A DNA stretch of 64,000 nucleotides from assembly GCA_964016885.1 (NCBI GenBank), contig OZ024743.1:116622001-116686000 (forward strand). The letters are read 5' to 3'. The stretch comes from Eledone cirrhosa (lineage: Eukaryota). Below the pieces are notes generated by a model. The model had not been told where the DNA came from. It was given only the letters and a program-made list of their open reading frames with translations, and did not search any database. The translations under genes and the position numbers were made by a program. This document shows, in pieces, positions 1 through 64,000 of this stretch (the stretch's first letter is position 1; every line of letters starts with the position of its first letter).

Positions 1-1931
1 AAGATATATGCCACCGTGGACGTGCTTTTTGCCACACATCAGGAGGCAAAGGCTCAATCCTTAGTGACACTAAGGAGCGTGGAAATGGTGTTGGTGCCCT
101 CCTACTGCGGATCGCTGCCATGCACAGCGACATCTGCTCTGTGGTGAGAGTGAACGGTCACCTTTCGGAACCGTTCAACATCATGCGCTCGGCCCGCCAA
201 GGATGTCCCCTCTCGTCCCTCTTGTACGTATTGACTCTCGAGCCATTACTGCACAAACTGGAGACGTTGAGGGGCGTCCCGAGCGAACTAGGATGCGGAA
301 GATCCGTGTCAGCATATGCGGACGATGTCCCCGTAATGGTGTCGAACGCCACACACATCGAGGCGATCGGCACTACACTAAGAGAATACGAAGCGGTGAC
401 AGGAGCAATGATCAACGAGGAAAAATCAGTGGGCTTGCAGCTCGGCACCTGTAGAGGCAGGTCCATGCCGTCCAACAGTGTCGTCGGACGCTGGATGGAC
501 GGACCTGTTAAATTGCTAGGAGTCTGGTTCGGTCCGGACCTCCAGACGGACAAAAACTGGGACGAGGTGACGAGCAGGGTGGCTTCTCTCACCCAGAAAT
601 GGGCGGAGAGTAAGCTATCCCTGAAAGGTCGCGCGGAGGTGGCTAACGCATGCATCGCGTCTGTCATCTGCTACCGCCTGACCGTCGTACCTTGTCCTAA
701 GCCCCGCCTGACTGCGCTGGAGCGTTTGCTCTTTCGCTTTTTGTGGAAGGGACGCGCTCCGATGGTCAGGCGGTCCATTTGCTGTCAACACTCGCTACGT
801 GGACGGCTGGGAATGCCGTGGCTGATGATGCGCAGACACGCGCTCAGGCTACGACATCTCCACCTCTTCCTCGACGGTGATCAGGTGTGGTCGCCGTTTG
901 CTAGACACGTATTTCCCCAGCTCGTTTCCTTGACGGAGCTGTAGTCCTGGGTCAAGCGAAGACCGAGAGGGAGCGCTTGGAGACTGGAATGTCTTCAGGC
1001 GCTCACAGCCCTCGACCAATCGGCGCAATGTGATCGGTGGAAACTCCACCTCGGCGTTCTATAGAGGATTCGTGGAGGGGAAGAACGACGACGTACTTGG
1101 GGAAACTCTAGGCGTCGACGAAAATCAACTAGCCAATCTCTTCGGAAGGACTTTCGGGCCGGGGCCTATGGACAACTTCCAGAAATCCCTGGCCTGGCAG
1201 TGCTATCGAGGAGCCTTGCCAGATCGGGATAAACTCTACAGGCATGGAGGTGCCGTCAGCCGGGCATGTCCGAGATGCGCGCAGGGCGAAGAAACCGTCC
1301 TGCACGCACTCGTCCAGTGTCCGAGCATTGCTGACTTGTGGGTTTATGTCGAACGCCTGCTGTCGCGTGTAGGACGGATCCGGCTATCATCTGAGTCCAT
1401 CGTGAGGATTGCCCCGCCCTCTTCCATTAGCCGGGAAGGGCAGGCAGTTTTTATCTGTCTGGTGGCTATGGCGAAAGAGATAGTATGGTGGACACGTTGG
1501 AAAGGCTGAAGACGAGCACTTACCTCTTCGGTGATGCCCTGGTTGACTTTTGCAAATTTCATTGGAAAAGAAAAATCAGAGTAGAGAGGGAAGTGCTCTC
1601 TTCCCAGCATTTTGTTGAAAGATGGGTGAGAGAAGCAAGAATGGCCCGAGTGAATGAGCCTACTCTGAGTATGTGTCTGTAAATTAAAGGTGGAAATCTC
1701 GGAGAGGGCACTTGCCTTGGTGGTCAGGGTCACTGTGGTCTTTTAATGGGCTTTCTCCACAAATGTCCCTCCGAAGTCTCCCCCCTATTGGGGAATTTTT
1801 CATTGTTATTTTTTTGTTGCATCCTCTGTTTTTGTTTTTTACCCGAAGAAATGCCCATTTGTACCGTCCTGTATTGTCCTCCACTGTCCTTAATGTCTAC
1901 TTTATGTAAACCCTTGTGGTTAATAAATAAA

Positions 1932-1933
<2 letters not shown>
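1..1933 (+). mobile_element. L1/Tx1-clade non-LTR retrotransposon, 3' portion (continues beyond window start)
   Basis: ORF2 remnants with RT motifs RQGCPLS and SAYADDV, then LSLKGRAEVAN and the C-terminal CPRC..EETVLHALVQC motif; 3' UTR ends AATAAATAAATC abutting (ATT)n. Confidence 0.9.
120..1682 (+). pseudogene. Tx1-type ORF2 (RT plus C-terminal cysteine motif), disrupted
   Basis: ORFs 120-944, 1030-1509 and 1485-1682 are consecutive parts of one protein broken by a stop and frameshifts. Confidence 0.85.
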
Positions 1934-1972
<39 letters not shown>

Positions 1973-1973
<1 letters not shown>

Positions 1974-2248
1974 TTTCAGTCTCAATCATTGATGTTATTT
2001 AACTGGAAAGTTTGTTAAAATGAATATCAAACCGCTACCTGCAGCCTCAGATATTCAGGACGTATCGGAAGGTTCTTGCCGTTCCCAGCAAGCATGCCTT
2101 TTGAAGTGCTCCAAAAGGCGGGGATTGACTAATCTTCTTTAACCATCCTTGGAAACTCTTTGAAATAGTACCTAGTGCGCCTATGTCAATCGGGACGACC
2201 ATGATTTCATGGCAGTTCTAAATCCTTTTTAACTCCCAATTTAAGTCC
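1973..2248 (-). mobile_element. R4/Dong-like retrotransposon, short 3' fragment
   Basis: Highly similar to ~3056-3355 (3' end of the longer copy); bounded by (ATT)n at 1934-1972 and 2249-2271. Confidence 0.85.
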
Positions 2249-2271
2249 TATTATTATTATTATTATTATTA

Positions 2272-3023
2272 CAGTTGCATTTATCTTTCTTTATGTTCAT
2301 ACGAGTTATCACCAAGTCACAACCAGTGAGCTCAAGAGACAACAAGGTCCGCTATGTTCAAGAAAGAACATACATACTCACACATGCATCTTTAGTGTTT
2401 AGACTTGTGATGTACTTATATTGACAGAATCTTCCTTAGTATATGGGCAGTTCCCATTAGTACTATCTTTTGTATTTCTCCTATACGCGGGTTTCCTGGG
2501 ATTTGCGATAAGTAATCAATAGATCCCTTACGTATCATTCCCAGAGCGCCTACAACCACTGGTATTGTTTTAGTTCTCAATTTCTACATTTTTCCAATTT
2601 CTATCTCCAGGTCCTTATACTTGCTCAATTTTTCAAATGTTTTTATAGATACATTCTTGTCTATTGGAACAGACATATCAATTAGCAGTCATACCCTCTT
2701 TTTAAAGTCCTTCAATATTATATCAGGTCTATTTGCATCTATTGTTCGGTCTGTTTGGATGCTAGAGTTCCACAGGATTGAGATGTGATCGTTTTCAAGT
2801 ATGGGAGGTGGTTGATGCTCCCACCAATTCTTTTGATGGGGCAGGTCAAAATGCTTACACATTATCCAATGTATGTATTGTGCAGCTCTGTCATGCCTGT
2901 ATAGGTATTCGGTTGGAGCTATAGGACTGCACATTGAAATTATATGGTCAATGGTCTCTGGTTGTTTTTTGCATACACGGCATAATGGGCTGCATCCATT
3001 TTTTATTATGTTGGCTTGGTAAT
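2272..3023 (-). mobile_element. R4/Dong-like retrotransposon (second family), 5'-truncated, RLE domain
   Basis: CRVCKKQPETIDHIISMC knuckle, RHD, NRPDIILKD, downstream KYKDL and IPVVVGALG motifs; (TAA)n on both sides. Confidence 0.88.
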
Positions 3024-3055
3024 TTATTATTATTATTATTATTATTGTTGTTATT

Positions 3056-4478
3056 CCTTGAATCTCAGTCATTGATGTTGGTTAACTGTAAAGTCCGTTG
3101 GAATGAATATCAAGCCACTACCTGCAGCCTCAGATATTCAGGACGTATCGGAGGGTTCTTGCTGTTCCCAGCAAGCATGCCTTTTGAAGCGTTCCAAAAA
3201 GCGTGAAGGGGCCGATTTTCTTTAACCATCCCTGGAAACTTTTGGTTTAACCATCCCTGGAAACTTTTGGAGATAGTCCCCAGTGCGCCTATGACAATCG
3301 GGATCACTTTGACTTCATGGCAGTTCCAAATCCTTTTCACCTCCCACTTTAGGTCCTGGTATTGGTTAATTTTCTCCCTCTCCTTCTCTTGCACTCTCGT
3401 GTCGAACGGGCAGGCCACATCCACAATCAGACACGATCTTTTTTCTTTGTCCACAACCACCAGGTCAGGTCTATTGCGTTCCAGTTTTTTGTCCGTCTGT
3501 ATCCTAAAATCCCACAGCACCTTCACCTGATTGTCCTCCATCACCGCCTCTGGCCTTTGCTCATACCATTTCTCAGAATGTGGTAAATTGTTTACTTTGC
3601 ACAGCTGCCAGTGGATCACCCTGCCCATCACATCGTGTCTCCAGCCCTTATAGTGGCTCTGGGCTAGGTGTTTACACTCGGACACAATGTGAGCCACAGT
3701 CTCCTCTCTCTCTCCACAGATCCTGCACAGTGGGCTAGCCTCCTCCTTGTAAATATGGTGCTTCAACCACTTCGTTTTGAGGGCCTGCTCCTGCGCAGCC
3801 ATTAGCATTCCTTCTGTAGCCTTTTTGAGGTCTCCTCTTCTCAACCAGTTCCATGTCTGTGGATCTCTAAATTCAGTTTTCTCAAAGAAGGTACTATGAA
3901 GGGATTTTCCCTTAAGGCTGCTCTTCCTCCTTTATGTTATTTCCTCCTTGGACATCCCCTGGCCTACTGTCCCCTCCTTCAGTACAGTTCTGAGCATTGG
4001 CTCCTTACTATAGGTCACGTATTTGTATAGGTTGTTTTTCTCCATCTGAACACAGTCCTCTATGCTGATAAGACCTCTTCCACCCTCAGATCTCCTTAGG
4101 TAGAGTCTATCGACATCACTCCTCTTGTGGAACATGTTGTAGATAGTCAATAGCTTCCTAGTCTTCCTATCCATTTCTTTTTGTTCAGCAACATTCCATC
4201 TCAGAATTCCCGCACTGTACCTAATAATAGACACAGCTCGGGAATTTACTGCGCTTATGGCATTTCTGCTGTTCAGATGTGACTTCAATAGGCTCCTAAC
4301 TCTCCGAATGTATTCAGTTCTTAACAATTCCTTCATTTTTTTGTTCTTTATGCCATCAGCCTCCAGAACGCCCAAATACTTGTATCCTTCCTCAGAGTCA
4401 ATTTCCTTTATCATCTCACCTGTTGGTATCTGGATCCCGTTACTTCTGCTCAACCTACCCCTCCTCATCACAATGGGG
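3056..4478 (-). mobile_element. R4/Dong-like retrotransposon, 5'-truncated (RT C-terminus, CCHC knuckle, RLE)
   Basis: YKYLGVLE, RLYLRRSEGGRGL, AAQEQAL, CRIC..EETVAHIVSEC, RHD, NRPDLVVVD, IVDVACPFD, IPIVIGALG in ORFs 3932-4726 and 3110-3844; (TAA)n at both ends. Confidence 0.92.
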
Positions 4479-4511
4479 ATTATTATTATTATTATTAATC
4501 TGGGCCTGGTG

Positions 4512-4562
<51 letters not shown>

Positions 4563-4576
4563 TTATATATATATAC

Positions 4577-5182
4577 TTGGTTAATCCAGGTTGGGGAAAA
4601 CTTATCAGTACTCCACCACCATGCCAAAATAGAACATAGGGGCACATTATATAACATAGAGATAAAACTTATATCCAGACACAGAAAGGATGTAATGCTC
4701 AGACAAATCACAGAGACGACAAACATAAATAAACTCTAACCAAAATTAAACAGAAAACATGAGTGGAATAGCAATATACCAACAAGTAACTAAGGTCAAA
4801 ATGAAGACATAAAGACACACAAAAAAAAACAAAAAAAAAACACATCACACACACACACACACACATATAAAGTAAACAACCAACTAGTGACACGTAAATA
4901 AACACATACATAAATAAACACACACACACATGGATGTAACGCATGTGCACACTAAACACAAAAACAAGATGGTATAGAACAGAGAAAAGGAGAGACAAAA
5001 ATAAATACCTAGTCACTGAGACGGTCGCAGAATATGTAACGAAAGAGCTTTGACAATATATAAACAACAATCCGGTTATCGAACCAACCAACCAACAAAC
5101 CAACCAGAAATTGATAATAAATTGAAGTAAAAACTAATACGTGTGTGTTTTTTATTGGCAGCATGACCCTCCCAAAATATAA
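4577..5182 (+). mobile_element. Non-coding PLE pseudo-LTR-like element with degenerate hammerhead (~5012-5054)
   Basis: 4940-5182 resembles 17575-17868; gtca-ctgagacg-gtcgcagaatatgtaac-gaaa-gagc-tt-tgac. Confidence 0.6.
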
Positions 5183-5184
5183 CT

Positions 5185-5367
5185 GTTTCTACTATTGGCA
5201 CAAGGCCAGAAATTACCCAGTACATTACTGGTACTTTATTTTATCGACCCCGTAAGGATGAAAGCCAAAGTTAACCTCGGCGGGATTTGAACTCAGAATA
5301 GCAAGGGCCGTAACTCTATGCATCAAAGCATGGCGTCCGACCCTCTACCGATACTGCCAATCCACCA
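5185..5367 (-). mobile_element. tRNA-derived SINE (Nin-like central domain)
   Basis: Minus strand: A box TGGCAGTATCGGTAG, B box GAGTTCAAATCCC, core CTTTCATCCTTACGGGGTCGATAAAATAAAGTACCAG; near-identical copies at 30388-30571 and 61839-62051. Confidence 0.85.
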
Positions 5368-5399
5368 ATAACACTATATATATATATATATATAAATAT

Positions 5400-5560
5400 T
5401 GTTGGAAGGGAAATGTGATTAAATTGACCTCTGTTCGTTACTGGTACTTTATTTTATCGATCCTGTAAGGATGAAAGACAAAGTTAACCTCGGCGGGATT
5501 TGAACTCAGAACGTAAAGGGCTGTAACTCTCTTCCGCAAAACATATTGTCCAACACTCGA
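5400..5560 (-). mobile_element. SINE, same superfamily
   Basis: ctggtacttt..atcga..gtaaggatgaaagacaaagttaacctcggcgggatttgaactcagaa. Confidence 0.8.
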
Positions 5561-5574
5561 CCTCTATCTTCTTC

Positions 5575-5790
5575 CACTTATTCTTAAGAAGGGCGTGGAG
5601 ATAGTGTCTTCAAACACTCCTTCCAGCAGATCCTGTCAGAAGCAACCGTCTCCAATTGTCTGGTTGGATCCCCAAGTGAGACCAGCCGATCTCATGGATC
5701 TCCTGCTGGTTGGTGTTGCCTGTAGGATCTGTCCAGCGATTTTTTCCGCGGATATTCTAACTCCACGCTTGTAATATCGGATCTACGATC
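5575..5790 (-). mobile_element. RTE-like LINE extreme 3' remnant
   Basis: Degenerate translation resembles the C-terminal R..G.P..W.D...A.DR..W motif of RTE ORFs. Confidence 0.45.
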
Positions 5791-6289
5791 TATCATTTCT
5801 AAGAAGTAGCTGTGATAATAATTCTTGAGAAACCTCATCATGTGAATATGGCATAGTGTGTCTGTAAATGAGACTTTGTATGTAGTTGTGTATGCATTTG
5901 CATCCGTATGTATGTGTATATCTACATTAATAAATTTCCATATGTGTACATGTATGTTGGGAAATATTATCATATCGGTGCTCGTATAATAAAAGAGTTT
6001 CATTTTATTATACGAGCAACAACATTTCCATCTTGGAAGTAAACGTGAATGATGTGAACATTTTAATATCAGGTTTAGTTTTGATTTTAAATATGCAAGA
6101 TTACAAATTGTTGTCTATAAGCTTAAATTAGAAATCTCTATTAATCACTATTACTTATCAAATAATGGGGACATCACACACTCTTTGTTAAAAAAAAACC
6201 TGAAGAATCAAACTGATTGATACAAATGCATTTGCCATATTTTGTGTTTCCTCAAATACTGATGTATACAGCAGTTGTAAAGGCAGAGA

Positions 6290-7012
6290 ATAACTCACTT
6301 GTACTTTATTTTGTCGACCCCAGAGGAATGAAAAATAAATTTGATTCATGGTGAGATTTGACAGAGAAGATAAAGAGCCGTACTTAATACCAGACCTCCA
6401 CCCTCGTGTGGCTTTACATTTTTTTTTCTCAAAGAGAAGAAAATTTTAAATCCCGGATGAAACAAGAGCAACAGCAAAAAACAAAACAAAGATTACAAGG
6501 CCACTTACTTTTGCTTTACCTTCATCTTACAGTGCATTTTTCATTGTTTAGCCATATATCTCTTTCCACATTAAATCATATACAAGGCTTCAAGCAAACT
6601 ATATTTTATAATTTTTCAAATTTATGCATAGAGCTGGGAATTTAAGCTTGGGAACAGTAAATAACTGGTAATTTGTTTTAATGACCCTGTAATGATGAAA
6701 AACAAACTTGACCTCGATGGTATTTGAAACAAGGATATACAGGACCGTAACTAAATGAAACAAAGCATTTTGTCCAGCATGATAAAGCATTTTGCCAATC
6801 CTCTGCCATTGGGTTGCTTCAAATGATTTTCAAATTTAGGCAGGAGGCTCGTAGTTTTGGAAAACAAAGATGTGGATTATATCGGCCCCAGTACTTAAAT
6901 GGTAGTATATTTTATCGACACGAGAAGGATGCAAGAAATAGTCGACTTCCGTGATATTTGAACTCTGAAAGCAAAGGGCCATCTGACACTCTAACTATTC
7001 TGCCAATCAACC
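6290..7012 (-). mobile_element. Cluster of three decayed SINE copies (~6290-6400, ~6650-6805, ~6825-7012)
   Basis: Each retains ctggta..ttt(a/g)tcgac..g(a)atgaaa..aaa(g/c)ttgac..atttga core. Confidence 0.7.
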
Positions 7013-7419
7013 AATCGTGTTTTGCATCAAATAATAAACAATTTACTAGACTACAATTGAGAACCTCTAGAAAATAAAATAACTAAAGAATGGCACTCTT
7101 GAAGATTCTAATAGAATTTATGACTCTATAAAGCTTTTTGCAACAATAACGCCAGTAACAATATAAACAAAAATAACTCTAATCGCATAAATAATAACAA
7201 TAGAAAAGAATATAATCTACAAAAAATATATAGGCATGGAAGTATTAAGCCAAATAAATACATTATCAAGAATTCTATTCAGTTTTCAAACCTACGCAAT
7301 ATTTCAATAATGAATAGTCTACATATTTTTAGCGGTATGTATAGATTGATACATATAACCACATTTGTGTATACACGAATACGTACATACATATGCATAC
7401 ACGCACACACATTTGTATG

Positions 7420-7680
<261 letters not shown>

Positions 7681-8159
7681 TTTTATATGTAAGCAACTAC
7701 CACACCCCTTCCAACTTGACCGCGACTACGGCACGATTTTTAGCCATTTTGAAATGAATTCTTGGCGCGATCGCTTTGGAAAATTTTATGTCTAGATATG
7801 AGCGAGCTTCCTACAGAATCCAGCGCTCGAGTTTATATAATTATTACATAATTATTGGAAAACTCAAAACACGGACGAAACCATGGTAGAGGTTTTTAAA
7901 TGTATTCTATTTTCTCCTAGTATATTTGAAACCTAATTCTGCTTAGTTGACTATATCTAGGCGATTACGCTGTCGAAATATTCGATAAATATTCCGCTAC
8001 GGCCGTCGCGAAGCGCTAGTTTTGGTTATTTGTCGGAGATTCCTTCATAGAAGCCTCATTCGTATAGCCTGGTCTATTCGATTTTTTATATAGTTAATTA
8101 TGCTAATTGGGAGAGGAAATAGTATATATTTTATCTTGTGATTCTATAGACATGTTTTA

Positions 8160-8222
<63 letters not shown>

Positions 8223-8833
8223 GACACACACACATATATATATTATGTATGTATATGATGAACTTTCTCAATAGAAATTGCGTGTGAGCGCTCAGAAACA
8301 GAGGGCAAAATATAAATCACCAGGGCTCGTAAAAAATAAAATAAAATTATAATTCACAAAAGTTTGTAAATATAAAATAATCTATGAAACATTTAATATT
8401 AGTGGCGAGGAGATTCCTTTGTGAAACAGATCATGTCTCTATCTGCAAATGTTTTTACATGTTTTATATTTCCTTTCACGTGTGTTACTGTCTTGGAGTC
8501 CAGTCTTGAAGCCACCTGTTCTGGCGGCAGACTGCCACCCTTTGTTTAATAGGGAACATGCTCCAATCTTGTTTATCAAAACTATCCTACAAAACTACTC
8601 TTCATGAATTCAGCTACTTATTTACCTGCTTTGCAACTTGTCATCCCATAAACTGCTATATATTCAACTTAAACATCTCATGTGAAACGTAGAGTTCATT
8701 TGACTCCAATAATTTCCTCAGGTTTCATATCCATAAAATAATTTTTTCTAATTTAGGCACAAGGCCCGTAATGATTAAGGGAGGGGGAAGTCGGTGAAAT
8801 CCACTCATTACGTGACTGGATTTTTATTTCAAT

Positions 8834-11530
8834 AATGCTGGAATCGAGCTTGCCTGATGCCCCAACCTCGCTGGTCATCATAGCTCGGCTTAGGCGGATC
8901 CGGAAGATTCTGCGCCGGCTCCCTAGAGCGGCCAGGTTGCCGGTAGCCGATGCCCTTCCTTCCTCGATCGAGATTCTCTGGACTCCAATCGAGCCAGCCA
9001 CTAGGAGCGCCTCTTCTATTTCGCCCCACTCGCCCTCGGCCTCCCCAGCTCTGGCGATGACCGAGGCGGCCAGTCGACAGCAGCATTTGTAAAGGCCAAT
9101 GTTTCGTCCTTTCGGCAAGCGCTCGTTCCAAGCGAGCCGAAGGACGCCACAACCCCTGGTTGCCTCCAATCCTCCATCCCTGAGGCCAGCGCCAAGCGTT
9201 TGCGTGACCGCGTAAACGCTAAACTTATCATGGGTGATGTCAAGGCTGCAGTCAGAGTGGTTGCCTCAGAGGACACTGGCCTCCAAGCCACCGAGGAGGT
9301 CTTGGCTGCCCTGCGACTCAAGCAACCTGAGCCACCCGTTGACCTCCGACACACACACCCACACGATCCCCACCTGCTCCTTGTGGCTTTCGACGCAGAC
9401 ATCAAGTCTGCCATCAAGTCCTTCCCAGCTAGCAGCAGCGGAGGTGCTGATGGTCTCCGACCAGGCCACCTCAAAGAGTTACTATCCCGCCTCTCCGCTG
9501 AGGCCGGGCGCCGCCTTCTGAGTGCTATTATCGCACTTACCAATAGACATATCCATGGCAATCTGGATCTTCACTCCCGAGGCCTCTTTTTTTCGGCTAT
9601 CCTGACCGCTCTCAGGAAGAGGGTGGCATACGGCCCATCGCTGTGGGCAATGACTTCCGGAGTTTGGCTGCTAAGGAGGTCTGCAGGTCTATAATAACTG
9701 AACTGGGTGAGGAGTTCAGCCCGGTGCATTTGGGTGTCGGAGTGCCCGGCAGTTCTTCAATAGCTGCCCACCGGAGCCGGCATCCAGGGACTCCAGGCAC
9801 CTCATTGTCAAGCTTGACATGAGGAATGCATTTAACTGCATACGCCGGGACCATCTGCTCAATACCTGCCTCAGCCGAGCCCGCTGGCCTACTTGCTGCT
9901 GACACGGTCATATCTTCGGCTACTGGGGTCCAACAGGTTGACCTTCTGGGCCCCTCCTATTTGCCCTTGGTATAGACCACATCGCCCGGAGTATCACGGC
10001 CTATTCCAACGTTTGGTACCAAGATGATGCTACGCTGGGCGGGCCCGTGGAGACTGTCTGCTACAACCTTCAATTGGTGGTTCCTGCCCTGGCGGGAATC
10101 GGCCTCCAGGTCAACTCATCCAAGTCGGAGATGGTGAATGTCAGCTATGATCCTGAGAGCTATGCGGCCTCCGTCTTGGATGTGCGGTTCGTTCTCCAAC
10201 AGGTAGAGGTGACCCACAAAGGGGATGTCCTCACCCTCGGGTCACCGATCCACTCGCCGGTCATCCGTTCCACCATCAGGTCTAGCTCCAACAACTCCAG
10301 ACCCTCACGAGCCGAATAGGCTTGATCGACGGCCACACAGCTCTCTTCCTGTTGAGGAACTGCTTCGCGATGCCAAAGCTCCTCTACACCCTTCGCAACA
10401 CTCCGTGCTACAGTCACACATCTCTCCTCACTGACCTCGATATTTCTATCCGAGCGGCAGCTGAGGAGATATGCAACATCAGGTTTGACGAAATTGGATG
10501 GCAACAGGCCATTTTACCTGTCAAATTTGGTGGCTTGGCCTCCGGTCATCGATCTCGCTGGATTTGCCGGCGTTTCTTTCATCGATAACCTCATGCCGCG
10601 TCCTCGTCAGCAGGGTTCTTCAAAGCACAATAGAACAGTCTGTGTTCAGGGAACTTGAGGTCGCCTGTGAGACGTGGGACAGGCAGGGATTTAAGCCGGT
10701 AGAAGTCCCTCCTCCATCTCTTCTTGCTGACGTCAATTCCCCCCAAAAGCGTATGGGATGCCATCCATTACAGCCTGGCCTCAGACAGGCTCATGCGCCA
10801 GCTCGACCAGCACCGCATTGCATGTTTTCGCGCGGCCTAAAAAAAACCCATAGTGGTGCCTGGCTCCATGCCTTGCCCTCCCTCTCCACTGGCACGCAGC
10901 TGGATAAAGATATCTTGCGCATACGCGTTTCCTTGAGGCATGGACTCCGGATCTGTGAGCCACATAACTGTCGCTGTGGATCCACCATGGACTCTTTTGG
11001 ACTCCACCCACTTTACTGTTGCGACAGAGCCGGCCACCTTCCACGCCATGCTGCCGTCAACGAGGTCAATAAGCATGGCTGGACGCTACAGGCTCCCCTC
11101 TCAGCTCGAGCCGGTGGGGCTGGACCGAGGGGATGGCAAAGGCCCAGACGGTATGAACAACTTCCCGTTCCGCGGTGGCAACCCCCTCCTCTGGGATGCC
11201 ACGTGCAGCGACACTTTCTCCAGCCGCAACCTGGTGCAGTCTGCGACTAACCCAGGTACTGCTACACGTCGGGCTGAGGAGGCCAAACTCTCCAAGTACC
11301 GGTCGCTCTCCGACAGGTTCGTGGTCGTGCCCTTGGCAGTGGAGACTTCTGGTGTCCTTGCCCTAGGGCTACCTTCCTATTCACCACCATAGGCGCTGAG
11401 CTAGCCAGCCGCAGGTGTGAAGCTCGCGTGTTGGAAGGGTTCTTCCAGTGCGGCTCCCTTACCATCCTCCGGGGAAACGGGGCTGTGAGGAGGCCTGCAC
11501 GTGGGACTCGATTTGCTCACCATACGGATT
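8834..11530 (+). mobile_element. CRE-clade non-LTR retrotransposon (RT plus RLE), frameshifted
   Basis: GADGLRPGHL, GGIRPIAVG, KLDMRNAFN, GVQQ.D.LGP, WYQDDATL, WQQAILPVKFGGL, SGAWLHALP, CRCG..D..G.H...C, RHAAVN, LEPVGL.RGDGKGPDG, LLWDATCSD, PLAVETSG; GC-rich against an AT-rich background. Confidence 0.88.
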
Positions 11531-11711
11531 AATAGGCAAAGTTATAAACTATTGTAAATAAATGTTTTTAGACGTCTCCATACAAATCCCGATGAACATG
11601 AAACTTTCAGATTTAATGGAATATTTCCCAAGAAAAATAATAGCATTTTTAAGATGCTGAGCAATCTTCCCATAAATTGTAGGCTTTTCCCGTAACCCCA
11701 GAGCAATGATG

Positions 11712-11836
<125 letters not shown>

Positions 11837-11879
11837 ATATATATAGCACCTTGAACGACCAGTCTGTCGGGCGCCAGTC

Positions 11880-12098
11880 GGAGCCGATGGTTACAGCACG
11901 TCGTGCTGTTTTAGCCATAAGGTAACACCATCCCACTTGCTGGGCAAAAAGGCCGGTACCCATTTCTACAGCTGAGTAAACTGGAGCAACGTGTGGTGTC
12001 CTGCTCAAGGAAACAACACATCACTCGGTCCGAGATTTGAGCTAACAACATTTCGATTGCAAACCAAATGCTTTAACCACTAAGCCATGCGCCTTCAC
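11880..12098 (-). mobile_element. tRNA-derived SINE, second family (CORE-like domain)
   Basis: Minus strand TGGCTTAGTGGTTA A box, B-box remnant, CCTTGAGCAGGACAC..GTTGCTCCAGTTTACTCAGCTGTAGAAATGGGTACC; relative at 39982-40100 (+). Confidence 0.75.
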
Positions 12099-12159
12099 TT
12101 TATATATATATATGATTGACCTCGATGTCACGTGATTGATTCTTTTTGAATTTGCCACA

Positions 12160-12416
12160 GACGTAGAGGCAGTGATTTTCTCAATGGCTAGGAATCCAGT
12201 CCACGCATCGCTATTTCCTTTCCACTGAATTATTTTCTTTAATAAGTTTCCAGAGTCCTCGCTATGCCTGGAGACTTACACGGAAAAAGACTTTCCTGAT
12301 GACGGAATGATTTTCTAATGTTTCTTCGGAAAATATATTTACTCCATTCCAGAAACTAATTAGTTGGAAGTGATTTTTTAGTAAGTAAGGTAATTTTATA
12401 ATTTTCTTATTTTACG

Positions 12417-12422
<6 letters not shown>
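12160..12422 (+). mobile_element. Short non-coding HHR-bearing element ending in (TA)n
   Basis: Second copy at 61404-61663, highly similar over ~260 bp. Confidence 0.8.
12290..12371 (+). ncRNA. Type I hammerhead ribozyme motif
   Basis: ACTTTC-CTGATGA-cGGAATG...CATTCCa-GAAA-CTAATTAG(palindrome)-TT-GGAAGT. Confidence 0.75.
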
Positions 12423-12453
<31 letters not shown>

Positions 12454-12562
12454 TAAAATATAAAAATGTAATGTATATATATATATAACCCCACTCTCAA
12501 GAGCGTGAAACTAATAAACCTTTGTTCGTACGACCTCTCTATTTTATTCCCGTTTAATTGTT

Positions 12563-12621
<59 letters not shown>

Positions 12622-13044
12622 AGGTATGGACATAGAATAATGAATGCAAATGCAAAAGATATTGTTGACAATTAGTCTTTTACCTTAGATTTATTTAAAT
12701 GTCCTTAATTTTCGAGATAATATCTCTTCTTCGGAGGGAAGTAAAGCGGTTAAACCAGTGTTCTAAATAGCTTGCCAAGTCATGCTGACAGTAAATGGTA
12801 TAGAGTATCTGTTTATGTTTAATGTCAAAGAGTTAGGTTAGGTGGATAACGAGTAGTCTCCCTTTAAAAGGTTTTTTTTTGTACATGCCTGTTTAAGTGT
12901 GTGGTAGAATGCATGAAGGTGTAAGTATGTGAGTGTGTGTGTGTGAGTGTGAGAAGATATGTCTATACGTAAATGTGGGGGATACATGTTATCTCGTGTT
13001 AGAACTGGTCGTTGTGTGTGTGAGAAAGAATAAGTGGAGGTGTA

Positions 13045-13081
<37 letters not shown>

Positions 13082-13150
13082 CGTGTGTGTGTGAGTGTGT
13101 GTGTGCGTGTGTGTGATGTGGCTGGGTGTAAATATGAGGCAGAAGCTCTA

Positions 13151-13630
13151 TCAAGTTATGAATTGGGTGTTGAGTTCTAGTCTATTATTGATTGGTGGTT
13201 GTGTTTTGTCTATAATTAGTGCTTCCTTAATTCTAAGATTGCCGAGGTTTCTTTCCTTAGTTTCTATCCTAACTGTTATAGTTGTGTCGGTGTTTTTGCA
13301 TTTAACTAGGTGTTTCTTAAATGAGGAAGCGTTAGTATTGAGGTGTTCTTTTATTCTTATGTGGAGTGGTCTGGTGGGGCTACCTACGTAGAAGTTGCTG
13401 CATTTGTCACACTCTAGTCTGTATACGACGTAAGCCTGGTGGCATAGGTCTGTGTTGTTGATGGGGCAGTTGGCTAGCCTGCAGCAGTTGTCATGTCTGG
13501 TGGAGTGTCTTTTGCTTAGCAGTCCGCGTAGAGAAGGACCTGAGTGGGCCAGTTGGATATCCAGTCCCTCTCGTCTGATAGCTCTGCGGATGGCTGTTGT
13601 TGTTTCGTCACTGAAGTGTGGGAGCTTCAA
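13151..13630 (-). pseudogene. Inverted duplicate of the PLE GIY-YIG endonuclease domain
   Basis: C.LANCP....LC, VVYRLECDKCSNFYVGS.TRPLHIRIKEH, RIKEALII....PPINNRLE. Confidence 0.88.
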
Positions 13631-13668
13631 GAAGCAAGTATTAGTGCCTCGATTGTGGTGTCCTCTGT

Positions 13669-16075
13669 CCTACCAACATGCTTCAGATCACCAGGCCTCA
13701 AACGATCACTTAGTTACATACAAAAATTCTGCCTAAGAAATCACATACAACACCTACACTGCACGCTACAACAACACATACGAACTATTTCCAGCCTTGT
13801 ACCACAACTCGCCGAAACACCAGAACCTCTGTCCAGAGTTATCTCCGCGGCTATAGACAGGTCATACCACCATCGCCGAGACTACGAGAAAATACGCCTA
13901 ACGCAAACATTTCTCAAACTCAGCACGTCTAACCGTCTTAATGACATCCTAAATCTAAGCACTAACAGAAGCGAACAAGACGGTCCCAACACCGAATCTA
14001 GCGGCGCCCCGACCAACAACACACCTGACGCAAAACACCTCGTCACAGACTTGACAGGATCCCTCTCCCGAGAGGAATTATACCTCCTCAGCCTGGGTCC
14101 CAAGTTCATATTGAAACAGAGACTGGACGACAAAATATGGCTCGACATAGAAATGAATTTCTGTCGGGTTGTCTACCAACTAAGATGGATATCGACTCTC
14201 GGCAACAACCCCACAGAATCTAACAAACCCAGATTCCCGATATACCAACTGGATCACCCACTCTGTCCACCGCCTGCCAACCGCGAGCTTGAAGAAAAAC
14301 TCTCGAGGCTAAAACATTCCGTATTTAACATCTTACGGAAACAGAAGAAGATAGCCCCAAACCTCTCCAGGACACAACAACTCGTCCTGAAGAACCTACG
14401 GATTAGGGAACTTATATACTTACCATCCGACAAAGGCAAAGAGTTTTGCGTCATATCTCAAGCCACATACAACAACCTAGCCTTTGAACACCTAAGCGAC
14501 AATGAATTATATACAGAGATCCCGGACATGACTGCAGCCCATATCGAAAAACAGACCAACTCCATCTGGTTCGATATCTGTAGGAGAAGACAACTCCCAA
14601 ATAACGTTAAGCTCAACTACACCACTAGAAATAGCAGACTGCCCAATTTCTACCACCTCATCAAGACCCACAAGAATAGTAATAAGACGCAAATAAGACC
14701 CATTGACTCTAGCATAGAAGGACCCCTATACAAAATTTCCTGGCTCCTCTCCCAGGTCCTCAAGCCTCTACTCTCCACCTTTCCCGGGCATGTCAGTAGC
14801 TCCGACGAAGTTATACGTAGACTAAACCAACTCCAGCCAGAACAACTTAAACTAAATAGATACGCCTTTAGCCTCGACGTTGTCTCCCTCTACACTACAG
14901 TCCCCGCTCATCCAGCTGTCATTTATTTACGGACTGCGTTGTCGCAGAGGACATCCGCTGCTACGACCTCCATCCGACGGACATACACCAGCTTTTGTCC
15001 TTCACAGTAGACAACACATACTTCACCTTCCCCCACCACACATACAGACAGACACCAGGATTACCCATGGGATCCAGCCTATCGGGCCTGCTGGCCATCA
15101 CCTATATGAGCCAGCTAGAATGCCGTGCCCTCAACACCTGCCATTCCCATACCTTCTTCACCCGATATGTAGATGACATACTCATCCTCACATCATCCCT
15201 TGAGGAGGCAGATAAACTATACACAACATTCTCCAGCATGGACGCCAGTATAAAGTTCAGCATAGAATACCCCGATGACCGCGGATCCTTATCCCTACTG
15301 GACTTCCAACTCAGGGTAACAGAGGAAGGCAACATCCACACCTTCTTCTATAAAAAAGCCGCCAGCAGGGACATGTTCGTACGTTTCAGATCGACCCTCC
15401 CAGCCGGCGCTAAGTTCGGATACATAAGGAACAAACTGACACGTATCCGGAACAAATGCACCGACGTTAGAGACCGAGACACACACACCACACATTTCCT
15501 GGAAGTACTCAAAGTGAAAGGATACCCGCACATCCACCACAAACCGTGCCAGAAAGAACAGAGGACACCACACCCGAGGCACTAACACTTGCTTCCTGAA
15601 GCTCCCACACTTCAGTGACGAAACAACAACAGCCATCCGCAGATCTATCAGACGAGAGGGACTAGATATCCAACTGGCCCACTCAGGTGCTTCTCTACGC
15701 GGACAGCTAGCCAAAAGACACTCCACCAGATATGACAACTGCTGCTGGCTAGCCAACTGCCCCATCAACGTAACAGACCTATGCCACCAGGCTTACGTTG
15801 TATACAGACTAGAGTGTGACAAATGCAGCAACTTCTACGTAGGTAGCACCACCAGACCATTCCACATAAGAATAAAAGAACACCTCAATACGAACGCTTC
15901 CTCATTTAAGAAACACCTAGTTAAATGCAAAAACACTGACACAACCATAACAGTTAGGATAGAAACTAAGGAAAGAAACCTCGGCAATCTTAGAATTAAG
16001 GAAGCACTAAATATAGACAAAACGCGAACCACCAATCAATAATAGACTAGAACTCAACACCCAATTCATAACTTG
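13669..16075 (+). pseudogene. PLE RT plus GIY-YIG polyprotein, 5'-truncated, at least two frameshifts
   Basis: LSLGPKF, PSDKG, FYHLIKTHK, IRPI, SLDVVSLYTTVP, YRQ..GLPMGSSLS, RYVDD, LLD, GYP; endonuclease at ~15790-16075. Confidence 0.9.
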
Positions 16076-16184
16076 ATAGAGCTTCTAGCCCTATATTTAC
16101 ACACACACCGCACACAAACACACACACACACACACACCACACCACACACACACACACACACGCGCGCGCGCACACACACGCACG

Positions 16185-16221
<37 letters not shown>

Positions 16222-16533
16222 ACACCTCCACTTATTCTCTCTGTCACACACACAAAGACCAGTTCTAACACGAGATAACATGTATCCCCCACATTTACTT
16301 ATAGGTATATATTCTCACACTCACACGCACACACTCACATACTTACACCTTCATGCACTCTCTCACACACTTAAACAGGCATGTACAAAAACAAAACCAT
16401 TTTAAAGGGAGACTACTCTTTATCCACCTAAACTTAACTCTTTGACATTAGAGATAGAACAGATAATCTATACCATTTCCTGTCAGCATGACTTGGCAAG
16501 CTATTTAGAACTCTGGTTTAACCGCTTTACTTC

Positions 16534-16568
16534 CCTCTGAAGAAGAGATATAATCTCAAATATTAAGG
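16534..16568 (+). ncRNA. Degenerate hammerhead in the PLE pseudo-LTR (mirror copy ~12703-12737, minus)
   Basis: cct-CTGAAGA-aGAGAT-ata-ATCTC-(g)AAA-tattaagg; the mirror copy retains GAAA but has CCGAAGA. Confidence 0.6.
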
Positions 16569-16729
16569 ACATTTAAATAAATCTAAGGTAAAAGACTAAT
16601 TGTCAACAATATCTTTTGCATTTGCATTCTTTATATTATGTCCATACCTGCATTGTTTTGGCTTTATTATACATATACAAACGTTTATACCTCATTACAC
16701 AATGCTTCAAGTGAACTATAACCTCCTCC

Positions 16730-16765
<36 letters not shown>

Positions 16766-16767
16766 GC

Positions 16768-16846
<79 letters not shown>

Positions 16847-16877
16847 AGAAAAACCACAGACCCTCTATCTCAACTCT

Positions 16878-16914
16878 ACTTTTGAAAAGCAGAAGAACTG
16901 CGAAACCGGTAAAG
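16878..16914 (+). ncRNA. Degenerate minimal hammerhead
   Basis: ctt-TTGAAAA-GCAG-aagaa-CTGC-GAAA-CCGG-TA-aag; two substitutions in the CTGANGA box. Confidence 0.6.
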
Positions 16915-17047
16915 GAACAAAATAAATATATATATTTTTTTTAAATAATAAGACTCTAGTTGCATTTTCGATTTCATATTTTTTTCTTTATACTTTCACT
17001 CGTGTAGGACACCTCGGTTATTTTTCATTTTGTAAAACAAACCTCAC

Positions 17048-17081
<34 letters not shown>

Positions 17082-17085
<4 letters not shown>

Positions 17086-17277
17086 GCTTTCACCATATGT
17101 TTGACTAAAGGTATTTTAGCCTGACAGTGGGGTTTAGAACCCTCGGATAAATGGAAAAAGATGAGTATTGACGTACATGCCATGAACGTCAATACTCATT
17201 TTTTTCATTTATCTGAGGGTTTTAAACCCCATTATCAGGCGAAAATACCTTTAGTCTAAAATATGGTGAAAGCTATT
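17082..17277. repeat. ~196 bp fold-back palindrome inside a (TA)n-flanked insertion (17081-17327)
   Basis: aatagctttcaccatat...gagtattgacgt / acgtcaatactc...atatggtgaaagctatt. Confidence 0.92.
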
Positions 17278-17324
17278 CTATTTTCTAATTTCAAAGCTGC
17301 TCATGGTTTCAAAACTTACTTACT

Positions 17325-17362
<38 letters not shown>

Positions 17363-17370
<8 letters not shown>

Positions 17371-17873
17371 ATACTTTGGCAATGTCATGTTGCCAATAAC
17401 AAACACACGCACCCATAGCTTTCACTCCAATTTATTATAAATTAAATTTATAAATTTAAGAATTTATAAATTTCCGGCTGGCTGGTTGGTTCCAGAACCG
17501 GACGGTTGTTCATATATTGTCAAAGTTCTTTCGTCACACATTCTGTGACCTCTTCAGTGACACATACAGACACTCGGATGTAACACATGCGCAAATTAAG
17601 GACACAACACACACAAAAACAAGATAGCATAGGACAGAACAAAGGAGAGGCACAAAACAAAGAAAAGAATCCCCAGTCAATGAAGAGGTCACAGAATGTG
17701 TGAGGAAAGAACTTTGACAATATATGAACAACCGTCCGGTTCTGGAACCAACCAACCAAGCGAAAATTTATAAATTCTTAAATTTATAAATTTAATTCAT
17801 AATAAATTGGAGTGAAACAACTGGTGCCTGTGTTTCTTATTGGCAACATGACCCTCCCAAAGTATAACAATAT
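17363..17873. mobile_element. Non-coding inverted-repeat element, ~200 bp arms, hammerhead in each arm
   Basis: Arms 17363-17561 and 17676-17873. Confidence 0.9.
17519..17561 (-). ncRNA. Type I hammerhead motif (mutated mirror at 17676-17718, plus)
   Basis: GTCA-CTGAAGA-gGTCAC-agaatgt-GTGAC-GAAA-GaaC-TT-TGAC. Confidence 0.78.
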
Positions 17874-19096
17874 CGGTTTCTACACACGCAGAGTTGCTTG
17901 ATCCATTTGAGATTTAAATGTTTTGGCTAGCGTCACATTGCACTATCTGCGACAAGGGATAACACAATTTTCATCGCTCTTGTGATTTTCAATTAGCCTA
18001 TCATTTTTCAGTAACCAGGATTCGTTTGTTACGTAACAGTGCTGGTGTGAAGTCTTCTTGTTGTGTTAATTGATTTCAGGAGAGTTCAAACCGAAGCCTA
18101 ATTTCAAACAACTCGATGAAAGTCGCTCAAAATCAGTAAAAGAAGATACCATAAGTGCTATTACAATACACTCCATTATATTCATCTATACACAACACAG
18201 GATTATGAACAGTCAATACACTAATATTCTATACTACATTACAATTTTCGACCACCGAAATATAATTATTTATAACAAGGCGAGCAAATTGGAGCTGTAG
18301 CGTAGATGGTCATGTCGTTTTAGGCAATCCGCCCTGGGTGATACGTTGATAGGGGTGGGGGGTACGTTAATGTCTATTGTATGTTGGTGCAAACTCAAGG
18401 TCTGCTCTGAGAGGCACATACACTAACTAGACCAGTGAATTGGAGGAATATGAATGTCGATATAATCGACCAAGTAATTCACTGTTATTTATTTTAGAGT
18501 TCGCGGAAGGATGAAATAAAAGTTGAACTCGGCGGAATTTGAAATCAGTAACTAAAGGGATGTAAGTGTCGCAAATCAGTTTATGCCCTATAGCATAAAT
18601 ATTTGAAATTCCAGGTTTGACATGGTTTACGATTTGATATGAATTTATGAGTTCATATCAGCTTCCAATAATAACATAGGTAATAATAAAAAATAAAATA
18701 CCAAAAACATTAAAATAAATAGTAATAAATTATAATAAAACTTTAAAAGAAATCATGCATAAAACATAGATATGGAACATTTATAGAAAATAAATATTTT
18801 ATGCAAAATACTATTCATTTAAGAAAAGCATGCAATATTTAGATATTGATCTGTTTATTATTATCTTCAGTAATACAAAATTGAATGCTTGTGTGTATAC
18901 ATATAAGCATACTTTCATAATACTTAGATACATACATTGTGAGTGTATGTATGTGTGTGTGTGTGTGTGTGTGTTTGAGTGAGTGTGTCTGTGTGTGTGA
19001 ATAATAACGTTGATTTTTAATTTAGGCACAAACCACCATCTTTGGATGGAGAGAAATAATTTCAATAATGTATGAAAATGGCATATTCATATAAAT

Positions 19097-19231
<135 letters not shown>

Positions 19232-20254
19232 AATACATCTGAATAAAATGTAAATAGAATAAGAGTTTTAGAATGTGTTACGTTGCAGAAAAAAAAGAAG
19301 TATTTAATATTTCCAAATATACGCTGCTTAGTTTGAGTTAAAGGTCCCGATAGTTTGCTCTGAATCATACATACATACATACATCATGATGATGATGGCT
19401 GTCCCCTCGTTATCGAATATGGCCATTGCACGATATACCATTATTAATAATTATTAATTAATTCTATCATGCAATGCCTGTACGTGAAGATATTTTTTAA
19501 AGTGAGGAAAGACTGTGCACTGAGCCAATACCAATCTCTGTGCGACAGTAGCTATAACCCTAAAAGAAGAAAAGATCAACATCATCGGCAACTAGGAAGC
19601 CGCAGGTTTTATATTTGAGTTATCCCAGATTCCTGAGTTACTTTCTCCTAGAAGAGATGCCCTGACAAACGCTAGGGGTCCTTCACTCCCAGTGCTTTAA
19701 CCGCGTGATCGGTTGCCTAGCCCGACTACTTCTATGTCCCCGCGCATATACATACACATGCACCCATGCATATACACATATACATATATATACATATGTA
19801 CATGTGTATATACATGTTTACACACTTTTGGATGGCCGTTGACTCTTATGAATTCTTCCGCCCTTTGTCAGGCTTTGTTTTTTGTCCAGGAGGGTGTCCA
19901 AAATCATCCTCCTCAACAAGTAAACTTGGTGGGGTTGCTGGTTTAGTCGCCGACGAGCCGACCATGCGACAGATTGTACTGGGTTACATGTTACCAGTAA
20001 CACTCAAGAGTGACCCGACATACATACATACATATATACATAAATACACTGGTAGTATGTGTGTGTATGTTTGTATAATAACAGTGATTTCTAATTTAGG
20101 TACAAACAACCCACTCATTTGAAAAGTGTATGGAAAAGGCATATATCTATACATACATGTATGTGAATTTCGTATATCTAAATATATACGTTATGATTAA
20201 TAAATAAATATACGGAATAACAAGTTCTACCCAGTGGTGAACCACTAAGCTTAA

Positions 20255-20310
<56 letters not shown>

Positions 20311-20348
20311 CGAGCTGAGGATCCGCTAAGGTAAAGCAATTGTTCTCG
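20311..20348 (+). ncRNA. Degenerate hammerhead in a ~70 bp microsatellite-embedded fragment
   Basis: CGAG-CTGAGGA-tCC-gctaa-GGt-AAAG-CAATTG-TT-CTCG; GAAA box altered. Confidence 0.6.
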
Positions 20349-20573
20349 GTATGGTGAACTAACTGTTGTGAAACCATTTCTCTCTCTCTCACTCTCTCTC
20401 TATATATATATATATTTATATATTCTGAGTATATGTACGTTGTTTACCGACACCTTAGTGTGCAGAATGGAGCACTCGACGAAGTACGCAGGTTGGTTTG
20501 GTTACTCCGGAGTAATTTAAAATAAAGTAATTAAGTCAAATGTTTAAAATTTGGCTTCATTTATTAAAGATGT

Positions 20574-20628
20574 ACTGCTATATATATTTCGGTGACAGCC
20601 ATCATTGGCTGTGACCTCTTCAGGCAGT
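20574..20628 (-). ncRNA. Type I hammerhead motif, intact core
   Basis: ACTGC-CTGAAGA-GGTcACAGCCA-atga-TGGCTGTcACC-GAAA-TATATA-TA-GCAGT. Confidence 0.9.
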
Positions 20629-22012
20629 CCGAATTGGTGTGGGAGAGACAGGTACACATGTTGTTAAAGTGTTTTACTCCGTCAATACTCCGATATGTCC
20701 AGCACCTGGTTGGGTTGTTATTTCTCTGAGGAACTCGAATCATATGAATTCGAACAAACGAATTTCGGCATCATAGGACACTCTCTCCTCCCATTGGTCA
20801 GTTGTGAGAACATTCCTCAGTCAAAAGTCTATAGAATTTTTTTTCTGAGGCAAGACAATCTGTTGTGGTTGTTTTTGTTAAGTACAGCTGACCTCCTCCC
20901 TTGTGTTTATTGTCGTTAGGGGGTTAGCTGGCAGGTCAACCTTAGATCTACTACTGCTGTCTTTAGAATAATGAGTGTATGTAGGTTGGCATCAATCGTA
21001 CCAACCTTTCACGTGGTGGGGGGTGCCAAACAGATAATGAAATAAGATAAAGTAAAATGAAGAAATAAAATATTAAAAAAATAAAATAAAATAAAAAAAT
21101 AATAAAATAATAAAATAAGATACAATAAAATGAAGACATAAAATATAAATAAATAAATAAAATAGAATAAAATGCGTGTTTGTTATAGCCAATATCATTT
21201 ATCAAAGAAGAATTAAGTTCATGTGTGTTATAGCCAATATTAAAGTTTGAAAGTTTTGGAAAATATTGACTGAAGTATAAAGGCTGTGTCAGAACCGGGA
21301 AATGCAAAGGATTACGATCTTTACACTATCATGGGGTGGTGCGTTTTAAGAGCAAATGAGGCAAGTGGGGAATGTAAAACACCATAACCTGAGTGTCAAA
21401 ATCCGGAAATGCAGAGGACCACAGTTTTTAATTCGGCATAGAGTACATATGCGTGTATGTCAACCCACATCGTTGCAAGCCCACACGCACAAAGATGGGC
21501 CCAGGTGCATCCCATAATCACACACACCCACACACACACAGACAATACAAACACACACACACACACACATATATGTATATATATACACGCGCACACACAC
21601 GCAGGCACACACACACTGTTTGGCACCCCCATAGGGTGGTAGGATTGATGCCAACCCACATACACTCATTATTCTAAAGACAGCAGCAGAGGAACTAAGG
21701 CTGACCTGCCAGCTGAACCCTTAACGAAAATAAACACAAGGGAGGAGGTCAGCTGTACTTAACAAAAACAACCACAACAGATTGTCTTGCCTCAGGAAAA
21801 GAAATTCTATAGACTTTTGACTGAGGAATGTTCTCACAACTGACCAATGGGAGGAGAGAGTGTCTTATGATGCCGAAATTCGTTTGTTCGAATTCATATG
21901 ATTCGAGTTCCTCAGAGAAATAACAACCCAACCATGAGCTGGACATATCGGAGTATTGACGGAGTAAAACACTTTAACAACATGTGTACCTGTCTCTACC
22001 ACACTAATTCAG

Positions 22013-22067
22013 ACTGCCTGAAGAGGTCACAGCTACTGATGACTGTCACCGAAATATATATAGCAGT
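22013..22067 (+). ncRNA. Type I hammerhead motif, intact core (mirror copy)
   Basis: ACTGC-CTGAAGA-GGTcACAG...CTGTcACC-GAAA-TATATA-TA-GCAGT. Confidence 0.9.
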
Positions 22068-22191
22068 ACATCTTTAATAAATGAAGCCAAATTTTAAATA
22101 TTTGACTTAATTACTTTATTTTATATATTTATTTTATATATTTATTTTATATATATATAGAGAGAAATTGCTTCTACAAGATTACTAGAAT

Positions 22192-22536
22192 TGTTTCAGT
22201 AACACTATGTACATTTCATTGGCCACGTTATGTAGGATCGTGGTGACATCATTGGGTGTATATTGCATCATAGTTAAAGGGATAATGGTAAACACATCCA
22301 AGCGCCTGTAAGGAGGGAAAGCAGATACAAAAAGAAAAACAGAGAAAAAGTTCGTGACTCGAAGTCGATGAAGCGGGCCAGTTTTTGTCACTTTGGCTGA
22401 CCGACTCCGAGCCTCTTGGATTCTGTTTACCATTGTTCCTTTATTATATAATTATTATGCAATATACAACCTGATGATGTCACCAGGATCTTATGTAACC
22501 TGGACACTGAAATGTACATATTGTTTGCTGAAATAA
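22192..22536. mobile_element. Inverted-repeat element, ~115 bp arms with hammerheads
   Basis: Arms ~22192-22305 and ~22412-22536; a further small inverted repeat spans ~22533-22672. Confidence 0.8.
22467..22523 (+). ncRNA. Type I hammerhead motif
   Basis: CTGATGA-TGTC..CAGG...CCTG-GACAct-GAAA-TGTACA-TA; the left arm keeps stem I ACAC/GTGT. Confidence 0.7.
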
Positions 22537-22682
22537 ATCTTTGAATTTCACCAGTCCGCCCTCCTATAATATTTTTGTTATTCAATTATATATTTTTACT
22601 CAATTATATATATATATATTATTGAGTAAAATGAATGGAGACCAGACTAGTGAAAATATTTCAAAGATTATATATATATATA

Positions 22683-23860
22683 GTTCAAAAGGACGAGCAA
22701 ATAAAAGCAGCTGACAATAGTATATAGTGTTATTAGATTTACGCTTGGTGAAGGTTTCGACATTTCGGACATAAGTCCTTCATCAGTAAAGTAGGGAGGA
22801 ACTCCGAGAGGGGGTTAGAAGGGGGAGGGGTGAATAAGAAAAACATGAAAGGACGGGAAAATAGAAATAAATATAAACATGAAAAGAAATAAAAACAGAA
22901 TTAAAAAGAATATATATAAAAGAATATATTTAAAAAAAAACAGAATTTAAAAAATGTGAAAGTGAAGGATGTGGGAGGGGCTGGGAGTGTTTGGTTGGCA
23001 AGAGCGTGATAGTGTATGACGGGTGGCTGGAGGTTGAGAGAACGTGTGGGGAAGCAAGGAAATTAGAGTCCGAGCGGAGATGGCTGATGGTACGGTGTGT
23101 GTGTATGTGTAGATATAAGTGTGTGTGTGTATTTACGTGGGGATGCACGTGTGAGAGACGGGAAGGAAGCAAGTATATGTGAATGTAGGTTTTGAAAAAC
23201 CATTGTGTGAGTGTTGGGTTGGAGTGTATTATGTGTGTGTATAGGTGTAGTGTGTCTGTGTGTGTGTATGTGTGTTTGGCTGTAGAGGGACGTACTGGTG
23301 AGATGAGATCGTGTCAGGTCTGGAGGGGGTGTAGGGTGAAGCGTGGCTGTATGAGTAGATGTGCAAGTGTGTGTGTTTTTGTTGTTAAGAGAAGGGGAAG
23401 CGTGGTGAATCTTGTAGGTGATGTGGGTTCGTGTGCAGAGCATAGTTGCGTGTGTGCGGAAATGGTGCAAGTGTCTGTGAGTGTCTAAGTTTCTGAATAG
23501 GTGTTGGGTGTGTGGATGGTGAAGATCCGGAGATATAACAGATGGATTCAACGTGAGATAAATTCCGAGTTCAAGTAGAAGAGAGTGACGATGAGGAAGC
23601 GAAATGGCAGTGTGGCGTGCGCAACTGGAAATGGTCAGGTTGAAAGAGTGGGAGGAGAGGATGGCAGGGCAACGATTGAGAGGGAGGGGATGACGTGGTG
23701 CCGACAGAACAGAACTTGGTGGGTGAGAGTGATAAAAGTACTACTAAGTGTGCGTCAGGGTAGTAGTTGTGTAGACAGGCAGGTGCCTGTTGGTAAGAAT
23801 ATGTATATGTGTGTGTGTGGGGGAGGGGTGCATGTGCGTGTGTGCGTATGTGTGTATGTA
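22683..23860 (-). mobile_element. Non-coding CA-rich PLE-like element ending in (TA)n
   Basis: HHR ~70 nt from the 3' end; CA-rich body like the 3' region of the PLE at 16080-16400; 5' boundary uncertain. Confidence 0.5.
22755..22791 (-). ncRNA. Minimal hammerhead motif
   Basis: CTGATGA-aGGAC-ttat-GTCC-GAAA-TG-TC; stem I weak. Confidence 0.7.
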
Positions 23861-24329
23861 TATATATCTATATATGTATATATAGATATCGTTTTGGATG
23901 GGTGGTTTCAGGCGGCAGTTGATGTTGTTGTTTGGCTTTCTATCGTTTTGATCAGGCTGGGGTTGTAGATGGTATTCATAGGCACTGACACTGTCTCAAA
24001 GACTAGAGCCAGCCTATTTATAGATTTGTGTCCTCTTTCTTTCAAATTTGTGGTAAGGGGCGTTTAGACATTCAGGAAGAATCAATTTGTGCTTTCTCAC
24101 CTTTCTTTTCCTATCACCATATTTATAATAAACACATGCCTATGAGAATATTATTGAGTTTGAAAAAGCCAAAATTGAGAAAAATATTACATTACCAGTG
24201 GCATCTGTGACAGAAGCTTTTTCGGGGTGCCAGGGCAGTTAACTTATCCAAACAATGGAATGAAATATGTAGACGAAATCGCCGGAATAAAACGAAAAAT
24301 AGAGACATAAACGCTCGACGATATAACAA

Positions 24330-25350
24330 CGTGTAGCTTGAACACACACATACACACGTACTTTGTAGGTAAATCTGGGGAGCACACTCTCAAATGATGG
24401 CTCCTTAGAAGCTGGAATATATCTGCGCATCCAGAAGCCCTCTGTTGCTTTTGGAAAATTGGATTAGAGAATTTGGGCAAATCGAAACATTATGAACAAT
24501 AACAAGGTGTGTGTGTATAGAACATGTCTTTTGTATGCTCTTTTATACTCTGTAGAAACCTGGACGCTATTCCGAAAACGTTTCATGTTGCTTGAGCACT
24601 TTCAGCAGAAACATCTAAGGAGCATATTCAACATCAAGTGGTAAGAGAGATCTCCTGATATCAATGTCCTTCTAAGACCGATTGTCCAAGCATTGAACTC
24701 AAGTTAAATCTTCTCAAATGCGGTGGACAGGACATATCGTTCGCCTGAAAGAAAGCAGGACCCCGAAGCAACTGTTGTACGGTGAGCTCCATCTTGGAAA
24801 GAGGCCTCAACACAAACCGAATATGAGCTACACGGAAAGCACCAAGAACAACTTCAAAGTGCAGGCTTTTGATATAGACAACTAAGAGGTGATAGCTCTA
24901 AATAAGGCTGAGTGGAGATCACGCATGAAGGGCAGTTTCAAATCTGTTGAAGAATGTGGTCTAGAACGTAAACTACTGCAACGTCAGCTCCGGACGGGTT
25001 ACAGACTTTATCAAGTCACAACAAGTTGGACATACAAATTCTGTCAGCGTGTACTCCTTTAAAAATCTGGTTACGTTAATCTGCTGAAGTCACATGCAAG
25101 AAAAATAACCTGCAACACCACTCGACAAAGTCCTGGCGAAACAAAACGTGGTATGTAATAAAGTGTGTAGAACTAGGTCCAGACTAAAAAACACATGGTG
25201 GTGCATAAAGATTTTGTCCCACAAGGTGACCGTAACGGTTCTGTGGAAAGCACAACTCGTTTTTGTTGCTTGTGTCGTAAATCATGCAGATCTATAGATT
25301 CATCTACGAAGTAATGGACGCCTATGAGATGAGAATGAAGAATCAATAAG
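24330..25350 (+). mobile_element. RTE (BovB-like) LINE 3' remnant
   Basis: Hand translation: LGSTLSNDGSL, AFGKL..RIW, LLYSVETWT, FNIKW, RWTGHIVRLKESRTPKQLLYGEL..GKR; many stops; duplicate at 27550-28290. Confidence 0.85.
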
Positions 25351-25428
25351 AAACAGCAATCGTCTGTAAATACAGTGCAATCCTCATATGCATATATATA
25401 TATATATATATATATTTATATGTATATT

Positions 25429-25518
<90 letters not shown>

Positions 25519-27551
25519 CACACACGCGCGCACGCGCACACACGCACACACACACAAAACACATATTATATTTATAGTATATACTGATGAGGTTTTACAA
25601 ATTAATGAAGAATTTGTATCATGTAATGTTAATATTAGCGTCATTGCAGTATTTGTTCAATTTTCGCATAGACCAGCTTTGCCTTTCAACTTGTCAGGGT
25701 CGATGAATTATTGAACCAGTCCAGTACAGGAAAGATTATTGATCTTTATATTTTTCTAACATTCATTTAATCAACTTTGCCCTTCGATCCAAATTTGCTG
25801 TCCATGTCTACTTTGGAAACATATTTTTAAAGCAACAATATTCCAAGAAAAATCTATGATTGTTGGGAACATTTTTATAACTAGTTCATTTTATATTATA
25901 ATATTTGCACATTACAAAACCAAATGCATGTCAATCGTGGCAGCGCTTTTTCTAGAAAAATTGCCTTGAGTTTAACTCAATCAACATTGATAATTTTCGT
26001 TATTAATGTATGATTTCAGTTTTGAGTCTCGAAAGCACACATGACCTGGAAGGTTGAAATTGTTATTGCTATTCCTAAATATGAAATCTTACTAAAGAAA
26101 CTAACATTTGTAATGTCGGTGGAAAGATGATCAGCAATTTAGTTGGCCTGTCCGAAAACTGATTTCCTGTATAAAACAATCAATATGAATTATTACAAAG
26201 CATTGTAGGTTATTGAAGGTATCAGCCCACAAGTTTTCTCGTTACGACTCATGTCAGAAATATTCTTCGAATTATGCTCTCGGTATTTCTAATATATTTT
26301 CAGAAAACTCCCGAAGAATTGTTCGCCATTGTCAACACTTTTTTTTATTTCGGTGATTCGAGAAATAAATGAAATATTTGATAGAGACTAGAATTAATAA
26401 CCTCAGTGTTATGAGAAAATACACACTTGCTATATTTGTCATTAGAAAATATCCATGGAACCGTAAATCCCGAAGGAGTCACAGGGATTAGATTACCTGC
26501 GCTCTCTGAGTTCATATTACACCACGGTCAATCCTTTCGAGATAGATAAATTATAATATCAGTCTAGTATTTGGGCTCATTCTTCCTCTATATCATTCTC
26601 ACTCTCTAAAACTCTGTCACGCTTTCTCTGAAAGATATCTACTGGGTTCAAACTTGGTGATGGAATTTATTACGCCGAGTTTACAGTTCCCAAGAAAATT
26701 CCCTTATTACTATGGCGTATCTAGGAATCTATCAGGTGTTTCGGGATCATACCTACATATGCGTGAGGATTGATGCTAACAGAAAACTATTACAAAACAA
26801 CAACAGTAGGACTAAAAAGGATTAGAAACCAGCAAATGGAATTTCTTAAGTGTAATGACGAAACATAAAATGCGAACAATGGAATGACATCGTAAAAATA
26901 GGTATTCAAGTACACTAAACTAATAGATATATATATGAATAAAACAACAGAAAAACATTTTATTTTACCAAAGTCTAAAACAAAAATTGAATTTAAATTA
27001 TACTGGCAATAAAGCACGGAGAAAAATCAAACTTTTTATACAAGGAAGCGCAAGGCTCTACAAGGAGAAGGTAAACCAGCATGAAACGCAACAATGAATC
27101 TGAGCCAAAAGGAGTAACAGAAGGGCTGATTTTAATTAATTGCACAAAAAATGTCTAACCACCAAGTACAGAAAATATTATTGAAAGAATTTTCGAACAT
27201 CAAGTGCAGACTATGCATCCACTGCAATAAGATGTTTGACCCTATTATCTCCAGCTGCCAAGAGTTTGGCAGCTATTTCCATTGGGAAGTATGCCAATAT
27301 TTTGATATCAAAACGGAGAAGGGAGGAGACGTCATATGATATATAATAATATACAAACACCGTACATGACAATGCTACGACCTGGCCACAATTATCTAGG
27401 ACATGCCAATGAAATCTAACAAGGGGATCAACAAAAGCCCTATATATTAATCAAGGATTTAAATGAAAATATCAACACTCTGATCGTGATTGAAATTCTC
27501 ATTTTCACCGCTTCCATTACGTAGGTGTCTATGTAAGAGAGAAATATATTC
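24634..27551 (+). repeat. Tandem segmental duplication, copy 1 (~2.9 kb)
   Basis: Colinear with 27550-30702 plus 39430-39523. Confidence 0.92.
26900..27500 (+). mobile_element. Highly decayed R4/Dong-like fragment (duplicate ~29930-30700)
   Basis: KCRLC.....DPIISSC...YFHWEVCQYF resembles the knuckle region at 2689-3072. Confidence 0.6.
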
Positions 27552-28356
27552 AAGTGGCCAGAGAGATCTCCTGATGTCAATACCCTTGTAAAGCAGAATG
27601 TCCAAGCATTGAGTCTCAAGTAAACATTTCTCAAATGCGCTGGGCAGGACAAATCATCCGGATGAATGAAAGCAGGACCCCAAAGCAATTGTTGTACGGT
27701 CCTCTATCTTGGAATGAATTCTCAACACAAACCGAAAATGTTCTACAAGGACAGCACCAAGAACAACCTCAAAGGGCTGGCATTTGATATAGACAACTAA
27801 GAGGAGATAGCTCTAAAAAGAGCTGAATGGAGATCACGCAGGTAGGGCAGTTACAAAGCTTTAGAGGAATGTCGTCTAGACCGTAAACAAATGAAGCGTC
27901 AGCTCCGGAAGCGTTACAGATTTTAAGAAGTCACCACAGTTGGACATGCAAATTCTATCAGCGTGTACTCCCCTCAAAAGCTGGTTATGTTAATCTCCTG
28001 AAGTCACATGGAAGAATAACCACCCGCAATGCGTCTTGATAAAGTCCTGGCAAAACAACGCACGACATATGCAACAAAGTGTGGAGAACTAGGTCCGGAA
28101 TAAAAATCGCATGGTGGTGCATAAAGATGTTGTCCCACAGGTTGACCCACCAGTCCCGTGGAACGCACCGCTCCTTTCTGTTGCCTGTGTTGTAAATCGT
28201 GCAGATCTACAGATTCATCTACGAAGTAATGGAAGCGGATGGGATGAGAATGAAGAATCAATAAGCAATGGCAATCGTCTGTGAAGACGTTACAATCCTC
28301 ATATGTATACATATGTATATGTATATGTATATATATATGTGTGTATATATATATAA

Positions 28357-28481
28357 GTTTATCCCGGCTTCCACGGGGGTAACTACAGTAAGTAAGGTAC
28401 TCAAATACATAGCAAAGTATACATATTTAATATAGAAAGGCTTCTACAGAACTAGAACTGTTTCATTCGGTAGAAATCATA
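28357..28481 (-). mobile_element. pLTR 3' fragment with partial hammerhead, inside a TA-rich tract
   Basis: Minus: ATGA-tTTC-tacc-GAAt-GAAA-CAG-ttctagtt-CTG-TA-gaag; absent from duplication copy 1. Confidence 0.55.
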
Positions 28482-30387
28482 TATAAATACATATACAGAC
28501 GCACACATATATATTTGTTTTAATGAATGTGGACCTTTACATATCTCTGTAAGTAACGCTTAAATGAATAATTGTATATTGATGAGGTTTTACAAATTAA
28601 TGGAGAAATTGTATCATTTAATGTTAATATTAGCGCCATTGCAGTATGTGTCTTCACATTTAACGTTCTAAGTTCAATTTTCGCCTATGACATCTTTGCC
28701 TTTCATCTTTTCAGGGTCGATGAAATATTGAACCAGTCCAGTACAGGAGACGATAATTTCTCTTTATATTCTTCTGAGGTTCATTTAATCAACTTTGCCC
28801 TTCGATCTAAATTTGCTGTCCATGTCTACATTCGAAACATATTTGTAAAGCAACAATATTCCAAGGAAAAGAACTATGATTGATGGGAACATTTTTATAA
28901 CTAGTTCATTTTATATTATAATAATCATACATGACAAAGCCAAATGCATGTCAATCGTGACAGCGCTTTTTCTAGAAAGATTGCCTGAGTTTAACTCAAT
29001 CAACATTGATAATGTTCGTTATTAATGTATGATGTCAGTTTTGAGTCTTGAAAGCAGATATCACCTGAAAAGTTGCAATTGTTATTGCTATTCCTAAATA
29101 TGAAATCTTACTAAAGAAACTAACATTTGTAATGTCGGTGGAAAGATGATCACCAATTTAGTTGGCCTGTCCGAAAACTGATTTCCCGTGTAAAACAATC
29201 AATATGAATTATTACAAAACATGGTACGTAATTGAAGGTATCAGCCCACAAGTTTTCTCGTTACGACTCATGTCAGAAATATTCTTCGAATTATGCTCTC
29301 GGTATTCCTAGTATATTTTCAGAAAACTCCCGAAGAATTGTTCTCCGTTGTCACATTTTGTATTTCGGTGATTCGAGTAATAAACGAAATATTTGATAGA
29401 GACTAGAATTAATAACTTCAGTGTTATGAGAAAATACACACTTGCTATATTTGTCATTAGAAAATATCCATGGAACCGTAAATCCCGAAGGAGTCACAGG
29501 GACGAGATTACCTGCGCTCTCTGAGTTCATATTACGGTCAATCCTTTCGAGATAGATAAATTATAATATGAGTCTAGTATTTGGGCTCATTTTTCCTCTA
29601 CATCTTTCTCACTCTCTCTTCCACTCTGTCACGCCTTCTCTAGAAGAAATCAGCTGCGTTCAGACTTGGTGATGGAATTGATTACGCCGAGTTTACAGTT
29701 CCCCAAACAATTACTCTATTACCACGGCGTATCTAGGAATCTATCAGGTGTTTCGGGTTCATACCTACATATGCAAAGGGTGCAAGGATTGATACTAACA
29801 GAAAACTATTACAAAATATCAACAGTAGGGCTAAAACTGATTAGAAACCGGCAAATGGAATTTGTTAAGTGTAATGAAGAAACATAAAGTGCGAACAACC
29901 TTTCTTTATATATAATGGAATGACATCGCAAAAATAGCTATTCAAGTACACTAAGCTAACAGATTTATATATGAATAAAACAATTGAAAACTTGTTGTTT
30001 TTTTAACAACATACAAAACAACAATTGAATTTAAAATATACTGACAAAAAAAACTTGGAGAGAAATCAAATTTATTATACAAGGAACTGCAAAGCTCAAC
30101 AAGGAGAAGGTAAACCAGCATGAACCACAACAATGACTCTGAGGCAAAAGCAGTAACAGCAAGTCTGATTGTAAGTAATTTCACAAAAAATGTCTAACCA
30201 CCAAGTACAGAAAGTATTATTGAAAGAATTTTCGAACATCAAGTGCAGACTATGCATCCACTGCAATAAGATGTTTGACCCTATTATCTCCAGCTGCCAA
30301 GAGTTTGGCAGCTATTTCCATTGGGAAGTATGCCAATATTTTGATATCAAAACAGGAAAGGGAGGAGACATCGTATGATATATAATT

Positions 30388-30571
30388 GTTTCTATTTTTG
30401 GCACAAGGCCAGCAATTACCCGTTTGCATTACTAGTCCTTTATTTTATCGAGCCCGTAAGGATGAAAGGCCAAGTTAACCTGGGAGGGATTTGAACTCAG
30501 ACCGCAAATGGGCGTAACTCTATGCTACAAAGCATGGCATCCGACCCTCTATCGATACTGCCAATCCACCG
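30388..30571 (-). mobile_element. tRNA-derived SINE inserted after the duplication
   Basis: Same family as 5185-5367; absent at the paralogous site ~27345. Confidence 0.88.
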
Positions 30572-32403
30572 CGACGTCATATAATATATAATAACATACT
30601 AACACGGTATATGAAGAGGCAACGATCTGACCACAATTATCTAGGATATGCCAATCAAATCTAACAAGGCGATCAACGAAAGCCCCATATATTAATCAAG
30701 GACTAGCAGCAGGACCCGGCATTGCACGGGTAGGAAACATGAAATAGCAACACGCATATGCAAAGATTGAGGAATGTAGCTGTGTACTTTTTTAATTACT
30801 TTATTCTCAGGCAATGATTGTTCATCTACTGGAAACGTAGAACACCAGCAGGCCGAATGCAGTAGTAGCAGTGTCAGTGGGCTGATTGCGGAAATCCTGT
30901 ATGCGAAAGGAGTAAGTGTTGTGAGGCGATGTATGTCGTAGGTCTGTTCACGAATTACGTCACAGATGTGGAACACACGTCTGACGGAGTGACGTAGTCA
31001 ATTGTGTGAAAACCAAGTAGGGATGAACGTTTAAGTAGGGATATTGAGATGACGAAATCAGCGTGGCAACGCAGCTGCAGCAGAAGGGGGTCATAGTGCA
31101 ATTAGCACAAACACTGGGCGGTACTCTTTGCACTACATTTACACAGCAACAAAAGTGCGACAAAAGGGGTCACTGCGGAATTAGCACAACCTCTGTTCAG
31201 CGTACTTGCGCAGCACGTTCATACTGCAGTGTAGGTGCAACAAAATGGGTCTTAGTAGAAGTAGCACAGACGTGAGTTTTACGGTGTCAATAACACGGCA
31301 ATGTACACAGGGACCAGATTTGTGCGTGATGAAAGTACGAAGCGTCAACAGGGTGCCGACAAATATTTTAAGGTCCTCCTCATTTCCTCAACCCCACGAA
31401 AATGGTCCTGCTTAAAAGTAAGTAAGTGTTGTGAACTCTGTTAAATAAACCAAATGTTTAACGAAATATTATACGTTACTTGCGATGTTTAAGTAGCGTT
31501 TATATTGAAAATAAAAAAGGCATGTAATGCCCAATGCTAATTCGTAAATTTCCTAAAAACATTAATGGAATCGGATATCTTTTTGTCCACAGCAATGTGA
31601 GGAGACTAACTAATGTGCGCTGCAAATTTCGTGGAAATCGTTTGGATTATCTTTAAGTAACACCTCAAAAAAGACTAAAAATGCCTAAAAAATGCGGTTT
31701 TTCGCCTAATGCAGACACTAGGGGAGAAAAAGTTAACATTTCTTAGTTCATTGCCCTTCAAGCCATATAAGTAACGTATGTGTAAAGTTTGAAAAAAGTC
31801 GTTTGGGTACTTCTCGATTTTTTAGGGATTTACACAGACAGACAGACATCCTCTGTTTTATATATATATATATATTTATACTAGCAAATGCCCCCCGTCC
31901 ATTGGACGGTGTTAGTTCTCGGTAGGACTGCAGTCATAATGGTGAAATTCCGTTTTGTCGATGTTTAACATGGAGGAACATTTTACTTGATCAACTCTTT
32001 CAATAAAAAATGAGACGGTATTCAAAAAGAGCATGTTTTATTTACAGATATCTATCATTAAAATGTGAAAATAGAGAAATATCGAAAATAGAAAATAGAG
32101 AAAAAAGTGAAAATAGAGAAAAATGGAAATATCGTTTGGAATGTCGTTTAATTGACTGAAGGGCTGAAGAATCGGTACAAAAAGCATAGACGACAGTTCG
32201 GTTGACATGAAGGCAATCTGTAAGAAACTACATGTTTAATTGAATTATGAAATAACCTGGGGCATGTGGAAGGATGTCCATTGAAATGAAAAATGGAAGA
32301 TTTCAACAATGGGCATTTGTTGGAAGAGTAACATTACCTATTGTGAAAAGTAAGTAATCGCAATACGGATCAACCTGAAGGGGCTTTCAACTCCACGGAA
32401 AAG

Positions 32404-35400
32404 CTATTGGAGGGCTGCCTTGTAAACCACATTTTTTGTCAATCTTCCGGGAGCGTAGTAAAAGAGATTGGCCGAGTTTCCAACTCTTGAACATCCCACA
32501 TACAGTTATCCGTGTGAAAAGCATGGAGTACTGAGGTCCAGCCCAACCACTTTTAGTGACTGCCCTTGGGCTTTGTTAATGGTCATTGCAAAACTTAATC
32601 GAATGGGGAATTGGACTCTTTACATCGGAAAGACACAGTCAGTTGGAATAGGTGGAACTCTGGAAATAAAAACAGAGTCACCAGCGCCTTTTCCCGTAAT
32701 GATTGTAGCCTCAAGAACATCATCCAACATATGCGTTATAACTAAGCGTGTTCCATTGCAAAGCCGAGGAGGTTACAAGTTTCTCAAGAATATGATGGGA
32801 CTTCCAAGTCTTAGGCAGAGTTTATGACGTGGCATTCCCGATGGCTCTAGTGAGTTTAAAAACTATGTTGGATAAAACGTTACTTGCGTCGGATCCGTAA
32901 TCGAATCAATCGAAGCATAACATCGCTCGTTGAAAGGAAGTTGACGAAGCAGACATGTGTTAAGAGCTTGTAGGAGCTAAGATGGCCCTCACACATCCAT
33001 TGATGACTGACGTAATTTGTTGAGAGGTCGGGGTAAACTCTTGTGCAAATGTCCTCAGGGCTGGAGACGTAGTTACCGATGGTAGTTATGTCAACCAAAC
33101 CGTTTACGTCGATTGGTAAGTTCCCATTACCAACATCCAATAACTTTGAAGCAAAGTAATTGTCACCGTCTTGTTGGTGGAGAATCGATCGCATGTTGAT
33201 GGTTAACTTTCTCGACTGGACGAAGCGCCAAAGATGAGAATGTTTAATGCAAGCATCTATTTCATCAACTGGTTGGACTTTTGGGACAATGGGAAGAGTT
33301 TGACGAAAATCCCCAACGAGAAGCAGAACGACGCCACCGAAGGGTTGAGAGTTGTAGCGCAGGTCTTGTAGCGTTGTATTCATTGCATCCAGTGCATTCT
33401 TGTGGGACATTGTTGCTTAGTCCCAGACAATCAATTTGCATTTTTGAAAGACATCAGCCTCATCAGAATTCTTCTTTATATTGGTGGTCAGATTTTCAAC
33501 ATGACCGATGTTAAGGGGAAGCTTAAATGTTGAATGGACTGTTCTGCCGCCGTCTAGCAGTGTTGCTGCTTCCTGAAGACGCCATTGCCATGACAATCTG
33601 TCCACGTTGGCGAACTTTGGCAATAAGGCGGTTGAAGAGAAATGTCTTTCCCGTGCCACCTGGCGCATCAAGGAAGTGGATGCCACCGCTAGTGTATTCA
33701 AGCATGGTCAAAACAAAAGTATAGACATCAGCTTGTTCAAGATTCAAAAGATTTTCTCTTTCTTGAATGTAAGACAGACGTCTGGCAGCATTGTAGCATG
33801 TCTCTCTTAGTAGGGGGCGGTTACAAACAGGCTCATTTTATCTTTTAGGGGAGTCCATACAGTAGTTCCTCAAGGGACGGCCACCCATTTCCAAAAGTGT
33901 AAGTATATCTTCTAGAAATATTGTACATGTCAGGGGTAAACTGTAAGTTCATGTGTGCGGACGCGAAGCGAGATTGCATTAGGATGTCCAAGCACATGCT
34001 GTCGCGATATTTCTCCTAGAAAGACTGTGGATTCCCAAGACTGCAGTACACCAGCATAACGGCGAAAAGCTTACGAAGAGCAATTGGTGACTGCAACGTT
34101 GATGCTTCATGGAGGGCGTGGTCATAGTGGTCACCATTGTCTAGAAGACCTAATTTGGAGCAGGCCTCTTTAAATGTTGAACAAATATGACCATTGACGG
34201 TACGACGGTCTTCAAAGTAAGTTGGACCTTTGACAACGTGTAATAGAAGACGAATTGAGGGGTGAACTGTGTACACTCTTGAGAGGGCATGAGACTCACG
34301 CATCGAAACATCCCTTTGTGAAATTCGTCCTCGCTTTCTTCTTTGAAGATTTATTCCACGTGTAGAATGTAGAAACTCCGCATAAAGAAGTGTTCTGGCA
34401 AGAGAGTCAGAAATACAAAGTTCAAAGAATCCGGCAAGGGTCGTTCTTCGAGGTTGTCTTGCACAGTCAAGCATATTTTCTTGGTTAAAATACACCCGTT
34501 GACCATTCCCCAAATGAACGTTGAGGTGAATAACTGCAGGTTCATGGATCGGAAAACCAAAGATGCGCCAAAATGCCTCGTTAGAAGAGATGTAGCGTCC
34601 AGTTTGGAAAAATGAGACTTCATCTGTGGCGGCATCAGGGTTATTGGTCTTAGCCAACTCAATAACTGCTCGATCAGCTCCCTTATGGACATACTTGCAG
34701 ATATATTGCATTGATTTTATGGAGTTGCAGAATTCAACATTAATGTGGGCTGAAAACATTTTACAAAGCACCTTGTTATGTGGTACAACGCATCGGTTGT
34801 CGATATTGAAATCTTGACCACCAACCATTGTTATAGTTGCCGTATTTCCATCATCCTGCGGTGCCCTGCGACGGTATAAAGGGTAGCCATCATCACCAGT
34901 TTTGGTTTCATGGATAAGTTTACGTGGGTAACGCTTACTACATTTTCCATTATCCATACATGCAGATTTTGGATTTAGGTGACCACACGGTCCATGGATC
35001 ATGCTGGCTTTTATAATTTGAAAAAGACAGGGTCTTCTTGGGGATTTGGTAATTCAGCAATTATAACGGAATCAATATCAGTTGACATGAGGTTTTTTTA
35101 AGCCAAAGGAGAATATGGACATGTGGGAGTCCTCTCTTCTGCCATTCTACGGTGTACATGAAACACCTTACTGGTCCAAAAATTTGTCTGTATTTTATAA
35201 CGTCCATCATTTTCATAAGCTTTAGGTGAAACACTCTAGATATGATATCATGCCTGTGTGAAGGATATTGGCCATGAAGTAAGTGAGACTGGATGTCAAA
35301 CCATTTTGGATTGCATGTGAAGGTGATAAAAAGATCAGGACGGCCACAATGGCGGACATAGGTGAGAGCATCCTACATTTTTTCATGCATGTAACGGGGG

Positions 35401-36947
35401 CCTCGAGTGTATGACGCTGGGACGATGACAGAAAGCCCAACATCCGAAGCAATAACCTAATCATTTATGTTGACTTCGTCACGTAGATGGCCGTATTCTT
35501 CTGAACGCAGTTCCTTTTGATGGTGTCTTATCCATTGGAGGCGTTCACTGTCAATCTGGAAAAAGAAGAAATTGTGGTAAATATTGAGTGAACTGGCTAA
35601 GGAAATTTTCTGAACGAAATCATAAAATAAGAAATAGTTACCTTAGCAAATACGTCTACACAGTATTGATTGAGGAGCATCCGTGTTCTATGCAGAATGT
35701 TGATGTCGTTTTTGCGAATCATGAGCCTAAATGCATAAAATTCCATTTCTGAAATGGTTTTCCGTGGTTGAAGATGCTTTAAAGTTACTGGATTACACTT
35801 TCGCCAGTCAATGCGGTATCCATCGTCGCCAAAGGGAAACAGTAATGGACATTGGAGGGCATCATATGCAGGATGAAGTTCATTTATTATTTGAAGACAC
35901 GAGTCCTGTCATTCAAGACCAATATCATGGTTTGGAGTACTCTCATTAAGACTTGTTATAAGCACCGCCTCTTCATCGGATTGGGGTCTGTTAAAGCAAC
36001 CCTGATGCTGCCCTGATGGAGCGCGGTGACCTCGAATAACAACCTTGAATTGATTGGTGTTAGCACCTCTACGCTGAAAAGCAGTTTTAAAAATGGTGAC
36101 ATAGGTGTTTATGGTATGAAGCATATATTGAAGGTGTTGCAGAAGAAAAGGTATTGTTCCTTTAGCAACTGAAGCTCTTCGTGCAGTTTCTTCAGGTCCG
36201 TTCCCCATAAAGTATATCTGGAGACAACTGTGTTCATCGCCATCTTGTGGAATAAGGGAGCCACTTTGATGGTAAATTTGGCCTTGCACTTTGAATGTGG
36301 GCATATAATTTCCATGTTTTATTCGTGTATGACCAAAGCTTGTCATTTGGAAAGCCGAATTGTAGGCTCTTATATTTCTAAGAAAGTGTTTACAATCAGG
36401 GTGGTTTCCAAGCAGCAGAGAATTCAAAGGTTCGGCACCGACTTGTAAATGAGGCAATCTAACCGTTACATTGGAGCAGCATTGTAACGCAAACAGTTGA
36501 CATGCTACCAATGATAATATGTGGGTGGGATGCGTAGTCCTCTTGGAGGCTGTAATGAAAAGCCTTCTTAGACCAGTGACAGGAAGAAACCCTCGGAAAG
36601 ATATGAGAACGCATTTTCCGTTGAGAATCAACCGCAAGTCTTGTTGCCCTTTGGTCAGCAGTCTCTAAAGGACGGCTATATGAAGTAGAAGCAGCATCGC
36701 AAGCAAGCCGCAGTTCTGATTGTTCAGCAGTCTGTAATGCTCTGGCCTTCGAAGTAGAAGTAGCATTGCGAGCAAGCCGGAGTTCTGCTTGTTCATTTGT
36801 CTGTAATGCTCTGGCGATCGAAGTAGAAGCAGCATTGCGAGCACGCCGTAGCATACATTGTTCTTCTGGCTCGCTTGCGCGCGAAGAACGCAAAGCAAAA
36901 GCATTTCTCGTTTTTCTTCCAATGTGACTCTTGCTTTTTCGAGGCAT
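32404..36947 (-). pseudogene. Helitron RepHel (HUH Rep plus PIF1-like helicase), multiple frameshifts and stops
   Basis: IRAYNSAFQMTSFG, FKVQGQIYH, VEWQKRGLPHVHILLW (~35105-35160), [69 protein letters not shown]. Confidence 0.95.
35556..35641 (-). other. 86-nt GT-AG intron in RepHel
   Basis: AAG|GTAAC...TTTCTTCTTTTTCCAG|ATT; removal joins QYCVDVFAK|IDSERLQWIRHHQKELRSEEY in frame. Confidence 0.85.
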
Positions 36948-36949
36948 TC

Positions 36950-37358
36950 TATGGAAAATCTGTAATTGAATAAATCTGAAACAAATCAAATCAAAGAAAT
37001 TTACCTCGTTGCTGTTTATGGGAATTCAATATTTACAGGTATATATAAATAAACCTGTAAACATATGCATGTATTTATCTATGCATGTATGTATATATAA
37101 AATATATACATATATAAATATACCTGAAACATATGTATGTTTTTATCTATGCATGCATGTATAAAATATTGTCATATTTACAAAAATATTTTTCTAATAT
37201 CGTGTTTAATATTGTCATATTTACAAAAATATTTTTCTAATATCGTGTTTAATATTTCTTGTCGTCTGCTTCTCTTCTCACAACAGGTGGTCACTTACTG
37301 TCTCACTCTCTCTTTCTTTCCCCCTCACACAGACTCTTCTTTCTCTCTCTTTTTGCCA

Positions 37359-37418
<60 letters not shown>

Positions 37419-38184
37419 CCTTATTTCTTTGTCTCTTTCTTTCTGTCGCTGTTTCCCTCCTATAGACGTTCTCTCTCTTTTTTTTTCTGTCCCTCTCTCT
37501 CTTCTATTCTGAACTTTCTACTTCCTCCTCAAATCATTAACTCTCAACCAGAAACTGGTATACTACAGAACCTACTGCAAATGTTTAAAAAAAATATCAT
37601 TACAAACTGACTGATCACCGAGAAGAAATTGTGAAACACAATGCTGTAAATGTTATGTATATGTTGTTAAAGAATTGTCACAGCAACTATATTCCGTGAC
37701 ATCGGCAATCAAATTAACGAATACAATGCTTGTCTAGCTTGTAGGTTCTAGAAGTATTACAGTTCATCAGTGCTAATTAATAAAATAGTCTTGTAATACA
37801 CAATATACAGCTTCATCTAAAGTGGTTATGTTTCTTTTATAAAAACATCTTGCATCCTCCTTTAGCAATGTGTAAAATTTTAAGAGATCGGGTGAATAAT
37901 ACGCAAGTTATAATACTTTACACACACAGATAGAACGGGACTCGATCTCATCGAAAATCTGTATTTGAATAAATCTGAAACAAATCAAAGAAATTTACCT
38001 GGTTGCTGTTTATAGGACTTCTAATGAAGGTTTTGAATACAAAGTCCCATAAGGATTAGAAAAATGGCGATATATATATATATATATAAATACACCTGTA
38101 AACATATGTATGTATTTATCTATGCATGTATGTATATATATATATATACACATGTAAACATATGTATGTATTTATCTATGCATG

Positions 38185-38223
<39 letters not shown>

Positions 38224-38775
38224 GTAAACATATGTATATTTATCTATGCATGCATATATAATATGTTGCCATATTTACAAAAATATTTTTCTAACATCGT
38301 GTTTAATATTTTATATTGTCGTCTGCTTCTCTTCTCGCAACATGTGGTTACTTACTGTCTCAGTCTCTCTTTCTTTCCCCTCTCGCACAGCCTCTTCTTT
38401 CTCTCTCTTTTTGCCAGTCCCTTCTCTCACACAGAGCCTTCTCTCTTTCTCTCTCTCTCTATTCCCCTTTTTTCTTTGTCTCTTTCTGTCGCTGTTTCCC
38501 TCCTATAGATATTCTCTCTGTTTATTTGTCTGTCCCTCTCTCTCTTCTACTCTGCACTTTCGACTTCCTTCTCTTTCTCAACCGCGTTCCCGCTTACGGC
38601 AGTTCTAATGGAGATTTGTTTAACGCAAAGTCACACAAGGATTAGAAAAATTGCGATTATCACTTTGAAAGTAACAATTATGCCCTCCTTTGGCAATGTG
38701 TAAAATTTTAGCGAGATCGGGTGAACAATACGCAAGTTATAATACTTTACACAGACAGACAGAACGGGACTTATA
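36950..38775. repeat. Tandem duplication of the Helitron 5' region
   Basis: ~36955-37530 matches ~37955-38580; ~37855-37942 matches ~38684-38772. Confidence 0.85.
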
Positions 38776-39981
38776 TAGTAGTATATATATATGGTAAACC
38801 ATTCGATTAATTGGTGAAATATATTTCTTTAATGGAATATATACAGGGAAGATTAATCATATTATAAGGTATCTATTTTTGAAGTTCTGGTTAACTTCAT
38901 TTAGTTACCTACTTGTAAAAATTATCTCCTGTGATTATTCATGTTTATTTATATGTTAATCAATTTCTAGTTATTATAAAATGCTCGGACCTATTCGTTA
39001 GAATCTTAGAGCTTACTTTGCGGGTGATATGGTCCATGTCTTTCTGGCATGACACCCATAATTTTTATTTAGATTAAATAATAACAGATTAATGTTTAAG
39101 CAAATAATCGCTGCTTAACGGTAAAAGCAGTGATTCTTTGCTTAAACTTTAATTTGTTATTTTAATAAATATTATAGCATCTACTTATTCTGACAAGAAT
39201 CGAAATATCTAATCGTCTGCAAGTGGTGGAAATTTGTTAACGTCTGCGCGTTCCATAAAGGGAAATAACTTGTCTCTCATCTCTATTTATACATTTGAAC
39301 TGAAAAATCAATACATTACAAATTCGATTTTTGCACTTGGGGCGGGTCGATTTGATCGTACGGTTTAATAGGAGATGTGTGCCTACCGTTTCAGTAGACA
39401 GACAGCAACCTCAGTTTTATATATATAGATTTAAATGAAAATATCTACACTCTGATCGAGATTGAAATTCTCATTTTGACCGCTTCCATTTCGTCGGTGT
39501 CTATGTAAGAAAGAAATATATTCGTATTCTGCCGATGGCAGTGGCCAATCTGTGTGTATTAGAATAGTTTACATTTTCTTTGTACTAAATTTATATCATG
39601 CTATGGTTAACATTCTGGTTATCCAAATGACGTCTATAAACTAAATATTGGTATTTTTTGCCCTCGGAGTTATGTATAAGAAAACATTGTTTGTGGGTTT
39701 ATTGCATACATTTCTGGGTGAAATATATAGGTAAATTCTGTGGTACAGTATATTATTGTATCAAACCACTGTTAACCCACTAGAAATATGTATGTTCGAT
39801 CTGGTTAAACTCGTGGCAACATTGAGGTTGCATACAGTGCTTCAGTGAATAGTTAAAAATCGTCTCCCTGGTCGATTAAATCGTAACTTCGGTTTGAAAC
39901 TAGTCTCTACAATTCAGTCTTGTTTTCTTCATAAGAACATATTTTATTTGGAAACAAGATATTTAGATACGATGGTTGTAC

Positions 39982-40100
39982 GGGTGTGTAGCTTTGTGGT
40001 TAGAGTAATGGGCTTACTATCGTGAGTTCGAATCCCGGTGACACGCTTTGTCAATTATTTCATGTTGCTCCAGTTCACTCAACTGACAAAAAGGAACTGT
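39982..40100 (+). mobile_element. Decayed tRNA-derived SINE
   Basis: tagctttgtggttag A box, gagttcgaatccc B box, gttgctccagttcactcaactg core. Confidence 0.7.
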
Positions 40101-41069
40101 AACTCTAATTCTCACCGGGAATAGCCCTAATTATTCACGTCTATATGTAATGTTCAACCCCTTGCGCGTTCATTTTATCAGCAGGCTATTCCATTGATCA
40201 ACATCTGGAACACTCATAGGCTGAACCATCACATAGTACATTCTTCTATTCGATAAAATACTGGCAAAAATCTATGGATATACTGTAAATTACAGATATG
40301 TATAAGTATTTCAGGAATCAGTGAGGTTATTTCAATATCTCTATTGGCATCCATACACAAATTCGTCAGTTTGGCTTTTAGTTGGATTAAACCATTGTAA
40401 GTTAAGTCCATACTGGGCCACTACTTAACGCACAACATATTTCGCTTAGTATTTACGTTGCTTTTGTGATCTTTTTGTTTACCCATACGTCAGTTCTGAT
40501 CGAGCCACCTCATATGTAATTGTTTCAAAAATATTTCATCTAGAAATAAATTATATGTGATGACCTTCTTTATTTTTAGTGATCTCCATTCGCATTTCAT
40601 GTTTTAGTTTCAGAATTGTAATTATACAAAAAGGAATTGTGTTGGCAACAGTATTCCGACAGTAAACTAACAAGAGTTCTTCTCATATACATTTAGTTAT
40701 AAACTCTATCGTGATATATCTTAAAGTATATTGAAAGAAAGAGTTGAAAATACCCTATGTGTACATGCTAATATCTGTATTTTAGGTCCCTTCGATTCAG
40801 ACAGAGGTCTCATTAAAAATTCGATATCGTTTTGAAAACAAACATAGGTATGCGGTCAAGGAGTAGCAAATATTATTATTAGTAAAGTTACATCGACTAC
40901 AGTAAGGTCTGCTACATATTCTAGCGAGGTTCAGGTGAAATCTCAAATGGTTCACCTATATTTTATATAACAATAGAGTTTTGCATACGTATATGCGTAT
41001 ATATTTATGTGTGCGTTGTATATACGTAGGTGAGTGTATATGTATATATATATATATATATGCGCGCGC

Positions 41070-41128
<59 letters not shown>

Positions 41129-41926
41129 CTTAGGTATTTATATATGTATACATATACTTATATAAATACCTACGTATATACATATATATATACATATAAT
41201 TCGGGCATACAATGTTCTATGTTGAGAACGGATATAGACAACAACGTTCCATGGATTCTTAACTCTTGTAGAGTCGTACGGACACCATAATTGCATATGG
41301 CGTGTCCTTGGCATTTAACCCTGGTGAAGCCCATGATATGTCTTTTGGAATACAATCGGTTTCTTCTAGAAAATATCGACATAGAAAGAGAAAAAAAGTA
41401 TAATATTGATATGGAGGAAGAATCAACCCCAGTATTGAACTAGTGCAATATTTAAACACCGCCAAAACAATGAATAGCAAAGTTGATCTAGTGAGGATTT
41501 GAACTCCATATTAGGAGAACTGGAGCAAATATCGCAAAACATTCTCCGACCGACTCTGCTACTTCGCTGTTTTATAACAATCTTAACATGTATAAACCCG
41601 TAGCACGTGGTTGACTTCATAGGGGGTCCTCGGTTATAGAACAGCTTTTCTTGTGCATTTTCAACCTAGGAGCCATTCTACCTCGGTTTGCCAGTGTTAA
41701 ACAAACGGATGACGAGTTGTCATCGACACTGTAGAGCTTTAATCCGGTCATTTTTTTTTACGAACGAATCAAATGTTATTGTTAATGTTTGATATATCCC
41801 ATACGTACATATGTATATGCATATATGTGTGCGTCTATATTTATATATGTATGTGTGTTTATACATATATATATATATATGTGTGTCTGTACGTATGCAT
41901 ACTTACACACACACACACAAACACAT

Positions 41927-41993
<67 letters not shown>

Positions 41994-42169
41994 GAGAATG
42001 ATTAGGTATCGAGATGGAGAAGAGAATGGAAAGATAGTCGATACATATATTTAGTTGCCAATAGTTTATGCATATGTGCTCAATACTCGTGCCTACAGGG
42101 TTAAATATTAGAGGGATCAATATTTAGTGGGCGATAAAAAATAAGCAGAGCGATTATAAAGGAAATGAA

Positions 42170-44575
42170 TACAAAGTGTTTAAAACCGTTAAAACATGTT
42201 TATATAATTGTGCCCCTACGTACGTTTCGCCCTGAGCGGATTTATCAATGGCATGGAAAGCAAAATAATGTTCAATATAGGACCCAGGAGGGAATTTACG
42301 GTTAAATTAACATCATCATTCATTTTCCTCTCTGTGCATGTGTTTTTATTATCACAGAGCAGGGTGAGTAACTCTGGCCGGTGTTCAAGCAATCAGTCCC
42401 ATGTGGATTTTAAAGCCTGTTCATATGCTGGTGTTTAGCATCTTTATGTTATGTGTGTTGTTTCACTGGTACAAGTAGAGGTCGTGTCTGGTGTGTCCAT
42501 TTATTATTTAGTGGATGTTGCTTCACTAATGTTTGTTCGAGTATGGTCTGCGGTTTACATTTGGTTCACAGATGTTTGTTCATATTGCGTGCCCACCGGG
42601 GTGTTATGGTTCGGGCAGGAGGACCCAGTTCGTAGTTTTCATGTCACAGTCGCCTCCCAGGCAAAATACGACGCCTGTACCCGGTGTTTACAATTAATAA
42701 CTGATTCTGCTCTGCTGTTTAAGAGCTCATGGGGTGTTCTTATGATGTAGTACAGCTCCATGGGGTAGAGCTGGCATTTCCCACTGAAGTTGTAGGGTGC
42801 AGCCATTCTGACAATATCCCGGTGTGTGGAGAAGCTTATGTTGGCGTCTTGCAATGTGGTGACTTAGTAGGCAAACGATGTGGAGTGCCTTAATTTTTTG
42901 TTCCTGAAAGAGAGGAGATGCGTCTTAAATCTCGTTTTAAACTGGCCAGAGGTGGCTCCTATATAGTGTTTAACTCCGCTATGGCTAGTTACGGTGTACC
43001 TATAAACAACCTTATCAGTCAGGCAGTTTCCCCTGAGAAGGCAGCCTTCCCTGTCACAACAGTTGCATTTTCCGTCACGGTCGCTCCCAGTTCCTAAATT
43101 AAAGTTATTACTACTGCTATCTATGTTGTTATCTATGTCTCTAACTCCGTCAATGGTACTGTTATCTCTCGATGCGTGCGGTGTTGTACGATTATTATTC
43201 TTCACGCCTTAGCCCGTTCTGCTGCCGGTGGATGACGCGTGTGGGTCGCCGGTATATTCTCCAATCACACCCTAGTTACGTGGGTTTCGTCTGCCGGGGC
43301 GCCATCCACCCTATTTGGTGCTGTTAGGGGGATGTTAAAGTTATTAGTGTTGTTGTCATGGCTAGATGTATCTGTACTAAGGTGTAGTGTTTTGTTAATC
43401 TTACTGTGATTAGTTGCTCCAATGATGTCAGCTAGATTGGAGGTGGAAGAGAAGGATATTTTGATATTGTTCCTGTTATGTATTTTTCTGTATTTATGAT
43501 TAGGTGGGAAATCCTCTCCAAGGCTTCGAAGAATATCCTCGGTACGTCGGACGCCACACTCCGAGAATAGGTGGGGGGCATATGATATTACGGTGGCGTT
43601 TCCGCTTTACAGTTGGTTTGCCACAGGTTGTGATTCCTATTTCACAATACTTACGGTTGTTCCTGTGCTGTAGCCGGTTATTCGTCCCCATTACTTTATG
43701 TTCAGGTGGGGGCGCATTACCTCTGTACTTTCTATGTGCGGCTGGACGCGGGTTGGAGGGTGTTGGTAATAGGCCGCCGCAGTTGCTGGTCTTATAGTTA
43801 GGTAATAACTCTAATAGGATGCAGCGGGTAGCGTTACCAATCGGGTAACACTTACCATACTGTCGATTGTCTTGGTCGCCACTCATGTGTGGTCAAGTTT
43901 CTTAGGGTGGTTAGATGCATAGTTTATATAGGACAGGATCTCACCGGGCTTATGGTATGGCTTGTATAGGCCGGTACTCAACTCCAGGGTTACATCTAGG
44001 AAATGGACTATTTGGTGCTTGAGGTCTTAAAGAAACTGTGTATGCGGTTGTTAAGGTTCTCTATCCTGCGGGGTCTGTGGCTTCGCACGGTAAACAGGGC
44101 ATCGTCCCTATATACCCCGCCCTGTAGGGCCGGTATCTCGTCCCTAATTCTATGGAGAAGGTATATCCCGACCAGGTTGGTTACTTGCGCTGAGTCGCTG
44201 GACTCCATCGTGATATCAAAGTTATCAGGACGGTTGGCTCTGGTCCAGTAGGAGCCATCAAACTTGATAATAGTTCTACGCGCTGCGAGCACAATATCTA
44301 TCGCTTTCCTAGTAAGGCTAGTATTGGACTTAGCTAGAATAAGCGCTTTAATTAGGAGTATGGGGGAGATCGATGCATAGTAGCCATCTATGTCAAACTG
44401 TATGAACTTAAGAGTTGTTTTATCAGGTAACTCCGTGAACCAATTAATGACCTGGTCGGTGCTGCTCCAGAGACAGACCTTGGCTTTATTATTAAGTTCT
44501 AGTAGTACTCTATCTAGGATCACTTTACTAATTTTACCTATATCCGAAGTAGATGGTCATATAAGTTTAATAGAG
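42170..44575 (-). mobile_element. Naiad-type PLE copy 1, 5'-truncated and disrupted
   Basis: FIQFDIDGYYASIS, FDITMESSDSAQ, GGVYRDDAL, CNC....C.L.GNCL..VVYR..V..HYIGATSGQFKTRF..H..SF. Confidence 0.88.
42211..42253 (-). ncRNA. Degenerate hammerhead in the Naiad 3' pLTR
   Basis: tgcca-TTGATAA-atccgctcagggc-GAAA-CGTACG-TA-ggggca. Confidence 0.62.
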
Positions 44576-44940
44576 GGGTTTTCATGACAGTTACATTTGT
44601 TATCCTTAAGAGAGAATCTAGGTGTCATAGGGACATATGGGTATATATATATGTATGCATATATATATATATATATATGCATACATACATAAGTATATGT
44701 GTATGCATCTTGTATTACATATATAGATACAAATTCATATATATAAGTATGTATAATTACATACATATATGTATAAAAACATACAGTAGTATGTATATAA
44801 ATACATACATGCACACATATATATATATGTACGTATGAGTTTACCGAACATTTATTATAATGTTCGGTTTGTTTGTAAACAGGTATCAGCCGTACTAAGA
44901 GTGAGAAATGAAATTTCATTTTTTCCAATTCATATAAATT

Positions 44941-45461
44941 TATTCATATAATATACATATCGACTGAAATATAATTATTTCAGTCATATTACACCTGAAA
45001 AGTAGCTCAATATAACAACAGGCTAACAAGTATGTTATGTAGATTTTGTTTATACAAATTATATTAAGGTGTAATTAGGTATAGTATATGAAACGTATCT
45101 ATTGCAAGCAAAATAACATTTTAAAAGAAAAAATATATTTTACCTGCAAACAATGGCTTCATTTCGCATAGAAGATAACTGATTAAGTTAATTAACCAAT
45201 AATTAAGACACTAGAATCATCAATAAGCATAATCTTATAATATACATTACAACTTTTACAAAAACATTTCAAGTGATATTACCCACTATCATTACAACAG
45301 TAAACCTTCCACAACAAAATGACGCGTTCATCTTATATAATATATATATATACATCGTGTTTTATACATATATATATACACGGACATGTATAAATACCTG
45401 TATATACATATATAATATGACTGAAATAATTATATTTTAGTCGATATGTATATTATATGAA
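44941..45461. repeat. ~50 bp inverted repeats ~420 bp apart, each arm itself palindromic
   Basis: 44941-44991 vs 45412-45461; gactgaaatataattatttcagtc. Confidence 0.8.
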
Positions 45462-45528
45462 TAAATATATATGAATTTGTATGTATATATGCACCACAAG
45501 ATGCATACACATATACATATGTATGTAT

Positions 45529-45581
<53 letters not shown>

Positions 45582-46450
45582 CACATATATACATATACAT
45601 ATGTACGTATGAGATATATCGAACATTAATAATAGCATTCGATTAATTTTCTCTGCAGTGCCGATGACAACTCGTCATCCGTTTGTTTAACACTGGCAAA
45701 CCGAGGTACAATGGGCTCCACTAGGTTCAAAATGCACAAGAAAAGCTGTTCTATAACCTAGGAGCCCCTACTAAGTCAACCACGTGCTACGGGTTTATAC
45801 ATGTTAAGATTGTTATAAAATAGCGAAGTAGCAGAGTCGTTCGGAGATTGTTTTGCGATATTTGCTCCAGTTCTCCTAATATGGAGTTCAAATCCTCACT
45901 AGATCAACTTTGCTATTCATTGTTTTGGCGGTGTTTAAATACTACACTAGTTCAATACTGGGGTTGATTCTTCCTCCATATCAATATTATACTTTTTTTC
46001 TCGTTCTATGTCGATATTTTCTAGAAGAAACCGATTGTATTCCAAAAGACATATCATGGGCTTCACCAGGGCTAAATGCCAAGGACACGCCATATGCAAT
46101 TATGGTCTCCGTACGACTCTACAAGAGTTAAGAATCAATGGAACGTTGTTGTCTATATCCGTTCTCAACATAGAACATTGTATGTCCGAATTATATTTGT
46201 TGAAGCGGTTGTTGTTTAAATCCAGATATCACTGCTCGGCCATTATTAAAACACCTCAAATTAATATGTTATCCACTTCAAAATTTATCACACCATATAA
46301 TTGAATATAATTAACTTTTCATAAAAACAGTTCCATACGGTTATTCGATTGATGGATCTATATTTAAATTTTAACAAACCTCATCAATTATTGTTAAGAA
46401 TGACAAACGACGAATTTGCTTTACACTTTTTTTTTTTAATATTTCATACA

Positions 46451-46530
<80 letters not shown>

Positions 46531-46533
46531 TAC

Positions 46534-46602
<69 letters not shown>

Positions 46603-46603
46603 C

Positions 46604-46760
<157 letters not shown>

Positions 46761-47139
46761 GTGTGTTTTGTATATACCTATGTGTGTGTGTGTGTTTGTA
46801 TATACCTATGTATGTTACATTAATTATTGATTCAGAGCCGAAAGAGAGAGAGAGAGATAACATGAAAGAGATAGAGAGAGAAAATCGACTCCAGTAATTT
46901 GCTTGGTACATTATTTATCGATCTCGCAAGAATGGAAAAGCAAAGTTGATCTAGGTGGAATTTAATATTAGAGTATAGAGAGGCGGAACAAATAAAGAAA
47001 GATTTGACTTCTATTCCTAGCAGCTTGAAAGTCCGTGAACTATAAGGTGTTTGTGAATAAGATTCCCACACTTAAAGACACTACTGACAGAAAAGTAGAA
47101 TGGTAATCCCAGGTATATCACTGAAAACCTAAATAATTC

Positions 47140-47957
47140 AGTAAATAATCAAGGCTATCGAAAACAAAAATGGTAATCATCGTTTTCACCCTGGATTTGC
47201 TCAGACTTGCATTCTTGGGACGAGGAAAATGTTTCATGTGCCACTCCCCACATAGTACTCAAAGAGAGTACTCGAACACCCATGATTCATCTCTTGTTAT
47301 TACTTTATCCTAGAAATTTTGCTGAATTTCGAATCTTTTTTGGCAAATCCTAACAAATTTCCAATCATTACGCTTTTTAATCGACAGACAAGCTTGGGGA
47401 CACTGATTATGCATAAACTTTTCACATATGCAAATAGTTTGTTAAGATATTGTGAACAGCATTTTTATCCAAGCCTGTTTCTTCTGCAATCATCCTAACT
47501 CTCAATCGGTAATCTTTCGCCATTACCGTTCGCATAATTTTCACATTGAGTTCATTTGTTCCCGAGATTGGCCTTCCAGAACGAGGTTCGACTTCAACAT
47601 ATTCTCGGCCTTCTTTGGCAGCTTTGTTTCACTTATAAACCTTATTTTTCGATTGAGTGGCATCTCCATAAGCTTGTGGTAAAAATTAAATGTTTTGGTA
47701 CCAAATCTGACGAGTTTCCCACAAAGTTCGATTGCTTACCGTTGTTCGATCTTTTGCAGCATGGCAAATCTAACAGATGTTATTAACTCATCTGTACATA
47801 AACAGCAACAGAAAAAAAATTGCCTCAATCGATTATGTTGAAAAAAGTATGTACGTGCAGCCAGCTTCAAATCCAACACGTCCTTATAAATCAAGGAGTG
47901 CTTTATCATGTTGTACATAGGAAAATCAATAACCTTCGCCTATGACAAGCCACGTAC
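47140..47957 (-). mobile_element. Mariner DNA transposon remnant
   Basis: Hand translation: IEQR.AIELC.KL, QAYGD, KEGREYVE.EPRSGRP, VPKL, VITRDESWVFEY, SKSRVKTM; TIRs not confidently located. Confidence 0.8.
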
Positions 47958-48029
47958 ATATGAGGCATTACGTAGTGGTCAAAACACTATACAATGCAAT
48001 TTGTCGAAAGGATAGTGATGTGTAAGACA

Positions 48030-48430
48030 TATATACAATATGAAAGTGTACGAGTGAAATGTTCCATTGAAATTCCCAATGAAATACAATAATAAGACAT
48101 CAGAGATAGTGATATGGGACAGACGATAGAAATCATGCATAGTAGTGGATATCAGCTATCTAGCAGATATTAATATAATGCTATAGATCAAAGAATAATA
48201 TAATATATATGCTGAGTTAATGAAGAAGCTGCAGATACTCAACCCTGACAATGCCTTTAGATTTCTCCCTGTGATCATTGGAGCTCTAGAATATATTACT
48301 AATACTAACAACCTCAGTACAATTCTTGAGAAACTGGGCTTCATAGACGCAGAAAGAGCATGATTAGTCAGGAAGTTGAAAATACAATCCGTTAATGGAA
48401 TTCAAAAACTATGCAAAACTTTCAGAAATA
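48030..48430 (+). mobile_element. R4/Dong-like RLE fragment, decayed
   Basis: EIVIWDRR.KSCIVVDIS, YAELMKKLQIL, FLPVIIGAL. Confidence 0.7.
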
Positions 48431-48637
48431 TATATATACCCATGTATAGATACAGATACATATGCACGTTTATAGACCTAATTCAAAATATACAGATCTA
48501 AATATGCAATAACAGCCATAGATGCACACACACACACACATAAACAGACACAGACATACATAGGTATTTACCTAGTTGAGGTTCTCTGAATTTCAATAAC
48601 AGAGTCCTGTTCCTGTGCTAGAATGCGGCTGTTTGTA

Positions 48638-48731
<94 letters not shown>

Positions 48732-48734
48732 AAG

Positions 48735-49019
48735 GAATGTCTAGTTTACTTGAAGCATTGTATATGGTATAAAGAGTTCGAAGTTTGAAAGCCACGACAA
48801 TGCGGGTTTGGACAGAGAATAATTAAATCGCAAGAGGGCTGATTTTTACCTTATTTTATACATATGTCTTGATATTTCAAGATTAATATCTCTTCTTCCG
48901 AGGAAAATAATGAAACTCTATTCCAGTGTCCGATGTGGTATAGCATTCCCTGTTTCTTACGATTTAATTATTCTCCGTCCAAGCCCGCATACTCGTGGTT
49001 TTCAAACTTCGAATTCTTT

Positions 49020-49022
<3 letters not shown>
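48735..49022 (-). mobile_element. Mini pLTR fold-back related to the PLE at 12615-16729
   Basis: Inverted arms 48768-48836 / 48955-49022; HHR-like motif 48868-48903 (CGGAAGA-agagatattaatctt-GAAA-TA-TC); shares terminal ACAATGCTTCAAGT.AACTA with ~16699-16719. Confidence 0.72.
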
Positions 49023-49058
<36 letters not shown>

Positions 49059-49062
49059 CACG

Positions 49063-49116
<54 letters not shown>

Positions 49117-49426
49117 CTCTATTCAATTAGAGAGAATGGGGGCCGCATGTATGTATTAATATTTGAGGACCTAACACATGTTTATACTGCGAGTCACAAT
49201 GAAAACAATAGTTGTATCAATTTGAAAACTATCCAGCTCAGCACATTGTCACCAATAAGCTAAAATACAATTATGAATAAAGAAATATGAAAAAGACACA
49301 CATAAATCAATATATGAATATAAATGATTAAATAAAAAAAACAATAGAATAAATATATTGTAGACATATCATTTTAGATGACTCCAAGTCTAAGATAATG
49401 TATTTTTATATAATAGATGGGTGTTC

Positions 49427-49760
<334 letters not shown>

Positions 49761-49761
49761 A

Positions 49762-49795
<34 letters not shown>

Positions 49796-50399
49796 ATGTG
49801 TGTGTGTATGTGTGTGTGTGTGTGTGTGTGTACATATATATGGAGCTTTTCTGCTGGAAAAGGCTTGCAGGCGGCTGTGATACAGGATATTTGCGATAAA
49901 AGCGGGCGTCTGCCATACGAATAAGCGACGCCGGACTAAAAGAGATAACCTCCTTGGGGAGATGTAGCAATATGTGACAACGTTAGCATCCAAGAACATT
50001 CTCCCAATCCAATGGTGTGATTGAGTCGACGCGCATAAAGGCCACCTAAAAAAAAAGCCTAGATTTTGCGGATCTGAGAAAAGTACCAGATTTGTACCAA
50101 ACTGCAATATGGTTTCAGTTAATAAAAAAAAATCATGCCGCATCGCCCTACGACTGATTTAAGAAGGAACACGTTGAGGCCTTAGGTAAAGGGGCCTGTT
50201 CGTAAAACATTGCTCTCTCCATCCCATGCTGCAAGAATTAACTATTAGTTTGCCGCCTCTGTTGGGGAGCATGGAATAAAAGCACAAACGTTGTGTATTT
50301 GTAGGTTCCAGAAAGGAACAAACTAGTGGAAGAGGCTTGATGCTACTGTTTAGATATATCTGTTGTTTCCTCAAGAAAGAACGTGTCTCTGATACTGTA

Positions 50400-50900
50400 T
50401 ATGTGGATGGAGTATAGAAACACCACTACAGAAATGACTATACAAATGAGAGTATTGATACACAGAAGGCCTCGTCTGTCACAATGTGTTTAGGCTGAAA
50501 CATATGTCTCTGTGTATGGTGCAAAATCAGGTACCAAAAGAGAAATCAGAAATACAAATCCATCCCTGATGAAGTCACTGCAGCATTAGATGTCGTTAAG
50601 GCTGATTCAATATCCTAATGTGGGACATCATTGCACATGTTGGAAATGATTACATGACAACGGCAAAATTGATTCTAAGGATCGGTGATCCCGACCTAAA
50701 TACGAAATCAGAGGCTTTATTAGACTTTTGTTCTAGTAATGGGGTCTTTATTGTGAACACCTTCCAGCAAAAGGATATCCATGAATATATATGAAATAAA
50801 AGGAATCAGGAACAGAGATCAGTAATTGATTTTGTAATTGATTCTGATCTCTTCGAGTGTGTTCTGAAAGTTCGGGTTAAAAGCGGGCCTGAGATGCCGC
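50400..50900 (+). mobile_element. RTE-like APE endonuclease remnant
   Basis: AHVGND, LLDFCSSNG.FIVNTF, RSVIDFVI, VLKVRVKSG. Confidence 0.75.
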
Positions 50901-50983
50901 AATTGCTGGACAGATTTTACGAGCAAAACCATCCAGCAACAGACCCAAGTGTAGATTCGTGTTTGAAGAACCCACCCCAGAAA

Positions 50984-51050
<67 letters not shown>

Positions 51051-51053
<3 letters not shown>

Positions 51054-54000
51054 ATATATTAATACATGGAAACTATATTTATAAAACCATAATTATTTTA
51101 TTATATATATTTCAAGGGCAACCAAGGCAGCCTTGGTGCGCTTTCATCAGATAAAATACAAAATTTGTTTGATAAATAGTGACATAACCGTGGAAAACAA
51201 CCTTGACGGTTGAAAATTCGCTAGATAGTGAAAAATGTTATTGAGGGTAATTCAAATTTCTGTGTGAATATGCAAATGAATGTCTGAAAAATTGAAAAAA
51301 ACAACCGTTTATTTAAATTACGCTGTAGGAAAAAGAGAGAGAAAAAAGAGAGAAAAAGAAAAGAAAAGTAAATATTAGTATATGTAGAAGTAGAGTGAAG
51401 TGAAGAAAGAGCGAAGAAAGAAGCTTATCCAAGGATGAGTTCATATAATGTAAATAAGTTTTTATGCTATGTATATTTACTAATACTTTTTAGAATTCTA
51501 TTATAATAAATATCTATTTACTATTATAAGTATATAGAAAATGATATATATAGAAAAAATAAAGATATATTAAAAATAAAGATATATTAAAAATAAAGAT
51601 ATGTCAAAATATATTAAGATATATTAAAATATATCCAAATATATTAAAATATAATAAAAATAGATTTAAATACATATGAAGTAGAAGCGTAGGATAAAAT
51701 GTAGATATAAGGATAGATATAAGGATAGATATATGTGTGGAAAGATGGGTATATCATGTTATAAATTATGAGGGATACTAGTTCATATTTAGTGTCAGTA
51801 TTTAAATTAAATTAAATTAACTATATGCTATGGAAAAATATTGAAAATCACAGTTTTGTTTATTTATTAGTTATTATGAGATAATTTTGACAAAGATATG
51901 TTTAAAGATATATTTAGCCAGAGTTAATTATTTAATTATTGGTTATAACTGTATTATTAAATAATTACAAAAAATAAAAAAAATAAATAAATAAATTAAA
52001 ATTATAAGAAAATACTAAAACCATTTAAAAATTAAAACTATAAAATATAAACAATTCTAGACAAAATTCTTGAAAATTCCTGGAAAAACTTTCCAAGAGA
52101 TTTTTAAAAGATCTCAAAAAGACTCCGAAGATACTCAAAAGCCTTTAAAAACATTTAAAAAGTGTTTTAAATGATTCTGGAAATATAATTAAAAACCTAA
52201 AATTATTAAAAAATATAAAGAAATATTAAGAAATATTTAAAAATACTTTTAAATATTTTAAAATACTTTGAAATATTAGAAAAATACTAAAAAATATATT
52301 AAAAATATTAAGATGACCAAAAAAATATTTTTTGGGGAAATAAATAATTTTTTAAAAGATTTTAAGTAATTTTTCTAAAATGATTATGAGATATATTGGA
52401 AGTAAGATAAATAAAGATAAAAAATAAAGATATTTAAGAAGTAAAAATATAAAAAGTAAAGATTTAAGAAGTAAATTATATATAATTAAGAACTAAAAGA
52501 TTTAGAATTTAGAATTACATTAGAATTAGAATTTATGAACATATATGCATATAATTTAAGAAATGAGATTGTAGGTCTTTGTATAAAGTAAACATTATGT
52601 AGAGAAGATTAAACGTGTAATTATATTTTATATATAGATCTAAAAGTTGAGTTTTGGCGATGTTTACAAGAACTAAATAAATTGTTACGTAAATTAATGG
52701 AGTTCTTACATTTAAGTATGAAGAAAATTTCTTCAATACACAAGTTGCAAAATTTGGATAAAGCTGTGTTATTATAAGCAGGTGCTTAGAAATTATATTC
52801 CAAGATAAAGAATAGTGTCTATTTTTGGATTTTAAGTTCCATATCAAGTTGGATAGAGAAGTTGAAGATTTTTTACCAATATTATGAAACGAGGATTTAT
52901 GGTTATTGAAACGAGATTTAAAGTCTGTAGAAGTTGAGCCAACATAGTTAAAAATATTATCATTGGTTTTGACATTGCATTTATAGACCACATTTTTAAC
53001 TAAACAGTTATTTTTTAAAGGACAGTTAGATTTAATTCTACAATTACATTTATCAGAGTTTATATTATTTGGAACAGTATTATTATATTGGATATTGCTA
53101 GAGGTATTAGTGCTATTCTGGTTAAGGTTTAGATTTCTATTATTGATTCTATTTATATTTTGTGCTATCTTCATAGTAGTAGAGTAAGATAGTTTAATTG
53201 TATGTCTGTTAAAGATTGAATAATATATAAGGCCTTGGGAAAACATTTATCAAGAGCTTTAAAAAATCGTTTAGCTAAAGGTGTTTTAATTCTTAGTGAA
53301 AATGGAGGAGCATACAAGATTATGTTTCTAGTTCTATTTCTTCTGTTAGTTTTAGAGTTTATGCTAGGTTTCTTATTATAATTATAATTAATATTATGGT
53401 TAATATTATGGTTAATTGCCTTATCATTATTGTCGATGTATTTAATTTCATTATTATAGCCTGCTCTACTTAAAGCTTCGTTATAATATTGTGCCTTATC
53501 TTCAATTATATTTTTCATTCGCTGAGATTCAAGAAATACATTCTTGTACAGAATTTACGATAGTGTTCTTAACGGATCTAGGATGATTAGCGTTGAAGCT
53601 AACATAGTTTAAGTTCTCATTAATTTTATGGAATGGATAGTATATCCCAGTATCAAGGTTTAATGTTACTTCTAAAAAGTTAACAATTTTGATAATTATT
53701 CTCTATTTCTAACTTAAAATTATAGCTATTAAAAAATTGTATTATTGGTTTTCTTTTTCTATTGATTTCACAATTATTATTATTTTCAATTAACAGCAGC
53801 ATATCATCACGATATAAACCACCGGTCATCTCCAGTAGTTTTCTATGTAATGTATTGTTAATAAAAAGCCCCACAAGATCTGTTATTTGCGCCGAGTTTG
53901 ATTACCCCATAGTGATATCGAAATTATTATCTCTATCTGCTCTGGTCCAAAGATGGTTGTTGAATTTAATTAAGGTTTTCCGTGCAGTTAAAATGATATG

Positions 54001-54342
54001 CATTTTATCACTAGATAAATCAGTATATTTAGATGCGTAGATAACGGCTTTATTAAGTAAATAAGGAGTGATAGATGAGTAGTAATTTGCAATATCCAAT
54101 TGAATGAATTTTTTGTTATGCTTACATTTTATGTTATTGAACCAATCTATAACTTCATTAGTACCGTTCCATAGTTTTAAGTAAGATATATCTTTAAGTT
54201 GCGGAATGATTCTATCTAATATATGTTTACTAACTATGCCTAAGACTGATTTAGATGGTGCTATAAGTCTAACTGTTAAATCTATTTCAAAGTTTCTTTT
54301 GTGGTCTTTCAAATTAATTTTTAATAATGATATTTCGTGCAA
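51051..54342 (-). mobile_element. Naiad-type PLE copy 2 (AT-rich family) with ~1.4 kb 3' non-coding region
   Basis: LKDHKRNF..VRLIAPSKS.LG.VSK.ILD, FIQLDIANYYSSI, FDITMG, GGLYRDD, APPFS, CNCR..NCPL...CL..NVVYKC.V..YVGST..FKSRFNNHKSSF. Confidence 0.92.
51095..51157 (-). ncRNA. Type I hammerhead motif, intact core
   Basis: ATTTTAT-CTGATGA-AAGcGCACCAAGG-ctg-CCTTGGTtGCcCTT-GAAA-TATATA-TA-ATAAAAT, ~45 nt from the terminal (TA)n. Confidence 0.9.
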
Positions 54343-54755
54343 TGGCCGTATTCGATTACGAGAGGGAAGCCATCATATATATATATATAAATGAAGTATT
54401 TCCGTAGGAAAGCTACAGAGGTTTTAGTTATGTAATAAACGACATAAGATAAGTATTTCATTTACCAGTGGTTCCTTGAAGACAGATATTTATATCTGTC
54501 TTCAGTAGTCAGAACGAATAAAATAAATATCCAGAACACAAACACACACACACTCAACCACGCTCTTATACGTAATAGTACGTAGACGTATACCTTCCCA
54601 CATAAGCGTATTTGCGTCTACATGGAAATACGAACAGACACATAAAACTCGTTGTCTTTTGCTCACAATTCCGCACACAGGCGCAAACTCACACATGTAC
54701 TCAATAATAACGTAAAATCTATATACAAACACCATATCACTCCAAACGCATATAC

Positions 54756-54832
<77 letters not shown>

Positions 54833-55259
54833 CATACATACATACATATACACAAATATATACGCACCCATATATGTACACACAACCACACAAACACATA
54901 TATAAATATCTATACACACATACATACATACAAACACAAAAAGGCTCTATACATACGCGCACTTATATATACACACACACATATACATACACACATATAT
55001 ACACATACATATCCATACATACAATTATACATGCATGTATATTTATATATATATATATACATGAACATATATATATTAATATGTACAAACCATTGGGAAG
55101 TAGTTCTGGGGCAGAAATACATAAATAAGATTAAACAAATTCCAAAAAATATCTAAGAAAATAAAGGTAAGTATATACGTTTATCGTTTTCGTGGCACCC
55201 GGCCGATTAACCCATTCGATATGCAAATTGGGCTACTCAGACGTTAATATGCATAAGGT

Positions 55260-55545
55260 AAGTATATACGTTCAACAATCTGGCAGGAAGGAATACGTTG
55301 CTGACGATAGCTAATAAGCTTGAAACTAGTACAGCGTTTCTTTGTCAGTGTTGAACAAATGAGCAACGATGGTTGCTGGACACTTCGGCTTAATACGGGA
55401 TGTTTGTTTACAAACACACCGAGCATTATAATAAATGTTCGGTGAATCCATATGTACATATATATATGTGTGCATGTATATATATATATATATACATACT
55501 ACTGTACGTCTGTATACATATATGTATGTACGTGTACATACTTAT
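55260..55545 (+). mobile_element. Short HHR-bearing element; direct copy ~58380-58660, partial inverted copy ~44740-44895
   Basis: Shared tttgtttacaaaca.acc.agcattata.ataaatgttcggt and downstream catactactgtacgtctg. Confidence 0.8.
55296..55336 (+). ncRNA. Minimal type I hammerhead motif
   Basis: CGTTG-CTGACGA-tAGCT-aata-AGCTt-GAAA-CTAG-TA-CAGCG. Confidence 0.85.
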
Positions 55546-55546
55546 A

Positions 55547-55810
55547 TATATATAACGGAGGAGTTATGGTAAGGAACCAGATGGATCATAACGCACCAGG
55601 GTACTCAATACTTAGGGTAGTAGAGTGGGTTATAGGAGAAAGTATGACCCTACTAAACTACTTTAGTCCAGAAATATGCGTCGAAACGGCTTGAGCTCTG
55701 CCGTCGGGGTTATACTTTCTCCTATTACCCACTCTACTACCCTAAGTGCTGAGTACCCTGGTGCTTTATGGTCCAGCTGGTTCCTTACCATAACTCTTCC
55801 GTTATATATA
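55547..55810. mobile_element. Fold-back element, ~105 bp arms, 3' half of a hammerhead in the spacer
   Basis: Arms 55547-55650 / 55707-55810; spacer GAAA-CGGC-ttgagctct-GCCG-TC-gggg; TA ends. Confidence 0.85.
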
Positions 55811-55850
55811 AGGAAAGTATATACTTTCAAACTCCTTTATATATATATAT

Positions 55851-58133
55851 ACGTGGAAACATAAGAAATATGGTTGCAGACCATTACAACATGTTTATTT
55901 AAAACAGCAGCTACGTACGTTTTGCCAGGATGGCTTTTTAAGGGCATAAATAATTAAAAAGTATTCCTTACATGGCCCGGAAAGTTCTTTTGGAGAAAAG
56001 TTCACGTCAGAGATCATTCTTCGCAAAATAACGTGTTTTGATTTTGCAATAGGTCAAGGGACCTAACTCTGGCCGGTGTTAGGGCAATCTTTCCCGGACA
56101 AATTTGTTATCCGTTACAAGATGTGGTTACAACCTTACCATTGTCGATATGCACAGGGACAGGTATGCAACGTTTGTTTTGAGACGTTTGTTTACTGTAC
56201 CTGTCCGCCTGGGTCATTTGAAGCCGGGTCTGGGATGCATGGTCAGTTTCCGGATGTTTTTTGCAGCGCCTGCTCGCCGGAGTGTTAAAGCTTGTCACAG
56301 GGAGACACGGTATAAGGTTTCACTCCTCGTCTTTATCCCATCTGAAGAAGGATATTTTTAAGCGATGTGTACAGCTCATCGTCGTTTCAGCTCTGCTGTT
56401 GATGAGCTCGTAGGGTGCCGTTAGGATGTGGTAGAGCTCCATGAGGCAAAGATCGCACTTCCTCTTGAATTTGTACGGTGCAGCCCTGCCAACAATTTCC
56501 CAGTGCGTGGAGAAGCTGATGTTTAAGTCTTTTAATGATGTGATGTAGTCCGCAAGCGAAGTGGAGTGTCTTAATTTCTTATTTGTGAAAGAGTGGAGAT
56601 GTTTTCGAAATCTAATTCTGAACGGGCCAGAGGTAGCCCCTATATAATGTTTAACGCTATTGTGGCTAGTTACAGTGCACCTATATATAACCCTATCAGT
56701 CAAGCAGTATCCTCTAATGCGGCAGCGTTCCCTGTCGCGGCAGTTGCAATTTCGGTCGCGGTCCCTTCTAATTCCCATGGTCAGGCTCTCACTTTTGCTA
56801 TCTACGTTGTTACCTACGCTCCCACACCTGTCGTTAGCACCATTATAACCCACTGTGCGCGGGGTGGTACCATTATTATTCCGCACGTCATGTCCTGCAT
56901 ATTCCCCAGTCATTTCGCGGTTATGCTGGTTGCGTCCGTAGAGGTTGTTGCCAGCACTATTGGATGCTGCTAGGAAGTCGTTAAGGCTGATATAGTTATT
57001 GTCAGGTGTAGGTGCTTCTGTGCTAGGGTGATTTGTCTTGGTGATCTTATTGTGATTAGTTTTTCCTATGATGTCTGCTAGGTTAGGAGTAGTAGAGAAG
57101 GATATTTTTATATTGTTCCTATTAAGGATTTTTCTATACCTCTGGTTGGGTGGGAAGTTCTTCTCTAAGGCTTCGAAGAATATCCGCGGTATTTTGGAGG
57201 CCACACTCCGGGAGTAGGGGTGATGGAACCATAGGACGTTACGGTGGCGATTACGTGTCCTTGTACGTTTGCTACAGGTAGTGCCATCAGGGTGACCGTT
57301 AATGCGCTGTAGCCCGTTACGTGCCCTTTCACTTTATGCTCGGGTGCACTCTTCTTCCTTCTGCTATGTTTATGTACAGGAAGATGTTGGTTGAAAGGCG
57401 TTGGTAGTAGGCCGTCGCCTTAGTTGATTTTATAGTAGAGGAATAATTCGACAAGGCTACAGTGGTCATTGTCACCGGGTTCGTGATCTTTATTGTGTGG
57501 TAAGTTACCTATACAATCGCCAGTATAATTAACGTTGTGGTCGTGTTCCTTAGTGCGATTATCTATACTATTACATCCGACTCCTTCGACGACCCCGTGT
57601 GATCGGTTATAGGTATGGCTTACTATAACGCTCGTCTCATGAGGGGGGAGGGGTACTGGAGCTAGCGTTAGGGATGTAGGAAATTCCTCGGTTAAAGCCG
57701 GCGCTTATCAAGTCCCTATTGTAGTAGTCTGCCGCTTGGTTGAAGATATCCTCATTGGCGGAGAGCCTCGAGATCCTATGCGAGATGCTATAGACTATAG
57801 AGTTGAGTCTGCTTAGAGTGGTTGAAGGCATAATTATTATAAGAAAGGCTCTCTCCAGGCTTATTGTATGGCTTGTATAGGCATATACAAGGGTCACATC
57901 CAGGGTCAACTCCAGGGTCACATCCAGGGAGTTGACAATCTGGTGGTTGAGGTCTATAGTTTCGGATAGGCCGTATGACTTGAAGAACCTGTATATATGC
58001 TTGTTAAGGTTCTCTATCCTACGAGAGCTATGGTTGCTAACAGTAAACAGGGCATCGTCCTTGAGAAGCCCATCCGGGCGAAACTTAAGTAGGTGCTGTT
58101 TTAAATAATCATGTTGTAACGGTCTGCTCTCAT
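55851..58133 (-). mobile_element. Naiad-type PLE copy 3 with short inverted 5' pLTR (58061-58133)
   Basis: Open GIY-YIG region 56320-57204 (CNCR..RVIYRC..HYIGAT..CDLCLMEL..LINSRAE...C.H); RT truncated at RDDAL; 58061-58133 is the reverse complement of ~55851-55940. Confidence 0.9.
58061..58096 (+). ncRNA. Partial hammerhead in the inverted pLTR
   Basis: ttgagaa-GCCC-atcc-GGGC-GAAA-CTTAAG-TA-ggtgc. Confidence 0.6.
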
Positions 58134-58302
58134 ATTTCTCATTTTTCCACGTGCATACGTTCTGCTAATATCTCTCGCCCACTAGATATTAACACTTCTA
58201 ATATTTAACACTACCGGCACTAGCATTGAGCAACCTTTGCATACGCTATTTGGCAAATAACTACATGTAACACTTATCCCTCATTTTCTCTCTCTCGATA
58301 CT

Positions 58303-58359
<57 letters not shown>

Positions 58360-58407
58360 AGGAAAGTATATACTTTCAAACGTTCAATCGACTGACATGA
58401 AGGTATA

Positions 58408-58448
58408 CGTTGCTGATGACAGCTAATAATCTAGAAACTAGTTCATCG
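58408..58448 (+). ncRNA. Minimal hammerhead motif (paralogue of 55296)
   Basis: CGTTG-CTGATGA-cagctaataatcta-GAAA-CTAG-TT-CATCG. Confidence 0.72.
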
Positions 58449-58650
58449 TACCTTTGTCAATGTTGAACAAAAGGGCAACGATGGTTGCCGAACAATGTAC
58501 GGCTAATAATTCAGGTTCTTTGTTTACAAACAAACCAAGCATTATAATAAATGTTCGGTAAACCCATACGTACATATAAATATGTGTGTGCATGTATGTA
58601 TATACATACTACTGTACGTCTGTATACATATATATTTGTACGTATATATA

Positions 58651-58718
<68 letters not shown>

Positions 58719-59033
58719 TAAAAATTCAGTGGGAATCGCATTTCGGCGGGCAGGAAAGGCGAAGCGAAACGCAAAAATCAGAAATGATACTGGCAAAGTG
58801 CTCAATAGTTTAAAACCAGAGCTAAACAATGTGTTAAGAAGACATACAAAACTGAAAATGTGGTCAACCAGGGATTAGCCACCCAAGCCCAAAACCAAAT
58901 CAAGCTAAACAGGTCAAAACAAAATAAATGATTAAAAAAATGAATGATAACCAGACCTGGACTCCCGGAATTGCTGTTTAAATCCGATGTAGATTGTTTC
59001 TGTGACACCTAAATCAAAATATATATATAAGTT

Positions 59034-59103
59034 GTTACACAGCAGTTAGTTCACCATACCGAGAACAATTGTTCTCGTTATGGTGAACTAACTGTTGTGT
59101 AAC
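59034..59103. repeat. 70 bp spacerless palindrome centred on CAATTG
   Basis: gttacacagcagttagttcaccataccgagaacaa|ttgttctcgttatggtgaactaactgttgtgtaac; right half matches 20337-20375. Confidence 0.95.
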
Positions 59104-59193
59104 CACTTTTGCCTAACTCGTCCCATGGACTGAGTGCTCTAGCACCACGGATATTACCTTCCAGTGTTCTACCACACTAAACATATATATGTA

Positions 59194-59327
<134 letters not shown>

Positions 59328-59351
59328 TACATAAAAGCCAAAGAGGGCTCG

Positions 59352-59511
<160 letters not shown>

Positions 59512-59602
59512 TACATAAAAGCCAAAGAGGGCTCGATAAGGATAAGTATATATCAAATATATAAAACCGTAGAGCAAATATTTATTAAAATAAGAGATTA
59601 AA

Positions 59603-59651
59603 GTTTAAGCAAAGAATCGCTGCTTTCACCCTTAACGGAATCTTCTGAAAC
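59603..59651 (-). ncRNA. Degenerate hammerhead
   Basis: GTTT-CAGAAGA-ttcc-gttaa-gggt-GAAA-GCA-gcgattctt-TGC-TT-AAAC; related palindrome at 39080-39161. Confidence 0.6.
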
Positions 59652-60090
59652 TAACAAAGTCAATCTGTTAACGCAGAAGTGAATATTTCAAAAAACTTTG
59701 CAACCGGAGGAAGACAGGAAGACGATACTTTGGTACGTGGAAACGTTCCCTGGCAAAGAAATGGGAAAAAAACGAATATAAAACGTCATTATTTGGAGCG
59801 GTGAAAAACAATTACACGCAAAGACAAAACCACGTTTATGGTATAAAAGAAGTCGTAGACTAATATTCTATTAGGTGGTTCCTGGAGACGTACGCGGCGA
59901 TGAAAGAAAAAAACGAAGATAATAAATCGATGTCTATACTTGCACAATGATACACATGTAAACTTCTGCTCCTATCCATTTTCGGAGGAATGAAAAAAAA
60001 AACACATTAAATTGAAATAGAAATTATTCGAAATTCAGGTATTTTGTTAGTAAGGACGAGGAACTTTCAGATCAATATATATATATATAT

Positions 60091-61215
60091 ATATTTAATA
60101 CAATAACAGAGATAGTTTAAAGCTAAACTCTGACTGGTATCCATCTCACTCAACAAACATTAGGTTATATTTAAATATAAACCCAATTTAAGTGTTTGGG
60201 GTGCTAACAATATGTATAATGTGGAAAAACCAGTTGTATTATTTTATGAGATATAATTAAAGTTAAAATACATCTCTCTTTCCAAACAATTGTTTCATTA
60301 TAAGTTTTCTACAAGTTGGGAGAATATTTCCAGTTTATGTAGAAGCCTAATATATATTCAATAAGAATATATTTAGGTGGGCGCTTATAAATCATCAGTG
60401 GAAGCCCATTAAACTTTGATATAAGAAAGAAATTTTTACCGCAGTCAAAAATCGTGTCTGTTAAGTTGCTCCTTCTCGCATCAAATGACCGCCAAATTTG
60501 AAATTCCAGCAGTTTTGACTGAGGAAGTATCATAGCGACACGAAGCGGGAAGGGGAGACAACTACGATCCACAAAAGGAGGAAAAAAATAATAATATACA
60601 CGCGGGTTAATTAGGTTTTTCGGAAACATTATCAATCCAACGTGTTAAGAACTCAATTGGAAATTTAAAAAATAAATATATGCGTGTATAAATTACACAC
60701 GCATATAGATATTTTCTTAGGCTAAAATCAGAAGTTGTACCCGAATAAGAACCGCATCTCATAACCGCAGTAAATACAGAAAGTCATGCTTTAAAGGGCA
60801 AATGGGAATGTAAATCTCCGGCCGAATTAAGAGTAAAATATAAAACACACGCGGGTTAATTAGTCATTTCAAAACTAATATCAATTCCTCGTGTAAAGAA
60901 CTCAATTAATTAAAGAAAATAAATGTATGCATGTAATTATATACATAGGCATATATATATTTTCTTCGGCTAAAAAACAGAGAAGTTACAACCAAAAAAC
61001 CACAACATTTCACAACAGTAATAAATACGGAAAGTCAAATTCATAAGGTACCTGGAAATAAACACCTCTGGCCAATCAAGAGTAAATATTTAATACAATA
61101 ACATAGATAGTTTAAAGCTAAACTCTGACTGGTAACCATCTCACTCAACAAACATTAGGTTATATTTAAATATAAACCCAATTTAAGTGTTTGGGGTGCT
61201 AACAATATGTATAAT
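60091..61215. mobile_element. (TA)n-flanked ~1.1 kb element with ~128 bp terminal direct repeats and an internal ~245 bp tandem duplication
   Basis: ~60091-60220 matches ~61086-61215; ~60590-60835 matches ~60836-61085. Confidence 0.8.
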
Positions 61216-61279
61216 ATATATATATATAGTGAAAGAGTGAAGAATAACATGGTCGGCTGTACAAAAAGGGTTTTATTTA

Positions 61280-61394
61280 CAGTATTAACAATTGATTCAT
61301 TGATCAGCTGAGTCTAAAGGCCTCTAATCACTCTGAGTTGCATCACTCGACCTTAAATACAGTTTGTGTCTCTGATCAATTCATCGGAATACTG
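61280..61394 (-). ncRNA. Degenerate hammerhead with extended stem II
   Basis: CAGTATT-CCGATGA-ATTGATCAG...CTGATCAAT-GAAT-CAATTG-TT-AATACTG; one substitution in each core box. Confidence 0.72.
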
Positions 61395-61403
61395 TATTCT
61401 GAT

Positions 61404-61661
61404 GACGTAGAGGCAGTGATTTTCTCAATGGCTTGGAATTCAGTCCACGCTTCGCTATTTCCTATCCACTGAATTATTTTTTAATAAGTTTCCAGTGTCC
61501 TCGCTTTGCCTGGAAACTTACATGAGAATAGACTTTCCTGACGACCGAATGCTTCTCCATATTATTCTTCGGAAAATATATTTACTCCATTCCAGAAACT
61601 AATTAGCTGGAAGTGATATTTTAGTAAGTAAGTTAATTTATAATTTTCTTATTTTACGTCT

Positions 61662-61663
<2 letters not shown>
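61404..61663 (+). mobile_element. Second copy of the 12160-12422 element (HHR at 61532-61614)
   Basis: ACTTTC-CTGACGA...GAAA-CTAATTAG-CT-GGAAGT; ends in (TA)n. Confidence 0.8.
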
Positions 61664-61694
<31 letters not shown>

Positions 61695-61759
61695 CGTACA
61701 CACACACATACACAATACACACATACACACAAACACACATACACACACACACCTATATT

Positions 61760-61791
<32 letters not shown>

Positions 61792-61838
61792 GTGTAGTGA
61801 TGTGTGATATTTGTATATTATTATATATATATGTATAA

Positions 61839-62051
61839 GGGCGGCGGATTGGCAGTATCGGTAGAGTCGGCCACCATGCTTTGCATCATAGAGATACAGT
61901 CCTTTACGGTTTAAGTTCAAATTCCGCCGAGGGTAACTTTGTCTTTCATCCTTACGGGGTCGATAAAATAAAGCACCAGTAACATACTGAGGTCGATGAA
62001 ATCGACCCCCCCCCCTAAAAAATTTACTGGCCTTGTGCCTATACTAGAAAA
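61839..62051 (+). mobile_element. Near full-length tRNA-derived SINE
   Basis: ggcggcggattggcagtatcggtaga...gttcaaattccgccgagg..ctttcatccttacggggtcgataaaat...ggccttgtgcct..tagaaa. Confidence 0.88.
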
Positions 62052-62064
62052 CATTATACGTATG

Positions 62065-62111
<47 letters not shown>

Positions 62112-62274
62112 GGAAAGTATTAGCAATTGGAAAGACCAACGGAGACATTGTTTCCTCGGTCCGATTTGACAAGTACCAACCCATTCTTTAAGCAAAGGAT
62201 ATCTGGGATCAATCAATCGACTGCCGATATATATATATTTAATTATTTGGATTGTATATATATATATATATATA

Positions 62275-62852
62275 TAATATGTATAAATATTTCGTATCTC
62301 CAAAGAAATACACTTTTAGGAAGCCGTAGCAATGCAAACACCCTCTAGTGATGTCCAGCAGAAGCAAGGGGGACAACCGTCTATGTATTTCAGGCTTAAC
62401 TGGCCTTCATCAGGACGGTCCCTCCCACCGCTTGCGACTGCTGGACTAAAAGACAGCTGAGTATATATACTTTTCTCGTCTGTGTAAATGAGGTGATTAA
62501 TCTCATTTGCATATAAAGCTGCATAAGTTGGCTCAAATTATAATAAAAAAGAAATAGAATTTCGCTTCAAGCATAGCTTGATACAATATGTATAAATATT
62601 TCGTATCTCCAAAGTAATACAGTTTTAGGAAGCCGTAGCTATGCAAACACCGGGGGCCTAACGTGCTATGAAGGCCAGTTAAGCGTGAAATACATAGACG
62701 GTTGTCCCCCTTGCTTCTGCTGGACATCACTAGAGGGCGCCCCCCCCCCCCCCGTGTTTGCATAGCTACGGCTTCCTAAAATCGTATTTCTTTGGAGATA
62801 CGAAATATTTATACATATTGTATAAAGCTATGCTTGAAGCGAAATCCTATTT

Positions 62853-62856
<4 letters not shown>
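62275..62856. mobile_element. Tripartite pLTR array (two direct, one inverted copy) with hammerheads, in (TA)n
   Basis: 62275-62418 and 62549-62651 direct; 62668-62856 inverted. Confidence 0.87.
62377..62418 (-). ncRNA. Minimal type I hammerhead motif, intact core
   Basis: CCGTC-CTGATGA-AGGC-cagttaa-GCCT-GAAA-TacA-TA-GACGG. Confidence 0.88.
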
Positions 62857-62888
<32 letters not shown>

Positions 62889-62895
<7 letters not shown>

Positions 62896-63281
62896 TAAGA
62901 GGAATTCCAACTTTGTCTGATTTACTCGTTTTATTTACAATCCTTTAAAATATATATAATGGTATTATAATGAAATAGTATGATAGAATATTAAATTCTA
63001 AGTGTTAATTGAACAAGTACTTTCATGCTTTCGCAATATTCAGGTTCATGATATGTGGTGACAGTCGAGTTTGCAATTTTCAACAGTTGAAAATTGCAAA
63101 CTCGACTGTCACCACATATCATGAACCTGAAGATTGCGAAAGCATGAAAGTACTTGTTCAATTAACACTTAGAATTTAATATTCTATCATACTATTTCAT
63201 TATAATACCATTATATATATGTTAAAGGATTGTAAATAAAACGAGTAAATCAGACAAAGTTGGAATTCCTCTTATTAATAT
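62889..63281. mobile_element. 393 bp near-perfect palindrome (axis at 63085) with a hammerhead in each arm
   Basis: Arms are reverse complements with very few mismatches and a 1-nt loop. Confidence 0.95.
63122..63160 (+). ncRNA. Minimal type I hammerhead motif (mirror at 63010-63048 has CTGAATA)
   Basis: TGAAC-CTGAAGA-tTGC-gaaa-GCAt-GAAA-GTAC-TT-GTTCA. Confidence 0.82.
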
Positions 63282-64000
63282 AATCTTCTATACACAATCA
63301 TACACACCCGTGTATATTTACCTATCTATCTATATATATATATATATAGTAATAATGATAATAATAATAATAATATATATGGTGTTGTACTTTATTTCAT
63401 CGAGTATACATGCAGGTAAAGTAAAGTTGCATTTAGTGGTGTTTGAACTTAGAAGGAAAAGAACCAGAACAAATACTGCAATTCCTGTTTTAGTACGCTC
63501 TAAACGATCCTGCCAATTCATCGTGTACGTACATCAAAATTAATAGAATCTTTATATTAACATGATCAAACACCAGAAAATTGAACGCTTTATTATTGCA
63601 ATTATTTGTTTGATATAAGAAAATTAAAACTGAAAATTCCATGCATACAATAAACAGCTATAAATAAAACACAAGCGCAAAAAATCTAATTAATTTACCA
63701 AATTATTACCAATTGTTATTATGAGAACAAAGTATATAACTATATAGAATAACGCATTTATTTAGATAAAATTAATTTTCAATTATTTAAAATTATTTTC
63801 TCCCTACCTATACTTTCATCCAATGATGACGTTTATTAATGCGTAAATGTTATTGTAGTTTTCATTGTTTAACGACCACGCCAGATCTGGACCATGTATC
63901 ATCACAGGAATTCCAGCGATGAAGACTCTTTTATTTTATGGCTGTATCGCTATTGATTTTCCTTTCGTTTTGAAGATAATAGATTGTTGTAAGTAATTTC

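Follow-up and report, generated by a model that had tools for sequence, protein, structure and literature searches.

Insertions of Penelope-like elements (PLEs) typically comprise inverted 5'-truncated copies with one-sided tails of 30-40 bp, according to Craig et al. (2021, PMC8557442). The Hydra clade, as characterized in that paper, is marked by RWK, DKT, CxCX5C, CxxC, and CxH motifs, insertion into (TA)n, and a hammerhead. It includes the 2507-bp Hydra-1_Obim of Octopus bimaculoides, and its elements are described as "generally <3 kb", a general observation that is not diagnostic. The hammerheads of metazoan PLEs were characterized by Cervera and de la Pena (2014, PMC4209133), who describe minimal type I motifs with a palindromic stem III, a short stem I, and a long stem II. 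These motifs include opposite-strand pairs ~100-700 bp apart, with single motifs tied to truncated PLEs, and a single minimal PLE hammerhead of S. mansoni gave no detectable cleavage (PMC4209133). In vitro work on an anole PLE traced the tail to a pair of internal RT start sites and showed that insertion there proceeds without cleavage by the ribozyme (PMC11167929). Retrozymes, which are described as derived from PLEs, are arranged in tandem, and every unit of the array has its ribozyme on the same strand (bioRxiv 10.64898/2026.07.22.740005). Inverted 3' pieces that lack the tail, and ribozymes paired on opposite strands, have therefore both been reported before.

Here we analyse an ORF-less inverted repeat with two hammerhead motifs within a window of 64,000 nucleotides from the genome of Eledone cirrhosa. 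Like the inverted pLTRs and tails described for PLEs (PMC8557442; PMC11167929), the locus consists of a 5'-truncated copy and an adjacent inverted copy with a tail at one end, although the tail is ~95 nt long rather than the published 30-40 bp. Its hammerheads resemble those of metazoan PLEs in stem layout and opposite-strand pairing, but the two motifs are ~1.4 kb apart rather than ~100-700 bp, and their stem III is an 8-nt AU palindrome, unlike the motifs presented in PMC4209133. The locus shares with non-LTR retrozymes the absence of an ORF, the type I hammerhead, and the relationship to PLEs. However, retrozymes form head-to-tail arrays with same-strand ribozymes, whereas the locus is a single inverted pair. 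We conclude with high confidence that the locus derives from a protein-coding PLE with Hydra-clade motifs, truncated at the 5' side so that only 1.2 kb of a ~1.5-kb 3' UTR is left, followed by an inverted tail-less duplicate of the 3' end, and that it is likely a single dead insertion.

Architecture of the locus

The two inverted arms, at 20515-21033 and 21616-22126, are 93.3% identical over 520 aligned columns. A preliminary description of this DNA had reported arms of ~510 bp, each with a hammerhead core and a 5-bp stem I, and had noted that the left arm extends ~95 bp further to the microsatellite; the arm comparison reproduces both observations, with the extension running to ~20420-20425 and into (TA)n. 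The sequence between the arms had been taken for a spacer. Instead, this interval (21034-21615, minus strand), in which A-rich and (CA)n tracts occur, is the interior of the 3' UTR. Among the best-scoring genome matches to this segment, all 40 scored candidates match at 92-100%, and in most copies at the first 30 loci the left arm runs unbroken into it. Because the left arm and the "spacer" are continuous elsewhere, the locus is one 1.2-kb minus-strand copy with a 0.5-kb inverted duplicate of its end.

The direct copy occupies 20420-21616 on the minus strand and contains 3' UTR only. It was delimited by its match to L032, a near full-length copy, aligning to L032 positions 3222-3785 (91%) and 3973-4606 (94.5%), so that it begins at position 3222, ~300 nt downstream of the stop codon at position 2925. 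The arm comparison places its ~95-nt 3' tail, missing from the inverted piece, at 20420-20514 (minus strand). The inverted piece (21616-22126, plus strand) is a tail-less duplicate of the element 3' end, that is, an inverted pLTR piece, and corresponds to L032 positions 3978-4496. The inversion junction lies at 21616-21617, within the (CA)n tract and with one shared base. A 5' truncation, an adjacent inverted copy, and a tail at one end are together the hallmarks of a PLE insertion.

The left flank is a (CT)n(AT)n microsatellite (20378-20421) that is likely the target. In the right flank (22127-22169), the sequence and TRF reveal two more copies of the terminal 13-mer, followed by (TA)n(GA)n. 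TRF reports a period 13 repeat at 22091-22158, and the 13-mer in which the inverted piece ends occurs three times at 22115-22153; shorter stutters are seen at the tail-less ends of L015 and L079. Stuttered 13-mer ends possibly result from repeated priming. Most other copies are also terminated by (TA)n or (CA)n. The flanks have in common a short inverted (TA)n-AGAGAGAAAT motif, and no target-site duplication is readable in these microsatellites.

It is extremely unlikely that the inverted piece arose later, by inverted duplication of an ordinary truncated copy through DNA repair or an assembly error. The position of the junction in a (CA)n tract and the inverted motif common to both flanks would fit such an event, but an assembly echo is ruled out by the 7% difference between the arms, and inverted pieces at 10 other loci stop at this fixed point too, which points to the transposition reaction itself. 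Identity between the arms (93.3%) does not exceed that between either arm and other copies (medians of 93.6% and 92.1%), the pattern expected from old neutral decay.

The earlier observation that arms and "spacer" hold no RT or endonuclease remnant stands: a tblastn search of the window with the protein of an intact relative gave no match at E<=10 in 20425-22123. This absence follows from the truncation point, which lies inside the ~1.5-kb 3' UTR and short of the stop codon. Rfam gave no match within the window at gathering thresholds. Short ORFs in 20425-22123 were discarded as chance or microsatellite frames.

The parent family and its copies

The preliminary description had called for a copy-number check by genome search and for a comparison with PLE proteins. 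With 20425-21030 (606 nt) as the query, the genome search gave 3654 candidates, which are not copy numbers, and the best 40 were scored; all of these are 90-100% identical over most of the query. In this and the other searches, the scored 40 are the top-scoring copies out of several thousand candidates and do not represent a census. Copies extending past 21616 have further sequence in common, with first an endonuclease-like and then an RT-like frame encoded in it. At least 13 of the 39 other scored copies reach 5' to or beyond the stop codon, into an ORF with RT and endonuclease-like regions; this count is a lower bound because the chaining of copies breaks at (CA)n tracts. The proposed link to PLEs is borne out by these longer copies.

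The near full-length copy at L032:4869-9474 (4606 nt) contains an inverted piece, a partial tandem pLTR, a broken ORF, and a long UTR. A 248-nt copy of the 3' end lies directly upstream of the ORF, which identifies the tandem pLTR. From this copy, the element body is ~4.4 kb and the 3' UTR ~1.4-1.5 kb. At L032:7731-7932 the UTR starts with tandem repeats of ~100 nt, each a duplicate of the ORF end, and their number varies between copies. None of the loci examined contains a full, unbroken ORF from the subfamily to which the window copy belongs.

The 3' ends of the family fall at two points. Among 60 3' ends in 62 loci, a few of which overlap, 47 are tailed and 13 are tail-less, and all 13 tail-less ends lie within a base of one point 95 nt earlier. 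The ~95-nt extension of the left arm is the PLE tail that is absent from the inverted piece, as had been suggested. An inverted piece with its outer end at 4489-4496 is present in 11 of the 40 rows, the window's included, and the inner ends vary. A single insertion accounts for both L022 and L023, which are its two ends.

The locus had been put forward as the best candidate for a true non-autonomous family, which would be a ~1.7-kb MITE-like or SINE-like unit with inverted ribozyme arms, copied in trans by a PLE protein. Such a unit could explain why the interval is without an ORF and has both cores intact, and why 26 of the 39 other scored copies were not followed as far as the ORF; the protein could come from the intact ORFs of a younger sister subfamily. 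However, when copies are extended 5' they reveal the adjoining RT and endonuclease ORF, and the sequence of the locus is simply the 3' UTR of coding copies. Further, an exact search found the junction 23-mer once in the 3.0-Gb genome, and among the best 40 of 1438 candidates a 431-nt query across the junction was spanned only by the window copy, with the others matching one side. The exact 23-mer would miss diverged copies of the junction, which the BLAST test should place first. Nor do the 40 scored copies have a 5' end in common: their 5' ends lie anywhere between 1 and 4039, and 3222 has no close neighbour among them, 3144 and 3330 being the nearest. Inverted pieces likewise have inner ends spread between 2892 and 4319. 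Some 5' ends are nearly paired (2969/2970, 3635/3636, 3677/3678, and 3709/3712), and a 177-nt foreign insert in the L032 reference artificially produces three 5' ends at 3973. No copies with a common ORF-less structure and 5' end were found among the best 40 scored candidates; a separate ORF-less subfamily with a different 5' end may exist among the lower-scoring ones. The unique junction and scattered 5' ends therefore give no sign of a non-autonomous family, a reading that the sequence comparisons largely refute and that we consider very unlikely.

Hammerhead ribozymes

In both arms, a 5-bp stem I accompanies the type I hammerhead core CUGAAGA...GAAA-UAUAUAUA. Core matching and folding define the left motif (20574-20628, minus strand) as a minimal type I hammerhead whose stem III is an 8-nt palindrome and whose cleavage is predicted between 20579 and 20578. 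This 55-mer folds as a hammerhead at -17.6 kcal/mol (z = -3.05 vs shuffles), and its sequence is identical to the commonest version in the family. The right motif (22013-22067, plus strand) has an intact core, but a C-A mismatch and a G-U pair make its stem II weaker in folding. Its folding energy is -9.8 kcal/mol, with a stem II pair probability of ~0.6 or less, and in an 86-nt context the hammerhead shape is not adopted in folding. The long stem II ascribed to both arms is therefore not borne out in the right arm. Judged by sequence and folding, both motifs are type I hammerheads in their core, stems I and II, and UH cleavage site, the right one with a weakened stem II. The core test was passed by 60 of 76 motif copies examined, and since an intact core is the rule, two intact cores at the locus need no selection.

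Stem III, an 8-nt AU palindrome, is of the dimer-dependent form. The locus had been named the best candidate for biochemical testing, by a cleavage assay of the left 55-mer, but with only this palindromic stem III, and given the non-cleaving minimal hammerhead reported for S. mansoni (PMC4209133), the 55-mer is a poor choice for the assay as proposed.

The two ribozymes face opposite ways on opposite strands, so that no single RNA carries two sense ribozymes. In a fold of the whole 1.7-kb locus, 52-53 of 55 ribozyme bases are paired to the opposite arm, and the prediction places both ribozymes inside a hairpin of ~490 bp. This orientation and burial make a retrozyme-like cycle unlikely. Two type I hammerheads within 1.5 kb, together with the description of retrozymes as PLE-derived (bioRxiv 10.64898/2026.07.22.740005), might suggest a non-LTR retrozyme that forms a circular RNA through cuts at both hammerheads. 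Yet retrozyme units, as described there, carry same-strand ribozymes, the hairpin is predicted to enclose the one sense ribozyme that a read-through RNA would have, and no tandem unit is present at the locus, leaving this explanation with almost no probability.

Encoded protein and clade assignment

From 150 scored matches to an RT query of the genome, 20 loci were taken, 16 for their long open frames and 4 because UTR of the window type or RT lies close by. Two of the 20, L063 (891 aa) and L064, contain ORFs that are complete from the start codon, and several others have near-complete ones. The intact ORFs, at L063:2919-5597 and L064:4382-7060 (G000 C2 and C28), belong to a younger sister subfamily that has near-identical copies and was likely active recently. 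Across the ORF and the terminal 400 nt, this subfamily and L032 have 83-84% identity.

A structure model of the sister-subfamily protein, built on 25 sequences, has a pLDDT of 77. Its best fold match is telomerase TERT (E 8e-9), and a YRDD motif is present. The longer copies, and not the window, thus contain a single ORF with an RT that the model indicates is telomerase-like. For a putative C-terminal GIY-YIG endonuclease, the motif pattern is conserved with 24 relatives and Atlas neighbours carry PF01541; Pfam gave no direct match, and the fold matches listed are of RT type only. Pfam searches of ORF fragments and of two long ORFs gave no RT or GIY-YIG matches, RVT_1 is recognized in 1 of 25 relatives, and PDB sequence searches gave nothing meaningful. 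The 42 database relatives are mostly unnamed, with one informatively named, from Argonauta hians.

Protein P0001 has the Hydra motifs RWK at 37 and DKT at 120, and across the aligned proteins RW[KR] is present in 22 of 25 and DK[TS] in 25 of 25. It also has CNCRNPESC at 752 (the CxCX5C linker), CKLC at 850 (CxxC), and CRH at 878 (CxH), around conserved E and N residues. Between RT and endonuclease, residues 478-611 and 691-742 form ~180 aa of predicted-disordered inserts that are absent from most of the 24 relatives.

We tentatively place the family in the Hydra clade by these motifs, (TA)n insertion, and the canonical hammerhead, which the C-terminal-EN PLEs of this clade share along with a single RT-EN ORF (PMC8557442). 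In contrast to the short size given for the clade (<3 kb; 2507 bp for Hydra-1_Obim), the family body is ~4.4 kb, and the 3' UTR of ~1.4-1.5 kb and the 891-aa ORF with ~180 aa of disordered inserts also set it apart. Compared by eye, Hydra-1_Obim appears to be a different family. No description of the family was found in the literature searched, with Repbase and Dfam outside that search, and the family may be undescribed. The Octopus vulgaris repeat library may contain related families (PMC13282606). No biochemistry of the Hydra clade was found in the PLE literature examined.

Proposed mechanism of insertion

A model of the insertion can be based on what is observed, namely the family and its ORF, the truncation point, the unique junction, the microsatellite flanks, and 3' ends fixed at two points ~95 nt from each other. 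By analogy with the anole PLE (PMC11167929), the RT-endonuclease of the family would have cut the AT-rich microsatellite, and the element RNA would have been reverse-transcribed from two start sites within it. On one DNA end, priming was likely at the distal site and gave the tailed copy, of which 1.2 kb was made; on the other, it was likely at the proximal site and gave the tail-less copy, of which 0.5 kb was made. The two unfinished cDNAs would then have been joined at their 5' ends, through one shared base in the (CA)n tract, to leave outward-pointing arms. The ribozymes of the locus would be passengers inherited from the parent pLTR. In the parent they may be weak cutters that depend on dimers or protein, and at the locus they are predicted to be sequestered.

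Our picture of the parent is tentative, with the balance slightly against it in full: an undescribed Hydra-type PLE with two fixed RT start sites 95 nt apart (~3x the published tail), a 1.4-1.5-kb 3' UTR, an 891-aa protein with long disordered inserts, and inverted insertions built by two-site priming. If such a two-site family exists, its intact young copies make the building of inverted insertions directly testable in vitro. As one decayed insertion among many, the locus itself is of little weight, and its intact sister copies are the material for study of the tail and the origin of inverted pLTRs. The locus also serves as a caution, as PLE families with long 3' UTRs give kilobase-long, ORF-less, double-ribozyme inverted repeats by plain truncation, mimicking non-autonomous families.

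Other related sequences in the window

Further related PLE ORF remnants, 31-57% identical to P0001, are present in the window at 42684-44631, 52630-54321, and 56341-58071, all on the minus strand, the first of them within an inverted pair at 41194-41878 and 45533-46196. A larger inverted pair, with 1.1-kb arms of 91% identity, lies at 12615-13671 and 15555-16656. A relaxed pattern scan of the window for hammerhead-like cores identified 12296+, 17557-, 22471+, 22786-, 51150-, 55301+, 58413+, 61538+, 62413-, and 63127+. Some of these are within small inverted pairs, and those at 51150 and 62413 pass the stem I test too. The core at 22471 belongs to a small, older inverted pair (78%) that adjoins the locus at 22187-22294 and 22424-22540 and is probably another PLE relic.

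Follow-up and report, generated by a model that had tools for sequence, protein, structure and literature searches.

In this study, we propose that the palindrome at positions 59029-59108 of the window, a 64,000-nt stretch of Eledone cirrhosa DNA (contig OZ024743.1), originated from two cDNAs. Its sequence marks it as a very small inverted insertion, or stump, of a Hydra-clade Penelope-like retrotransposon (PLE). Reverse transcription was probably primed on both strands of its target, using the element's two start sites, after which the two cDNAs were end-joined. The axis lies on the stem III palindrome of a hammerhead-like motif, which is a real hot spot of fold-back junctions and scales with palindrome length, but is used in a minority of events and is a by-product, not the cause, of the inversion. 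A first-pass annotation had noticed this axis and had ascribed inverted pLTRs to nascent cDNA that snaps back on ribozyme-derived self-complementarity and primes itself; its observation is confirmed and its interpretation partly supported.

The inverted stump and its family

The palindrome has no spacer. Around the axis 59068|59069 (CAA|TTG) 37 of 40 positions are complementary, and the score of 31 compares with a maximum of 8 among 300 dinucleotide-block shuffles. The extent first given, 59034-59103, captured a real palindrome but missed 5 nt on each side, and it was overlooked that the arms are unequal: the left arm measures 40 nt, whereas the right arm extends 67 nt past the symmetry, to 59175. 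The insertion comprises the following elements:

59029..59068, minus strand: short arm, a copy of the 3' end of the element, truncated on its 5' side; it stops 35 nt beyond the hammerhead cleavage position, at the short (S) 3' end site
59064..59073, no strand: 10-nt palindrome AACAATTGTT (end of the GAAA box, stem III and UH of the hammerhead-like motif), with the junction and axis at 59068|59069
59069..59175, plus strand: long arm, of the same sequence as the short arm, stopping at the long (L) 3' end site
59109..59175, plus strand: 67-nt 'tail' present on one arm only, equal to the sequence between the S and L ends
59020..59029, no strand: short (TA)n target remnant beside the short arm
59183..59325, no strand: long (TA)n array beside the long arm, the target microsatellite
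20308..20379, plus strand: unfolded single-arm relative from the palindrome's family, beginning about 37 nt before the cleavage position, where it is joined to (TA)n

Both outer ends of the insertion (59029-59175) are thus adjoined by (TA)n, and the 5' half of the hammerhead is indeed missing from the palindrome locus. The predicted cleavage site lies 5 nt 3' of the axis within AACAATTGTT, so the template had not been cut at that point. Taken alone, a symmetric copy of this kind fits snap-back and the joining of two cDNAs alike and is no discriminator. In the unfolded relative, which has an S-type 3' end, the stem I 5' strand, CTGAGGA, stem II, CAATTG, TT and CTCGG are found as previously described, but the GAAA box is mutated and reads AAAG. 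A 35-nt unique stretch occurs as a direct repeat on either side of the TA array (59323-59358 and 59507-59540).

The family is abundant: a 21-mer that lies immediately 3' of the cleavage site has 7,576 exact copies in the 3.0-Gb genome. Its long copies are organized as tandem units of 2,577-2,584 bp (three loci). We assign it to the Hydra clade on motifs matching the hallmarks described in the available part of PMC8557442: a CxCX5C linker, CxxC and CxH near the C terminus, and no CCHH cysteines between GIY and YIG. The predicted family protein carries the same linker and the same C-terminal CxxC and CxH, and has no cysteines between VIY and YVG. Its frame of up to 722 aa contains YRDD (L255) and, near the C terminus, VIY..YVG, in line with the clade's single ORF for a reverse transcriptase (RT) with a C-terminal GIY-YIG-type endonuclease. 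The length below 3 kb, the insertion into (TA)n and the hammerhead motif point to the same clade; TA or TC repeats occur on at least one side in 131/133 fold-backs. In both family frames DKT stands instead of DKG, and the RWK motif appears as its conservative variant RWR. Atlas matches of the protein range from 0.95 to 0.97 and include GIY-YIG clusters, while Pfam profiles gave neither an RT nor a GIY-YIG match to it. A Neptune or Nematis PLE was rejected as a candidate, since these need a CX2-5CxxC linker together with CCHH.

Fold-back junctions and the hammerhead-like motif

In the family alignment, the motif consists of stem I, CUGAnGA, a 2-bp stem II, GAAA, CAATTG, UU and the 3' strand of stem I. 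This corresponds to a type I hammerhead core (CUGAnGA, GAAA and UH, with stem I and a palindromic stem III), and the GAAA box is intact in nearly all aligned element-derived copies. The conserved core and short palindromic helix III recall the minimal dimeric type I hammerheads of metazoan PLEs (Cervera and de la Pena, 2014; PMC4209133), in which, according to the accessible part of that paper, the short palindromic helix III serves dimer formation. Unlike those ribozymes, the motif described here, a putative ribozyme, lacks the canonical G10.1-C11.1 pair in stem II, which has only 2 bp with a U-U closure, and no hammerhead was among the matches listed in Rfam searches. At the RNA level, the stem III self-duplex is predicted at -8.2 kcal/mol, and the minimum free energy structure of the monomer is a different fold. 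The window holds further hammerhead-core motifs from several families, at 17557(-), 20623(-), 22018(+), 51150(-), 55301(+), 62413(-), 63127(+) and about 58410(+); in most of them the stem III loop is palindromic.

Fold-backs were defined by exact 12-mers on both arms and counted for spacers of 0-150 nt. Genome-wide, 1,222 were found, 112 of them with a spacer of 0-30, 846 with 31-90 and 264 with 91-150. Spacer 10 accounts for 55 fold-backs, and each of the 50 listed carries the stem III palindrome, either intact or with one base changed. The predicted enrichment of axes at stem III thus recurs, with 55 of the 112 short-spacer fold-backs against 1.3 events expected from independent joining (7/64 arm ends in the interval concerned), an excess of approximately 40-fold that is rough given the small sample. 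The wider proposal, that folding at stem III explains inverted pLTRs, is not supported, because the same 55 events represent 4.5% of all fold-backs, which is an upper figure given the spacers counted. In an unbiased sample, formed by the 100 exact matches that come first in genome order, the stem III axis was found in 1 of 41 inverted pairs.

The importance attributed to ribozyme structure is also not borne out. At spacer 46, 22 of 24 events fall in one GGA|TCC register, about 8-fold over expectation (12 clean, nine with 2-3 extra bases of one arm and one ambiguous). This palindrome lies 18 nt upstream of the stem III axis and is no hammerhead stem; its being hot as well implies that stem III does not explain inverted pLTRs in general. 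A junction at stem I was encountered only 10 times (23-nt pattern, of a stringency similar but not equal to that of the fold-back search). In a second family, 4/17 short fold-backs lie on its own 8-nt stem III palindrome, and a third family of the window has no short fold-backs and hence no axis to score. A GC-rich 10-nt control palindrome about 95 nt upstream had none of three fold-backs on its axis, a number too small to be interpreted. Stem III, presumably retained for dimerization of the ribozyme, is the longest self-complementary stretch near the cDNA ends, which would account for its role as a by-product hot spot.

The 5' ends of the arms lie 20-60 nt upstream of the cleavage position in 47/74 cases, and cluster around the hammerhead 5' edge equally for long, short and single arms; a block on the template or short transcripts may lie behind this. 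About a quarter of the arm ends in the short-spacer list are found at the cleavage site itself. A pile-up there is not claimed, since these ends coincide with microhomology. Between two inverted family arms at G000:C10:10942166-10942235, we observed a perfectly symmetric centre of unrelated sequence with a (TA)n core.

Long and short 3' ends and the origin of the two arms

The unequal arms of the window's palindrome follow a general rule. We parsed 134 fold-backs from mixed unbiased and bin-selected samples and removed one duplicate (about two more are possible). In 115 of the remaining 133, one arm stops at the long 3' end (L, about +100) and the other at the short one (S, +35 or +38); three are LL, three SS and 12 have an intermediate end. 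The tail between both sites measures 65-68 nt in the family. The same pairing occurs in 14/15 fold-backs at spacer 46, in 6/6 inverted pairs spanning 2-3 kb and in 10/15 of the second family (besides one LL and four with a truncated arm). Each end also exists by itself: among 33 unpartnered arms, approximately 10 end at S and 10 at L.

Apparently unequal arms are likewise present in five other inverted insertions of the window. Another PLE family at 12615-16656 (RT at 14872-15585, Pfam RVT_1; GIY-YIG at 15518-16042) has an inverted left arm at 12615-13671 and a right arm with about 70 nt of extra tail. Insertions of other families with a tail apparently on one arm lie at 20420-22126, 41194-46196, 62888-63330 and 17070-17300. 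At 62888-63282, a palindrome with 197-nt arms and a 1-nt centre is situated 42 nt upstream of its hammerhead core, and at 17420-17817 both arms have like ends. The window also contains fragments of LINE-like zf-RVT on opposite strands, 934-1509(+) and 3110-3931(-), and of a PIF1-like helicase, 32880-33416(-).

Which arm reaches further 5' bears directly on the mechanism, since self-priming cannot yield a short-tailed arm that extends beyond its long-tailed partner. Yet, once 18 unclean and 55 symmetric junctions are excluded, the short-tailed arm extends further 5' in 23 of the 42 asymmetric ones that parse cleanly. It also does so in 6/10 stem I junctions and in 3/4 of the second family, so simple snap-back, put forward as the rule by the first-pass annotation, fails as such. 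Median reach is nearly identical for both classes (33.5 for L, 32 for S; 46 pairs). Both arms of a copy belong to the same subfamily. They agree at one subfamily column in 104/107 copies and share 50 variants, compared to a permutation mean of 10.7 and maximum of 22, and at least five concordant subfamily classes are represented among the 33 stem III copies examined. As these shared variants differ between copies, each fold-back arose anew from a single template or source.

The junctions themselves carry marks of joining. Microhomology of at least 3 nt is present in 13/37 junctions without extra bases, against 4.8% expected. Extra bases, some of them copied from the tail, occur in 45/82 junctions and have no assignment, so that arm reaches are approximate. 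In three junctions (L019, L153, L254), inserts of 40-110 nt were copied from other parts of the element, in L019 and L153 from the tail, and these inserts resemble the templated insertions of alternative end joining. A search for target-site duplications gave non-adjacent repeats in 3/133; the targets are microsatellites, where duplications are unreadable.

Together, we favour a model of two primed cDNAs. The endonuclease would cut both (TA)n strands, whereupon one target end would prime at L and the other at S, probably on one and the same uncleaved RNA. Both cDNAs would halt near the hammerhead 5' edge, their 3' ends would anneal via microhomology and host end joining would seal the centre. 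Polymerase theta may have a role in this step. Those cDNAs that proceed past the stem III palindrome could pair there and give a seamless palindrome centre. Both the analogy to PAc in vitro and the occurrence of S and L as stand-alone 3' ends lead us to infer that the two sites serve for priming; the use of a single RNA for both cDNAs, and the sealing of the centre by the host, are inferred likewise.

The main alternative, which we consider unlikely, is snap-back: an L-primed cDNA folds back on a short stretch of self-complementarity, serves as its own template and joins the other target end, possibly followed by trimming of the centre. It draws on the real stem III hot spot, and it predicts the same-template arms and the coupling of arm lengths (rho 0.35, p 0.03), which is owed to the long pairs and drops to 0.09 among 33 short pairs. 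The skew it predicts is also found in part, which speaks against our model: the long-tailed arm is further 5' in 5/6 long-armed pairs (equal in 1/6; all six have partner arms of 264 nt or more) and in 19 of 29 asymmetric pairs of the unbiased sample, compared to 10 with the short-tailed arm ahead (37 L+S pairs, unclean parses included). However, copying cannot provide an arm with a tail absent from its template, and the short-tailed-ahead junctions are no rarer among the youngest copies (7/10 with at most one arm mismatch). It also leaves unexplained why a copy should stop exactly at a stand-alone 3' end site. Finally, the required hairpins are unstable: at stem III the folded cDNA is predicted at +0.4 to +1.0 kcal/mol versus -9.7 for a two-strand duplex, and loops up to about 1,500 nt with a 2-nt overlap would be needed (L246). 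In a post hoc account, the skews and the same-template arms also fit two RTs on one RNA, with the trailing RT displacing the leading cDNA. Deletion of the palindrome centre, during integration or later, could blur which of the two arms was originally the longer, and a mixed mechanism is possible.

We regard as improbable that an antisense RNA primes itself and that endonuclease trimming creates the tail. Self-priming was proposed from palindromes at inverted junctions (Arkhipova et al., 2013; PMC3846280), and the tail was attributed to endonuclease resolution (PMC8557442), as far as the available text of both papers goes. Any route through a single molecule would always make the same tail class the longer one, whereas either class can be longer in the copies, and in the data on PAc the tail is bounded by two RT start sites of the sense RNA (PMC11167929, accessible part). 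Amplification of one ancestral hairpin element as a fixed non-autonomous family might be suspected from at least 55 near-identical 150-bp copies, but this reading is very improbable and largely refuted by the at least five concordant arm classes, by short arms that stop at either 35 or 38 and by the scatter of junctions elsewhere. A fold-back artefact of assembly or library is hardly conceivable: the locus 59029-59175 was crossed by none of the Illumina reads and contigs examined, but its arms mismatch at 3/40 sites, its flanks are unlike, more than 1,200 copies obey one S/L rule, and the independent Illumina reads and contigs, possibly of a related organism, contain the family with scattered opposite-strand joints and with S and L ends that continue into (TA)n.

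Relation to known systems

The model of two primed cDNAs has its closest biochemical counterpart in PAc, a Poseidon element of Anolis (Frangieh, 2024; PMC11167929). In the available text, PAc nicks and extends both strands, uses two start sites that bound the tail, prefers uncleaved RNA, targets AT-rich DNA and is modelled as a dimer. It belongs to another clade, however, and in the text seen its two sites are not linked to inverted insertions. Its start site in vitro is alike on both strands, so strict S+L pairing has not yet been seen biochemically (PMC11167929, same part).

Among PLE insertions, those described by Arkhipova et al. (2013; PMC3846280) and Craig et al. (2021; PMC8557442) share with the present family the head-to-head inverted 5'-truncated copy, the junction palindromes, the tail on one end, the (TA)n targets and 2.58-kb tandem units, in the accessible parts of these papers. 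Inverted pLTRs, junction palindromes, the one-sided tail and the proposal of antisense-RNA self-priming are therefore already published there. The tail differs, with 65-68 nt here versus 30-40, as does the measurement of more than 1,200 copies, and our evidence favours two primed cDNAs over the self-priming or endonuclease resolution considered in those texts. A literature search, with subscription papers outside its scope, found no paper that reports, for PLEs, twin priming at two start sites or a junction hot spot at stem III. What is new here is a countable rule for how a known structure of a known element class likely forms.

In LINE-1 twin priming, reportedly introduced by Ostertag and Kazazian in 2001, the two cDNAs are said to span adjacent, non-overlapping parts of the RNA, with an opportunistic internal primer. 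In the family described here, by contrast, both cDNAs would span the same RNA part from two fixed start sites, which would result in a palindrome. Common to both systems are two priming events at one target and the joining of cDNAs by microhomology (reviewed in PMC10760644, available part).

Extending this to PLE integration as a whole is more tentative, and we give it slightly less than an even chance. Integration would then be a programmed form of twin priming: a dimeric protein would employ both fixed start sites of a single RNA, each for a different target strand, and cDNA ends would accumulate at the hammerhead 5' edge; inverted pLTRs with a one-sided tail would be the normal product of a single reaction. 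How inverted and tandem PLE insertions form has been called undefined (PMC8557442), and what follows first-strand priming unvalidated (PMC11167929), in the parts of these papers at hand. The idea of a ribozyme axis covers only a few percent of events. The S+L rule, together with the test of which arm is longer, provides countable predictions for any PLE-rich genome and for the PAc in vitro system.
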